DNA of 64,000 nt from Mobula hypostoma. Lineage: Eukaryota. Position numbers and translations under genes: made by a program. The DNA lies in NCBI RefSeq assembly GCF_963921235.1, contig NC_086097.1, forward strand, positions 166,224,001 to 166,288,000. The letters run 5' to 3'. How positions within the stretch are numbered: position 1 is the first letter of the stretch; every line of letters begins with the position of its first letter. The notes below the pieces were generated by a model, which saw only the letters and a program-made list of their open reading frames with translations, did no database searches and was not told the origin of the DNA. Of the stretch, positions 1-64,000 are shown one piece after another.

Positions 1-338
1 TTATTTCCCATGGTAGGGGAGTCTAGGACAAGAGGGCACGACTTCAGGATTGAAGGACGTCCATTTAGAACAGGGATGCGGAGAAATTACTTTAGTCAGA
101 GGGTGGTAAATCTGTGGAATTTATTGCCATGAGTGGCTGTGGAGGCCAAGTCATTAGGTGCATTTAAAGCAGAGATAGATAGGTTCTTCATTTGGCAGGG
201 CATCAAAGGGGATAGGGAGAAGACAGGGGAGTGGGGATGACTGAAAGAATGGGATCAGCCCATGATTGAATGAAAGAACAGATTCAATGGGCCAAATGGC
301 CTACTTCTGTTCCTATATCTTATGGTCTTATGGTCTTA
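1..338 (+). mobile_element. CR1 LINE 3' end (window-truncated)
   Basis: Encodes the CR1 ORF2 C-terminus (RNYFSQRVVNLWNLLP), followed by a GGGCCAAATGGCCT 3' stem-loop and a (TTATGGTC)n tail. Confidence 0.85.
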
Positions 339-1889
339 AAAACTGTCTTTGAAAAAAAGACTAGTCAGCAAGAATCATATTTAAACGTCATCCTATGCTG
401 GGTCAATCAATGCTGGGTACTTGTTTGAGGTGTTAATATCGTTCAATATCTTTGACAGGGGTGATTTGGTCTGGCATAAAATGGCTCTGAGTTCACTCAG
501 AATTTCTGTTCCAAATTACCTTCTCTTGCCAGCAGAGTGTTTGTAGATGGACAAAATTCTGGGGTTCCTGTTAAAGTGGTTGTGATGTCCCTCAGGATTA
601 AACACATCACTTGCTCTTGGCTCTGACAGTCATACAAAGGCTAGAGATTTACATGAAGAAACAGAGGACATCCGATGGCAATGAATAACATGGGTCAGCT
701 CTTTATGGGTAAACAGAATAATTATGAAACTGTCCCTCTGTCCTGCCTTTTTGCCTCCTGATGCTACTGGCCCTCTCAACCCCATCTCTTAAGCCTCCCC
801 CACCCTCTCCATCTGCCCATCAGCCTCACATTCTTCCCTTCAGCTCCCCTTCCCCTTATTCCATGTTCCACTATTCTCCCCTATCAGACTGAAGAGGACT
901 GCAGTAGTGATAGAAGGTTCCATAGTTAGAGGAATTGAGACAAGATTGTGTGGCTTTCCAGGTGCCAGGTTCAGGGATGTCTTGGATCAGGTCCACGGCA
1001 TTCTGAAGGGGAAGGGGGAGTGGCCAGAAGTCTGCGTAGATATTGGCACCAATGACATAGAAGGAAAGGCGAGGGGGTCCTGGAGAGAGATATCAGGAAG
1101 CTAGGTAGAAAGCAGCAATGCAGGACCACCAGAGTAATCTCTGGATTGCTGCCTGAGCCATGCACCAGTGAGGGTAAGAATAGAAGCATTTGTCAGGTAA
1201 ATGCGTGACTGAGGAACTGTTGCATGGGGCAGGGGTATGATCTGTCACACCTGAACCTGAGGGGGACGGATATCCTTGTGGGCAGGTTTGCTAGAGCTGT
1301 TCAGGAGCGTTTAGTTGATTTGGCAAGGGATGTGAAATGGAATGATAGGGCTGAGTATGAGGCAGCTGGTTTACCTCAGAGGCGATGTGTAGTGAGACTG
1401 CTAGCAAGGATGGGCAAAATTGCAGTCAGTGGGATGAGTTATAATGTAAAATGGGGACAAAATTGCAAAAGGGTGATGAATACAGTACTCACGGTGTTAT
1501 AGTTGAATCAGGTTGATGAACGTGTAGCACAGTTAGTGATTGACAGGTATGGCGCTGAGGGCATTACTGAGGTGTGGCTGAGGGAAGATTATAGCTGGGA
1601 GCTTAACATCCAAGGATTCACATTGTATCAAAAGGACAGGCAGGTTGGCAGAGAGGGTTGGTAAAACATGAAAGGTGTAGAATCCTTGTGAGTAGAGCTA
1701 GAAACTAAAGCGTAAAAAGACCCTGATGGGAGTTAAGGACAGGCCTGTGAACAGTAGCAAAGATGTGGGTTATAAATTACATCAAGAGACAGAAAAGGCA
1801 TGTCAAAGGGGCAATGTTATTAGGGGATTTCGATATGCAGGCAGATTAGGAAAATAAGGTTGATGCTGGATCCCAAGAGGGGGAACTTG

Positions 1890-2190
1890 TAGTAGTAGTA
1901 GTAGTAGTAGTCATAGTCATACTTTATTGATCCCGGGGGAAATTGGTTTTCGTTACAGTTGCACCATAAATAATTAAATAGTAATAAAACCATAAATAGT
2001 TAAATAGTAGTATGTAAATTATGCCAGGAAATAAGTCCAGGACCAGCCTATTGGCTCAGGGTGTCTGATCCTCCAAGGGAGGAGTTGTAAAGTTTGGTGG
2101 CCACAGGCAGAAATGACTTCCTATGACGCTCTGTGCTGCATCTCGGTGGAATGAGTCTCTGGCTGAATGTACTCCTGTACCCAACCAGTG
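1890..2190 (-). mobile_element. Rex1/Babar-type LINE 3' fragment nested in CR1
   Basis: Minus-strand RLIPPRCSTERHRKSFLPVATKLYNSS C-terminus, then AATAAA and a (TAC)n tail. The CR1 frame resumes at CLRDGFLEQL. Confidence 0.7.
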
Positions 2191-2543
2191 CCCAACCAAT
2201 CTGCCTACGAGATGGCTTTTTAGAGCAGCTCGTAGTTGAGCCCACTAGATGATCAGCTATTCTAGATTGGGTGTTGTGTAATAAACCAGGATTGATCAGA
2301 GATCATAAAGCAAAGGAATCCTTAGGAGGCATTGATCATATAAGCAATTTGAGAGGGAGAAGCTAGAGTCAGATGTATCAGTATTACAGTGGAGAAAAGG
2401 GAATTACAGAGGCACGAGAAAGGAGCTGGCCGGAGTTGAATGGAAGGGGACGCTAGAAGGATGATGGCAGAGCAGCAATGGCTGGGATTTCTTGGAGCAT
2501 TTCTGAAAGCGTGGGATAGATACATCCCAAAGAAGAAGAAGTA

Positions 2544-2856
2544 GAGAGAACTAGAAGGCACAGCCTCAAAATTGAGGGATGGCCCTTTAGAATTAAGGTA
2601 AGGAGGAATTTTTTTAGCCATGGAGTAGTAAATCTGTGGAATGCTCTGCCTCAGACTGTGGTGGAGGCCAAGTCGGTGCATATATTTAAGGTGAAAGTTA
2701 ATCGTTTCCTGATCAGTCAGGGCATCAAAGGATATAGCGAGATGGCAGGTGTATTGTGTTGAGTGGGATCCGGGATCAGCCATAATAGAATGACAGAGCA
2801 GACTTGATGGGCTGAATGGCCTAATTCTGCTGCTCTGTCTTATGGTCTTATAGTCT
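2544..2856 (+). mobile_element. 5'-truncated CR1 3' fragment nested in CR1
   Basis: CR1 3' UTR and tail, flanked by TSD AAGTA (2539-2543 and 2857-2861). Removing it restores KKKKYSKGR. Confidence 0.85.
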
Positions 2857-5064
2857 AAGTATTCTAAAGGCAGGATGGTGCAACTATGGCTGACAAGGGA
2901 AGTCAAAGCCAACATAAAAGAGAGGGCATATAATAAAGCAAAAATTAGTGGGCAGTTAGAGGATTGAGAAGCTTTTAAAAATCAACAGAAGGCAAATAAG
3001 AAAGACATATAGAGGGAAAAGAGGAAATATGAAGGTAAGCTAGCCAAAAACAATAAAAAGGATACCCAAGGATTTTTCAGATACATGAAGAGTAAAAGAG
3101 AGGTGAGAGTAGATATTGGACCATTGGAAAACAATGCTGGAGATGTAGTAATGGAGGACAAGGAAATGCAGATGAATTGAATAAGTATTTTTCATCAGTC
3201 TGTACTGTGGAAGACACTAGCAGTATGCTGGAAGTTCGTGAGTGTCAGGTGGCAGAAGTGAGTGAAGTTGCCATTACTAGGGAAAAGATCTTTGGGAAAC
3301 TGAAAGGTTTCTTCAAGAAGGGAGAGAGGCAGAAGAAAGGAAGTTATAGGACAGTTAGTCTGACTTAAGTGGTTGGGAAGATGTTGGATTTGATTGTTAA
3401 GGATGTGGTTTCAAGGTACTTGAAGGCACATGATAAAATAGGCCAAAGTCAGCATGTTTTTTTTTAAACGGAAAATCTTGCCTGACAAGTCGGTAGGAAT
3501 TCTATGAAGAAATAACAAGCAGGATAGACAAAGGGGAATCAGTGGATGTTATGTACTTGGACTTTCAGGCGTTTGACAAGCTGCCAGACACGAAACTGCT
3601 TAGCAAGTTAAGAGCCCATGGTATTACAGGAAAGATACTGGCATGGATAGAGTGTTGGTTGATTTGCAGGAGGCAAAAGGGGTGGGAATAAATGGAGCCT
3701 TTTCTGGTTGGCTGCCAGTGATTAGTAGGTCTGTGTTAGGACCGCTTCTTTTTATGTTATACATCAATGATTTAAAAGGTGGAATCAGTGGCTTTTTGGC
3801 CAAGGTTGAGGACAATACAAAGATAGGTGGAGTGTCAGGTAGCATTGAGGCTGCAGAAGGATATAGTCTGATTAGCAGAATGGGCAAAGAAGTGGCAGTT
3901 GGAATATCATGTCGGGAAGTGTATGGTCATGCTCTTTGGTATAAGAAATAAAAGTGCAGACTACTTTCTAAATGAAGAGAAAATTCAAAAATCTGAGGTG
4001 CAAAGGGACTTGAGAGTCCTTGTGCAGGATTCCCTAAAGGTTAATTAGCAGGTTAAGTCTGTGGTGAGGAAGGTAAATACAATGTAGCATTCATTTTGAG
4101 AGGACCAGAATATAAAAGCAAGGATGTCATAAGGCACTGACGAGGCCTCACTTGCAGTATTGTGAGCAGTTTTGGGCCCCTTATCTTAGAAGGAATGTGC
4201 TGACATTGAGGAGGGTTCAGCGGAGGGTGATGGGAATGAAAGGATTACCTATGAGGGATGTTTGATGGCTCTGGGCCTGTAATCACTGAAATTCAGAAGA
4301 ATGATGGGGTATCTCATTGAAACCTATCGAATTTCGGAAGGCCTCAGCGGAGTGGAAGTGAAGAGGATGTTTCCTATGGTGGGGGAGTCTCGAATCAGAG
4401 GGTCCAGCCTCAGAATAGAGGGATGTCCATTTAGAATGGAGATGAGGAGGAATTTCTTTAGCCATGGAGTGGTGAATCTGTGGAATTCATTGCCACAAGA
4501 GGCAGGTCATTGGGTGTATTTAAGGCAGAGGTTGATAGCTTCTTGATTGGTCAGGGCATCAAGGGTTCGGTGGAGAAGTCAGGAGATTAGAGCTGAGAGA
4601 GAAATGAATCAACCATGATGAAATGGTGGAGCAGACTCGATGGGCCAAATGGCCTAATTCTTCTCTGTTATCTTATCGTTTTATGGTCTTGATCCATCTT
4701 CTTCTGCACTTATCAGTTCTTACAACCTCACAGCTCCTCTCTTATCTGCCTATCACCCCCCCCCCACCGCACCCCGATCAGGATCTACCTATCACCTACC
4801 AACTCTTGCTCCACCTCTTCCAACTCCTTTGTATACTGGCTATCTCCCCTCTTTTTTTCCAGTCCATCTGGATCTGGAGCTGAAATGCCGACGGTTCATT
4901 TCCCTCCACAGATGCTGCCTGTCACCCCTTTGTGTCTCTGCATCCAGAGCATAGTCCCCCACACATCTCTCATCCATGTACCTATCTAATATTCTATTAA
5001 ATTATACAATTGAACTCACATCTACCATCTTTGCTGTGAGCTCTGAGTGAAGAGGCTGCTCCTC

Positions 5065-5465
5065 AGATTGCCTGGTTGCATTGCCGGTTAGTATGGGGGT
5101 TCCACTTTGCTGGATTGCCAGAGGCTGCAGACAGTTGTATACTCAACCAGCTCCAACACGGGTACAACCCTCTCCACCTCCAAAGGATATCTTCAAGAGG
5201 TAGTGCCTCAAAAAGGCAGTGTCCATCATTAAGGATCCTCAGCAACCGGTGTGGCCCTCTTTGTGTTACTACCATCAGGGCAGAGGTGGAGGAGCCTGAA
5301 GGCCCACAGTCATTGTTTAGGAACAGCTTCTCTCCCTCTGTCATCAGATTTCTGAAACCATGAACACCATCTCACTCCTCTTTTGCACCATTTACTTTAA
5401 TGTCTTGTCCGGTACTGGTTCTGCAAAACAACAGATTTCATGACATATGCCAGTGAACCTGACTC
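5065..5465 (+). mobile_element. Degenerate Rex1/Babar-type LINE 3' fragment
   Basis: FRNSFSPSVIRFL-like terminus shared with other Rex1-type fragments in the window. Confidence 0.6.
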
Positions 5466-5830
5466 TGAGGGACCTGTGGGGCAACTTCTTCATGCAGAAA
5501 GTTGTTTGAATATGGAATGAGCTGCCAGAGAAAATGGCTGAATCAGGCACAATAACAACATTCGAAAGTGTTTTGGGTAAGTACATGGATAGAAGGTGTT
5601 TAGAGGGGTTTGCGCCAAACACAGGCAACTGGACTAGCTTGGTGAACAGCATGGCTGTCATGGATGAAATGGGCCAAAGGGCCAGTTTCCATGCTGTAAT
5701 ACTCAATGACTCTGTGATGTTACTGAGGGAAAAGGAGCTGAAGTAAAAGATCAGCTGTGGTTTTATTGAATGCTTAATCAGACTGAAGGGCTGAATGGCC
5801 AACATCTGCTTCTACTTATGTTTCTTTTAT
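5466..5830 (+). mobile_element. Degenerate CR1 3' fragments
   Basis: WNELPEKMAESGTITTFESVLGKYMDR and GGGCTGAATGGCC stem-loop remnants. Confidence 0.65.
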
Positions 5831-6734
5831 GATTTTGAAATATTACAAAATGAGTCATTTTAAGCTTAAAGGGCATATTTCCCAATAATTGTTATAATTC
5901 TGAGAGAGACAGAAACACGTGCTGGAATCCGGATTAATTGTATTAATTCATTCAGCCAGATTTATTAAATTGCAATAATGAATAAACAATTTATTAATTG
6001 ATTACTTCCATCTCATTGCACTCCCTCATTAATGTTTCTGGCTGCACAAGGTTACTTTCTTTCAGTTACACAGGGAAAGGGCTATAGACTTTCCCTTTGA
6101 TGGCCAGTGCAAATACTTGTAAGCACTTTTAGAAATGTGAGTCGGCGCCTCCGGCTATGGTGCCCTGCTACAGTATAAGAAAACGATGGTGGCTCTTTCA
6201 GCATTGTTTGATTGTGGAATAAAGCAGCTCAGAAGGAGACCATTTGACTCCATGTGTTGTGTTGTCTCTTTGAGCCCTCCAATTAGTCTCACTCCTCTGC
6301 TCTTTGCCCATGGCCCTAAAAAATGCCTCCCTTTCAAGTACAAACTTTTCAAAGTTATCACTAAATCCGTATCCAGTGGGCAATGTGTAATCATCATAAC
6401 AAAAAGAGTATTATTACTACAGTATCTTTAAAATGAAAAATCAAATATTATGTTTGGTGTACTTGATTCAACTAAAATAACGTTCATAGCTCCCCATCTT
6501 CCAGCATCATTTTTACATACCAAAGCCAGTATAATCCTCTGCAATTTACGACGCTACAAAGCAATGATCCCTTTTCTCCATCCCTTCCCCTGGATCCTTC
6601 CAAACACTCCAATCTACATGAATGAAGGCCTTGATTAATTCATAATCCTATAACTTACTCTTGACACTGCATAGTTGCACGTTGATAGCTCTTTAATTCA
6701 CCATCTTTTGGTCAATGCACCATAGGAAGCATCC

Positions 6735-7185
6735 TATCCAGATGCATCACACCTAGGTATGGTAAATGCTCTACACAGGACTGGAGGACACTGTAGAGAA
6801 TTGTACACAGATCTTGGTACATCATGAAAACCACCCTCCTCTACATGGACTCTATCTACTCCTTTCACTGGCTCAGTAGAGCAGACAACATAACCAAAGA
6901 CCCCTTGCATTCCAGACATTCTTTCTTTTTCACCTCTCCCCTCACGCAGAAGATATGGAACTATGAAAGCAAATAGCACCAGGCTCAAAGACGGCCTCTA
7001 TTCTGCTCTTATAAGACTATTGAATGGAATTCTTGTACAGTAAAATGGATTCTAACCTCATTATCTATCTCGTGATGGCATTGAACTATATTGTGTGGCT
7101 GTACTGGACTTTCTCTGTAACTGTATCACTTTATAGTGCATTCTTTTATTTACCCTTGTTTTACCTTGATGTGAAATGATCTGGA
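6735..7185 (+). mobile_element. Degenerate Rex1/Babar-type LINE 3' fragment
   Basis: Decayed ESILSRCITPRYG, LPSRRRYG and RLKDGLYSALIRLLN motifs. Confidence 0.55.
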
Positions 7186-7186
7186 T

Positions 7187-9450
7187 AGAAACATAGAAAA
7201 CCTACAGCACAATACAGACCCTTCGGCCCACAAAGCTGTGCTGAACATGTCCTTACCTTAGAAATTACCTAGGGTTACCCATAGCCCTCTAGTTTTCTAA
7301 GCTTCATGTACCTCTCCAGGAGTCTCTTAAAAGGCGCTATCGTATCCGCCTCCACCACCATTGCTGGCAGCCCATTCCACGCACTCACCATTCTCTGTGT
7401 TTTAAAAAGAAAACAAACAAACACTTATCCTTGACATCTTTGTACTGTACCTACATCCAAGCACCTCAAAATTGTGCCCTCTCATGTTAGCCATTTCAGC
7501 CCTGGGAAAAAGCCTTTGACTATCCACAGGATCAGTGCCTCTCATCATCTTATACACCTCTATGGTTTCCACATCCTTATGGTGAGTCGACCAGAACTGA
7601 GCACAGTACTCCAAGTGGGGTCTGACCAGGGTCCTATATAGCTGCAACATTACCTCTTGGCTCCTAAACTCAATCCCACGATTGATGAAGGCCAATGCAC
7701 CATATGCTCTCTTAACCACAGAGTCAACCTGCGCAGCAGCTTTGAGTGTCCTATGGCCTCGGAACCCAAGATCCCTCTGATCCTCCACACTGCCAAGAGT
7801 CTTACCATTAATACTATATTCTGTCATCGTATTTGACCGACCAAAATGAACCACCTCACACTTACCTGGGTTGAACTCCATCTGGCAAAACACAGTCCAG
7901 TTTTGCATCCTATCAATGTCCTGCTGTAACCTCTGCCAGTCCTCCACATTATCCATAACACCTCCATCCATTGTGTTATCAGCTAATTTACTAACCCATC
8001 CTTCCACTTCTTCATTCAGGTCATTTATAAAAATCACGAAGAGTAGGGATCCCAGAACAGATCCCTGAGGCACACCACTGGTGACAAACCTCCACGCAGA
8101 ATATGACCCGTCTATAACCTCTCTTTGCCTTCTGTGGGCAAGCCAGTTCTGGATCCCATGCCTCCTTCCTTTCTCAATAAGCCTTGCATGGGGTACCTTG
8201 TCAAATGCCTTGCTGAAATCCATATACACTACATCTACTGCTCTACCTTCATCAATGTGTTTAGTCACATCCTCAAAAAATTCAATCAGGCTCCTAAGGC
8301 ACGACCTGCACTTGACAGAGCAATGCTGACTATTCCTAATCATATTGTACCCCTCCAAATGTTCATAAATCCTGCCTCTCAGGATCTTCTCCATCAACTT
8401 ACCAACCACTGAAGTAAGACTCACAGGCCAGTAATTTCCTGGGCTATCTCTACTCCCTTTCTTGAATAATGGAAGAACATCCGCAACCCTCCAATCCTCC
8501 AGAACCTCTCCTGGCCCCATTGATAATGCAAAGATCATTGTCAGAGGCTCAGCAATCTGGGGTACATCTCGTCTGGTCCTGGTGACTTAACCAACTTCAT
8601 GCTTTCCAAAAGCTCCAGCACATCCTCTTCCTTAATATCTACATGCTCAAGCCTTTCAGTCCTCTGCAAGTCATCCCTATAATAGCCAAGATCCTTTTCT
8701 GCAGTGAATACTGAAGCAATGTGTTCATTAAGCACCTCTGCTATCTCCTCCGGTTCCATACACACTTTTCCACTGTCACACTTGATTGGTCCTATTCTCT
8801 CATGTCTTATCCTCTTGCTCTTCACATGCTTGTAGAAAGCCTTGGGGTTTTCCTGAATCCTGAATGCTAAGGCCTTCTCATGGCCCCTTCTGGCTTTCCT
8901 AATTGTATCATTTCTTAATGCATGCATTACTAAATGACAATAAAAGAGGACTGCGTGTCCTCATAATCTAATCTAATCTAATTTCATTCTTAAACTCCTT
9001 CCTGCTAGCCTATAATCTTCTAGATCTCTATCATTACCTAGTTTTTGAACCTTTTGTAAGCTTTTCTTTTTTTCTTGACTAGATTTACAACAGCCTTTGC
9101 ACACCTTGGTTCCTGTACCCTACCATCGTTTCCCTGTCTTATTGGAACGTACTTATACAGAACTCCATGCAAATATCCCCTGAACATTTGCCACATTTCT
9201 TCCATACATTTCCCTGAGAACATCTGTTCCCAATTTATGCTTCCAATTTCTTGCCTGATAGCCTCATATTTCCCCTTACTCCAATTAAACGCTTTCCTAA
9301 CTTGACTCTTCCTATCCCTCTCCAAAGCGATGGTAAAGGAGAAAGAATTGTGATCACTATCTCCAAAATTCTGTCCCACTGAGAGATCTGATACCTGACC
9401 AGGTTGATTTCCAAATACCAGATCAAATACAGCCTCTCCTCTTGTAGATG
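7187..9450 (-). mobile_element. CR1 LINE ORF2 (RT) pseudogenised copy
   Basis: ORFs 7402-8538, 8541-8927 and 9038-9514 show RT motifs PGNYWPVSLTS, YMDFSKAFDKVPH, GVPQGSVLG and LVRPHLEYC; the 3' tail lies at about 7187. Confidence 0.92.
8905..8977 (+). mobile_element. 73-bp retroposon 3' tail inserted in CR1
   Basis: TSD CTAATT (8899-8904 and 8978-8983); AATAAA, a GAGGAC-TGCGT-GTCCTC hairpin and a (TAATC)n tail. Confidence 0.7.
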
Positions 9451-12264
9451 GCATGTAAAACAAAATTTTGCTCTGTACCTCAGTACACGTGGCAGTAATG
9501 GGCCGATTTACCAATTTGCAAATTTTCCTATTTCTTGTCCTAAATGGTAAAGATGCAGTTTTCCCTCAAACCCATGCTCATGTTTTCTATATAATCAGAA
9601 TCTAAAAACCAAATTTTACTTATTATGATCACTAAATATGTCTTTGGCCAAAGAATCAGAATGGTGCTTCCATCCGTACTTCTGTTGGCTGTTTTGCACA
9701 TTTTAACAGAGTTCACAATGCCTTCCTCTCCAAAGACATTCTTTCATGGCTCAGGTAAATAGCATTGCAATTACTTAATTCCATTTTCCCTGGTCCAAAG
9801 TTATCCATAGAATCTCGTGTGATGGACACCATCCCATCTTCACCCCAGGCATTGCTGCAGTATCTGTCCTTGTTCCCCTCTTATTCCTTACTTATGTGAT
9901 ATCTTTTGTCAACCTTACACCAGTCTCCTGCTGGATGCTGATGAATCCCAGCTCTACCTCTTAACTACTTCTCTCTGACTCCATTACTTTTGTGTTGTCA
10001 TCTTGTTAGTTCACTGTTTAATTCTGGATGAGCTATACTGTCTCCTAATTGAATAATGGGGAGGTCATCACAATTGTCTATCATTTCTATTTTCTCAAGA
10101 CCAGCTCCAATGTCTTCTTGTCCAGATTGATGATGCAACACTATTCTTCACTGTACTGCCCTGTTTGACCCAAGCTGATTTACTAATTATCTATCATAGT
10201 TTGCTGGATATCACTTCATAACCATGCATCCCTTTTCTGAGTTCAGCCCAACCAATGCTCTCCTGATCAGCTGATGCCCCACCAATGCTCTCCTGATCCT
10301 TTGTAAACAAACTCTACTGCCTTGGGACCAGACAGTGCTGATCTTTTCTTCCCCCTTCACTACCGTGGCTCCCAAAGTGATCACTCAAGAGTTTGGCTTT
10401 AAGTTTCTAATTCTTGTGTTCTCACTTCCCACTGCTCTATGACTTCTTCTACCTCTGTGAGCAGATATACAGGGAAAAAGAGGAACACAGAGCCAGGAGT
10501 GACAGAAAAATTGATTAACAGCAGTTATGAGTAAAGATGCCATTGTTTCCACCTAACTATGTGTAATGTCATAAGACTTTCACCAGAAATATGGTATATA
10601 TTTATCTCTGACTAAATTCCTGTGTCAATTCAATTATAAATCACAACACTCACTTTTATAATTGGGACTCTGTTTATAAATTGTTCAAGCTGTGAATTCC
10701 ATCAATGATAATAAAAAGTGGAAATTTTTTTATTGGCAAGAGTTTCCACTGATTAAATTACTTCATCTCTTTCCTTTTCATCTATCAGTCGATATGTGAA
10801 GCAGGATTGTTTGTTTTCATACAGACAAAACAGTGTATTTGTCAAGATCTGCTGAGAGGGCACTTCCCAAAATCCAGTCCATCTTTTCCTTCAGTTGCTG
10901 CATAATTCAAACATATTTAATTCTCCCATGTAACAGATGTGTTCCTTTCAAAATGAAGCAATCTTTGAAGTTCAAAAGGAATTGCAATTATGGTTAGAGT
11001 TCTGCTCACAAGCCAGTTTTCTGCCTCTGGGTATAAGACAATGTGAAAGATAAGGATGAAATTTGCATCAGTGAAGAAGACTGGTAAATCATTTTGCGTA
11101 TGCATGTCACTCAGGTCACAGAGCTCTTTATTGCTTAGTCCTTGTTGAACTGATCCTTCCTTGTGATGAATGAAGGTCTTTAATAAGAGCTGAAGATAGT
11201 GGAAATGCAATGATCTGAGATACTGAATTTGTTTCTCTCTTCACAGACTCTGCCTGACCTGTTTTCCAGAATTTTCTCTTTTTTTTATTTTCGACTCTCA
11301 GTAGCTTTTCAAGTGTTAATTCAAAATAAGCATCACAAAGTAGAAAACTGCAGATGCTACAAATCTTAAATATACATGAAAAAACAGGAATGTTAGAAAT
11401 ATTCTCACCGGAGAAAGAAGAAAGTGTTAAATGTTTCAGACTGATTAGTTTCCATCAACATTTCCAGGATTTTCCATTCCAATTAAAAAATATCATGCAA
11501 GTGACAAAATGATTAGATCTCATGTAAATTTCTTAACTAGTTAGCAATGGCCAACAAATTCCATTTAAAACATACTGAGCGGAATATTTGATACATTTTG
11601 ATTCGATAAGATGATGAACAGGATGATAAAACTGAATAGAATTAGATGAAACTTGAGGACATAAGAGACTACAGATGTTGGAAATCTGGAGGAACATGCA
11701 GAGGAGCTGGCGGGATTCAACAGGTCAGGCAGCGTTTATGGGGTGAAATGAACTGTTGGTGTTTTGAGTTGAGACCCTTCAGCAGGGCCACAAAGGAAAA
11801 AGTAATTGATCATGGAAGATAAACTTGGAAGATGGAAACTGAATACTCAGTTAATCCCAAAGGTACTGGAAATTTTATTTGTTACTTTCCTAAACAGTAG
11901 ACCATATTCATATGATCCCATTCTATCAGGAATAGGATTCTCCTAGTGTAATGCATCTTACACTCAGCACCCCTTGAGTTTATATGGGTTGTGAAAGTCT
12001 GGGATGTACTTACCTGAGAGTGTTTCCTTGATTTATTATGCATTTTATAAGGGATTGCTTGTAGCCTTTCAAAAGGTTTTGGATCCCACATCATTTCACA
12101 CATTCTACATGTATCTCACGTTATTATGCAATATTGGGAATTGGCTAGGAGTAAAGAAAGTGCATTCTGTTGTGGCACTTAAACATTTAAAGAGGAAGAT
12201 TTGATTCATTGTTTGCACATTTACTTGATTTTCAGCCTGTGAGAAATTCTGTATATGAGCCAAT

Positions 12265-15000
12265 AGTCATAGAATCACAGAGTCGTAAAACACTGTAGCA
12301 CAGCAACAGGCTGTTTGGCCCATCTAGTCTGTGTTGAACCCCCATTAACCTGCCTGGTCCCATCGACTTGCACCCAGACCATAGCACTCCATCTCCCTCT
12401 CATCCTAGTACCTATCCAAGTTTCCCTTAAATGATTAAATCAACCCCACATCCACCATTTGTGCTGGCAGCTTGTTCCACACTCTCATTACCCTCTGAGT
12501 GAATAGGTTCCCCCTCACGTTCCCATTAAACATTTCACCCTTCACCCTTCACCCTTAACCCATTACCTCTAGCTGTTGTCTCACCCGACCTCATTATTTA
12601 GCCAATTTATACCTCTCATAATTTTGGACACCTCTGTCAAATCTCCCCTCTCCCCTTAATCTTCTATATTCTAGGGATTAAAGTCCTAACCTATTCTACC
12701 TTTCCCTATAACTCAGGTCCTCAAGTCAAAGCAACATCCTTGTAAATTTTCTCTGCACTCTTTCGAATATATTCATATTGTTCCTGAAGGTAGGTGACCA
12801 AAACTGCACACAACACTCCAAATTAGGCCTCACCAATATAGAATTTCAACATAACATCCCGATTCCTGCCTGTACTCAATACATTGACTTATGAAGGTCA
12901 ATGTGCCAAAAGTTTTTGTTACCTGTGATGCCACTTTCAAGGAATGATGGATCTGTATTCCCAGATCCCTCTGTTCTACCATACTTCTCAGAGTCGTGCA
13001 CTCTCTGGTGGTCCTCCCAATGTGTCATACATAACACTTGTCTGCATTAAATTCCATCTGCCATTTTTCAGTCCATTTTTCCAGCCATTTCAAAAACCAC
13101 TGTAAGCTCTGATAGTCTTCCATGCTGTCCACTACACCCCTAATCTTGATGTCATCCACAAATTTGCTGATCCGGTTTACCACATTATCATCCAGATCAC
13201 TGAGATAGATGACAAACAATTATGGACCCAGCACCAGTCCCTGCAGCACACCACTGGTCACAGGCCTCCATTCAGAGAGGCAACCAGCTACTACCACTCT
13301 CTGGGTTTTTCCACAAAATCAATGTCTAATCCAATTTACTACCTCAATTTGAAGGCCAAGCCACTGAATTTTCTTGACCAACCTCCAATTCCGGACCTTG
13401 TCAAAAGTCTTGCAAAAGTGCATGTAGACCACATTCACTGCCTTGTCTTAATCAATTTTTCTGGTAACTTCCTCAAAAACTTTATAAAATTGGTTTGGCA
13501 CAACTTACCATGGAAAAAACCATGTTGGTTATCCCTAATCAGTCCCTGTCCATCCAAATACTTATATACCTGGTCCCTTAGAATATCTTCCAATAACTTT
13601 TCCAGAACTGATGTCAGGCTCACCAACCTATGATTTCCTGGCTTACTCTTAGAGCCTTTATTAACTAACAGAACAACATTAGCTATCCTCCAATACTCCG
13701 ACACCTTCGGCTGTCCATCGGTTTTCAATGTTGACTAAGGCCTGGGCAAGGTTGTATGGAAGACCGGCAGTTGCCTATGCTGCAAGTCTCCCCTCTCCAC
13801 GCCACCGATGTTGTCCAAGGGAAGGGCACTAGGACCCATACAGCTTGGCACCGGTGTCGTTGCCAAGCAATGTATGGTTAAGTGCGTTGCTCAGGGACAC
13901 AACACACTGCCTCAGCTGAGGCTCGAACTAGCGACCTTCAGATCACTAGACAACACCTCACCTGAGGCTAAGGTTGTTTCTGTAGAAGCCCCTAGGATTC
14001 TCCTTCACCTTGGCTGCAAGAGCAACCTCATGCCTTCTTTTAGCCCTTCTGATTTCCTTCTTGAGTGTTTTCTTGCGTTTCTCATACTCCTCAAGCACCC
14101 CATTTGTTCCTGCCTGCATGTCCTTCTTTTTCTTAGCCAGGGCGTCAATATGTCTCAAAAGCCAAGGTTCCATATACATACCTTTAATTTTGGCAGGAAC
14201 ACACAAACTCCGTACTCTCAAAATTTCACTTTTGGAAGCCTCTCACTTACTAAGGACACCTTTGCCAGAAAACAACCTGTCCTAATCCACACTTGCAAGA
14301 TCTTTTCTGATACCATCAAAACTGGCCTTTCTCCAATCTAGAATCTCAACCAGAGGGCCAGAGTTATCCTTTTCTATAATTACCTTGGAACTAACGATAT
14401 TATGATCACTAGATGCAATGTGTTCTCCCACACAAACTTCTATCACGTGCCTTGTCTCATTTCCTAATAGGAGATCTGGCATTCACCCTCCCTAGTCGGG
14501 ACTTTTAGGTACTGATTAAGGAAACTTATTTTGAACACATTTGACAAACTCTTTCCCATCCAGCCCTTTTACAAAATGGGAATTTCAGTCAATATGTGGA
14601 AAGTTTGAATCACCTACCATCACAACCTTCTGTTTCTTGCAAAAGTCTACGATCTCTTTACAAATTTGCTTCTCTAAGTCCTGCAGACTGTTGGGTGGTC
14701 TATAATAAATTCCCATTAAAGTGGTCATAACTTTCTTTTTCCTCGGTTCATAAAGCCTCTCTAGATGATCTCTCCAGTCTGTTTAGACTGAGCACTGCCG
14801 TGACATTTTCCCTGAATAGTAATACCACCCCTCCCCCTTTAATCTGTCCCACTCTATCACATCTAAAACAATGGAACACCAGAACACTGAGCTGCCAGTC
14901 CTGCCCCTCCTGCAACTGTCTCACTAACAGCTAAAGTATCATGATTGCATACTCATCTGCCTTCCTTACAATTCTCCTTGCATCGTAATATATGCAGCTC
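12265..15000 (-). mobile_element. Degenerate CR1 LINE ORF2
   Basis: Minus-strand ORFs with ISKFVDD, WQMEFNADKC, PGNHRLVSLTS, KEIRRAKRRHE and SSDHNIV motifs. Confidence 0.88.
13707..13952 (-). mobile_element. tRNA-derived SINE (5'-truncated) nested in CR1
   Basis: Minus-strand B-box GTTCGAGCC and GTGTCCCTGAGCAACGCACTTAACC core; TSD ACACCT (13701-13706 and 13953-13958). Confidence 0.75.
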
Positions 15001-15055
15001 AGAACATTAGTTCCACCATACTCAATCTTTCCATTCCTGACCTTGGGTATGTATG

Positions 15056-15301
15056 TGATGCACTATCAATAACTCCAAAATACTGGAAGTAGGGTAAATA
15101 CTGAAAGGCTTTTATTAGCAGTAAAATGTGACCTCCACCAAGCTGAGTATCTGCCCTGGACTGAGAGGAGGAGCAGGGCGAAATCACCTTTATTCAGGGA
15201 TCTGTGGGAGGAGCCACAGGGGCAGTCAGCAGAGGGGTGTGTCCAGACAGGTAACCCAGTTACAACATATGTATATATATATATATATATGATTTACCAC
15301 A
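15056..15301 (-). mobile_element. Solo LTR
   Basis: TG...CA ends, AATAAA on the minus strand, 5-bp TSD GTATG (15051-15055 and 15302-15306); homologous to 53504-53732. Confidence 0.85.
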
Positions 15302-15861
15302 GTATGTTAACAACATCTGTCTCTACAACTACTCCCCCATATATTGTGGTGCTCTGGTTCCCATCCCTTGCATCTCCAGTTTAAAAGTTTTATCTCTTTT
15401 CAATAGTATTTACACTCTGTTCAAATTCTATTCAACTGTAGTTTAATATTTTGGATACCTGCTAAAGGTGTGATATCAACTCCAAACCACTTGTAGATTA
15501 ATTTGAAATGACACATTACTGAATACAAGCATGAGAAATATCTTTCATTAATGTCAGAGTGAAATGGTAGCACTTAGGCACAATAACAATTGACTGCTGT
15601 TGGCTTAGCTCAGAATAAAATCACTTTGTTAAATTTACCACATCATTAAGACAGTAAACTAGAATATTCCTCTGAGTTAGTTATCTAGTCTCAAGGCTCA
15701 CATGATGACTGCTATTGTGAAGGCAGAGGTGGAGAAGCGACAAGGTTTCCATGTTACAAGAGCAGAGATTCAGCAACCTGATAACATTCTTGAGGCAGAC
15801 CTGTTAGTGATCAGCCAGTAACCCAGATGTTGTGTGTTTAATATTTAAGTAATAGTTGAGA

Positions 15862-16701
15862 TAATTACGTAGTGGGTAGTCGTCGTTGTGGCTATCCCTC
15901 GAGGTCGAGGATGATGGTCTTCATTCTGTTGATCTACTTATGGGCTCTCAAGTGGCTTATGAGTCCAATCTTGGCTTTGAAAGTTCTTCTGCATTCAGGA
16001 CAGGTAGTTCCAGATGGCAGATCGCGCTTTGGTTGTTGCTGCCTCTCTTTCCATTTTCTTCTCTTTTCTTCTAATTCTGCACATCTATTGGCTTTGATAA
16101 GTTGCTGTTCCTTCTTGGATGATGGCTTGGCAGAGTTTCCTGTCCTTGGCATTGGTTTCCCAATTGTTGATGTCGACGTTACATTTCTTCATGTTGGCTT
16201 TTAAGATGTCTTTGGATCTTTTCTGTTGTCCGCCTCTTTTATGCTTCTTTAAGCTGGGAGTAGAAGATTTGTTTTGGCAGACGTTCGTGGGTAGTGGTAG
16301 TGACTCCATATGTCACTACTACAGGGCGTGACGACCCTGACTTACACGAGTCCCGGGCTCAGCTGGCTCCAGCTGACAGGATCCGGTATGGATCCCTATC
16401 CAGGGTTACGGATCCCACTGCCTTGTGGGTATCTTCGGGAAAAGAGAAGGTTAAGGAGTAAACCCTACACAAATCCGGAGTGAAGCCCCTAAGGCGGTTG
16501 GATGATGTATCATGTCACCTCCCAGCAGCTCCTGCAGCCAAGCTGATGCCAAATGTACTGCTTCGCATTCCTTTGGACCACATCCACAAGGCCAAGAGGA
16601 GGATCTTGACGTCTGGGCAGCCCAGGATCTTCATATTCATCGCCCAGGTCTGCGTCCCAGAATGGGCGCATCCATTGTCTACTTAGACAGATGGAGCCAT
16701 G
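15862..16701 (-). mobile_element. RTE-clade LINE insertion: 3' end on minus strand (15862-16289) plus an inverted putative 5' segment (16290-16701)
   Basis: ERLPKQIFYSQL and CPECRRTFKAKIGLISHLRAH (C2H2) C-terminus; 11-bp TSD AATAGTTGAGA (15851-15861 and 16702-16712) splitting the LTR. Confidence 0.8.
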
Positions 16702-18407
16702 AATAGTTGAGAAATCTTTTGTGAGTATATTGGTTCATTAAGCGCTCTTGTTCATTTAAATAATTCATTAAGGATTATATGTATAAATATGTGAATTGCA
16801 TATATCATTGCGCTACCACACGATACCTCTGTATTGCTTAAAGTAAACTCAAAGTTAGACCAGCATTTTCAGATTTGTGTACCACCTTTGAATTAGTTTA
16901 ATGCTTTGAAGTTATGAAACATAACATTGATGACAAGAAATGTTTTAAATGAACCCAAGATGGCTACAAACTTGTTGAAGTGCAGCGAGACGTTTGAACT
17001 AAAAAAAAGCAGTAAGAGATGGTTGAGTTACTAAAAGCAGCACAGCACATGTTCTTCAGAAGGGAAGACATGATCAAGGTTTTTAAAAGAATTCAAAAAA
17101 GGGAAGAAACCATGTGTTCCTAAACACTTTGAGTACTGGGTGTTAATAATCATAAAAAAGAGCAAAATGGCAGGCTACATCGGAAAGATAAGCATGTTTG
17201 ACTACAGAACTGATAATTGGATTTTATATACCGGGCAGATCGAGGGGTATTTTGAAGCAAATGAAATAGCAAATGAGAAGCAGGTATAAATTTTGCTGAG
17301 TGCATTGGGTTTAAGAGCATCCAATTTGCTTTGAAGTTTGTCTGCTCCTACCAAACTAGAAGAAATGAGCTTTGATGATATTGTCAAAGTAATGTACGAA
17401 CACTTAGAACTGAAACAGTTGTTGATTTAATTTTCATAAATGGAATCAAAAAGAAGGGGAGTCCATTTCAGTGTACGTGGCTTAATTGAAGAAATTGCCT
17501 GAACATTGACAGTTTGGTAATGGCTTCACAATGCATGGAGAGATCGTCTTGTTAGTGGAACCTTAGAAGAAAACATCCAAAAATGGGTCCTAACTGAAGC
17601 ACAACTCACATTTAAAAGAGCAGTTGAAATCGCTGTTTCAATGGAAACTGCAGACAGAGGTGCAATTGAGTTGCAGTCAGGAATGAAAGTGAGTGTGAAC
17701 AAAAATTGTAACATCTAAACATCTAACCAGAAAGTGGCCTAGCTGACCAAATTGTGTTACCATTGTGGTAGTGGCTCATATACACCAGACCAATGCAGTT
17801 TTAAAGGCGAAACTTGCAGAAAATGCAACAAAGTAGGCCTTGTACAAAGAGCATGTCGGTAAGACAAAAATAAATGGACTGCACAGAGAAGCGAAAAAGC
17901 AAGAAAGTTAAGAGTCAGTTTCAAAAAGAGCACTGATTGGCATGCTATTGATGAAAAGTCTGATAATGATGACAGTGACACCGGACTGGCTGGCCTTGAG
18001 ATTTACAATGTGAAAACTAGCAAAAGACAAACAATATGGCCTACACCAGAGTGAATGACAAATTAATTAAAGTGGAATTAGACGCTGGTTCAGTTGTTTC
18101 AGTCATTCTACAGAATGAGTTTGAGAGACATTTCAAGGATACTAAACTGTAGATATCCAACTAAGAACTTGAACTGGAGAAAATATGTAGGTTATGAAAC
18201 CTGTGGGAATGACATTCGTGATAGTGGAGTGCAACAACCAACAAGCCACATTGAGCTTGTATATGGTAAAAACAGGAGGAACAACATTGTGAGAACATGA
18301 GTGGCTGATCCAACTACAACTTGATTGGAATCCAGCCACTATTTCCATGCCACATCTGCAATGCAGCAAACTGAAAGTAAATTAAGTAAGGTACTGGATA
18401 ATGCCAC

Positions 18408-19017
18408 AACTGTCTCCATGCCAAACACCATGAACCGTTGCCCAACAGGACAAAGCCAGCTGTTGGTACAGCCTCTGCGCTTCCAGCTGGAAAGCGTATT
18501 CGACCAAGGAAGGACCATGCTGGTCAGAGGAAGCATGAAAGTGATGAAAATTCTGCTCTGACTACAACAGTTTATGCAGGCGACATACCTGAGAAAGCTT
18601 CTGATATGTTAATCAGACAGTTACTTCTGAAATGTGGCTTGGTTTTAAGCTGGAAGAGAGTTCAAGGAGCTTCAGGAAAGTTGCAAGCATTTGGCTTTTG
18701 TAAGTATAAAAATCCAGAATCTATTATTGAAGTTTATTGCATGAACTTCAAGTGGGAGACAAAAAGCTGCTTTTAAAAGTAGAAGCAAAGACCAAAGCCC
18801 AGCTGGATGAATGGAAGATCAAAAAGAAAGACGTCAATGGAAATACAAAATCAGAGGATTTGTCAGGTGAGGTTGTGGATGAGGAAACCAAGAGGAGAGA
18901 GATCAGATCGTAAAGGGTGCAATAGAAGGATTAGTAAGAGAACACTCTAGTGATTTAAATGCATCTTTCCAAGATCAAGAAGCACAAACTAGAAGGAGAA
19001 AAAGGAAGAAAAAGAAA
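18408..19017 (+). pseudogene. RBM25: Intronless RBM25 (RNA-binding motif protein 25) fragment including the RRM, frameshifted
   Basis: Translates as TTTVYAGDIPEKASDMLIRQLLLKCGLVLSWKRVQGASGKLQAFGFCKYKNPES, then in other frames LHELQVGDKKLLLKVEAKTKAQLDEWK, DEETKRR and DQIVKGAIEGLVREHSSDLNA. These match vertebrate RBM25 as I recall it. Confidence 0.93.
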
Positions 19018-19462
19018 AGTGTCCAGAGCTGTCAGAACCACTTCCTGCAGTCTCAGAATCAGCTCCTACAACCACCATGGAGCAGGCACTAAAATCTGAG
19101 ATTGCTTTTATATCCACAAGTCTCACCTGCCCAGCAGAGTGATCCCCCTTGTCAGGAAGGACAGAATCAGAATCAGGTTTAAAATCACCAGCATATATTG
19201 TGAAATTTATTGTCTTTGCAACAGCAGTACAATGCAATACACAATAGAGGAAAACACTGTGAATTACAGTAAGTATATATACAAACACATACACACATAT
19301 ACATAATAGAGGAAAAAACTGTGAATTACAGTAAGTATATGTACATACACATACACACATATACATATATGAAGTTAAATTAAATATGTAGTGCAAAAAT
19401 AAAAACAAAAACATAATGAGGTAGTGTTCATGGTTTAATGTCCATCCATTCAGAAATCAGAT

Positions 19463-19661
19463 TGTTGTTAGTCCTTTCTGCAGCTTGTGGCATATTGGGC
19501 AACCTTTCCATTTCCTTAGCATTTGTCTGTTTTTTAACGAGGCCGAGTTGCTAGCTCAATGCACAACCCAGCATCCCTAAGCATGCAAGGAGCTGGCCAG
19601 ATTTGAACCCAGGACCACTCGCCTTGAAATCTGGTGCTGATGCCACTACACCACCAGCCAG
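19463..19661 (-). mobile_element. tRNA-derived SINE
   Basis: A-box TGGTGTAGTGG and B-box GGTTCAAATC on the minus strand; TSD CATTCAGAAAT (19447-19457 and 19662-19672). Confidence 0.75.
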
Positions 19662-20049
19662 CATTCAGAAATTGGATGGCAGAGGGGAAGAAGCTGTTCC
19701 TGAATCATCGAGTGTGCCTTCAGGCTCCTGTGCCTTCCTTCTGACGGTAGCAGTGAGAACAGGGCATATCCCGGATGATGGAGGTCCTTAATGATGGATA
19801 CTTTTTGAGACATTGCTCCTTGCAGATGCGCTGGATACTACAGAGGCCCATGATAAAGGTGACTTAAGTTTAAAACTCTCTGCAGCTTATTTCAATCCCA
19901 TGCAGTAGCACCAAACGCACCCCCTACCCCATACCATTCAGTGATGCAGCCAGTAAGAATGCTCTCCACATTACATCTATAGAAATTTGTGAATGTGTTT
20001 GATGACATACAAAATCTCCTCATACTCCTTTTGAAATATAGCCACTAGT

Positions 20050-20258
20050 CACCCCCTTCACATCAGTGTTCAGTAGATGCACCTTTGGCAGCAATTAGAG
20101 CCTTGAATATGCATGGATAAGTCTCTATCAGCTTTGCACATCTGGACACCAACTTTTCCCCATTCTTCTTTACAAAACTGCTCAAGCTCTGTCAGATTGC
20201 ATGGGGATCGCGAGTGAACAACCCTTTTCAAGTCCAGATACAAATTCTCAATTGGGGA
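20050..20258 (-). mobile_element. Tc1-like transposase C-terminal fragment
   Basis: SPIENLYLDLKRVVHSRSPCNLTELEQFCKEEW motif. Confidence 0.8.
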
Positions 20259-21294
20259 ATACTTTTTATAGGCACTACAAATGTACATAGATTTTATATT
20301 CATAAAGTAACACTAGGCACAGAATTATCTGTACATAAGGTGACAGACAGAAAATGATAAAATAGCAGTGGTGGGGCGGGTTAGTAGGTGGAGGTGTTAA
20401 TCAGCCTTCCTGCTTAAGGAAAGTAACTGCTTTTGAGTCTGATGTGCCTCGCATGGATGGTAGGTAGCCTCCTCCCTGAGGTGTGGGACGAACAGTCCAT
20501 GAGCAGGGTGTGAGGGATCCTTCATAATGTTGCTAGCCTTTTTCTAGCACATTTCTGTATATATGTCCTTGATGGTGGGTAGTTTGTCCCTGATGTTGGC
20601 ATCAAAAGTGTGGTGACACTTATGGGTTTCTCCAGCACAACTCTGTGTTTCTATATGTACATATCCGGGGCTGAGCAATGGGGCGGAATTCTTGGGGAGT
20701 TGGAGAGAGAGGTTTGGATACAGAATAACAGGTAATTGCAGATGTGATGAATTATTTATTCCTGCTGAGACTTGCAGGCTGAAATCAAGTTGAGGACCTC
20801 AGAGATTTATAGAAAGTTCGAAGTAGTTTATTATCAAAGTACATAGTATATGTCACTTTATGCAAACCTGAGATTTATTTTTGTTGTGGACATAACAAGA
20901 AACATAATGGAATCAATGAAAGACTGCACCAACAGGATGGACAAACAAAAAATGAGCAAAGGACAACAAAGTGTGTAAATACAAAAGAAATAAAAGCAAT
21001 AAGTATCAAGAACATGGGACGAAGAGTCCCAGAGTGAGTCCACAGGTTGTGGGAGCAATTCAGTGACAGGTCAAGTGAAGTTAAGTGAAGCTGTGTGAAG
21101 TTATACCCCTGGTTCAAGAGCCTGATGGTTCAGGGGTAACAGAAAGAACAGCATGGACACCTTTGGGAATTGCAAACTGGAACTGAGGAGTTTGGGAATG
21201 GTTTTTATTATAAACGTAATAACATGCACATGGAAGGGAGTAACAGATAGGATTCCTAGGTTTGTTATAAAAGTGAATACCTCTGTATTGTCCT

Positions 21295-21664
21295 AATGTT
21301 TAAAGGACTAGAAAAGGTGAATATGTAGTGGATGTTTCCTGTGATGGGGATATCCAGAACTAGAGAGCACAGCCTCAAAATTGAGGGGTGACCTTTTAGA
21401 ACAGAAGTAAGGAAGAATTGTTTTAGACAGAGAGTGCTGAATCCATGGAATGCTCTGCCATAGACTACGGTAGAGGCCAAGTCCGCAGGTACATTCAAAG
21501 TGGAAGTTGATAGATTCTTGATTGGTTGGGGCATCAAAGAATATGATGAGAGGGCAGGTGTATGGGGTTGAAATGGGATCCGGAATCAGCTGTGATAAAA
21601 TGGCGGAGTGGACTCGATGAGCTGAATGGCCTAATTCTGCTCCTATGCCTAATGGTCTTATGGT
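21295..21664 (+). mobile_element. CR1 3' fragment
   Basis: CR1 C-terminal coding remnant, GCTGAATGGCCT stem-loop and ATGGTCTT tail. Confidence 0.8.
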
Positions 21665-23039
21665 AATACCTTCTTTGTAGCTGTATCCATATGTTGGGAC
21701 CAGGATAGATCCTCAGAGATACTGACATCCAGAAAACTTGGAACTGCTCACTCTTTCCACTTTTGATTCATCTATGTGTGTGTTCCCTCGTATTACCCTT
21801 TCTGAAGCCCACAATCAGTTCTTGGGTCTTATTGACACTGAGTTCAAGGTCATTGCTGCAATACCACTCAACCAGCTGATACAGCTCACTTCTCTATGCC
21901 CTCTCATCACCATCTGAAATTTGTCAACAATAGTTGTGTCATCAGCAAATTTATAGATGGCATTTGAGCTGTGCGTAGCCATGCAGTCTTGGGTGTAGAG
22001 AGAAAAGAGGAGTGCGCTAAGCACACATCCCTAAGATGTGCCACTTTTGATTGTCAGTGAGGTGGAGATGGTACTTCTGATCCCTACAGATTGTGGGCTT
22101 CCAGTTAGGAAGTCGAGGATCCAGTTGCAGAGGGAGGTATAGAGGCCTAGGCTTTGGAACATTTCGATCTGAACTGTAGAAATTATTGCATTAAACACTA
22201 AGCTATAGTCAATAAACAGCATTCTGACATAGGTGTTAGTATTATCCAGGTGGTCCAAGGCTGCCTTAAGAACCAATAAGATTGCATCCGTGGTAGATGT
22301 ATTGTGGCGATAGGTCCTTACTAAGAAAGAAATTAATTCTAGCTACAGCAACCTCTCAAAGCACTTCATGACTGCAGATGCGAGTGACGTTATCCTACAA
22401 GTGTAAGAAAGTCTCCATAGCAATTAAATCTTTAGCCCTTAATGGGACAATTTCAAATTTACTGTGCTGTGGATGTCTCCATACAGCAGTTGTATTATAT
22501 AATACACTATGTAGATGTGATGCATTCTCTGTCGAGTAGGAGCTTATAGTGAAGTGTGTTGTGTACTTAATATTTAAGTACATTTGAGCAATCTTGTGTG
22601 TGTGTGTGTATGTGTGTATATATATATAGGTTGATTAAGCATCCTTGCTCATTTAAATGATTCATTATGGGTTATATGTACAACTACATGAATTGCATTC
22701 ATCAACACACTACCATGCAAAATGTGCGCCTCGCTTAAAGTAAACTCCAAGTTACACCCGCATTTTTGAAGTCCCATGTCTTCCCTTGAATTAGTTGAAT
22801 GTTTGAAGTTACAAAATTGACAGGACTTGTTAATAACACATCAGTGGGACTTCCTTCTGATGGGTTCCAGTGCATTAGCCCCTGAGAGGAGTCCAGTGCC
22901 CATTTGATTGGCAGGCCATGTGAAATGCAGTGTCCTTGATGGCAAGTGGCCCCTGAATAGCTTTGACTGGTTGTTATGGTGATAACTCCACATTTTCATG
23001 CAAACACCCAACAACATTTTGCTAATTCAAGGTTATTGA

Positions 23040-24995
23040 ATGGAGCCCATCTATTCCTCAAGAGAAATTAGGGATAGTATCAATTCCAAAGAAGTAGCAT
23101 ACAAATTAGCCAGAGAAAGTGGCTCACCTGAGGACTGGGAGAAATTCAGAGTTCAGCAGAGGAGGACAAAGGGCTTAATTAGGAAGGGGAAAAAAGATTA
23201 TGAGAGAAAACTGGCAGAGAACATAAAAACGGACTGTAAAAGCTTTTATAGATATGTAAAAAGGAAAAGACTGGTAAAGACAAATGTAGGTCCCCTGCAG
23301 ACAGAAACAGGTGAATTGATTATGGGGAGCAAGGACATGGCAGACCAATTGAATAATTACTTTGGTTCTGTCTTCACTAAGGAGGACATAAATAATCTTT
23401 CAGAAATAGTAAGGGACAGAGGGTCCAGTGAGATGGAGGAACTGAGGGAAATACATGTTAGTAGGGAAGTGGTGTTAGGTAAATTGAAGGGATTGAAGGC
23501 AGATAAATCCCCAGGGCCAGATGGTCTGCATCCTAGAGTGCTTAAGGAAGTAGCCCAAGAAATAGTGGATGCATTAGTGATAATTTTTCAAAACTCGTTA
23601 GATTCTGGACTAGTTCCTGAGGATTGGAGAGTGGCTAATGTAACCCCACTTTTTAAAAAAGGAGGGAGAGAGAAACCGGGGAATTATAGACCGGTTAGCC
23701 TAACGTCGGTGGTGGGGAAACTGCTGGAGTCAGTTATCAAGGATGTGATAACAGCACATTTGGAAAGCGGTGAAATGATCGGACAAAGTCAGCATGGATT
23801 TGTGAAAGGAAAATCATGTCTGACGAATCTCATAGAATTTTTTGAGGATGTAACTAGTAGAGTGGATAGGGGAGAACCAGTGGATGTGGTATATTTGGAT
23901 TTTCAAAAGGCTTTTGACAAGGTCCCACACGGGAGATTAGTGTGCAAACTTAAAGCACACGGTATTGGGGGTAAGGTATTGGTGTGGGTGGAGAATTGGT
24001 TAGCAGACAGGAAGCAAAGAGTGGGAATAAATGGGACCTTTTCAGAATGGCAGGCGGTAACTAGTGGGGTACCGCAAGGCTCAGTGCTGGGACCCCAGTT
24101 GTTTACAATATATATTAATGACTTGGATGAGGGAATTAAATGCAGCATCTCCAAGTTTGCGGATGACACGAAGCTGGGTGGCAGTGTTAGCAGTGAGGAG
24201 GATGCTAAGAGGATGCAGGGTGACTTGGATAGGTTGGGTGAGTGGGCAAACTCATGGCAGATGCAATTTAATGTGGATAAATGTGAAGTTATCCACTTTG
24301 GTGGCAAAAATAGGAAAACAGATTATTATCTGAATGGTGGCCGATTAGGAAAAGGGGAGGTGCAACGAGACCTGGGTGTCATTATACACCAGTCATTGAA
24401 AGTGGGCATGCAGGTACAGCAGGCGGTGAAAAAGGCGAATGGTATGCTGGCATTTATAGCGAGAGGATTCGAGTACAGGAGCAGGGAGGTACTACTGCAG
24501 TTGTACAAGGCCTTGGTGAGACCACACCTGGAGTATTGTGTGCAGTTTTGGTCCCCTAATCTGAGGAAAGACATCTTTGCCATAGAGGGAGTACAAAGAA
24601 GGTTCACCAGATTGATTCCTGGGATGGCAGGTCTTTCATATGAAGAAAGACTGGATGACCTGGGCTTGTACTCGTTGGAATTTAGAAGATTGAGGGGGGA
24701 TCTGATTGAAACGTATAAGATCCTAAAGGGATTGGACAGGCTAGATGCGGGAAGATTGTTCCCGATGTTGGGGAGGTCCAGAACGAGGGGTCACAGTTTG
24801 AGGATAGAGGGGAAGCCTTTTAGGACCGAGATTAGGAAAAACTTCTTCAGACAGAGAGTGGTGAATCTGTGGAATTCTCTGCCACAGCAAACTGTTGAGG
24901 CCAGTTCATTGGCTATGTTTAAGAGGGAGTTAGATATGGCCCTTGTGGCTACAGGGGTCAGGGGGTATGGAGGGAAGGCTGGGGCAGGGTTCTGA
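23040..24995 (+). CDS. CR1 ORF2 reverse transcriptase (no endonuclease domain; start ATG comes from flanking DNA)
   Basis: 651-aa open frame with KSPGPDG, NYRPVSLTS, YLDFQKAFDKVPH, GVPQGSVLGP and FADD. Translation is not demonstrated. Confidence 0.6.
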   Translation: MEPIYSSREIRDSINSKEVAYKLARESGSPEDWEKFRVQQRRTKGLIRKGKKDYERKLAENIKTDCKSFYRYVKRKRLVKTNVGPLQTETGELIMGSKDMADQLNNYFGSVFTKEDINNLSEIVRDRGSSEMEELREIHVSREVVLGKLKGLKADKSPGPDGLHPRVLKEVAQEIVDALVIIFQNSLDSGLVPEDWRVANVTPLFKKGGREKPGNYRPVSLTSVVGKLLESVIKDVITAHLESGEMIGQSQHGFVKGKSCLTNLIEFFEDVTSRVDRGEPVDVVYLDFQKAFDKVPHGRLVCKLKAHGIGGKVLVWVENWLADRKQRVGINGTFSEWQAVTSGVPQGSVLGPQLFTIYINDLDEGIKCSISKFADDTKLGGSVSSEEDAKRMQGDLDRLGEWANSWQMQFNVDKCEVIHFGGKNRKTDYYLNGGRLGKGEVQRDLGVIIHQSLKVGMQVQQAVKKANGMLAFIARGFEYRSREVLLQLYKALVRPHLEYCVQFWSPNLRKDIFAIEGVQRRFTRLIPGMAGLSYEERLDDLGLYSLEFRRLRGDLIETYKILKGLDRLDAGRLFPMLGRSRTRGHSLRIEGKPFRTEIRKNFFRQRVVNLWNSLPQQTVEASSLAMFKRELDMALVATGVRGYGGKAGAGF

Positions 24996-25096
24996 GTTGG
25001 ATGATCAGCCATGATCATACTGAATGGCGGTGCAGGCTCGAAGGGCCGAATGGCCTACTCCTGCACCTATTTTCTATGTTTCTATGTTTCTATGTT
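23056..25096 (+). mobile_element. Young 5'-truncated CR1 LINE
   Basis: Uninterrupted ORF2, intact GGGCCGAATGGCCT stem-loop, (TATGTTTC)n tail and TSD TCTATT (23050-23055 and 25097-25102). Confidence 0.96.
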
Positions 25097-25687
25097 TCTA
25101 TTGATATTCCATGAAGAAGTTTCCTCAGCAGGAGTCCTGATCACAGGACTGGTCTCTGAGTTGGGGAAGGTTGGGCCTGAGACTAAAACTCTCCAGGGAA
25201 GCCAAGAACAGCCTTGGACATGCTGCCAAATCTAGGATGCCATAGGCTCAAGCCCTGGAGATTTGGGTCCAAGCTCAGGAAAGCATGAGTTTGAATCCAG
25301 ATGCCAGGTCCAAACAAATGCTGAAAATGCTGAAAGCACTCAGCAGGTCAGGCAGCAGTGATGGAGACAGAGACATAGCCAACATTTCACATCAGTACTC
25401 ATTCATCCTAACTCAATAAGAACTCAGGATTATGCCTGTATCTGAGATCAGATGCTCAGGACTAAGCCTGTGTCTGATGGTCTGGATCTGAACCGAACAC
25501 ATTCAGGACTAACCACGATGAGCTACAGATACCCATAATAACACCTGAGTAAACCCTGAAGTGAGGCCAAGACAATGAATACTAAGTCCAGATGATTCTG
25601 TATTTGATGGCCAGACTTCAGTGCCCTGAAGTCTAGGTCTGTCAAATCACGTTGCTGCTGGATTACTGATGGCAGTCATCATTTACT

Positions 25688-25862
25688 AGCAAGAGAAAAT
25701 CTACAGATGCTGGAAATCTGAGCAACACACAAAATGCTGGAGGAACTCAGCAGGTCAGGCAGCATCTATGAAAAAAAGTACAGTCAACATTTCAAGCCAA
25801 AATCCTTGTTTCCCATGGATGTTGCCTGGCCTGCTGAGTTGATCCAACATTTTGTGTGTGCT
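25688..25862. mobile_element. PLE-derived fold-back element
   Basis: PLE terminal sequence with inverted arms (about 25722-25770 and 25814-25862); 16-bp TSD GCAGTCATCATTTACT / GCAGTAATCATCTACT. Confidence 0.7.
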
Positions 25863-28544
25863 GCAGTAATCATCTACTGATGGAAGAGCTGGGATGCTGA
25901 AATCCATGGAGACAGTATCATGTTGAAGAACCCAATGTGTTCAATGGGAAGCTGATTTGTCAAATGGTCACCTAAGCTAGTTTGCTTTTGTAGTACATCT
26001 TCAGGCATGGAGCTTCTATTCTTTGTGTATGTATGCATTTGTTCTTTACAGCACAGTGCTGCTGAAACAATATAACATTGTTGATACATTTGTAGATATT
26101 AAGGGAATCAGGAGATATGAGATTAGGACAGTAAAGTTGCTCTGGAGTAAAAGATCAGCATGATCACATTAAACAACAGAGCAATGCATGAGTCAAGATA
26201 ACCCACTTACTTTTCTACTTCTTATGTCTTCTTTTGTCGTAGATCTCAGGCTGTTTCTATAGCACACTCAACATTGGAATAGTTTAAACATGTTGCCTTG
26301 CAACTAACATTTTCCCTCTTTATGCATAATGTACTTGCATATACAAGCCAGAGATAAGGGCTTTCTTCCTTCTTTCTTTCTACTTGCATATACATTCTCT
26401 GCCTCCGTCCATTTGTGTAGGCTTTACAAATATTTCAAAATATCGGAAGCCCATGACTGCTAGCAGCTTGAGTTTACAAAGAAAGATGACAAAGTCCTTT
26501 TGAATTGGATCAGATTCCACAGAGGAAGTATTAAACTGCAAAACATATACGAGGGAGGCTCTGCCCACATCTCTCAATCCAAGAAAGAAAATTAAAAAAT
26601 AGACGGATAAAATTTTTGCTCCTCTTACAAGTGCACATGCAATAATTTTTTTTGAAGCCAGTTGTATCTCACATGATCCTAGTTTGAGAAATTGTTTGAT
26701 GAGCCACAAGGAATACCTTGCCAGAAAACAAGGAATAAATGCTTCATATCAAATACTCACAACATTTTGGCAACATTAACATTTGAATTTGAATTTTGGT
26801 TCAATCAAATCATTATTATCTTGGCATTGTATCACTGGAACAAATCATGCATTCTATTCACCCCAAATGTTGCCTTATCAACTTTGGCTTTATCCATAGA
26901 GCAGCGAAAGATGAGACTATTTCCTCTTGGCAATTATTTCCTTCTGCTTCAGTTTAAAAAATACAGTCATTAAAATAGGGTTTAAGATTTACTTAATAAA
27001 ACTGCTGCAGGGTTTACAGCTGATCTGTTTCAGGGCAGAACCAAATATTCTTATCAGGGTTGTTGACTGTACAAGATCTGTGCTTTTGGTTTCATATGCA
27101 TGTTATTTTAGTTAGGAAAAGATGCTTAATTAAATAAGTAAACCAGAATTTATAGTCATGGGGAAAGGGAGAAGATGGTGAGTGATATGAAGTAGCTGAT
27201 ATGGGAAACCCAAAAGGAAATAAGGATGAATAAATAAGGAGGTGAACTGAAGAATGAGAAGAAAATAAGATGAACTATCTTACTGTAGCCAACTAAAGTG
27301 GCAAACATAGGAAAGCAACTCCATTTCCCTGGAGAAATCCTTGTGAAGACCTGGAAAGAATTTGATTTCAAAGAGGCCTGCAGAGAAGCAGGGCCATTTG
27401 TTTTCAATTCAGTGAGAAAGAGTGTAGCCTTAATTTTTTTTTGCTCTAGGTTCCTTGCAGTGAAACATAACTCATCTCAGCTGGTAGTATGGCAAGATCA
27501 AATGACAGACAATTTCACTTGAAGCCTTGGGTGTCCTTCTGGCAGCCAGAAACTCAGAACATCCTTAAAAATTCATTTTTCATTTGGATGGAAGCAGACT
27601 ATGTACTAAACAGAAGTTATCATTGCCATATGTTAGTTTGCAGGCTATGCTGTATGACTAGACACTTCAGCAACATTGAAATAACAGATAAATGCTTGTT
27701 TTGATATACTGCTCCACGTTCCATTTCATTTATAGTCCTTAAGATATCGAGCCTCTTAGATGAAAATTGTTTCATTTGAAGTGAGTTATTTAAAGCCAAC
27801 ATTACCTGATTCAAAAAACCTCATGTCCCGACCATTAAATCTTAGAGTATCTAAATTGCAGACTGTACCCACATTACCATAGAAGAGCAGCTCAGTTTTT
27901 CAAACAATTTCTGTTTTTAATTTGAGGCTTTCAACATTTAAAGTTTCGTAAGTTTGACTTGGCAATACTTATTTTTTTAGAAATGAAGCATGTACATGTA
28001 TAAAATAATATTGGATAAAAAGTATTAGAAATTAAAAATAGCAAAATGAATCCAGTACAATTCTTTAAAAGTGTATAGATCACAGAGACAGAGGAAGTGA
28101 AGCCTTTGGGCCAGCCATTCACCAGAGAGAAAATGACTCTTCCATAGTTTAACTTAGGGAACTGTACCAGTAGAAAGATTGCAAAGGAATAAAATCTCAG
28201 AATTCATATTTGCTTTCAACCACCAAGGCTTACATCTTCTAATTACACTGTACTGTTTACCAAACACCATCTGTCTGAAGCAGTGGTTGTAAGTTTTCAC
28301 TCAGTGGCTTGGACCAACACATTCAGCAATCAGCACTTCAGCTTCCATTCTCTCCCATAAGAGTCAAAGACTCACCCAGTCATAGACTGGTGAAGTAGAG
28401 AAATGGGCTCTTCATCTGATTACATCCACTGCCCATCTACACAAATCCCATTTCCTCATATTAGGTCAATAACCTACTATGCCTTGCCTATTTAAATGCC
28501 TGTCTTAAGAATTATGGGGTAACCTGCCTCAAAGACTTACTGTA

Positions 28545-29935
28545 CATATACTGTGATGAAGTGCTTTGAGAGATAGTGATGAAACATATCAGCTCCTGCC
28601 TGAGGATTGTCATGGATCCACTCTAATTTGCCTACTGCCACAACAAGTCAACAGTAGATGCCATTTCATTAGCACTTCATTCAGCTCTGGAACATCTGAA
28701 CGGTGAAGATACATACATCAGGATGCTCTTTATTGACTACAGCTCGGCATTTAACATAATTATCCCCTCAAAACAAATCAATAATCTCCAACATCCAGGC
28801 ATCAATACCTCATTGTGCAACCATATGATTGATTTCCTGACTTGCAGACCCCAGTCGGTTCAGATTGGAAACAACACCTCCTCAACAATCATCATCAGCA
28901 CAGGTGCTGTGTGCTTAGCCATCTGCTCTACTCGCTTTGTACTTGTGACTATGAGGATAAGTACAGCTCCAGTCCTGTATTTATGTTTGGTGATTACACC
29001 AAGGTTGTTGGTTGAATCAAAGGTGGTGATGAATCAGCATATAGGAGAGAGATTGAAAATCTGGCTGAATGGTGCCACATCTCTTCATTTAAAATCAGTA
29101 AAATCAAAGAACTGATTATTAATTACAGGAAGAAAAAAATGGAACTTTACAAGTCAGTTCTCTTCAGGGGATCAGAGATGGAGAGGGTCAGTAACTTGGA
29201 GTTCCTTGACATTATCATCTCAGAGGATGTGTTGTAGGTGCAGCACGTGAGGTGCCATTACAAAGACGGCACAGCAGTGCTTCTGCTTTCTCAGAAGTTT
29301 ACCAAGTTTCAGCATGTCAACTAAAACTTTGATAAACTTCTCTAGATGCACGGTGGAGAGTACACTGACTAGTTTCATCATGGCCCGGTATGGAAATACC
29401 AATGCTCTGGAATGGAAAAGCCCACAAAAGGTAGTGGATACGGCCCAGTCAATCACAGGTAAAGCCCTCCACACCACTGAGCACATCTACAAGGAGTACG
29501 GTCACATGAAAGCAGATCCATCATCAAGGACCCCCATCATCCAGGCCATGCTCTCTTTTCAAAACTACTATCAGGAAGGAAGTACAGGAGCCTTAGGTCC
29601 CACACCATCAGCTTCAGGAACAATTATTATCCCTCAAACTTCAGGCTTCTGAACCAGAGTGGATAACTTAACTCACACCAAGAGTTGATTTCAGAGCTTA
29701 CGGGCTCACATTCAAGGACACGACAACTCATGCTCTCAATATTATTTATTACATATCGAATTATTATTATTATTATTTTGTTTTTTCTTTTCGTATGTGC
29801 ACAATTTGTTGTCTTCTGTACACTGGTTCTATGTTTGACTTTGTTTATCTTTTGTGTTTCTTTGTATCTACAGTGAATAACGAATCAGGCTGGTATACGG
29901 TGACATGTATGTACTTTCATAATATATTTACTTTG
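28545..29935 (+). mobile_element. Degenerate Rex1/Babar-type LINE
   Basis: [23 protein letters not shown] and RCTVESTLTSFIMARYGN motifs, plus a 3' tail. Confidence 0.85.
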
Positions 29936-30850
29936 AATGTTGTCTAAATACCTCTTAAGCAAAGTAATTGTATCTGATTTCACCAGTTCCTCTGGCAGCA
30001 TGTTCCAAATATCAATCACGCTCTATGTAAAAATCTTGCCTCTCAAATCCTCTTTAAAAATATTTCCTCTCACCTTAAACCTATGTCCTCTTATTGGTCA
30101 TGTGAAAAAACGTTCTGACTTTACGATCTATGTCTCTTACAATTTTATATAGCTCAATCAGGTCACTATTCAGCCCTTAATCTCTGACAACCCATACAGC
30201 ATCCTGATGAATTTCTTCTGCATTCCTCAGCACAACCACGTCTTTCCTAAACCAGGTCTGCATGTAACACTCCTAACCAGTATTTTGTGAAGCAGGCACA
30301 TGACATTCTAACTCTTATGCTCTATGCCATGACCTATAAAGGCACATCTCTCATAGGACTTCTTCATTACTCTACATACCAGTCTTGGCACTTTTAGACA
30401 ACTACTGTTTTGAACCTCTGGTTCTTTGTCTGCTTTAATATTCCTCATGGTCTTAATATTAGCTATACATGTCCTACTCCTATTCGACTTCATAAAATGC
30501 ACACTTGGAGTTAAATTCTATATGTCAGTGCTCCACCCAAATTTCCAGCTGATCTATTTCCATGTGTATCTTTCCCTGGTATCTATAATACCATAAATTT
30601 ACCTTTCATTCTAGTAACATTCTCAGGGAAGTCATTGGTATCTACCACAATCAGCAAAGGTCCTGTACCAATATCTGTGGTGCATGACTGGGCACAGATT
30701 TCCAGTCAGAAAAATATCCCTCCACCATTGCCCCCTATCTTCTATTAACAAGCCATCTTAGTCTGGAGTCCCTGTGTCCTAACGATGTAAGACCTTGCCA
30801 AGTACCTTACTAAAATCCATAGAGACAGTGTCTTCATTCATCTTCTTAGT
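29936..30850 (-). mobile_element. Highly degenerate CR1 fragment
   Basis: Minus-strand remnants such as CAFIGHGIEHKS and a CR1 3'-like sequence. Confidence 0.6.
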
Positions 30851-30971
30851 TACTTCAGTAGTAATCTGCATTGTGCCCTCTTTCTATAATTCAGAGCAAT
30901 AAGGGACCATTCAGTCTTCCCAGTGCAAATCAAGCAGAATGGAGCTCAATGCCAAGTGGTTTACTGAATTC

Positions 30972-31586
30972 GCAAACACGAGGAAATCTGCAGATGCTGG
31001 AATTTCAAGCAACACACATCAAAGTTGCTGGTGAATGCAGCAGGCCAGGCAGCATCTAGAGGAAGAGGTACTGTCTACGTTTCAGGCTGAGACCCTTCGT
31101 CAGGACTAACTGAAAGAAGAGATAGTAAGAGATTTGAAAGTGGGAGGAGGAGGGGGAGATCCAAAATGATAGGAGAAGACAGGAGGGGGAGGGATGGAGC
31201 TAAGAGCTGGAAAGTTGATTGGCAAAAGGGATATGAGAGGATCATGGGATGGGAGGCCTAGGGAGGAAGAAAGAGGGAGGGGGAAGCCCAGAGGATGGGC
31301 AAGGAATATAGTGAGAGGGACAAAAAGGAGCAAGAGAGAAAAAATTAATAATAATAATAAATAAATAACGGGTGGGGTACGAAGGGGAGGTGGGGCATTA
31401 ACAGAAGTTAGGGAAATCGATGTTCATGCCATCAGGTTGGAGGCTAGCCAGCCAGAGTTCCTCCAACCTGACTGTGCCTTCATCTTTACAGTAGAGGAGG
31501 CTGTGGATAGACATACCAGAATGGGAATGGGATGTGGAATTAAAATGTGTGGCCACTGGGAGATCCTGCTTTCTCTGGCAGACAGA
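30972..31586 (-). mobile_element. Penelope-like element fragment (GIY-YIG C-terminus plus terminal repeat)
   Basis: DLPVATHFNSTSHSHS...LQPDGMNIDF; homologous to 36426-37567; possible TSD GAATTC (30966-30971 and 31587-31592). Confidence 0.88.
31073..31106 (-). ncRNA. Minimal hammerhead ribozyme motif (GUA site)
   Basis: Minus strand reads GUC-CUGACGA-AGG GUCUCAG CCU-GAAACGUA-GAC. Confidence 0.7.
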
Positions 31587-32429
31587 GAATTCTTCTTTCC
31601 TGCCACCTGCCACTTGTAATATCACTGTTCTAAGACACTTAAGTAGAAACAAATAAAATAAAGTTTGGAAGCCAAATATTTGAAATAAAAACAGAAAATG
31701 CTAATCACGTTCCTCTTAGATGTCATGCTAGTTATGTGAGTTGGTGGAAGGGTGAGACAGATGGGAAAGGGTCTTGTTTTGCTGTTGTCTTGTTTTTTTG
31801 TTGTTGTTGCTACTTGTGGTAGAACATAGAACATCATGGCATATTTTTGCTATGGGTTATCTCCTTTTCTGTGGCAGTTCCCCTTCACCCTCATTTTATT
31901 TATCATTCACAACTTTATCTACTTCCTCTTCAAATTTCTCTAACAAACTTTGAGGGAGAAAATTCCAAAGTTTCACCACATTCTGTGAGACGTTCCTATA
32001 TGTCTCAACCTTAAATGATTACCCCCTCCCAATCTTGTAACTGTGTCTATCCCTCATTCAAGGTTTGTTCATCGATGAAAACACCTCAACGTCTATCCTG
32101 TCATGCAGGACTTTAAGTTTTAAAGTCCCTCAGGACTTTGTGTTTTAAAAAAAATCACTTCTCATCCTTCTAAACTCCAAAAAATATATATCTAATTTCT
32201 TTAGTAACATGATAGGTGCCTTAAAAAGGGAGTGTGGTTGAAAGTGAAGAAGGGTACGGAAGAACAGATCAGTGCGTCTCAAAGGGAGAGATTCCTTTGA
32301 AATGTTGAAACAGGAAGGGAATCCCTTATTCTCACAACAAGCCTCTTCTCCCCCCCCCCCCTTTCCCTTATGAGCTACAGAGCCAGTCTCCATGTCAGAG
32401 ATCTGACCACAGTGACTTTCCTCTGCTAG

Positions 32430-32720
32430 ATCATACAAAGCTTTCTATGGTCCATTGATAAAAACTGGTAAGAGTCGACTGCGATTTGCCAAATTTCTTT
32501 AGCCTCCTGAGGAAGTTGAGGTGTTGGTGAGCTTTCTTGGCCATGACATCAGTGTGGTTTTACCAGGACAGGCTGTTGATGACATTCACACCTTGGAACT
32601 TGAAGCTCTCAACCCTTTCATACTTAACACCGTTGATATAGACAGGAGCACATGCACAGCCCCCCATTTCCGAAGTCAATGTCCAGCTGTGTTGACACTG
32701 AGGAAAAGGATGATGCCATG
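32430..32720 (-). mobile_element. Rex1/Babar-type LINE fragment
   Basis: PVYINGVKYERVESFKFQGVNVINSLSW motif. Confidence 0.7.
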
Positions 32721-33544
32721 ACTTCAAGTCACAATGGCGACGTAGTTCCATTTCAAGATGGTGTACAACTTAAGAAGGGATCTGTGGCTGGTGGTGTTCC
32801 TATGTGCATGCTGTCTCTGATCTTCTTGATGGTGGAACTTGCAGGTTTATGAAGTGCACTGGATCATAATTACAGTATAATTTGTAGTGTGCTACACCCT
32901 GCAGCAAAATGGAGCTGGTAGTGCTTACTTAAGGAACAGTCAATTGAACCACACATTCCCAGATAGCTCTGTGTTTCTTTAGTATTGCTGGAGCTACTTT
33001 CACTCAGGCAAGAGATGGATATTCTTTCACGGTACTGTCTTGTGCCTTGTAGGTTGTGCTTTAACATGACAAGGTACTCTTGTAGTCATAATAAGTTTCC
33101 TAACAAAGATGAGCCTCTGGTTGAAGGAAGGTCTCAATAATGATAATGTGTTTGAATGATGAAGGTAAGTAGTTTATTTCACTTTTTTTGGACATGGTCA
33201 TTGGGACCTGACTGGCATGAATGTACTTGTCACTTGAATATTGTCCATAGCTAACTGCATGCAGTCATGGACTTCTGAACCTTCTGAGATATGGCAAAAG
33301 CTACTTCCAACTTCTAAAGTGCTTTCTTAACTTTAAAGCACTCTTCAGTGTTCTGAGATTTTGAAAAAAATTGACATAAATTTAAATCTTGCTTTTTTCT
33401 GTTAAGTGCTACAGTATCACTTCCAATCATTCTATCTGCACATTTCTGAACCAGTTGCATTGGCAAATACAAAGCAAAACTAAATCCAGCGCTACAATCT
33501 GCACAGAAAGAAGTATTTTACCGTTCTTATACCATTTCTACTTC

Positions 33545-34020
33545 TTCAGAATCAGATTTATTATCACCGACTGAAGAAAATTTGATTTTTGCAGCAGTGT
33601 TGCAATGCAAACACAGAAGATTACTATAAAGCACAAAAATAAATTGTGCAAGGAGAAAGCAATGATGAGATAGTGTTCATGGGTTCGTGGACCTTTCAGA
33701 AATCCGATGGTGATGGGGAAGAAGCTGTTCCTGAACCAATGTGGGTCTTCAGGCTCCTGTAGCTTCTCCCTGATGGTAATAATGAGAAGTAAGAGGGAAT
33801 GCTGGGTACCCTCAGTGATGGATGCTGTTTCTTGAGACACCGCCTCAAGGTTGTGGCCATGATGGAGCTGGTTGAGTCCAAAACAGCCTGAGGCCTCTTC
33901 CACACCCAGACTGTGGAGCAACCAGTCAGAATGCACTCCCCTGTATAACCGTAGAAACTTGCTGGAGTCTTTGATAACAGACCAAATCTCCTCAAATTGC
34001 TAATGAAGAAGAGCTGCCTC
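33545..34020 (-). mobile_element. Rex1/Babar-type LINE 3' fragment
   Basis: LRRFG, LLPSGRSYRSLKT and FRNSFFPITIGFL motifs, with a GATTCTGA tail. Confidence 0.8.
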
Positions 34021-34991
34021 TTGACTCGTGGACAGAAAGCAGATTGTTTCAAATTACGCACAATACCTCCTTTTCACATGAACAAGTGCTGTACACTCTA
34101 AATGCCAATATTAATTAGCAAAATGATCACTTACAAAGATGAAAATGAAGCAACATGATTGATGGTTGAAACTTTGAATGTGGTAGGCAGACTAAAAAAT
34201 AGTTTCAAATGTTTATAAAAATATACTGTATGGTAGGATTTCTATCTAATTAAAGTCCACTGCAAAAGACCTAAGATGAAACAAAGAAGCAGGAACCTAC
34301 CACAAATCTTCCAAATGAACATGCAGTATTCATTAATGAAGGATGCAAGTTCACACACGGGACAAAGAACATTGCAGACAGATATTAATAGGGTTGCATG
34401 CATTGAAGTAATTATGGTCTGGGAGTAAAGTTTGGATAACTCTTCAACTGGCACTGAAATTTATTTACGGTTTAGTTATTTTTCTGAGCTGTTTCTTTAA
34501 CATGCAAATTCAGTCAAATTTGGATTTTTTTTTAGATTTTTGTTTCCACAAGGCAGATTTTTATATTGACTACAGATTAAGCAACTGTTATCTTGTCCAA
34601 ACAAAGAGACAAAACTAAGGCAGGAAGGGTTATGTGTCCATAATTCTTCCATCTTCATAGTGCATTGCATCAGGAAGACTAACAGAATCGTAGGGGATTC
34701 CTGCAACCCTGGCTTTTCTCTTTTCTCTCCTTTACTTTCCCGGAGAAGATACAGCAGCTTCAGAGTCTGAATGACCAGAATCAAAAACAGCTTCTTCCCG
34801 TGCGCTCCCCCCACCCTGCCCCCGCTATCAGACTCCAGAACCAATCACCGCTCACACATTTTCACATTCTACTTTAATCCTTCCTCTCCCGTTATCATCA
34901 CCTCAGCATTTCTTTTTGCACCACTGTACACTGAACAATTCAGTTTTTTTGTGCTTGTCACTGTATTTGCTGTTGTATTTATTGTCTATAA

Positions 34992-35565
34992 AGGTTCACA
35001 GTCATCCAGGTCACTGAATATCAAGCAGTAGTAAATCAAGGCAACTGGACTTGCTGTGCTGTCCAGAAGACATTTTACCACTCATCCGAGAGTCTTCTTC
35101 AGTTCTAATCCATGGTGGGTGGTTTTCTGGCTCACCAGCTCCGAGAGGCATTTAAGGGTATAGCAATCACAAGAGAATCACTTGCATGGGGAGGACAGGT
35201 GGTTTGAAGGGGGAGTTAAAGAAGCCATCTTTGTCAAACTTGAAAACCCAACCCTGATTAGAGGGCTTGAGGTATGACACCACCTATCAGCTACTTACAA
35301 CGCAGTCCTAACATCTTACCCCGGCATCTCCACGACAGTTCACACCTTCATTCATGCAAAGATAAGACTAGTGACCCTCTCATTACCTCTATGACTTTTA
35401 ACAACCTTCAGATGATTGCTATACCTTTAAACCAACTCAAAGAGTTCATAAACTGGAAAACTACCTAACATGGATCAGAACTGAAGAAGGCTCTTGGATG
35501 AGCAGTGAAGTGGCTTCTAGACAACACACAAAATCCAGTTGCCTTGATTGACTACTGCTTGATAT
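34992..35565. mobile_element. Second PLE family: inverted terminal arms around a GIY-YIG C-terminal remnant
   Basis: Arms at about 35018-35128 and 35456-35565 are reverse complements; the interior encodes EDRWFEGGVKEAIFVKLENPTLIRG on the plus strand. Confidence 0.78.
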
Positions 35566-35719
35566 GCTGTATTAATTATTACCATTATTTGAATTGACCT
35601 CTGCTGCTGTTTGAGTGGAGTTTTTTTTCCATGATCCTATGGACTGCCTCCAAGTGCTCTAGTTTCACCCATGTTCCAAGTCAGGCTGGTAAATTAATTG
35701 GCTACTATAAGTTTCCATA

Positions 35720-36132
35720 TAACCATATAACAATTGTAGCACAGAAACAGGCCATCTCGGCCCTTCTAGTCCGTGCCGAACTCTTACCCTATCCTAGTCC
35801 CACCAACCTGCACTCAGCCCATAACCCTCCATTCCTTTCCTGTCCATATATCTATCCAATTTAACTTTAAACGACAACATCGAACCTGCCTCAACTACTT
35901 CTGCCGGAAGCTCATTCCACACAGCTACCACTCTCTGAGTAAAGAAGTTCTCCTTCATGTTACCCCTAAACTTTTGTCCTCTAATTCTCAACCCATGTCC
36001 TCTTGTTTGAATCTTCCCCACTCTCAATGGAAAAAGTCTAACCACGTCAACTCTATCAATCCCCTTCATAATTTTAAACACCTCTATCAAGTCCCCCCTC
36101 AACCTTCTACGCTCCAAAGAATAAAGACCTAA
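35720..36132 (-). mobile_element. CR1 3' fragment
   Basis: ERRRLRGDLIEVFKIMKG...FFTQRVVAVWNELP and an (TTATATGG)n-type tail. Confidence 0.9.
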
Positions 36133-36425
36133 TTTCCCTGTAACATATGCTAATGGTGAATAGAAACAAATAGGAATTCATGGGGATGTACAAGAGGGAA
36201 TGGTTACAGGGGTACAGGAAAACAAGAAGAGGGGAACGGGACTGATACATTTATTTTCCAGGGAGCCAGCTAAATGACCTTCTTTATCATTGTCAGTACA
36301 AGATGGTGTAGTATGTTACCCTGGCCTTATACTTGAGGTCATAGCGAATCATCAAGTCATAGCTGTTCTCACAATACAATTTTCAGTTTTAGCTTTCCCA
36401 TTAAAACAAATAATTCTGAAATGCT

Positions 36426-37567
36426 AACAACAGGAATTCTGCAGATGCTGGAAATTCAAGCAACACACATCAAAGTTGCTGGTGAACGCAGCAGGCCAGG
36501 CAGCATCTATAGGAAGAGGCGCAGTCGACGTTTCAGGCCGAGACCCTTCGTCAGGACTAACTGAAGGAAGAGTGAGTAAGGGATTTGAAAGCTGGAGGGG
36601 GAGGGGGAGATGCAAAATGATAGGAGAAGACAGGAGGGGGAGGGATAGAGCCGAGAGCTGGACAGGTGATAGGCAGAAGGGGATACGAGAGGATCATGGG
36701 ACAGGAGGTCCGGGAAGAAAGATGGGGGGGGGGGTGACCCAGAGGATGGGCAAGAGGTATATTCAGAGGGACAGAGGGAGAAAAAGGAGAGTGAGAGAAA
36801 GAATGTGTGCATAAAAAAGAGTAACAGATGGGGTACGAGGGGGAGGTGGGGCCTAGCGGAAGTCAGAGAAGTCAATGTTCATGCCATCAGGTTGGAGGCT
36901 ACCCATACGGAATATAAGGTGTTGTTCCTCCAACCTGAGTGTGGCTTCATCTTTACAGTAGAGGAGGCCGTGGATAGACATGTCAGAATGGGAATGGGAT
37001 GTGGAATTAAAATGTGTGGCCACTGGGAGATCCTGCTTTCTCTGGCGGACAGAGCGTACATGTTCAGCAAAGCGGTCTCCCAGTCTGCGTCGGGTCTCAC
37101 CAATATATAAAAGGCCACATCGGGAGCACTGGACGCAGTATATCACCCCAGTCGACTCACAGGTGAAGTGATGCCTCACCTGGAAGGACTGTTTGGGGCC
37201 CTGAATGGCGGTAAGGGAGGAAGTGTAAGGGCATGTGTAGCACTTGTTCCGCTTACACGGATAAGTGCCAGGAGGGAGATCAGTGGGGAGGGATGGGGGG
37301 GACGAATGGACAAGGGAGTTGTGTAGGGAGCGATCCCTGCGGAATGCAGAGAGAGGGGGGGAGGGAAAGATGTGCTTAGTGGTGGGATCCCGTTGGAGGT
37401 GGCGGAAGTTACGGAGAATAATATGTTGGACCCGGAGGCTGGTGGGGTGGTAGGTGAGGACCAGGGGAACCCTATTCCTAGTAGGGTGGTGGGAGGATGG
37501 AGTGAGAGCAGATGTACGTGAAATGGGGGAGATGCGTTTAAGAGCAGAGTTGATAGTGGATAGTGAT
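36426..37567 (-). mobile_element. Young 5'-truncated Penelope-like element with an intact GIY-YIG endonuclease frame
   Basis: ORF 36853-37565: PLVLTYHP, CKRNKCYTC, VIYCVQCSRCGLLYIGET, RFAEH, LEEQHLI, PDGMN. Possible TSD AATGCT (36420-36425 and 37568-37573). Confidence 0.93.
36523..36558 (-). ncRNA. Minimal type-I hammerhead ribozyme motif
   Basis: Minus strand reads AGUC-CUGACGA-AGG GUCUCGG CCU-GAAACGUC-GACU, with all core nucleotides present. Confidence 0.82.
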
Positions 37568-38623
37568 AATGCTTTCAGCTTACTGCTTTGCACCCTCTTA
37601 TACTTCCATTCCCCCATTGACCACTATCCCTGGAGGCCCATTTCAAATGTTCCCACTACATTTCCATTGGCTTCCAACATTGTGAGAATTGAATGGGTTT
37701 CTTTTGCTGAGTGTGAAAATGAAAAATAACAACTTAATAACAACTGTTCATCTATCTATCCAAATACAATTAACTCCACTTCCAACCTATGAGAAGTAAG
37801 ACATCAGTTGTCCATTCACTCCTCTAGTGTCAGCTGTTGTTCTTTCCAGGATGTAGTTATATAACCATTCTATTCTGTCTGTCCCACTACCTAATATCTT
37901 TCTTGGGAGCAATCCTCCGGACCTCCTCAACCCTCAATGGCAGACACAAGTTAATAATAGAAACATTCTGTCAATGGATTTCCAGAGGGATAGAAGTAAT
38001 CCCTTCTAAATTGTTTGAAAGTAAGCAGAATAAACTCACAGTAATGAAAATGAACTAGTATGCCGATGCTGAAAAACTGAAATGAAATCAGAAAATACTG
38101 GAAACACTCTAGCAGGTCAGGTGGCATCCGTGGAGAGAGAAATAAGGTTAGCATTTTACAGCCAAGAATCTTCATCAGAATGGAACGTATATCTGAAACA
38201 TTAACTCCGTTACTCTAAACCCAGATCAATTGCAGAAAGCAGGCTGATGTTAAATGAATTCTCTTAAATGTATAATGGGATTCCTTTAGTTGTAAGGTGT
38301 TTAGGAAAAGCTTTGAAATGGCAACTATTTAGGAAGCACTTTAGTGAAAAGAAACTACATGGTGATCATGGAAAGTTTGGTTTTCTTGTAAAGCAGTGTC
38401 TGATGTTACCTTCTTCAATTATATCCAACGTGATGTAAATCATAAATCATAACCATTGGTTTAAGTCTGTAATTCAAGATTGGGATTCTGCTGGTCTTCA
38501 GAAACTGTTTCTATAATCACGAAACCACAACCTCTTAATTGGATTGTAGTCTTGAAACCCTAGTTACGTAGTGATTTACCAAATTATTCATTCAGAACAC
38601 TTGCCCTTTTGTACACTCATGTA

Positions 38624-39061
38624 CGAGGGGTGATTGATAAGTTCGTGGCCTAAGGTAGAAGGAGTCAATTTTAGAAAACCTAGCACATTTATTTTTCAAC
38701 ATAGTCCCCTCCTACATTTACACACTTAGTCCAGTGGTCGTGGAGCATACGGATCTTGGACCTCCAGAAAGTGTCCACAGCAGGGCTGATTGATAAATTC
38801 GTGGCCTAAGGTGAACGGAGATGAGTTATACAGCTCTAGTTACATGCACATGCAGTTCAACTCTTTGAGTGATTATACAGAAAGTTTCAGGTTAATAACT
38901 CATCAGAGTGATTGATAAGTTCGTGGCCTAAGGTAGAAGGAGATGAGTTATTAACTTCAAACTTCCTGCATAATCACTCAAAGAATTGAACTGCATGTGC
39001 ACGAGAGCTGTATAACTTATCTCCTTCTACCTTAGGCCACAAACTTATCAATCACCCCTCA
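38624..39061. mobile_element. Mariner-type MITE with internal TIR copies
   Basis: Flanked by TA on both sides; TIR CGAGGGGTGATTGATAAGTTCGTGGCCTAAGGTAGAAGGA at the left end and its reverse complement at the right end. Confidence 0.85.
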
Positions 39062-39959
39062 TATGTTTGAACCACATATTCTTTTGTAAAAAATTTAATA
39101 TATAATATGCTGTAACAATAATATGTATCATTCTAAAATTCAATCATTATCAGTAGGAGATTGATTTGCATTCTGGTTGCACTATTTTATTGGTTAAAAA
39201 TTATTGGCAAATGCTGGCTGGGGTCATGTCATAGTTGGCTGTTGAACTATTAGTCTGTTTCAGGAAGAATAGGGTAGAAGTTCATCTCCAGTACCGTTCT
39301 GCTCTAGATCAGGTGAGGCAACATAGTGAGGTTGTGATGAAGACAGTATTTTGTCATAAAAGCCAAACAGAGGATGGTGTGAAGAAATACAATGCTCATT
39401 CTCTAGCTCTTCTGGGACTGCAACAGTGCCCACAGCAGTGAGCTGAATGACCTGGTCATTGTGAGGGTCACATGGGGGATCTATGGACTGATTAGATTAG
39501 ATATAGTTATTAACCATGTGCGTCAAAGCATACAATACAATGAAATGTGCCATTTGTATTGACAATCAACACAATCTGAGGATGCGATGGGGGCAGCCTG
39601 CACGTGTTACCCCATATCCTGCTGCTAGCATAGCATTCCCACAATGTTCTGCAGAACAACACACAGCCAGCTTTCAACAAGCAATAAACTGCTTTCGTAC
39701 CTGCACACCATAAACACAGATGGGCCTTCAATCACAGGACAAGCTACCACTGGGCCTCTGACCTCCTACCTGTGGCCCTGGGCTTGCAGACATTGGGTCT
39801 GTGACCTCCAGACTTACCATCTGAAAGGCTTTAACCTTCAGGCTTTGATGTTCAGTCTTGCCAAGCTTGTCATTCAAGCTTTTGAACTTGCCGACTACTC
39901 GTCTATTTTTACACTTAGGACCAATTACACAGTCTCAACCAGGGTGTAGAACTGGCATT

Positions 39960-40185
39960 TTTCTAACTTACAATACAGTTAGTTTTCAAGAAGATGCTGA
40001 AGGACTGATTGGATGTTCCAGATGTGGTCATGGGGGTTCTTGGAGAAGATGAGGATGTCGTTGAGAGAGACAAACACATAACCTGTGTAGCATGTCTGTA
40101 AAGATATTGGAAACTGACTGGACTGTTGGAGAGTGCAAATGGCATCACCAAGTATTTAAGAGGCCAGTGGGTGTGATGAACTCAG
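39960..40185 (-). mobile_element. Degenerate Gypsy RT fragment
   Basis: YLVMPFALSNSPVSFQ and LDDILIF-like motifs. Confidence 0.65.
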
Positions 40186-40223
40186 TCTTCCTGACAGATG
40201 CAGACCAGGTGTATGCACTCTGC

Positions 40224-41745
40224 TGTGACAAGAGTCCTTGACGAGGATGGCTTGGACCCAAATGCTAGAGTTTCTGATGCAAGGATACAGACACAGTTTC
40301 AAACTAGACCGGAAAATTAGAGCGTTTAAATCTCAAAAGCTGGCATGGTTGGGAGAGTCCCATAAAACTCCCCCTCCTCTACAGCCCACTCCTGAAAGCC
40401 CTGGTTGCTCAGACAGTGGTGATGGTAATTGTGAATGACTTAGATGAGGGAATTAAATGCAGCATCTCCAAGTTTGCGGATGACACGAAGCTGGGCGCCA
40501 GTGTTAACTGTGAGGAGGATGCTAAGAGGATGCAGGGTGACTTGGATAGGTTAGGTGAGTGGGCAAATTCATGGCAGATGCAATTTAATGTGGATAAATG
40601 TGAGGGTATCCACTTTGGTGGCAAAAACAGGAAAACAGGTTATTATCTGAATGGTGGCCAATTAGGAAAAGGGGAGGTGCAACGAGACTTGGGTGTCATT
40701 ATACACCAGTCATTGAAAGTGGGCATGCAGGTACAGCAGGCGGTTATAAAGGCGAATGGTATGCTGGCATTTATAGCGAGAGGATTCGAGTACAGGAACA
40801 GGGAGGTTCTACTGCAGTTGTACAAGGCCTTGTTGAGACCACACCTGGAGTATTGTGTGCAGTTTTGGTCCCCTAATCTGAAGAAAGACATCCTTGCCAT
40901 AGAGGGAGTACAAAGAAGGTTCACCAGATTGATTCCTGGGATGGCAGGACTTTCATATGATGAAAGACTGGATCAACTAGGCTTATACTCCTTGGAATTT
41001 AGAAGATTGAAGGGGGATCTTATTGAATTGTATAAAATCCTAAAGGGATTGGACAGGCTAGATGCAGGAAGATTGTTCCCGATGTTGGGGAAGTCCAGAA
41101 TGAGGGGTCACAGTTTGAGGATAAAGGGGAAGCCTTTTAGGACCGAGATTAGGAAAAACTTCTTCACACAGAGAGTGGTGAATCTGTGGAATTCTCTGCC
41201 ACAGGAAACAGTTGAGGCTGGTTCATTGGCTATATTTAAGAGGGAGTTAGATATGGCCCTTGTGGCTAAAGGGATCAGCGGGTATGGAGGGAAGACTGGT
41301 ACAGGGTTCTGAGTTGGATGATCAGCCATGATCATACTGAATGGCGGTGCAGGCTCGAAGGGCCGAATGGCCTACTCCTGCACCTATTTTCTATGTTTCT
41401 ATGTTTCTATGAGTCGGATCCAAGATGCCTCTTTCCAGCACCCAGCACCTTTCCTCTGGTTTGAATCCCTCCCAGTCCACTAGGTATTGTTGAACCCCTG
41501 GAACAGTATGTGAGTCCAAAAGTCTTTTCACCGTGAACAGTTGTTGCCCCCTTGATAAACCTGGGTGATGGCAGGGCTGCTGGTCGTGGGGCTAAGGGAT
41601 TGGTGCAGACAGGTTTTAATATAGAGATGTGGAAGGTAGGGTTAATCTTTAGAGTCCTGGGGAGCTGAACAGTGTAAGCCACCAGGTTTACTTTCATGAC
41701 CAATGAACTTGGGTGCTAACTTTCTAGATTCCACTCGGAGAGGTC
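40224..41745 (-). mobile_element. Gypsy (chromovirus-like) 3' remnant: integrase tail and chromodomain, PPT and partial LTR, split by CR1
   Basis: AYTVQLPRTLKINPTFHISILKP and a YLVDWEG-like segment; purine tract near 40368-40380 on the minus strand; LTR end homologous to 57557. Confidence 0.65.
40434..41408 (+). mobile_element. Young 5'-truncated CR1 LINE, same subfamily as 23056-25096
   Basis: Open frame from NDLDEGIKCSISKFADD to the stop at 41312; the 3' UTR is identical to that of the 25-kb copy. Confidence 0.96.
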
Positions 41746-42035
41746 AATCATGAATGGACATCTGGACCTGTTGCCCAGGCTGTGAAGCAGGTCCCAGACT
41801 TCCCCTTCAGTTTGCCTTGGTCTCTAATAACATCTAATTCCTTCTGCCTAGATATGGTCCATACCCCTTGATTCATATGCCTATCTAAGATCCTCTTAAA
41901 TGCCCCTATTGTGTTTTGCCTCCACTGCCACCCCTGGCAGCATGCTCCAGGCACGGCACTCACCTCTCTGTGTGTAAAATAACTTGCCCTGCACATCTCC
42001 TTTGAACTTTACCCCTTTCACGTTAAATGAACGCC
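41746..42035 (-). mobile_element. CR1 3' fragment
   Basis: YFTHREVS and TIGAFKRILDRHMN remnants. Confidence 0.65.
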
Positions 42036-45000
42036 CTGGCTGCCAAACAAAGCCTCCTCAGAATACAGGATAGCTCCCAGATCCACAGGGTAGATGTTGC
42101 TAACTGTTGACTTTGAAAGGAACATTTTGAACTGTTCTTCAACCATAAGTCCAATATTCAGTGGAGACCTTTCAAATCATTCCACAATGACCTGTTGAGG
42201 ATTTCCATGACAATTCATCGACTACTGGAGGGTTAAAGCAGGCTATTGACCTGATAAAGACCAATAAAGGCTCCAAGGTAGATAGTATACCACAGAGGTT
42301 GATCATGCTGCCAGCTTCTGACTCATGACACAACTTCACCAGTTGAAAATCCATTCCAGAGTTAGGACAACATTCCCCTGAATGTGACCACCATCACAAA
42401 CCGGAGCAAGGGAGGCAAACCTGATTATAAGATATACAGATCTTGGCCATTACCTCTCCCAACATAGGAACAAGAGAAGACAATTCAACATTTTGTGCAT
42501 CCACCATTCAATAAATTCAATCAACATCTAGAAGATGTATACCTGATGACTTATACTTATTTGCACACAATTTTGGTCTCCTTTTTAAGGAAGGGCATAC
42601 TTGCATTACAGGAATTCAGAGAAGGGTCCTTGAGTCATGGGAAGAAAGAACTCTTTTCTGATGACTGGGTAATGGAGGCAGCTATCCACACAACATTTGA
42701 TTAGTAGATAGGTGAGCAGTTGAATCACCAACACCTGACTAAAGGCTGTAACTGGGATGGGGATGAGTGTGAGTACTCGATGACAGCACGGAAATGGGTG
42801 AAGGGCCTGTTACTGTACGATGATTTACTGAGTATTCTGCCGCCCTTCTGACTTGTGATTTATAGATAGTCGATACCTTGCTATCCACTCACCAGAGGAT
42901 ACCCTGCTTCTGACCTGGTCTTATAGTCAAAGTATTTATGTGACTATATAGTCAAGTGAGATTCTGGTCAGTAGTGACCTCCAGGATATTGATGATTGGG
43001 AACTTGATGATGAAAATGCACTTGATTGAGAAAGGTAGATGCTAGACCCTCTTTTGATGGAGCTGGACATTACTTGGTACTTCTGCATTGCAAGTTACTT
43101 GCCACTTTACAGGCCATCCTGAATATAATCTAATTGCAGCCATGAGCTGCTTCATTTGCTGAGGAGGTATAAGTGGAACTGAACATTATAAATCGTCAAT
43201 GAGTGTCCTCATTTCTGCTCTGATGATGAAAGGAAAGTCATTGATGTAACAGCTGAAGATGAATAGGGCCAAAACAGTACCTGGAGGAATTCTCACAGCG
43301 ATGCCCTGGGGCTGAATGACCTCTGACAGCACAAACACCTTCCTTGATGCAAAATATTGGCTCTGTTCAGTTGGATGCCTATTTACTTCCGTTTATTCAG
43401 AGCTCACTGATGTCACACTCAGTCATATGCGATCTTGATGCTAAGGGTGGTCACTTTCACCACACCTCCGGAGACCATTCCTTGGTCCCAGGTTTGTGGT
43501 GAATTCTGGAGTGCAATGTGAACTCAGCATTGCTAAAGAAGTTATTGGGGAGTAAATGATAGAGTAAATGGAGAGGACAGTTATTGGATTTGAATTGTCC
43601 TGCATTTTGTAAACAGGACATGTCTGGCCAATTTTCTACATTTTTGGGTAGATATCAGTGTTGTTACATGAGGCCAGGAAAAGCTGTGCACCAACTACTG
43701 ACTGAAACATAGGAAGTCAAGCTGGTTGCTGGGCAGAGATGGCTAAGGTTTAATTCTTTAAATTTCTTTTTACCTAAGCTCTTCTTGAGCTATATGTAGT
43801 TGGGGAGCCACACCACCTAATGCTCAGAGAGAACATTTTCTTGCATGTGGTTCTAGTTTATTTTGCCACTGGTTCTATTATTTATTCAAATGTTGTCCAT
43901 TTTCCAAACAATTAGTTTGAATTTTTCTTGAACCTGGACTTCTGAGAATGCCTGCTTTATGTAAAATGCAAACTAGGGACAGTTTCTATTAATAAGTAGT
44001 CTTTGCCATTTGCAAAATAAACTTTGTCCGAAACAATAGTCAGGAAGATTATTAGGAAGACATTTTCTGTCTGCGGACTTCAGCTCCTCTTTCTGTCAGG
44101 CTATTTGTTATTGTTCAAAGATTCAAAGTACATTTTATTATCTAAGTATGTATGTGGCGTACTACCTGAAGATTCATCCGCCCCACAGACAGCCACAAAA
44201 CAAAGAACCACACAACCAATCGGTTCAAAGAAAAACACCCCCCCACCATATGCAAAAAAATGTGCAAACAGCAACAAAAAACAAACAAAATCACAGAATG
44301 CAAACCACAAACTAAAAAACATATAAATACTGCATATTTCTACAGAACGTTGACTGTCTGACTTAATTAATTTGTAACACATGGCAGTTGTGGAGCATTA
44401 CACCTCTAGCAGAACCATAATCCCAACTAATTTAATAAGTGACTTCAAGAGCAAAGGGATAACAGAGAACAAATATTGCAAAGCTATTTTTAATTCAGTC
44501 ATGCAACACAATTGAATTGAACTGTTAACCAATTATCATAGAGTATTAAACACAATACCAGGAGTGAATAATAGTCTTCTGCAGGAAATAGTGCTCTTCA
44601 CAAACTTTCTGCAAGGTTTATTAATTTAAAGTCTGACTGCAGTGTTGGCCTTCACTGATTGAGCATGTCAGTGACATGCTCAGGTGTTGAGTAAACGGCC
44701 CCTGTAGGGCACTGATAGTACTGAACAGAGAAGGGTCTGTCTGTTGTGCGTGAACACCTGCTGACCGCAGACAATGAAAGCACTGATTCGCTAGTCAGTC
44801 TTTATTCAACTCCTGTTACATTCCTGGGTACTCCCTGCTTGACTAGAAAATAACCCCAACCCCATGAGCGGGTTTGAGAGGCATTCCTGGTTTTGGAGAA
44901 AGTAATGAAAAGGCATAGAAGTCAAGCCTTATTTCTTTCCTATCTCCCCCCTGCTCTCCCATATCACTACTCTCTGGGGAGTACGAGCTATTATTGTCTT

Positions 45001-45564
45001 GTGAAACAGCATCCACAGTCTCCCTACGGGTCATTTCACATCTGTGATCTCCACTTAAAAGAAATGACAGTAGATGCCCTTCAATAAAGATCAGTGCCTT
45101 TGGCAAGAATGACTTTCAAGTGATTTTCATTAAACAGGCCACTAAACAGGAGCTTCCTGCACTCATCTTCAGCACAGTAATATGTCCTGAGAGTGTCCAT
45201 CATTAAACCTCTCCAAACTCATGTTTGTGTTAGGTAGTAATAGTTGATTATAGAAGAGTTTATTTTGAGATGTGGAAAATTAAAAATCACAGACTTTACA
45301 CTTATAAAGCTTAACTGGCAGTAGGTGCTGTAGTTACCCTCTCAATTCCATCCAGGCTTCTATCCCAATTCTATCTTTCTTTCCTTCTATCCCACTGTTA
45401 TCAGACCTCTTGTACAATAAGATTGACTTTTGACTGCATCATTTACTTTGTTATGATCTTGTACTTTATTATTTCCTTGCACTGCACTTTCTCTGTGGCT
45501 GTTACACTTTATTCTGCATTGTTTTAGATTAAACTGATTCTAGCTCAATCCAGTTGCATAATGA

Positions 45565-46085
45565 TTTCAAAAGATTCAAAACGAGATTCAAAAAACTTTA
45601 TTGTCATTCTAACCGTACATCGGCTCTGCAGGGCAGAATGAGACAGTGTTTCCCAGGAGCAGTGCAATCATAATATAACAAATGCAACACTAAATAATAA
45701 ACATAACAATAATAGTAAAATACAACAGCCACATGTTAGTTAAAATCAGTTATAAGTGTCCAGTGCAAGTTAAAAGTGTCCAAAGCAGAGTCCGGTAGAG
45801 CAGCTATTTAGCAGTCTGACTGCCTGTGGGAGGAAGCTGTTTAGTAGCCTTGTGGTTTTAGTTTTGATGCTCCTGTAACGTTTGCCTGATGGCAGAAGAA
45901 CAAACAGTTCATGGAGAGGGTGTGAGGGGTCTTTAATGCTGTACCGTGTCTTCTGGAGGCATCGACTCTGAAAGAGGTCTTGGACAGAAGGTAGAGAGAC
46001 CCCAATAACCTTCTCTGCTCCCCTAACCACCCTCTGCAAGGCTTTTTTGTCAACAGCACTGCAGCTGGAGTACCAGGTTGTGATG
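45565..46085 (-). mobile_element. Rex1/Babar-type LINE 3' end
   Basis: LQRVVRGAEKVIG...IKDPSHPLHELFVLLPSGKRYRSIKTKTTRLLNSFLPQAVRLLN, then AATAAA and a TTGAATC tail. Confidence 0.88.
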
Positions 46086-47156
46086 ATCTGTATAAACAGT
46101 ATCTAAGAAAAGCTCTTAACTGTATCTTGGTGCATGTGGCAATAACAAACCAGTACCAATACTAGTGATTATGTAGCCAAACTTCCCTTCTTTAGCTTAA
46201 TTACTGCACCATCACACAAGGCTTGGAGGAGCTGTTACAAATGTCAACCCTCAACAATATTGATCAGTTAGGCACAGAGAGAAACTGTATTTACTGACAA
46301 ATACCTACAATGTTTCAGATAACAAACACATGAACTTACAAAACTTAAATACCTGTGTACACACCCACTAGGTTTCCCTGGCCCTCCATGAACAGTTGAA
46401 AAAGAGAAAAGTTAATAGCTGGTAAATGGAGTCTATACTGACGGTATTCTTCTTCTTCCTGATGTAATTTCCATCTTTCTGACATGAGGTCATTCACTTC
46501 TGCCACTACCTGTGCTCCCAAAATCCTCCATTATATCCTTTTCCTTATTGGATCGATCTAAGATGTCTTAATTTTGTTGGCTAATGCTCACTTGACTGAC
46601 CAGTGTCAGCTTCTTGTTGGATCTGACCAAAAACACGAGTACAAGCAATATTACTTTATGGCTCTTTCTCTCAGACTTGTGGCCTAGATAATTTATTTTT
46701 GTTCTTTCCAACATATATTGGTTCAACCCAGTCTAACCAGCTTATCCAAATACCGGGCCAAGACCACCAGATCACATAACGGAGAAACACGCAATAAAGA
46801 GCTTCTTATCTAAAAATAGTCTCAGGTTTAGCAGGTCATCAGCAGAAAAGTTATTGCGTCCATCTTCGGGTAAAATGGTGTTGTGTTCGGATCCAGCAAC
46901 CACTTGGGGCCCAACCAAAGATGTTTTTATTTGTTAAATGCCTTTTTAATAATTGCAGGACAATACTAGACTCTGTAATGTATTGTGTGAGTATTCGTAG
47001 TGTCAGAGTGCGTATGATGTCAGGACGTAGAGAAGTAAAAATGGAAGTCTGGTGAATAAACGTGGTTGTTCACTCTACAGCGGTGTCCGAGTCACATCAA
47101 TATTACATGGTGTCAGAAGAAATCGCAAAAAAAAAGGAAGAGAAGACAAGTAAAAG

Positions 47157-50064
47157 ATGTCACAGCTACAGGCACCGTCAAGTTTAAGCCTACAAGGTCA
47201 TCTTGCTGAGAACTGGAAAATATGGATCCAGAGGTTTGAGGTGTTTTGCACCGCTAACAGGGTAGCTGAAAAGACGGAAGAAGTGCAATGTGCTACGTTT
47301 CTGCATGTGGCGGGAGAAGAGGCAATAAAGGTTTGCAACACGTTTGTCTTCCAAGAGGATGAGCAAGATAAAATTGAAGTGTTGAAGAAAAAGTTTCAAG
47401 ATTACTGCGAACTGAGAAAAAACCTACGACACCGGTTTTTCACGAGGGCTCAAGGACCAATAGAGACCATAGACGCCTATGTAACAGATTTGAAGAACAA
47501 GGCAAAAAACTGTGAGTTCGGACAGCTGCACGACTCTTTAATACATGACAGGATTGTATGCGGAATACGGGATGATCAAGTGAGAGGCAGGCGATTGAGA
47601 GAGGGGGATCTTACATTAGAAAAGGCGATTGATGTTTACCATGCCAGCGAGATCACGTCAAGTCAGGTTAAAATGCTCAATGAAGAGATTGAAGTGCACA
47701 AAATAAAAACTGTGAAAACTAACAAGAGTAGGACAAAGCCAGCTCCACAGGATGATCAAAAGGAAGTTAACTGCAACAGATGTCATTATAAACATGGATA
47801 CAGAAAATATCCAGCCTTCGGTCAGACATGCAAGTTATGCCAAAAAAGAAATCACTTTGCAAAGATGTGCAAATCGAAGGAGCACGCAAGGAAAATGCAT
47901 GCTGTGGAACAGAGTGAGGGCAACAGTGACACGTTCATTGGCACAGTTGAAGTGGAACAGGAGGTATGCATCAAGAATATTGACAATGCAGAGATGAAGC
48001 ATGAAGATGATTGGACTCAAGATCTGATAACAAACAGGAGGAATGTGACACTTAAGCTTGACACTGGGGCAAAGTGCAATGTAATGTCAGCAGAAACATT
48101 CAACTCACTGGACATCAGAGGAAGACTGAGAAAATCCACCTGCAAGCTTGTTGCATATTTCGGCCACAAGACGGCAACACTGGGCAAAAAAGCACTCACC
48201 TGTGTGTACAAAGGTCAACAATACAAGATCGAGTTTGAAATAGTGCAGCAACATGTTTCAGCAATACTGGGCAAAGCAACATGCACAAAGCTAGGCCTGG
48301 TGAAGCGAATCTATGGTGTTGAAAAACAAAATGACATTCTCAAAGACTTTAAGCAACACACATAAAAGTTGCTGGTGAACGCAGCAGGCCAGGCAGCATC
48401 TCTAGGAAGAGGTGCAGTCGACGTTTCAGGCCGAGACCCGAGATGCTGCCTGGCCTGCTGTGTTCACCAGCAACTTTTATGTGTGTTGCTTGAATTTCCA
48501 GCATCTGCAGAATTCCTGTTGTTCTCAAAGACTTTGATGACTTGTTTTCTGGATTATGATGTTTACCAGGGAAACACCATATCAAAATTGATCCAACTAT
48601 TGTACCAGTCGTGCATGCCCTGAGAAAGATTCCAGTAGCTCTCAGGGATCAAGTAGTGGAGGAGCTACACAGAATGGAACAGATGGGAGTCATAACAAGA
48701 CAAATAGAACCGACCGACTGGGTGAATAGTATGGTGACAGTGGTCACAGAAAAAAAGACGAGGATTTGCTTAGATCCACAAGATCTCAACCACGCCATCA
48801 AAAAAGAGCACTATCCGCTGCTCACGGTTGAAGAGGTTGTCTCTTGCATGCCTAATGCGAAATACTTTTCAGTATTAGACGCAAATCAAGGTTTCTGGCA
48901 GATCAAGCTGGATGAAGAAAGTTCCAAATTATGTACTTTCAACACGTCCATAGGGAGATATTGTTTCCTGCGTCTACCCTTTGGGATTTCTTCTGCATCA
49001 GAGGTATTCCAGAGATCCGTGGCACAAATGATTGAAGGCCTGGACGGGGTGGTCAACATCATTGATGATTTGCTGATATGGGGTGACACAATTGAGGAAC
49101 ATGATCAGAGACTGAGGAAGCTCCTGGAGAGAGCACGTGAGTACAACCTAAAACTGAACAAAAGTAAATGTAAGATCAGAACTACAGAGATCAAATAAAT
49201 AGGTCATGTGCTCAGTGCTGATGGGCTAAAACCAGATGATGAAAAGGTCAGAGTTGTGGTACAGCTACCACCACCCGAAGACAAGCAAGAACTATTGAGG
49301 TTCATGGGCATGATACAGTATCTTGCCAAATTCATTCCCAACTTATCAGATGTCAGCACTCCACTCCAAAAGCTACTAGAGAGCAACACTGAATGGCTTT
49401 GGGAAAACGAACAAAAGAAAAGTTTTGACATATTGAAGCAGTTGGTTACCAATGCACCAGCACTGAAGTTCTATGATGTCAATAAACCGGTGACGATGTC
49501 TGTGGATGCCAGTTCGGAGGGAATAGAAGCTGTAATACTGCAGGATGGGAGGCCTGTGGCGTATGGATCATGAGCACTTACGGACTGTCAACGATGATAT
49601 GCTCAAATTGAGAAGGAATTACTCGCTATAGTTTATGGGTGTGAGAAGTTCCACCAATATGTATATGGCAAAGAAATCCGGGTTGAGAGTGATCACAAAC
49701 CACTTGAGAGCATCTTCAAAAAGCCACTCCACCAAGCTCCTATGAGGCTGCAAAGGATGCTTCTCAGGCTACAGAGGTACACTCTCACAGTCACCTGTAA
49801 GCCAGGAAAAGAACTGTACATCACTGGTGCTTTGAGCCATGCTTACCTCAAAGAGCAAAAGGAAGAGTTGCTAGGAAGAGAGCTAGAGGTCAACCTCAGC
49901 TATCCATCTCTGAGGAGAATTTGAACATGTTCAGAAAAGTGACTGCAGATGATCCTGAAATGCAAATGCTAAGAGATATTACGATGAATGAATGGCCAAC
50001 AGAAAGAAAAGATGTTCCTAAGGAAATGCAGAAATACTGGACATTTAAAGAGGAAATCAGCTAG
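47157..50064 (+). pseudogene. Gypsy gag-protease-RT-RNaseH polyprotein, disrupted
   Basis: CCHC knuckle CKLCQKRNHFAKMC, protease LDTGA, RT LDANQGFWQI / LPFGIS / IIDDLLI, RNaseH VDAS and SDHKPL; several stops and one insertion. Confidence 0.93.
48351..48521. mobile_element. PLE-derived fold-back insertion
   Basis: 52-bp inverted arms (48351-48402 and 48440-48491); perfect 14-bp TSD TTCTCAAAGACTTT (48337-48350 and 48522-48535). Confidence 0.92.
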
Positions 50065-53000
50065 ATACAGAGACTAGACATACACGCAGTCTCACACAGT
50101 TTGAGGCAAAATCACATGTCATAAGTTCCAAGGTGTGAAATAAATGTTTATTAGTCTATGTTAGTAAAAGAAAATACACTGCTGTTAGTATTGTAAGATA
50201 CAATGCAGTACAAGAAGGTAAGATTTTTTTTAGTTTATGTCATGGTTGTTGCACTGTAAGAAGGGCATACCTAGAGGCATTGTTTTGGTAATTCACAGTG
50301 TAAAAAGAAAAAAAAATCTTGAGAAGGGGGATGTAATGTATTGTGTGAGTATTCGTAGTGTCAGAGTGCGTATGACGTCAGGATGTAGAGAAGTGAAAAT
50401 GGAAGTCTGGTGAATAAATGTGGTTGTTCAATCTACAGCAGTGTCCGAGTCACATCAGTATTACAGATTCCAAGAACTTCGGAAACTGCAGGTCTACCCC
50501 ATCAGTGAGCTGCTCGTTGATCAGAGGAGCTGGACAGGGTGTTGGAGGAGCTGGACTGGCTTTGGAGTTGCTGGGCTGGGTGCAAATTGTGTTGTTGCTC
50601 GTTACAAGAAGGCATTGAAGTTGGTACCCGAAGGCGATGTGCAGTTTAGCCACGGGTGATTGTCTCGGACTTTTCTCTTGCCATCTCAAGACCCTGTTAG
50701 ACAATGATAATGCAAGGTGTCGCAGGCCTGTTACCCTTGTTTGGTGGCAGGACAGGTGACAAGGAAGCTGTGTAGCCTCTGCTGTACTGAGGATTAGCTT
50801 CCAGCCGTGGGCTTGCCTGCTGCTGCAGACCAGGAGAGGAGATGCTGGAGGCGGTGTAGTGTGACATCCAGCTCGGTTGAAGGTTGGCCTCGCCTGTTGG
50901 TGCTGCCCTCTAGTGTTCAAATGGTGGAATGACAGGTTAGGTTACCGTGGCTGTGTACTGCCGAGAACTGCACCATCAATTTGTGGGACCTGTTGCTCAA
51001 AGACTTGGGCTTATTTTTTTTTGCGTGACTATGTTTTTTTTTCTTGCTTGCTGTTTTGATTCATGTGCTATGTATGTTTTGCACTTTGTCTCCAGAGGAA
51101 ATGCTGTTTTGTTCAGCTGTATTCATAAATAGTTGAATGATAATTAAACTTGAGTTTGGATATTCAGTTGCTCTGATTAAATTATCACCAAACAGTTTAC
51201 AAAATGGAGGCTGCAAAACAGTCTTACAAAATAGCAGACTCCATTTCTTTGACCGCGTGGCAAGAACAAAGAAATTTTCTTTGTCTATTTCCACTGCCTT
51301 TGCCTCATTCCTGTTTGCTGATTTGTAGATTTTAGTTCTTTCTGGCCAACAAAGCATATAGAATGCTCATGCACGTCATCTGCTCTTCATTGAAGGTATT
51401 TTAAAAAATTTATTAATACTTCAGGATCTGGCCAATATTTACTGCCAATTGCTAATTGTGTATGAGAAGGTGGTGGTGGCCCATCTTCAACTGTATAGCT
51501 TGTTGGACCACTGCAGAAAACCTCTTGAAGTCAAGCACTTAAGATGCCACATACCACAGAGATTGGATGAGGAAGGCAAATTCCTTTGAAAATTTTCTTA
51601 GGGAAAAAAAGACCAACAGTTTTTTGTGGTTATCATTGCTAGGAGTTATTGTTGCCTATTTATTTATTAATTGACATTAAATTCCCCAGCTACCATGTTG
51701 TATTTTGAGTTTAGGTCCCATCTTTCAGATTACTAATCCAGTAACTCGACCACTGTGCCTCTGCTTATCTGATAATGGTTAATAAGGGGGCTAGGTCGGC
51801 TATCTCATCTACAAATCTCATCACTGAGTGAGATTTGTTTTTGTCTTTTATGGAGTGAGGGTTTCAAACAACTCAAACTGCTTCTCCATAGGCCATGGAC
51901 ATGTTCCCTGCTTTAGGAGTCCATCAGTCTCTAGGCAAACACTTCCTTCAAATTAACACAGTTCTTAACTTGCATCAATTATATTCATATTATGGTTCCA
52001 CCATTAGCTTGAACAGAAATCAGTCCTTGTCAAACCTTTTGGTGAGAGAAATATAAACCAGCGTTCAATTTTTTTCATTAATGTGCCATTAAGTGATTTT
52101 GATTCACTTTGTATGCTGATTTTATGCCATCGTTTAGCTGTTTAAATAAATAAGATAGAAATAGCCTTTAAAAATACTTTCCACAGTCAATAAAAGAGTA
52201 AGCCGTTCACTTCATTCTGTTTTTCTATTCAGTTCATGGTGGCTGAGGAATCATCTGTCCATTTAGTTCTATAGTTTGCTTGCACAACAGAAGTTAGGGA
52301 ATTTTCACTCTCGTATCCCTGGTTTCACTCTTTTTCTGTTGGGAAGAGGAACCCAGATTTCCATTAGACAGTGTGAAGGGACTAACCTTAAAGCCGCTGT
52401 TTTAACTTCATGATTACATTTGTTTGTTCTGAATTCCTGTATCAAACTTAGCAAATTCATCCATTACCTCTAAACATCCATAATGAAGGAAACAAAAGCC
52501 TAGTTTACATAATTGCTCCTCAGTTAAACCTATTTAGTATAGTTTTGATGAAAAAGGAGTATCTTATCAGTCCTGAAAAAATGCACAGAGAATTGAATCA
52601 AATAAGGTAAATAGGGTTGAGTTTGAGTTTTGAATAGAACCTCAGAAAAGTTATAGCACAAAAGAGGATCATTTAGCTTATGCTGGCTTTCACCAATCAG
52701 TCCAAGTGACCACAAATTCTGTGTGTGAAAATTTCTCCAAGGTTACCCTGACTAGCTTGTGGTTGCTGGGTTTATCCTCCTAAACCTCCCCACAACAATC
52801 TCCTTTTGTTCATGCACATAAAATTTGCAATTCCCCAGTCCTTGAGCATCATTGTGGTCCTTACAAATGTTTGGAAAATTATGACTAATTCTCCTGTGAT
52901 TTCTATCCAAGCTTTCCTCGGCTTCTACTCTACTGTTAAAAAACTATTAAATAGATTCCTAGTACGATAAGTTGGACTCCTGGCTTCACAATCTACAGTG

Positions 53001-53503
53001 CCTCATTATGATCCTATTGTTTATCTGTACTACACTTTCTCTGTAGCTGTTCCACTTTATTCTGCATTGCTATTGTTTTACCCTGTGTAATAATATGATC
53101 TTTCTGAACAGATAAGACCAGCTTTTTACTATATCTCAGTACATGTAACAGTAATAAACCAATTTCAGTTCCAAAAGATGGATTGCTCCTCAACCTTAGT
53201 GATATATTCACTCTAAAAACGTTCGCCTTCTTTCCTCCTTCTGTCACTACCATTTTATCGGGATAGGTGAAGTCTTTTGTTTTCTTTACTCCATGGCTAC
53301 TGAATGTCTTCCAATTTCTCTGCAACTTTGCTCCTTTGAAATCCCCTGTTGAATGGGTGACCTTTGGAAACCAGCAGTAGGGTCATCACACTAGAATTGT
53401 TTTTAAATTCCGACTGCTTCATGACATTCTCTGTAACTGTAATGTAATCTCCACCTCTTCATATCTCTTGAGTCACAGGGGAAAGAAGATGAAGGGGCGG
53501 TAG

Positions 53504-53732
53504 TGTGGTAAACCATGTATATATGTTGTAACTCGGTTACCTGTCTGGACACACCCCTCTGCTGAATGCCCCTGTGGCTCCTCCCACAGAGTCCTGTGTA
53601 AAGGTGTTCGCCTTGCCCCTTCCCCTCAGTACGGGGGCAGACACTCACTGTGGAGGTCGTATTGTACAGCGAATAAAAGCCTTTCAGTATTTTACCAAAC
53701 CTCAGTCTTTTGGAGTAATTGAAGGTGCTTCA
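53504..53732 (+). mobile_element. Solo LTR
   Basis: TG...CA ends, AATAAA, 5-bp TSD GGTAG (53499-53503 and 53733-53737); homologous to 15056-15301. Confidence 0.88.
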
Positions 53733-55124
53733 GGTAGGCAGATGTTTCCCCTCAGACCATTAAGGAATTGTGCAAGCTGATGTAGGTGGCTGTACCTCCA
53801 CAGAGCAACAACTTGAGGATATTATCCTCATTGACTGCCTAGAATAGGTGGGGTTAAAGTGAAGACCAACAAAGGCATTAATCCATTCCGGGCGGCTGTT
53901 ATCAGAAGGATTCTTCCACTTCTCCAGTTCATAGAAAGGATACTTGTGATTAAGTTTATTTGGCAGATTTAGGCTTCGGGGTGCCAATCACCAGGATGGT
54001 CCTGGAATCTCCAGAAAATAAACTCTAATATAAATGACATAGCTGTGCTTGACCTTGGCGGTTGTTTAAAACAAAATATTTATTAAATTATTTTTGTAAT
54101 TGGTAACAAAAATATTTGAAACAAGGGACAAAATTGACTGACAGTCAAACACTGTCCAAACAAATAGCAAAGAGTGATTTTGCTTTGGCCAGCTAATGTG
54201 GGCTGTTGCAAGGACCAGTGCCTAAGTGAGTCAGGGCACTGGAGCTGAAAGTCAGGAGATACCATTGTCAGGAATATGTCCAATCAGAAATGACAACCCA
54301 ACAGAGAGCTTACACAAACATTTTGACATCTGTCTTACTCAGTGTGAATAGTTTCTTCACAGGGGTCTTTTCCCATTCCAGTTCCTGGGACTGGCTCTTA
54401 GATCCTTAGCTAATGTTCAAGAGCACAACATCTGATCATCGGCCAAAAAGCCTAAGAAGTTTGGCAATAGAACAAATGCCACACAGGGTGGCTACTGGCC
54501 AACCCCATTGCCAAGTGTCCATGCTATGCTCAAATTACTGAGACAACACAAACTTCTACCCAAGTGTGTTGAAATTTAAAGTAATTCAAAGAAATTAAAA
54601 TACTTTGTGTTGACTTTGCAGATTAGTGATGGTTGCATGATGTGTGCTAGATCAGCAGCACTGTCTAGGCAATTTCCAGAAAGCAAATTCACCAGTGCCT
54701 CCTCAGTTGGAAACCCTATTCAAATTCCAATTTGGGTCATGATGTTATAACAATAATTCTCGGGAGCTGGCTGCCTTTCTGAGCATGACTCCTGATTTAA
54801 GCCATAGGATTGGAAATATACCCTCAGGGTGAATCCAGGTTTATGGTGCTGTGTGAGCAAAAGATAAGGTAGACATGGCATTGCCTGCATATCCTGGAGA
54901 ACTGAGTGCAAATTCAACCAGGTAGTCTGCATCTGTTGACCATATTGGGCAGCCTGCATTTGTGCAGATACTAGAGGAAGACCAAACTGGAATCAAAAGC
55001 GAATGTTGCACCTCATGAATGATATTGCTCCTTTTCCTAGTGTGCAAGTTTATCATTGACAGATAGCCGCTCTCTGGAAACTTAGCCTACTTCCAATCAA
55101 AACTTCAACTTAACAGCTTGATTT

Positions 55125-56810
55125 TTAAGGCGGTGACAAAGGTAATCAATGAAAACAGAGGAGCATCCGCTTGGATAGTAAGGCATTCGAAAAGGCCCCT
55201 CCTTGTGGGCTATTCCAGAAGATTAAGGTGCATGGGATCCATGACTTGACAATTTAGATTCAGAGTTAGCTTGCTTGTCCACAGAAGAAAAAGGGTTGTG
55301 GTTGATGAGTCCTATTCCGGCTGGCAGTCCTTGACTATTGTGACTTGGGTGCAAATGTGGATAGGTAGGTTAGTAAGTTCACAGGAAATAAAAAAAATTG
55401 TGGTTAGTATAGAACAAGGGATCTCAACTTTTTTTTTATGCCACGGACCCCTAATATTAACCAAGGGGTCCCTGGACCACATGTTGGGAACCCGGCGTAG
55501 AAGGTTGCCAAAGGATACAGTAGGATATAGCAAATATGGACAGAGAAATGGCAGATGGAATTTAACCTGGCTAAATGTGAGAAGTTTAGGTATTGCACTG
55601 TGGGGGATCAAATATAAGGTGAAAATACACAGTTAATGGCTAGACTCTTACGGCATTGATGTACAGAAGGATCTCAGGGCCGATCGCTCCCTGAAAGTGG
55701 TCACGCAAGTTGTTAGGATGTTGAAGAAGGCATTTGGCATACTTTATTAGTCGAGGTATTGAGTTCAAGAGCCAGGAAGACATGATGCAGTTTTATGAAA
55801 CTTTGATTAGGCCACATCTGGAATAGTTCATTCAATTCTGATGTCCCATTGTAGGAATGGTGTGTAGGGTTTGGAGAGGGTGCAAAAGAGGTTTATCAGG
55901 ATGCTTCCTAGATTAGAGGTAGTGTGCGATAAAAAGAGGTTTGACATACCAGGGTTGTTTTCTCTAGAGAGTTGGCAGCTCAGAAGAGACTTGATAGAGG
56001 TTTATAAGGTTATAACAGGCACCATAAGCACCATTGAGAGTGTCCTGACCAGCTATATCACCACCTATATGGGAATTGCAAGGCATCTTACTGCGTGACC
56101 CTGCAATAGATTGCAAAGACTGCTGAGAGAATCACCGGGTCTCTCCCACGCCATCCACCCATCCAGGACGTAGACTAGAAGAGTAGCATTCGCAGAGCCC
56201 TCAGCATTGTCAAAGACCTTTCCCACCCGTCCCACAATCTGTCAGGCAGAAGTTTCCACTGTATAAGAGTAAGAACTGTTAGGCTGGGTAACAGTTTATT
56301 TTCCCCCAGGCTGTGAGACTTCGGAACACCCTGGCACCACCCAGTACATATCATTTATGATGATGCCAGTAGCAGTAATACTGTGTGTTTAATTGTATGT
56401 CGTATATGCTCTTTATTCAACTCTATCTCCAGTATTTATTTTATCTGTTAATATTATTTAGTGTGTGTAAGTGATATATGTACTGTGTTTTGCACCTTGG
56501 TCTCTGAGGAACATTGTAGGGCATACATGTGTAAGGTTGAATGATGATAAACTTGATCTTGTTTTCCTCAGATCAAAATGGTTTATACCAGAGAAACTGA
56601 TAGACCCAAAATGTCTTATACCATTTAAAGTGAGAGGAGGAAAGTTCAGTGGAGATGTGTGGGACAATTTTTTTTTAACACAGAATAGTGGGTGACTGGA
56701 ATATACTGTCAGGGGTGATTGTGGAGGCTGATACAATAGAGGCATTTAAGAGGATCTTAGATGTGCACACGAGAATACAGAGAATGGAAGGATGTGGGCC
56801 ATGTGCATGT
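55125..56810 (+). mobile_element. Degenerate CR1 with a nested Rex1-type fragment (about 56020-56560)
   Basis: AFEKAP, WQMEFN and LERVQKRFIRMLPRL...LRRDLIEVYKVI remnants. Confidence 0.75.
55415..55494. mobile_element. hAT-type mini element (about 80 bp)
   Basis: Decayed CAGGGGTTCCCAAC-like TIRs, internal GGACCCCT...AGGGGTCC hairpin and 8-bp TSD GTATAGAA / GCGTAGAA. Confidence 0.65.
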
Positions 56811-57556
56811 AGGTGTTTAGGTCAGAATCAGAATCGGAATGAGGGTTAATATCACTGGCATATGTGGTGTAATTTGTTGTTTTGCAGCCATAGATATTTC
56901 AGTAAGCAACATGGTTTTAAGACATTTAAAAAAACAATTGATACTCAAAAGTGACGAACCTCAGATCGCAGATTCAGGCTGCGAGTGCAGTTCCCCTTTA
57001 AGAATAAGGAAGTGAGGAAAGCACGAAGGGGTGCAAGTAAGATTGAAAAGCAGAGGCTTTAGAACCCCCACTCCCTACTATCCTTCTGGGGAATGTACAG
57101 ACTCCTGAAAATAAAACTGAGGACCTCAGAGCAAGATTACTGTACCGGTGGAACATTAGGTACTGCTATGTACCTTGTTTCACAGATACATGGCTATTCC
57201 CCACCATTTCAGATGCCGTGCTGCAGCTCAATGGCTTCACCATACAATGTAAAGACAAGACAGCTCAGTTGTTTAAGGACAGAGAAGGTGAAGTGTGCTT
57301 TATAATTAACTCATTGTGGTGTATAGACGTGGCAGTTCTGTCTCAGTCCTGCTCATCCGACCTGGAACATCTTGCGGTCAAATGTCATTGTTTTATTTGC
57401 CACGGGAGTTTTCAGCCATCATCCTGGAAGCAGTGTACATTTCACCTAAGACCAACATCAGGCAGCCTCTGGAGGAGCCAAGCTCCATAATCAACAAACA
57501 GAAACAGCACACCCTGATGCCTACCCTATCAATGTGGGGAAAATCAACCAGACCAG

Positions 57557-57927
57557 TGTGACAAGAGGACTAGGTGAGGATGGTAAGGACCCAACTGCTG
57601 GAGTATCCGAGACTAGCATGGAGACATGATTTCAAGACTGAGATGAGAGCAGGGTTCTTGACTAGATGCTAGACGAGAATCTGGCTAGAATTCAAACGAG
57701 ACAGAAATCCTAAATGCACTCGCAGACTGAACCAAAGTAGAGCTAATGATTGAGTACCAAACCTGAGTCCAGGTGCTCTTTAAATATCCAAATCTTGGTG
57801 CCAAAACATGGCCAACAATTAGTGGAGGTGGCCTAAGTCTTTAGAGGGCCATGCCGGTTATCCACACTCTGGAGAATCAGAGTGTCTAAACCCTAGGGGT
57901 TGGTGCAGTTGGGTGCGTACTGTAACA
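57557..57927. mobile_element. Solo LTR (371 bp)
   Basis: TGTGACA...TGTAACA ends and TSD ACCAG / GCCAG; the left end is homologous to 40224. Confidence 0.75.
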
Positions 57928-58763
57928 GCCAGCTTGAAGAGGTTTCTGAACAACGAACACTAACAAATCACCTGTGGAAACAGAGGAGCCAACACACTTG
58001 ATCACTGTTCAGAGCGCTTACCGTACTACCCCATGCCCACACTTTGGAAGGTCCGATCCCCTGGCTGTACTTCTATTTCATGTATGGGGAGAGACTAAAG
58101 ACTGCAGCAACAGTGGTGGTGAGGAACAAGAAGTTATTGTCATGGGAGGTGAAGGAGCAATTACAAGGCTTCTTCAAGTCAGTGGACTGAACAATATTCA
58201 GGGATTGATCCTCGAGTCTGAATGAATACGCCACTGTTGTCACTGACTTTAATAAAACCTGTGCAGATGAGTGTGTGCCTTCAAGAACATACCGGACATA
58301 CCCAAACCAAAAGCTGTGGTTGAATAAAGAGATTCATAGTCTGCTGAGGGCTAGGTCTGTGCTGTTCAAGACTATTGATCCAGATCTATACAAGAAATCC
58401 AGGTACAACCTACAGAAGGCTATCTTAAGAGTGAGAAAACAATTCTGATGAGGTTAGAGACGGAATTGGATGCACATCAGCCCTGGCAGGGTTGCAGGCC
58501 AATACTTCATATAAAGTGAAACCTAACATCATGAATGGCCATGATGCTTCATTCCCAGATGAGCTGGATTCAAATCCCTGTAGCACCCAGTGATCCTGTG
58601 ATCTCAGTCTCAGAGGCCAATGTCATAACGTCTTTCATCAGGCCTTGATGGTGTACCTGGTAGGGCTCTGAGAACCTGTGCCAACCAACTGGTGTGTGTG
58701 CTCAAGGACATTTTCAATCTTTCACTGCTGCACTCAGAGGTTCCTACCTGCTTCAAGAAGGCA

Positions 58764-59851
58764 CTTACATGTGCTTCCTGGATTATGAAAAAGCTCTTGA
58801 CCGAGTCAATCATGAACAGCAGGTCAATTGCCTGAACTCATTGGGGCTGGATGGGAAAGATGTTCGATTGATTGTGAGTCTGTACTGGCATCAGAAGGCA
58901 GTAGTAACAACTAGTGGTGGGAATTCACCGGAAGCTGAGATCCAAAAAGGGGTTCGCCAGGGCTGCATTATCTCCCCTTTATTCTTTAACATTTACTCAG
59001 AGGTAATCTTCAGGGTGTTGAACGATGAATCTGGTGTCCAAATTGGTGGAGTGATGGTGAACAAGTTGAGATATGCAGATGATTCAGTGTTGTTAGCCGA
59101 GACTAAGGACGAGTTACTCAGAATAGTAGATAAGATAAATGCTGAAGGAGAACGATTTGGAATGAAAATAAATGCTGCAAAGACAAAGATGATGGAAGTA
59201 TCATGGAAGAAAGAAGTCCCCAAAATCAGTATCAAAATTAACAGCATAGGCATAGAGCAAGTCAGGAAGTTTGTGTACTTGGGACAGATGGTCACAGAGG
59301 ATGGGAAATGAGATACAGAAATCAGACGAAGAACTGAGATTGCAAGATCAGCATTCTGGAGCTTGAGTGATGTTATGTGTGGCAAGAGGTTGGACTTTGG
59401 GCTGCGTTGTAGAATTTGGAGATGCTACGTCTGGAGCAGTCTGTTTTTACGGAGTCGAATCGTGGACCTTGTGCAAGGAAGCACAACGACGACTGGAGGC
59501 ATTTGAAATGTGGTGTTTAAGGAGAATGCAGAAAATTAGATGGGTGATGAAGGTCAGTAATATGGAAGTGTTGAAGAGAGTGAGGAGAGAAAAGGAGTTG
59601 CTGAAGAATGTGCAGAAAAGGAAGCTGGAATATGCCGGGCACTTGTTAAGAGGTGGTGGACTGCAGAAATTGTTACTGGAAGGGATGATAGAAGGAAAGA
59701 GGGAAAGAGGAAGGCAGCGAACCACTTGGTATGATAATGTGAGGCAATGGACTGGGTTGAGTTATGCTGAGGCCAGAAAAAGAGTGCAAGATCGAAGAAG
59801 ATGGAGGTGCATAGCCGCCAATCCCGGATTCGGGACGGCACCCACTGACTG
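58764..59851 (+). mobile_element. 5'-truncated RTE-clade LINE
   Basis: CFLDYEKALDRV, GVRQGCIISP, LRYADD, LEAFEMWCLRRM and EGKRERGRQRTTW; 3' hairpin TCCCG-GATT-CGGGA; 18-bp TSD (58746-58763 and 59852-59869, 2 mismatches). Confidence 0.92.
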
Positions 59852-60114
59852 ACCTGCTTCAAAAGGGCAATGATCGTACCAGAGCCCAAGAAGTGTAGAG
59901 TGAGCTGTCTCAACGACTCTCACCCAGTGGCACTCACATCAATGATGAAGTGCTTTGAAAAGTTAGTCATGGCTAGAATCAATTCCTGCCTAAGTAAAGA
60001 CCTTTACTTGCTGCAATTTGCCTATCGCCACAATGGGTCTACGGTGGATGCAGTCTCACTGGCCCTCCGCTCAGCAATGGATCACCGAGACAAAAGCAGC
60101 ACTTATGTTAGGCT

Positions 60115-60247
60115 CAAAGACAAGAAAATATGCAGATGCTAAAAATCCAAGCGGCACACACAAAATGCTGGAGAGACTCAGCAGGCCAGGCAGCATCTAT
60201 GGAAAAGAGTAAACAGTTGACGTTTCGGGCTGGGACCCTCAGAACTA
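60115..60247 (-). mobile_element. PLE terminal fragment
   Basis: GCAGATGCT...CAGCAGGCCAGGCAGCATCTAT...GACGTTTCGGGC sequence; 14-bp TSD ACTTATGTTAGGCT / ACTTATATTAGGCT. Confidence 0.8.
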
Positions 60248-60449
60248 ACTTATATTAGGCTGCTGTTATTGACTACAGTTCAGCATTCAACAAAGTCATC
60301 CCCTTTGTTGTAATCAAAAAGCTGCAAAACCTGGGCCTCTGTACCTCCCTCTGCAACTGGATCCTTGACTGCCTCACAGCAGTCTGTGCAGATTGGAAAT
60401 AACATCTCTTCCTCGCTAACAATCAGCACTGGCACACCTCCAGAATGTG

Positions 60450-60905
60450 TGAACTGAATTGACTTTATTTCTTACATCCATCACATACATGAGGAATAAA
60501 AATCTTTACGTTACATCTCAATGTGCAATCATAGTAATTTATAATAATTTATAATAAATAGAACAGTCAATGTAACTTAGAATACACTCAAATCAGCATG
60601 AGTTAATCAGTCTAGTGGCCTGGTGGAGGAAGCTATCCTGGAGCTGGTTGGTCCTGGCTTTTAGGCTGTGGTACCGTTTCCCAGATGGTAGCAGCTGGAA
60701 TAGATTGTGGTTGGGGTGACTCGGGTCCCCAATGATCCTTCGGGCCCTTTTGTTACACCTGTCTTCGTAAATGTCCTGAATCATGGGAAGTTCACATCTA
60801 CAGATGTGTTGGGCTGTCCCCACTGCTCTCTGCAGAGTCCTGCGATTAAAGGAGGTACAGTTCCCATACCAGGCAGTGATGCAGCCAGTCAGGATGCTCT
60901 CAATC
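60450..60905 (-). mobile_element. Rex1/Babar-type 3' end (nested)
   Basis: IIGDPSHPNHNLFQLLPSGKRYHSLKARTNQLQDSFLHQATRLIN, then an AATAAA tail. Confidence 0.85.
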
Positions 60906-63367
60906 AGGATGTAGTCAGGATGGTCTCCCGATGAGGATTCAAGGATCAGTTGTCATTAGCTTAATCATGTCGGCAGTAAGGGGTATCAACTTTAAATTCC
61001 TCCGTGTTATTATTTCACAGGATCTGTCCTGAGTCCAGCATGTAAGTGTGACGGGTTAAGTTCAAAGTTCAAAATAAATATATTGTCATAGTACATATAT
61101 GTCACCACACTCCACCATTGTACATATATATTAACCCCTCCCCACCACTGAGCACACATCTACAAGGAACGTTGCGCAGGAAAGCAGCATCCATCAAGGA
61201 CCCCCACCACCCAGCCCTTGCTCTCTTCTCACTGCAGCCATCACAGAGAAGGTACAGGAGCCTCAGGACCTGCACTACAAGGGTCAGGAACACTTATTAC
61301 CCTTCAACCATCAGGCTCTTGAAGCAGAGGAAATAATTTCACTCAACTTCACTCGACCCATCACTAAGCTGGACTCACTTTTTAGGGCACAGTTCGTTTT
61401 TTAAAATTTTGCACATTGATTGATGTCTGTCGGGTTGGGCATGGTCTTTCATTGATTCTGTTGTGTTTCCTGTATTTGCTGTGAATGCCCACAAGAAAAT
61501 TAATCTCAGGTTGCATATGATGATGTACTGTATATGTACTTTGATGATAAAATTACTTTGAACAACATAATGGGCCGAGGGGCCTGTGGCTGTGTTGTAC
61601 TGTTTGATGTTCTATGTCCTAATTAAAACAGGATGAGATTCAAAATGAAAGCAAAATAAACAATCACTCCTCTTTACAAGATGGTTATTAATTGCATTTT
61701 TAAACTACATTAACCACTATACAACTTCCTGGAGAGGAGGGATGCAGCTTGTTGTATCTGTTTTCAAACAGACACTGCTTTTGATCAATTATACACGCTT
61801 TCATGAATCTGGGAGGGCTGCATCTGCCAGAGGAAACATGCCTTTGAATCTTTTGGATGTAGTGTAAGTCTATAAAATGAGATAAATGGTTTAAAATACA
61901 GGTATCTTTTTGAAGACTGGAGAGCCATAAACATCTAATGTACCAACAAAGCAATTATGTGGCTCCCTGCAACAGTAATGGCTGTCTGTTATGAAAAGAT
62001 TCAACCAACTACAAATGTCACAGCAAATTGATCCAATTAACTTGACCTACGACTTTGCCTTTAAAGGGTAAGCTGGCTGGATGACACACTCTTTGAAATT
62101 TTATAATACCCATACTCGGCATGTTATAAAGGATGCCACTGATTTTCATACCAGCACATTTAGCACAATGGATTACTGTGTGGGGTCAGATGGATTATTA
62201 CTCTTTTTGAAAAGTGAATTAATTTATCATCGGCAACCAAAGCACAGCACCAGCTCTGGATAAGCACAATTTTAATCTCAGCATTAAATTCCAACGCTCT
62301 CAAGTTTCTTTTTCACTCCTCCAGATCCAGACAGGAGAATAAGTGAACCATTCTACTTCAGTCTGTGCCTCCAATGGACAATCTGCTCAAAAATATGACT
62401 GGAATATTTCTATTTATTTCAAATTTAATGATAACATTTTACTGAACTGCCAAGTGAAACTCGGAGAAGGTGAATGAGGTTTTTATGATATTTATAAGGA
62501 ACAAGTCACCTGCATTCATAGAAAATACTTTGTTGGCTTTTACCAACAACGCGTGAAGGGGAATAAAGCTTGCTTCAAAGAAGCGCTCCGATGATTTCCA
62601 TATGAACTGAGATACCTTTGTTAGAATTATCACAGAAGCCAATTTCACCTCACTAACAATATGAAGAACAAATGCCTCCAACTGGTTGATTCTCATATGT
62701 TGATTGATGCAAGTTATTTTAAGCTTTCACACAACCACTACATTTCTCGGCAAGCCATTTCGGCCTTTATCAGGATCCCACTCCTTTTTTGCCTTAAAAA
62801 AACTTCAACTTGATTCAACTTCCGTTGTTCTTAAGGAAATGCTACATTGTACCTAAGATTAAAGGGACACTTACTTGTTTTCAGTTCCCTGGTTCCAAGG
62901 ATGCTGCTCTATCCTTGTGGTGGGAGTCAGGCAGAAAATGCATGGCTAATGGTTATACAGTGAGTGTTCATGACATGTTTATTTAAATATTACTTCTCAG
63001 GAAAATAGAAACCAATGTCATAGATGAAAGAGGATGCATTAACATGGACTGTTAAATTTCATCTGTTAAATTAATGCACCTTCGGTAAGATACTGGCACT
63101 GAAGAATGGCTAACCACCCACCCCCGCCCTAGCTCCCTTTCACCTGCATTCAGTCAATTCATCCTGAGAAGAACAAACTGCTCTGACAATTCAGAAGCTG
63201 ACCTGTTTTAGATTCCTCTTAATCCAAGTGAGACCAGTCTCAAAGTCATGCAGCTGCTAACTACTTCTAAACTACAAAGATACCACTGTTTCTTTACTTC
63301 TGCTGGAACCTCCTACATTGATTGATTATGCATGGTACATCCACCTGGTCCAAGTTATTTAACGGCC

Positions 63368-63715
63368 AGAGTTAGAATCACGGAAACAGGCCCTTTGCCT
63401 TAACCAGTTCATGGCAACCATGGTGCCTAGCTGGCTAATCTCAATTTCCTTCGTTTTGTCCATACCCCTCCAAGCCCTGCCCCACAATCTACTTCTGCAA
63501 GTGCTTCTTAAACGATACCCTTGCACCTGTCGCAACCACTTCCTCTGGCAGCTCATTCCACATACTCACCACCCTCTGCGTGAAAAAGTAGCCCATCAAA
63601 TCCCTTTTAAGACTTTGCCCTGTCACCTTAAACCTATGCCACCAGGCTTTGGACTCCAGTACCCTGGGACAAAAAATATTACCATCTATTTCTGCCTCTC
63701 AGCATTTTAAACAGT
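63368..63715 (-). mobile_element. Degenerate CR1 3' fragment
   Basis: Reverse complement encodes FTQRVVSMWNELPEEVVATG. Confidence 0.8.
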
Positions 63716-64000
63716 TCTACAATGTTGTCATTCATTGCCTATGTTTCACATTCTTCAAAGAACTTCAAAGCTACTTCTTCAAAGAACTCTAATAAACAGA
63801 TTAAACATCTCTCATTTACAGAACCATATTAATTTTTCCTGACTATTTTGAGTTTTTCTCAGTACCTTGCTATAAACTATTTAATAACAGCTCTAACCTT
63901 CGTAGCTGCTGTCTGATCTGCCAAGTGTTTCTAATATTCTCCATATGTTTTGTGAGAAGAGAAACAAAATCAGGAGACTTAATGTCAGGTGTTAAAGATT

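Follow-up and report, generated by a model that had tools for sequence, protein, structure and literature searches.

A stretch of 64,000 nucleotides of Mobula hypostoma DNA (hereafter, the window) carries one copy of a Ty3/Gypsy retrotransposon in which spliced coding sequence of the host gene RBM25, including the RNA-binding RRM domain, takes the place of the RT-RNaseH-integrase part of pol. Copies of this hybrid share one left junction and are dispersed through the genome together with the cis signals of the element. We attribute the family, with a probability of roughly 0.88, to a single template-switch capture of spliced RBM25, which was mobilised in trans and in which the RRM travelled as a passenger. 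In this scenario, a reverse transcriptase would have switched once onto co-packaged RBM25 mRNA and then back, at short sequence matches, and pol-bearing relatives would have copied the hybrid in trans to an estimated 1,200–3,000 sites. Further jumps of reverse transcriptase would account for deletions in the RE/RD-coding end of the insert, and recombination with parent RNA would have occurred as well. The RRM would most likely have been a passenger, the hybrid having spread because all cis signals were kept on a shorter RNA.

The element in the window lies on the forward strand. Its 5' LTR (15828–16926) comprises about 247 nt bounded by TG...CA and is split into two halves (15828–15865 and 16702–16926) by an 836-nt LINE-like fragment on the minus strand (15866–16701), which is flanked by an 11-nt duplication and contains a C2H2 finger frame. 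This fragment is far commoner in the sequencing runs of organisms A and B than in that of organism F—a difference in depth, which does not equal copy number—and is likely a later insertion. A decayed primer-binding site (PBS; 16927–16938, close to TGG(C/T)GACGAGG in other copies) is followed by gag (17167–18050), which contains stops, frameshifts and two decayed CCHC-type knuckles near 17760–17850, and by a protease-like region with linker (18051–18401), assigned by motif (D-A-G at 18081–18089) and position only. Gag and protease found no match in Pfam or PDB, nor did the protease region when used as a query in a protein search; the gag read from the sequence has a counterpart in pol-bearing copies. 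Spliced RBM25 including the RRM occupies 18402–18985, with 82–95% identity per exon to the host; it yields a Pfam RRM_1 match (E=4.9e-05), and its best named relatives are RBM25 proteins, headed by the RBM25-like XP_067833824 of Heptranchias perlo. Adjacent to it, remnants of two further-downstream RBM25 exons (18986–19017) were left by deletions of 119 and 331 nt. Then follow the first part of the integrase C-terminal tail (19018–19161), with a one-base insertion near 19106–19109 that is linked to chimeric copies, a block of nested later insertions foreign to the Gypsy element (LINE-like and other repeats, 19162–22385), the end of the pol tail with the 3' untranslated stretch and a decayed polypurine tract (PPT; 22386–22556), and the 3' LTR (22557–22822).

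The order LTR, PBS, gag, protease-like region, sense-strand RBM25, pol tail and 3' LTR had been proposed in the initial annotation of this DNA and is borne out, the protease by its D-x-G motif and position only. The pol tail and the 3' LTR do not, however, directly follow the fragment as was stated there, since 3.2 kb of other repeats interrupt the tail at 19161/22386. Indels that shift the frame lie near 18450, 18467, 18725 and 18894, in agreement with the description of a frameshifted copy; the copy is dead. The flanks of the element, CCAGA (15823–15827) and GGACT (22823–22827), match at none of the five positions; unlike many other copies, the element in the window thus lacks a target duplication and may be a recombinant of two insertions.

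The host RBM25 gene was located by a genome search with an RBM25 C-terminal query and lies on the same contig as the window, on the minus strand near 99.79–99.84 Mb. As a route to the gene, a genome search with the Pfam PWI domain was discarded, since it matched two different genes, presumably SRRM1 and PRPF3. Alignment to the host gene resolves the window fragment into six host exons in host order—the 3'-terminal 10 nt of one exon, then a 48-nt microexon (18412–18459) and four exons at 18460–18629, 18630–18687, 18688–18841 and 18842–18985—with five exon junctions crossed and 18,570 bp of GT-AG introns absent. As six exons are joined without introns, the insert derives from spliced mRNA, and the predicted crossing of exon junctions is thereby confirmed, the fragment being neither single-exon nor intron-bearing. 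It is not the one contiguous piece of mRNA that had been described, given that two further exons supplied its final ~32 nt, following the 119- and 331-nt deletions. Only an internal coding fragment was taken, lacking the PWI exons; neither of its ends bears a poly(A) run or a duplication, as noted previously. Over 189 codons, 23 synonymous and 3 amino-acid changes separate the family from the host, and all three of the latter arose on the element side. The element captured the RBM25 splice form without a 12-nt alternative-acceptor stretch, which reads CFTQ in Heptranchias isoform X1 and CFT-stop in the host gene of this species. The 48-nt microexon (VSMLYTMNRCPTEGKQ; host contig 99832633–99832586, locus L055) is also present in Heptranchias proteins and in P0122 and is absent from the bony-fish and frog proteins viewed.

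The parent element persists in the same genome. Its unbroken integrase-tail pattern has 123 exact matches (control, none), and RBM25 is found in none of the 20 parent-type copies fetched. Natural frames of three parents (L084, L091, L098) contain Pfam RVT_1, RT_RNaseH and rve in Gypsy order; in parent copies about 300 nt lie between the tail and the 3' LTR, with no env there. By domain order and lack of env, the parent is a Ty3/Gypsy retrotransposon. A gag-pol read as one frame, a pair of CCHC knuckles, a short LTR and the 5-bp duplication would be in keeping with the Mag-like clade of Gypsy. Between the two junction points, four compact parent copies hold 2314, 2443, 2523 and 2475 nt of pol, so that the 2–3 kb estimated to be missing at the insert site correspond to 2.3–2.5 kb of RT-RNaseH-integrase in pol-bearing relatives. 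Pol breaks off and resumes at the insert ends, and RBM25 replaces part of the internal ORF rather than interrupting it.

Both junctions lie at short matches between parent and host. On the left, the parent reads GATGATGCCACA-GCAGTG and the host mRNA CCTGCCACA-ACT-GTCTCC; common to both is TGCCACA (7 nt, 18402–18408), in identical codon phase. The overlap suggested earlier for this junction is therefore correct for TGCCACA, but ACT belongs to the host only and GT opens the next exon. On the right, the parent sequence (A/G)GAGAAGAAAGG meets the host sequence GGAGAAGAAAAGG in an exon three further down, where the codon phase differs; the microhomology is a 9–10 nt match, (G)GAGAAGAAA, in that downstream exon. 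The purine run previously taken for the right junction (19008–19017, inside the exon remnants) is a decayed remnant of this match, but the original junction had been misplaced, the end seen in the window being a secondary deletion product. The chance of a match run per random point pair is 0.0007 for at least 7 nt and 0.00004 for at least 9 nt. Contigs of an independent sequencing run cover the left junction without any difference, supporting the view that the junction in the assembly is real. With pol breakpoints at the insert ends, microhomology on both sides and none of the contrary signs—single-exon or intron-bearing sequence, poly(A) or duplication, a junction at odds with reads—the proposed LTR-mediated retroposition by a double template switch is supported; the switch itself, an unobserved event, would be the step that joined the two RNAs.

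Genome-wide abundance was assessed by exact 21-mer matches in the 3.48-Gb genome, with reversed 21-mers as controls. The chimeric left-junction 21-mer has 180 exact matches, the parent-junction 21-mer 467 and the reversed controls none, corresponding to a chimeric share of 28% at the left junction; at the tail site it is ~22%, extrapolated from 30 loci each. Chimeras thus make up about a quarter of the element family. Dividing the 180 matches by the survival chance of a 21-mer gives an estimate of 1,200–3,000 chimeric copies, the lower figure from 6 of 40 similarity-chosen copies that keep the 21-mer and the range 1,600–3,000 from 10–12.5% decay; a first look had returned 2,836 and 2,900 candidate copies. 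Of 40 distinct copies selected for similarity to RBM25, 39 pass from protease to RBM25 without a break, and a pol match is absent from 78 of 80 copies. Where both ends could be placed (17 of 80 copies), the 5-bp flanks match at 3.06 of 5 positions (shuffled mean 1.37, maximum 2.19), and windows of 4 and 6 nt in the same copies show no target-duplication signal. The hybrids, which carry target duplications but no integrase, were thus integrated one by one, with enzymes that would have had to be supplied in trans. The non-autonomous family that the initial annotation expected if further copies existed is thus real: its dispersed members have LTRs, PBS, PPT and 5-bp target duplications and lack RT and integrase. 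That this family amplified a host RRM holds true at the DNA level, a working RRM being hypothetical.

The copies differ by 11.2% from a column yardstick (69 of 80 copies) and the two LTRs of a copy by 19% (27 pairs; not taken from an earlier self-match set, in which 3 of 22 were other repeats), and both values point to one old burst. The two LTRs of the window copy, which had earlier been judged old, are ~75% identical. Organism B has the window copy at about 1.5% difference. In organisms C and F, contigs of the flank (diverging by 5.7% and 12%) reach into the 5' LTR for 34 and 31 nt, so that the insertion is likely older than the splits from organisms B, C and F. RBM25-part contigs of the family are present in the sequencing runs of all four organisms examined, and a look-alike scan in other genomes returned nothing. 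The published mutation rate, in the part of the source consulted, is 7e-10 per generation and comes without a yearly rate.

The original capture ran three exons further than the insert in the window. Long copies (L017, L020, L038, L039, L146) hold the intervening exons; in the window type, a loss of 119 nt was followed by one of 331 nt. For 80 junction matches, taken from the start of the list of 180, the right ends comprise 28 short, 17 intermediate, 3 long, 2 other inserts and 30 unplaced, and the Delta-119 21-mer outnumbers the undeleted one genome-wide (194 vs 64). The deletion series is nested within the purine-rich RE/RD-coding end, and its recurrent members leave the RRM intact; net deletions of the modal classes amount to 138, 342–348 and 450 nt, while those of many single copies are not multiples of three. 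Exon skipping was rejected as their source, as none of 11 deletions of at least 30 nt fits exon borders exactly (the nearest, in L131, is 4 nt off on each side). In L012, L118 and L143, RBM25 rejoins pol at other points, and these copies are likely recombinants of chimera and parent RNA. Three pol-bearing copies (L198, L200, L210) carry the one-base tail insertion otherwise linked to chimeras, which suggests tail exchange from hybrid to parent, and in L011 and L159 the RBM25 part is duplicated, in tandem or internally.

Two explanations dispense with an RNA-level capture in a dispersing element. LINEs are abundant in the window, and microhomology cannot separate RNA from DNA recombination, being suited to the repair of DNA breaks as well; a LINE-made RBM25 cDNA or processed pseudogene could thus have replaced pol at the DNA level by microhomology-mediated repair, with the hybrid spreading thereafter. 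We consider this improbable. Both insert ends are internal to the coding sequence, the orientation is sense, and the insert shows no poly(A) tail, target duplication of its own or mRNA 3' end, the marks of a LINE-made processed pseudogene; moreover, the missing pol begins and ends where the insert does, as in the pattern that the consulted part of Tan et al. 2016 (PMC5131818) describes. An assembly artefact or segmental duplication of a single locus could find a foothold in L032 and L034, a near-identical inverted pair of neighbours 1 Mb apart on contig C96. Its probability is practically negligible, however, and it is refuted by copies that are only ~82% alike, lie on many contigs with differing flanks and own target duplications, and belong to a family present in the runs of four organisms.

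A more serious contender accepts the same capture but holds that a Gag-protease-RRM-tail fusion was made and favoured, with the RRM or the restored native C-terminus aiding packaging, export or integration of the hybrid RNA, so that lineages with the frame kept prevailed. In its common state the family has RBM25 joined to gag-protease in one open frame, six copies (L010, L016, L020, L024, L029, L030) have natural frames that span the left junction, and the yardstick codons are stop-free over 290 nt of protease and 600 nt of RBM25 (50 of 80 copies). A one-base insertion ~85 nt into the tail restores the native pol-end frame, which L021, L022, L028 and L029 reach from RBM25; it occurs in 20 of 52 resolved chimeras vs 0 of 17 parents (p=0.0015) and in the long, intermediate and short classes alike. 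Among 30 pattern-chosen carriers, 24 are chimeric, 3 pol-bearing and 3 unclassified, against 3 chimeric copies in 30 non-carriers. The passenger reading is strained by the in-frame left junction, the modal net deletions and this frame-restoring insertion. However, the insertion may be one hitchhiking event, and selection acting in the parent would suffice to make it rare there. A frame that lacks it ends just ~12 codons earlier, a shift of the stop on account of which avoidance of nonsense decay was also rejected as its cause. That the deletions spare the RRM would be expected in any case, as jumps of reverse transcriptase fall in the deleted, repeat-rich region anyway. The N/S ratio of copy variants (about 120 copies examined) is 1.09–1.10, hence no purifying selection is seen; linked common variants in RBM25 are 10 N vs 3 S, just one of six common RBM25 indels is a multiple of three, and the three amino-acid changes are all on the element side. 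No linked variants reach p<1e-5 in this star-like family, which gives little power for selection during amplification, and the best 120 of 388 protein matches include no protease-RRM fusion. The frame-keeping signs are few events, spotted after the fact, and a favoured fusion is in our view unlikely. Equally doubtful is the lineage it would imply, a helper-dependent Gypsy element with a working host RNA-binding domain, whose Gag-protease-RRM polyprotein would have stayed open thanks to deletions that keep the frame and a compensating frameshift; if true, a working RRM would have let the hybrid lineage take a quarter of the family insertions, flooding the germ line with RBM25-matching sequence. 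A functional retrogene or domesticated fusion is at odds with the same N/S values and with the frameshifted window copy.

Acutely transforming retroviruses form gag-onc fusions, in which host coding sequence lies in frame with gag, replication genes are lost and propagation depends on a helper. The RBM25 family resembles them in its in-frame host fusion, loss of replication genes and probable helper dependence; it has, however, no env and no infection, and any action of its captured domain is hypothetical. The closest precedents, compared here on the basis of excerpts of the cited papers, are the LTR-mediated retrocopies of animals (Tan et al. 2016, PMC5131818), where partial mRNAs replace internal ORFs with a median microsimilarity of 6 bp and for which further rounds as non-autonomous elements were proposed. 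As in those, part of the internal ORF was replaced by spliced mRNA, with microsimilarity at both ends (7 nt left, 9–10 nt right), sense orientation and, as is often the case there, an insert in frame, between two LTRs and without poly(A) or target duplication of the insert. The mechanism is thus already known, and what differs is scale, trimming series and frame-linked insertion: the cases in that study comprise single or few copies, whereas the RBM25 family is estimated at 1,200–3,000, about a quarter of its parent family, and has a deletion series and back-recombinants. Maize Bs1 (PMC5131818, PMC13317346) likewise combines host exons in an LTR element, switch points common to copies and a chimeric frame, but has 1–5 copies, three donor genes and a translated product, in contrast to one donor and thousands of decayed copies known from DNA alone. 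The crocodilian CrocERV29 (KIT-ligand) and CrocERV31 (nectin3; PMC4299795) are comparably old vertebrate captures of host mRNA present across species; they are retroviral, with 9 and 6 copies, pol retained and ORFs under purifying selection, while the RBM25 family is Gypsy-type, lost pol and decays neutrally. No title or abstract opening among the literature matches listed describes this family (the search covered papers, as distinct from repeat libraries like Repbase and Dfam), and the consulted part of the main text of a 2026 batoid genome preprint has no mention of RBM25.

LTR-mediated gene capture in a vertebrate thereby reaches thousands of copies, compared with one to nine in the published cases considered. 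The copies record capture, stepwise trimming, helper recombination and a germ-line RBM25 splice form; with this family history preserved, two questions become testable by counting, namely whether selection can act on a captured host domain to the benefit of the element, and how the host silences an element that bears coding sequence of an essential splicing factor and yet spares the gene. In practical terms, chimeric copies can lead to overcounting of RRM genes and interfere with the mapping of RBM25 reads in such genomes.

The repeat stack at 19162–22385 includes a 62-nt tandem duplication (19237–19360) and a reverse-transcriptase fragment on the minus strand (22031–22342). Downstream of the element, an uninterrupted 651-aa LINE reverse-transcriptase frame on the plus strand (23040–24995; RVT_1, E=1.5e-33) is apparently young.
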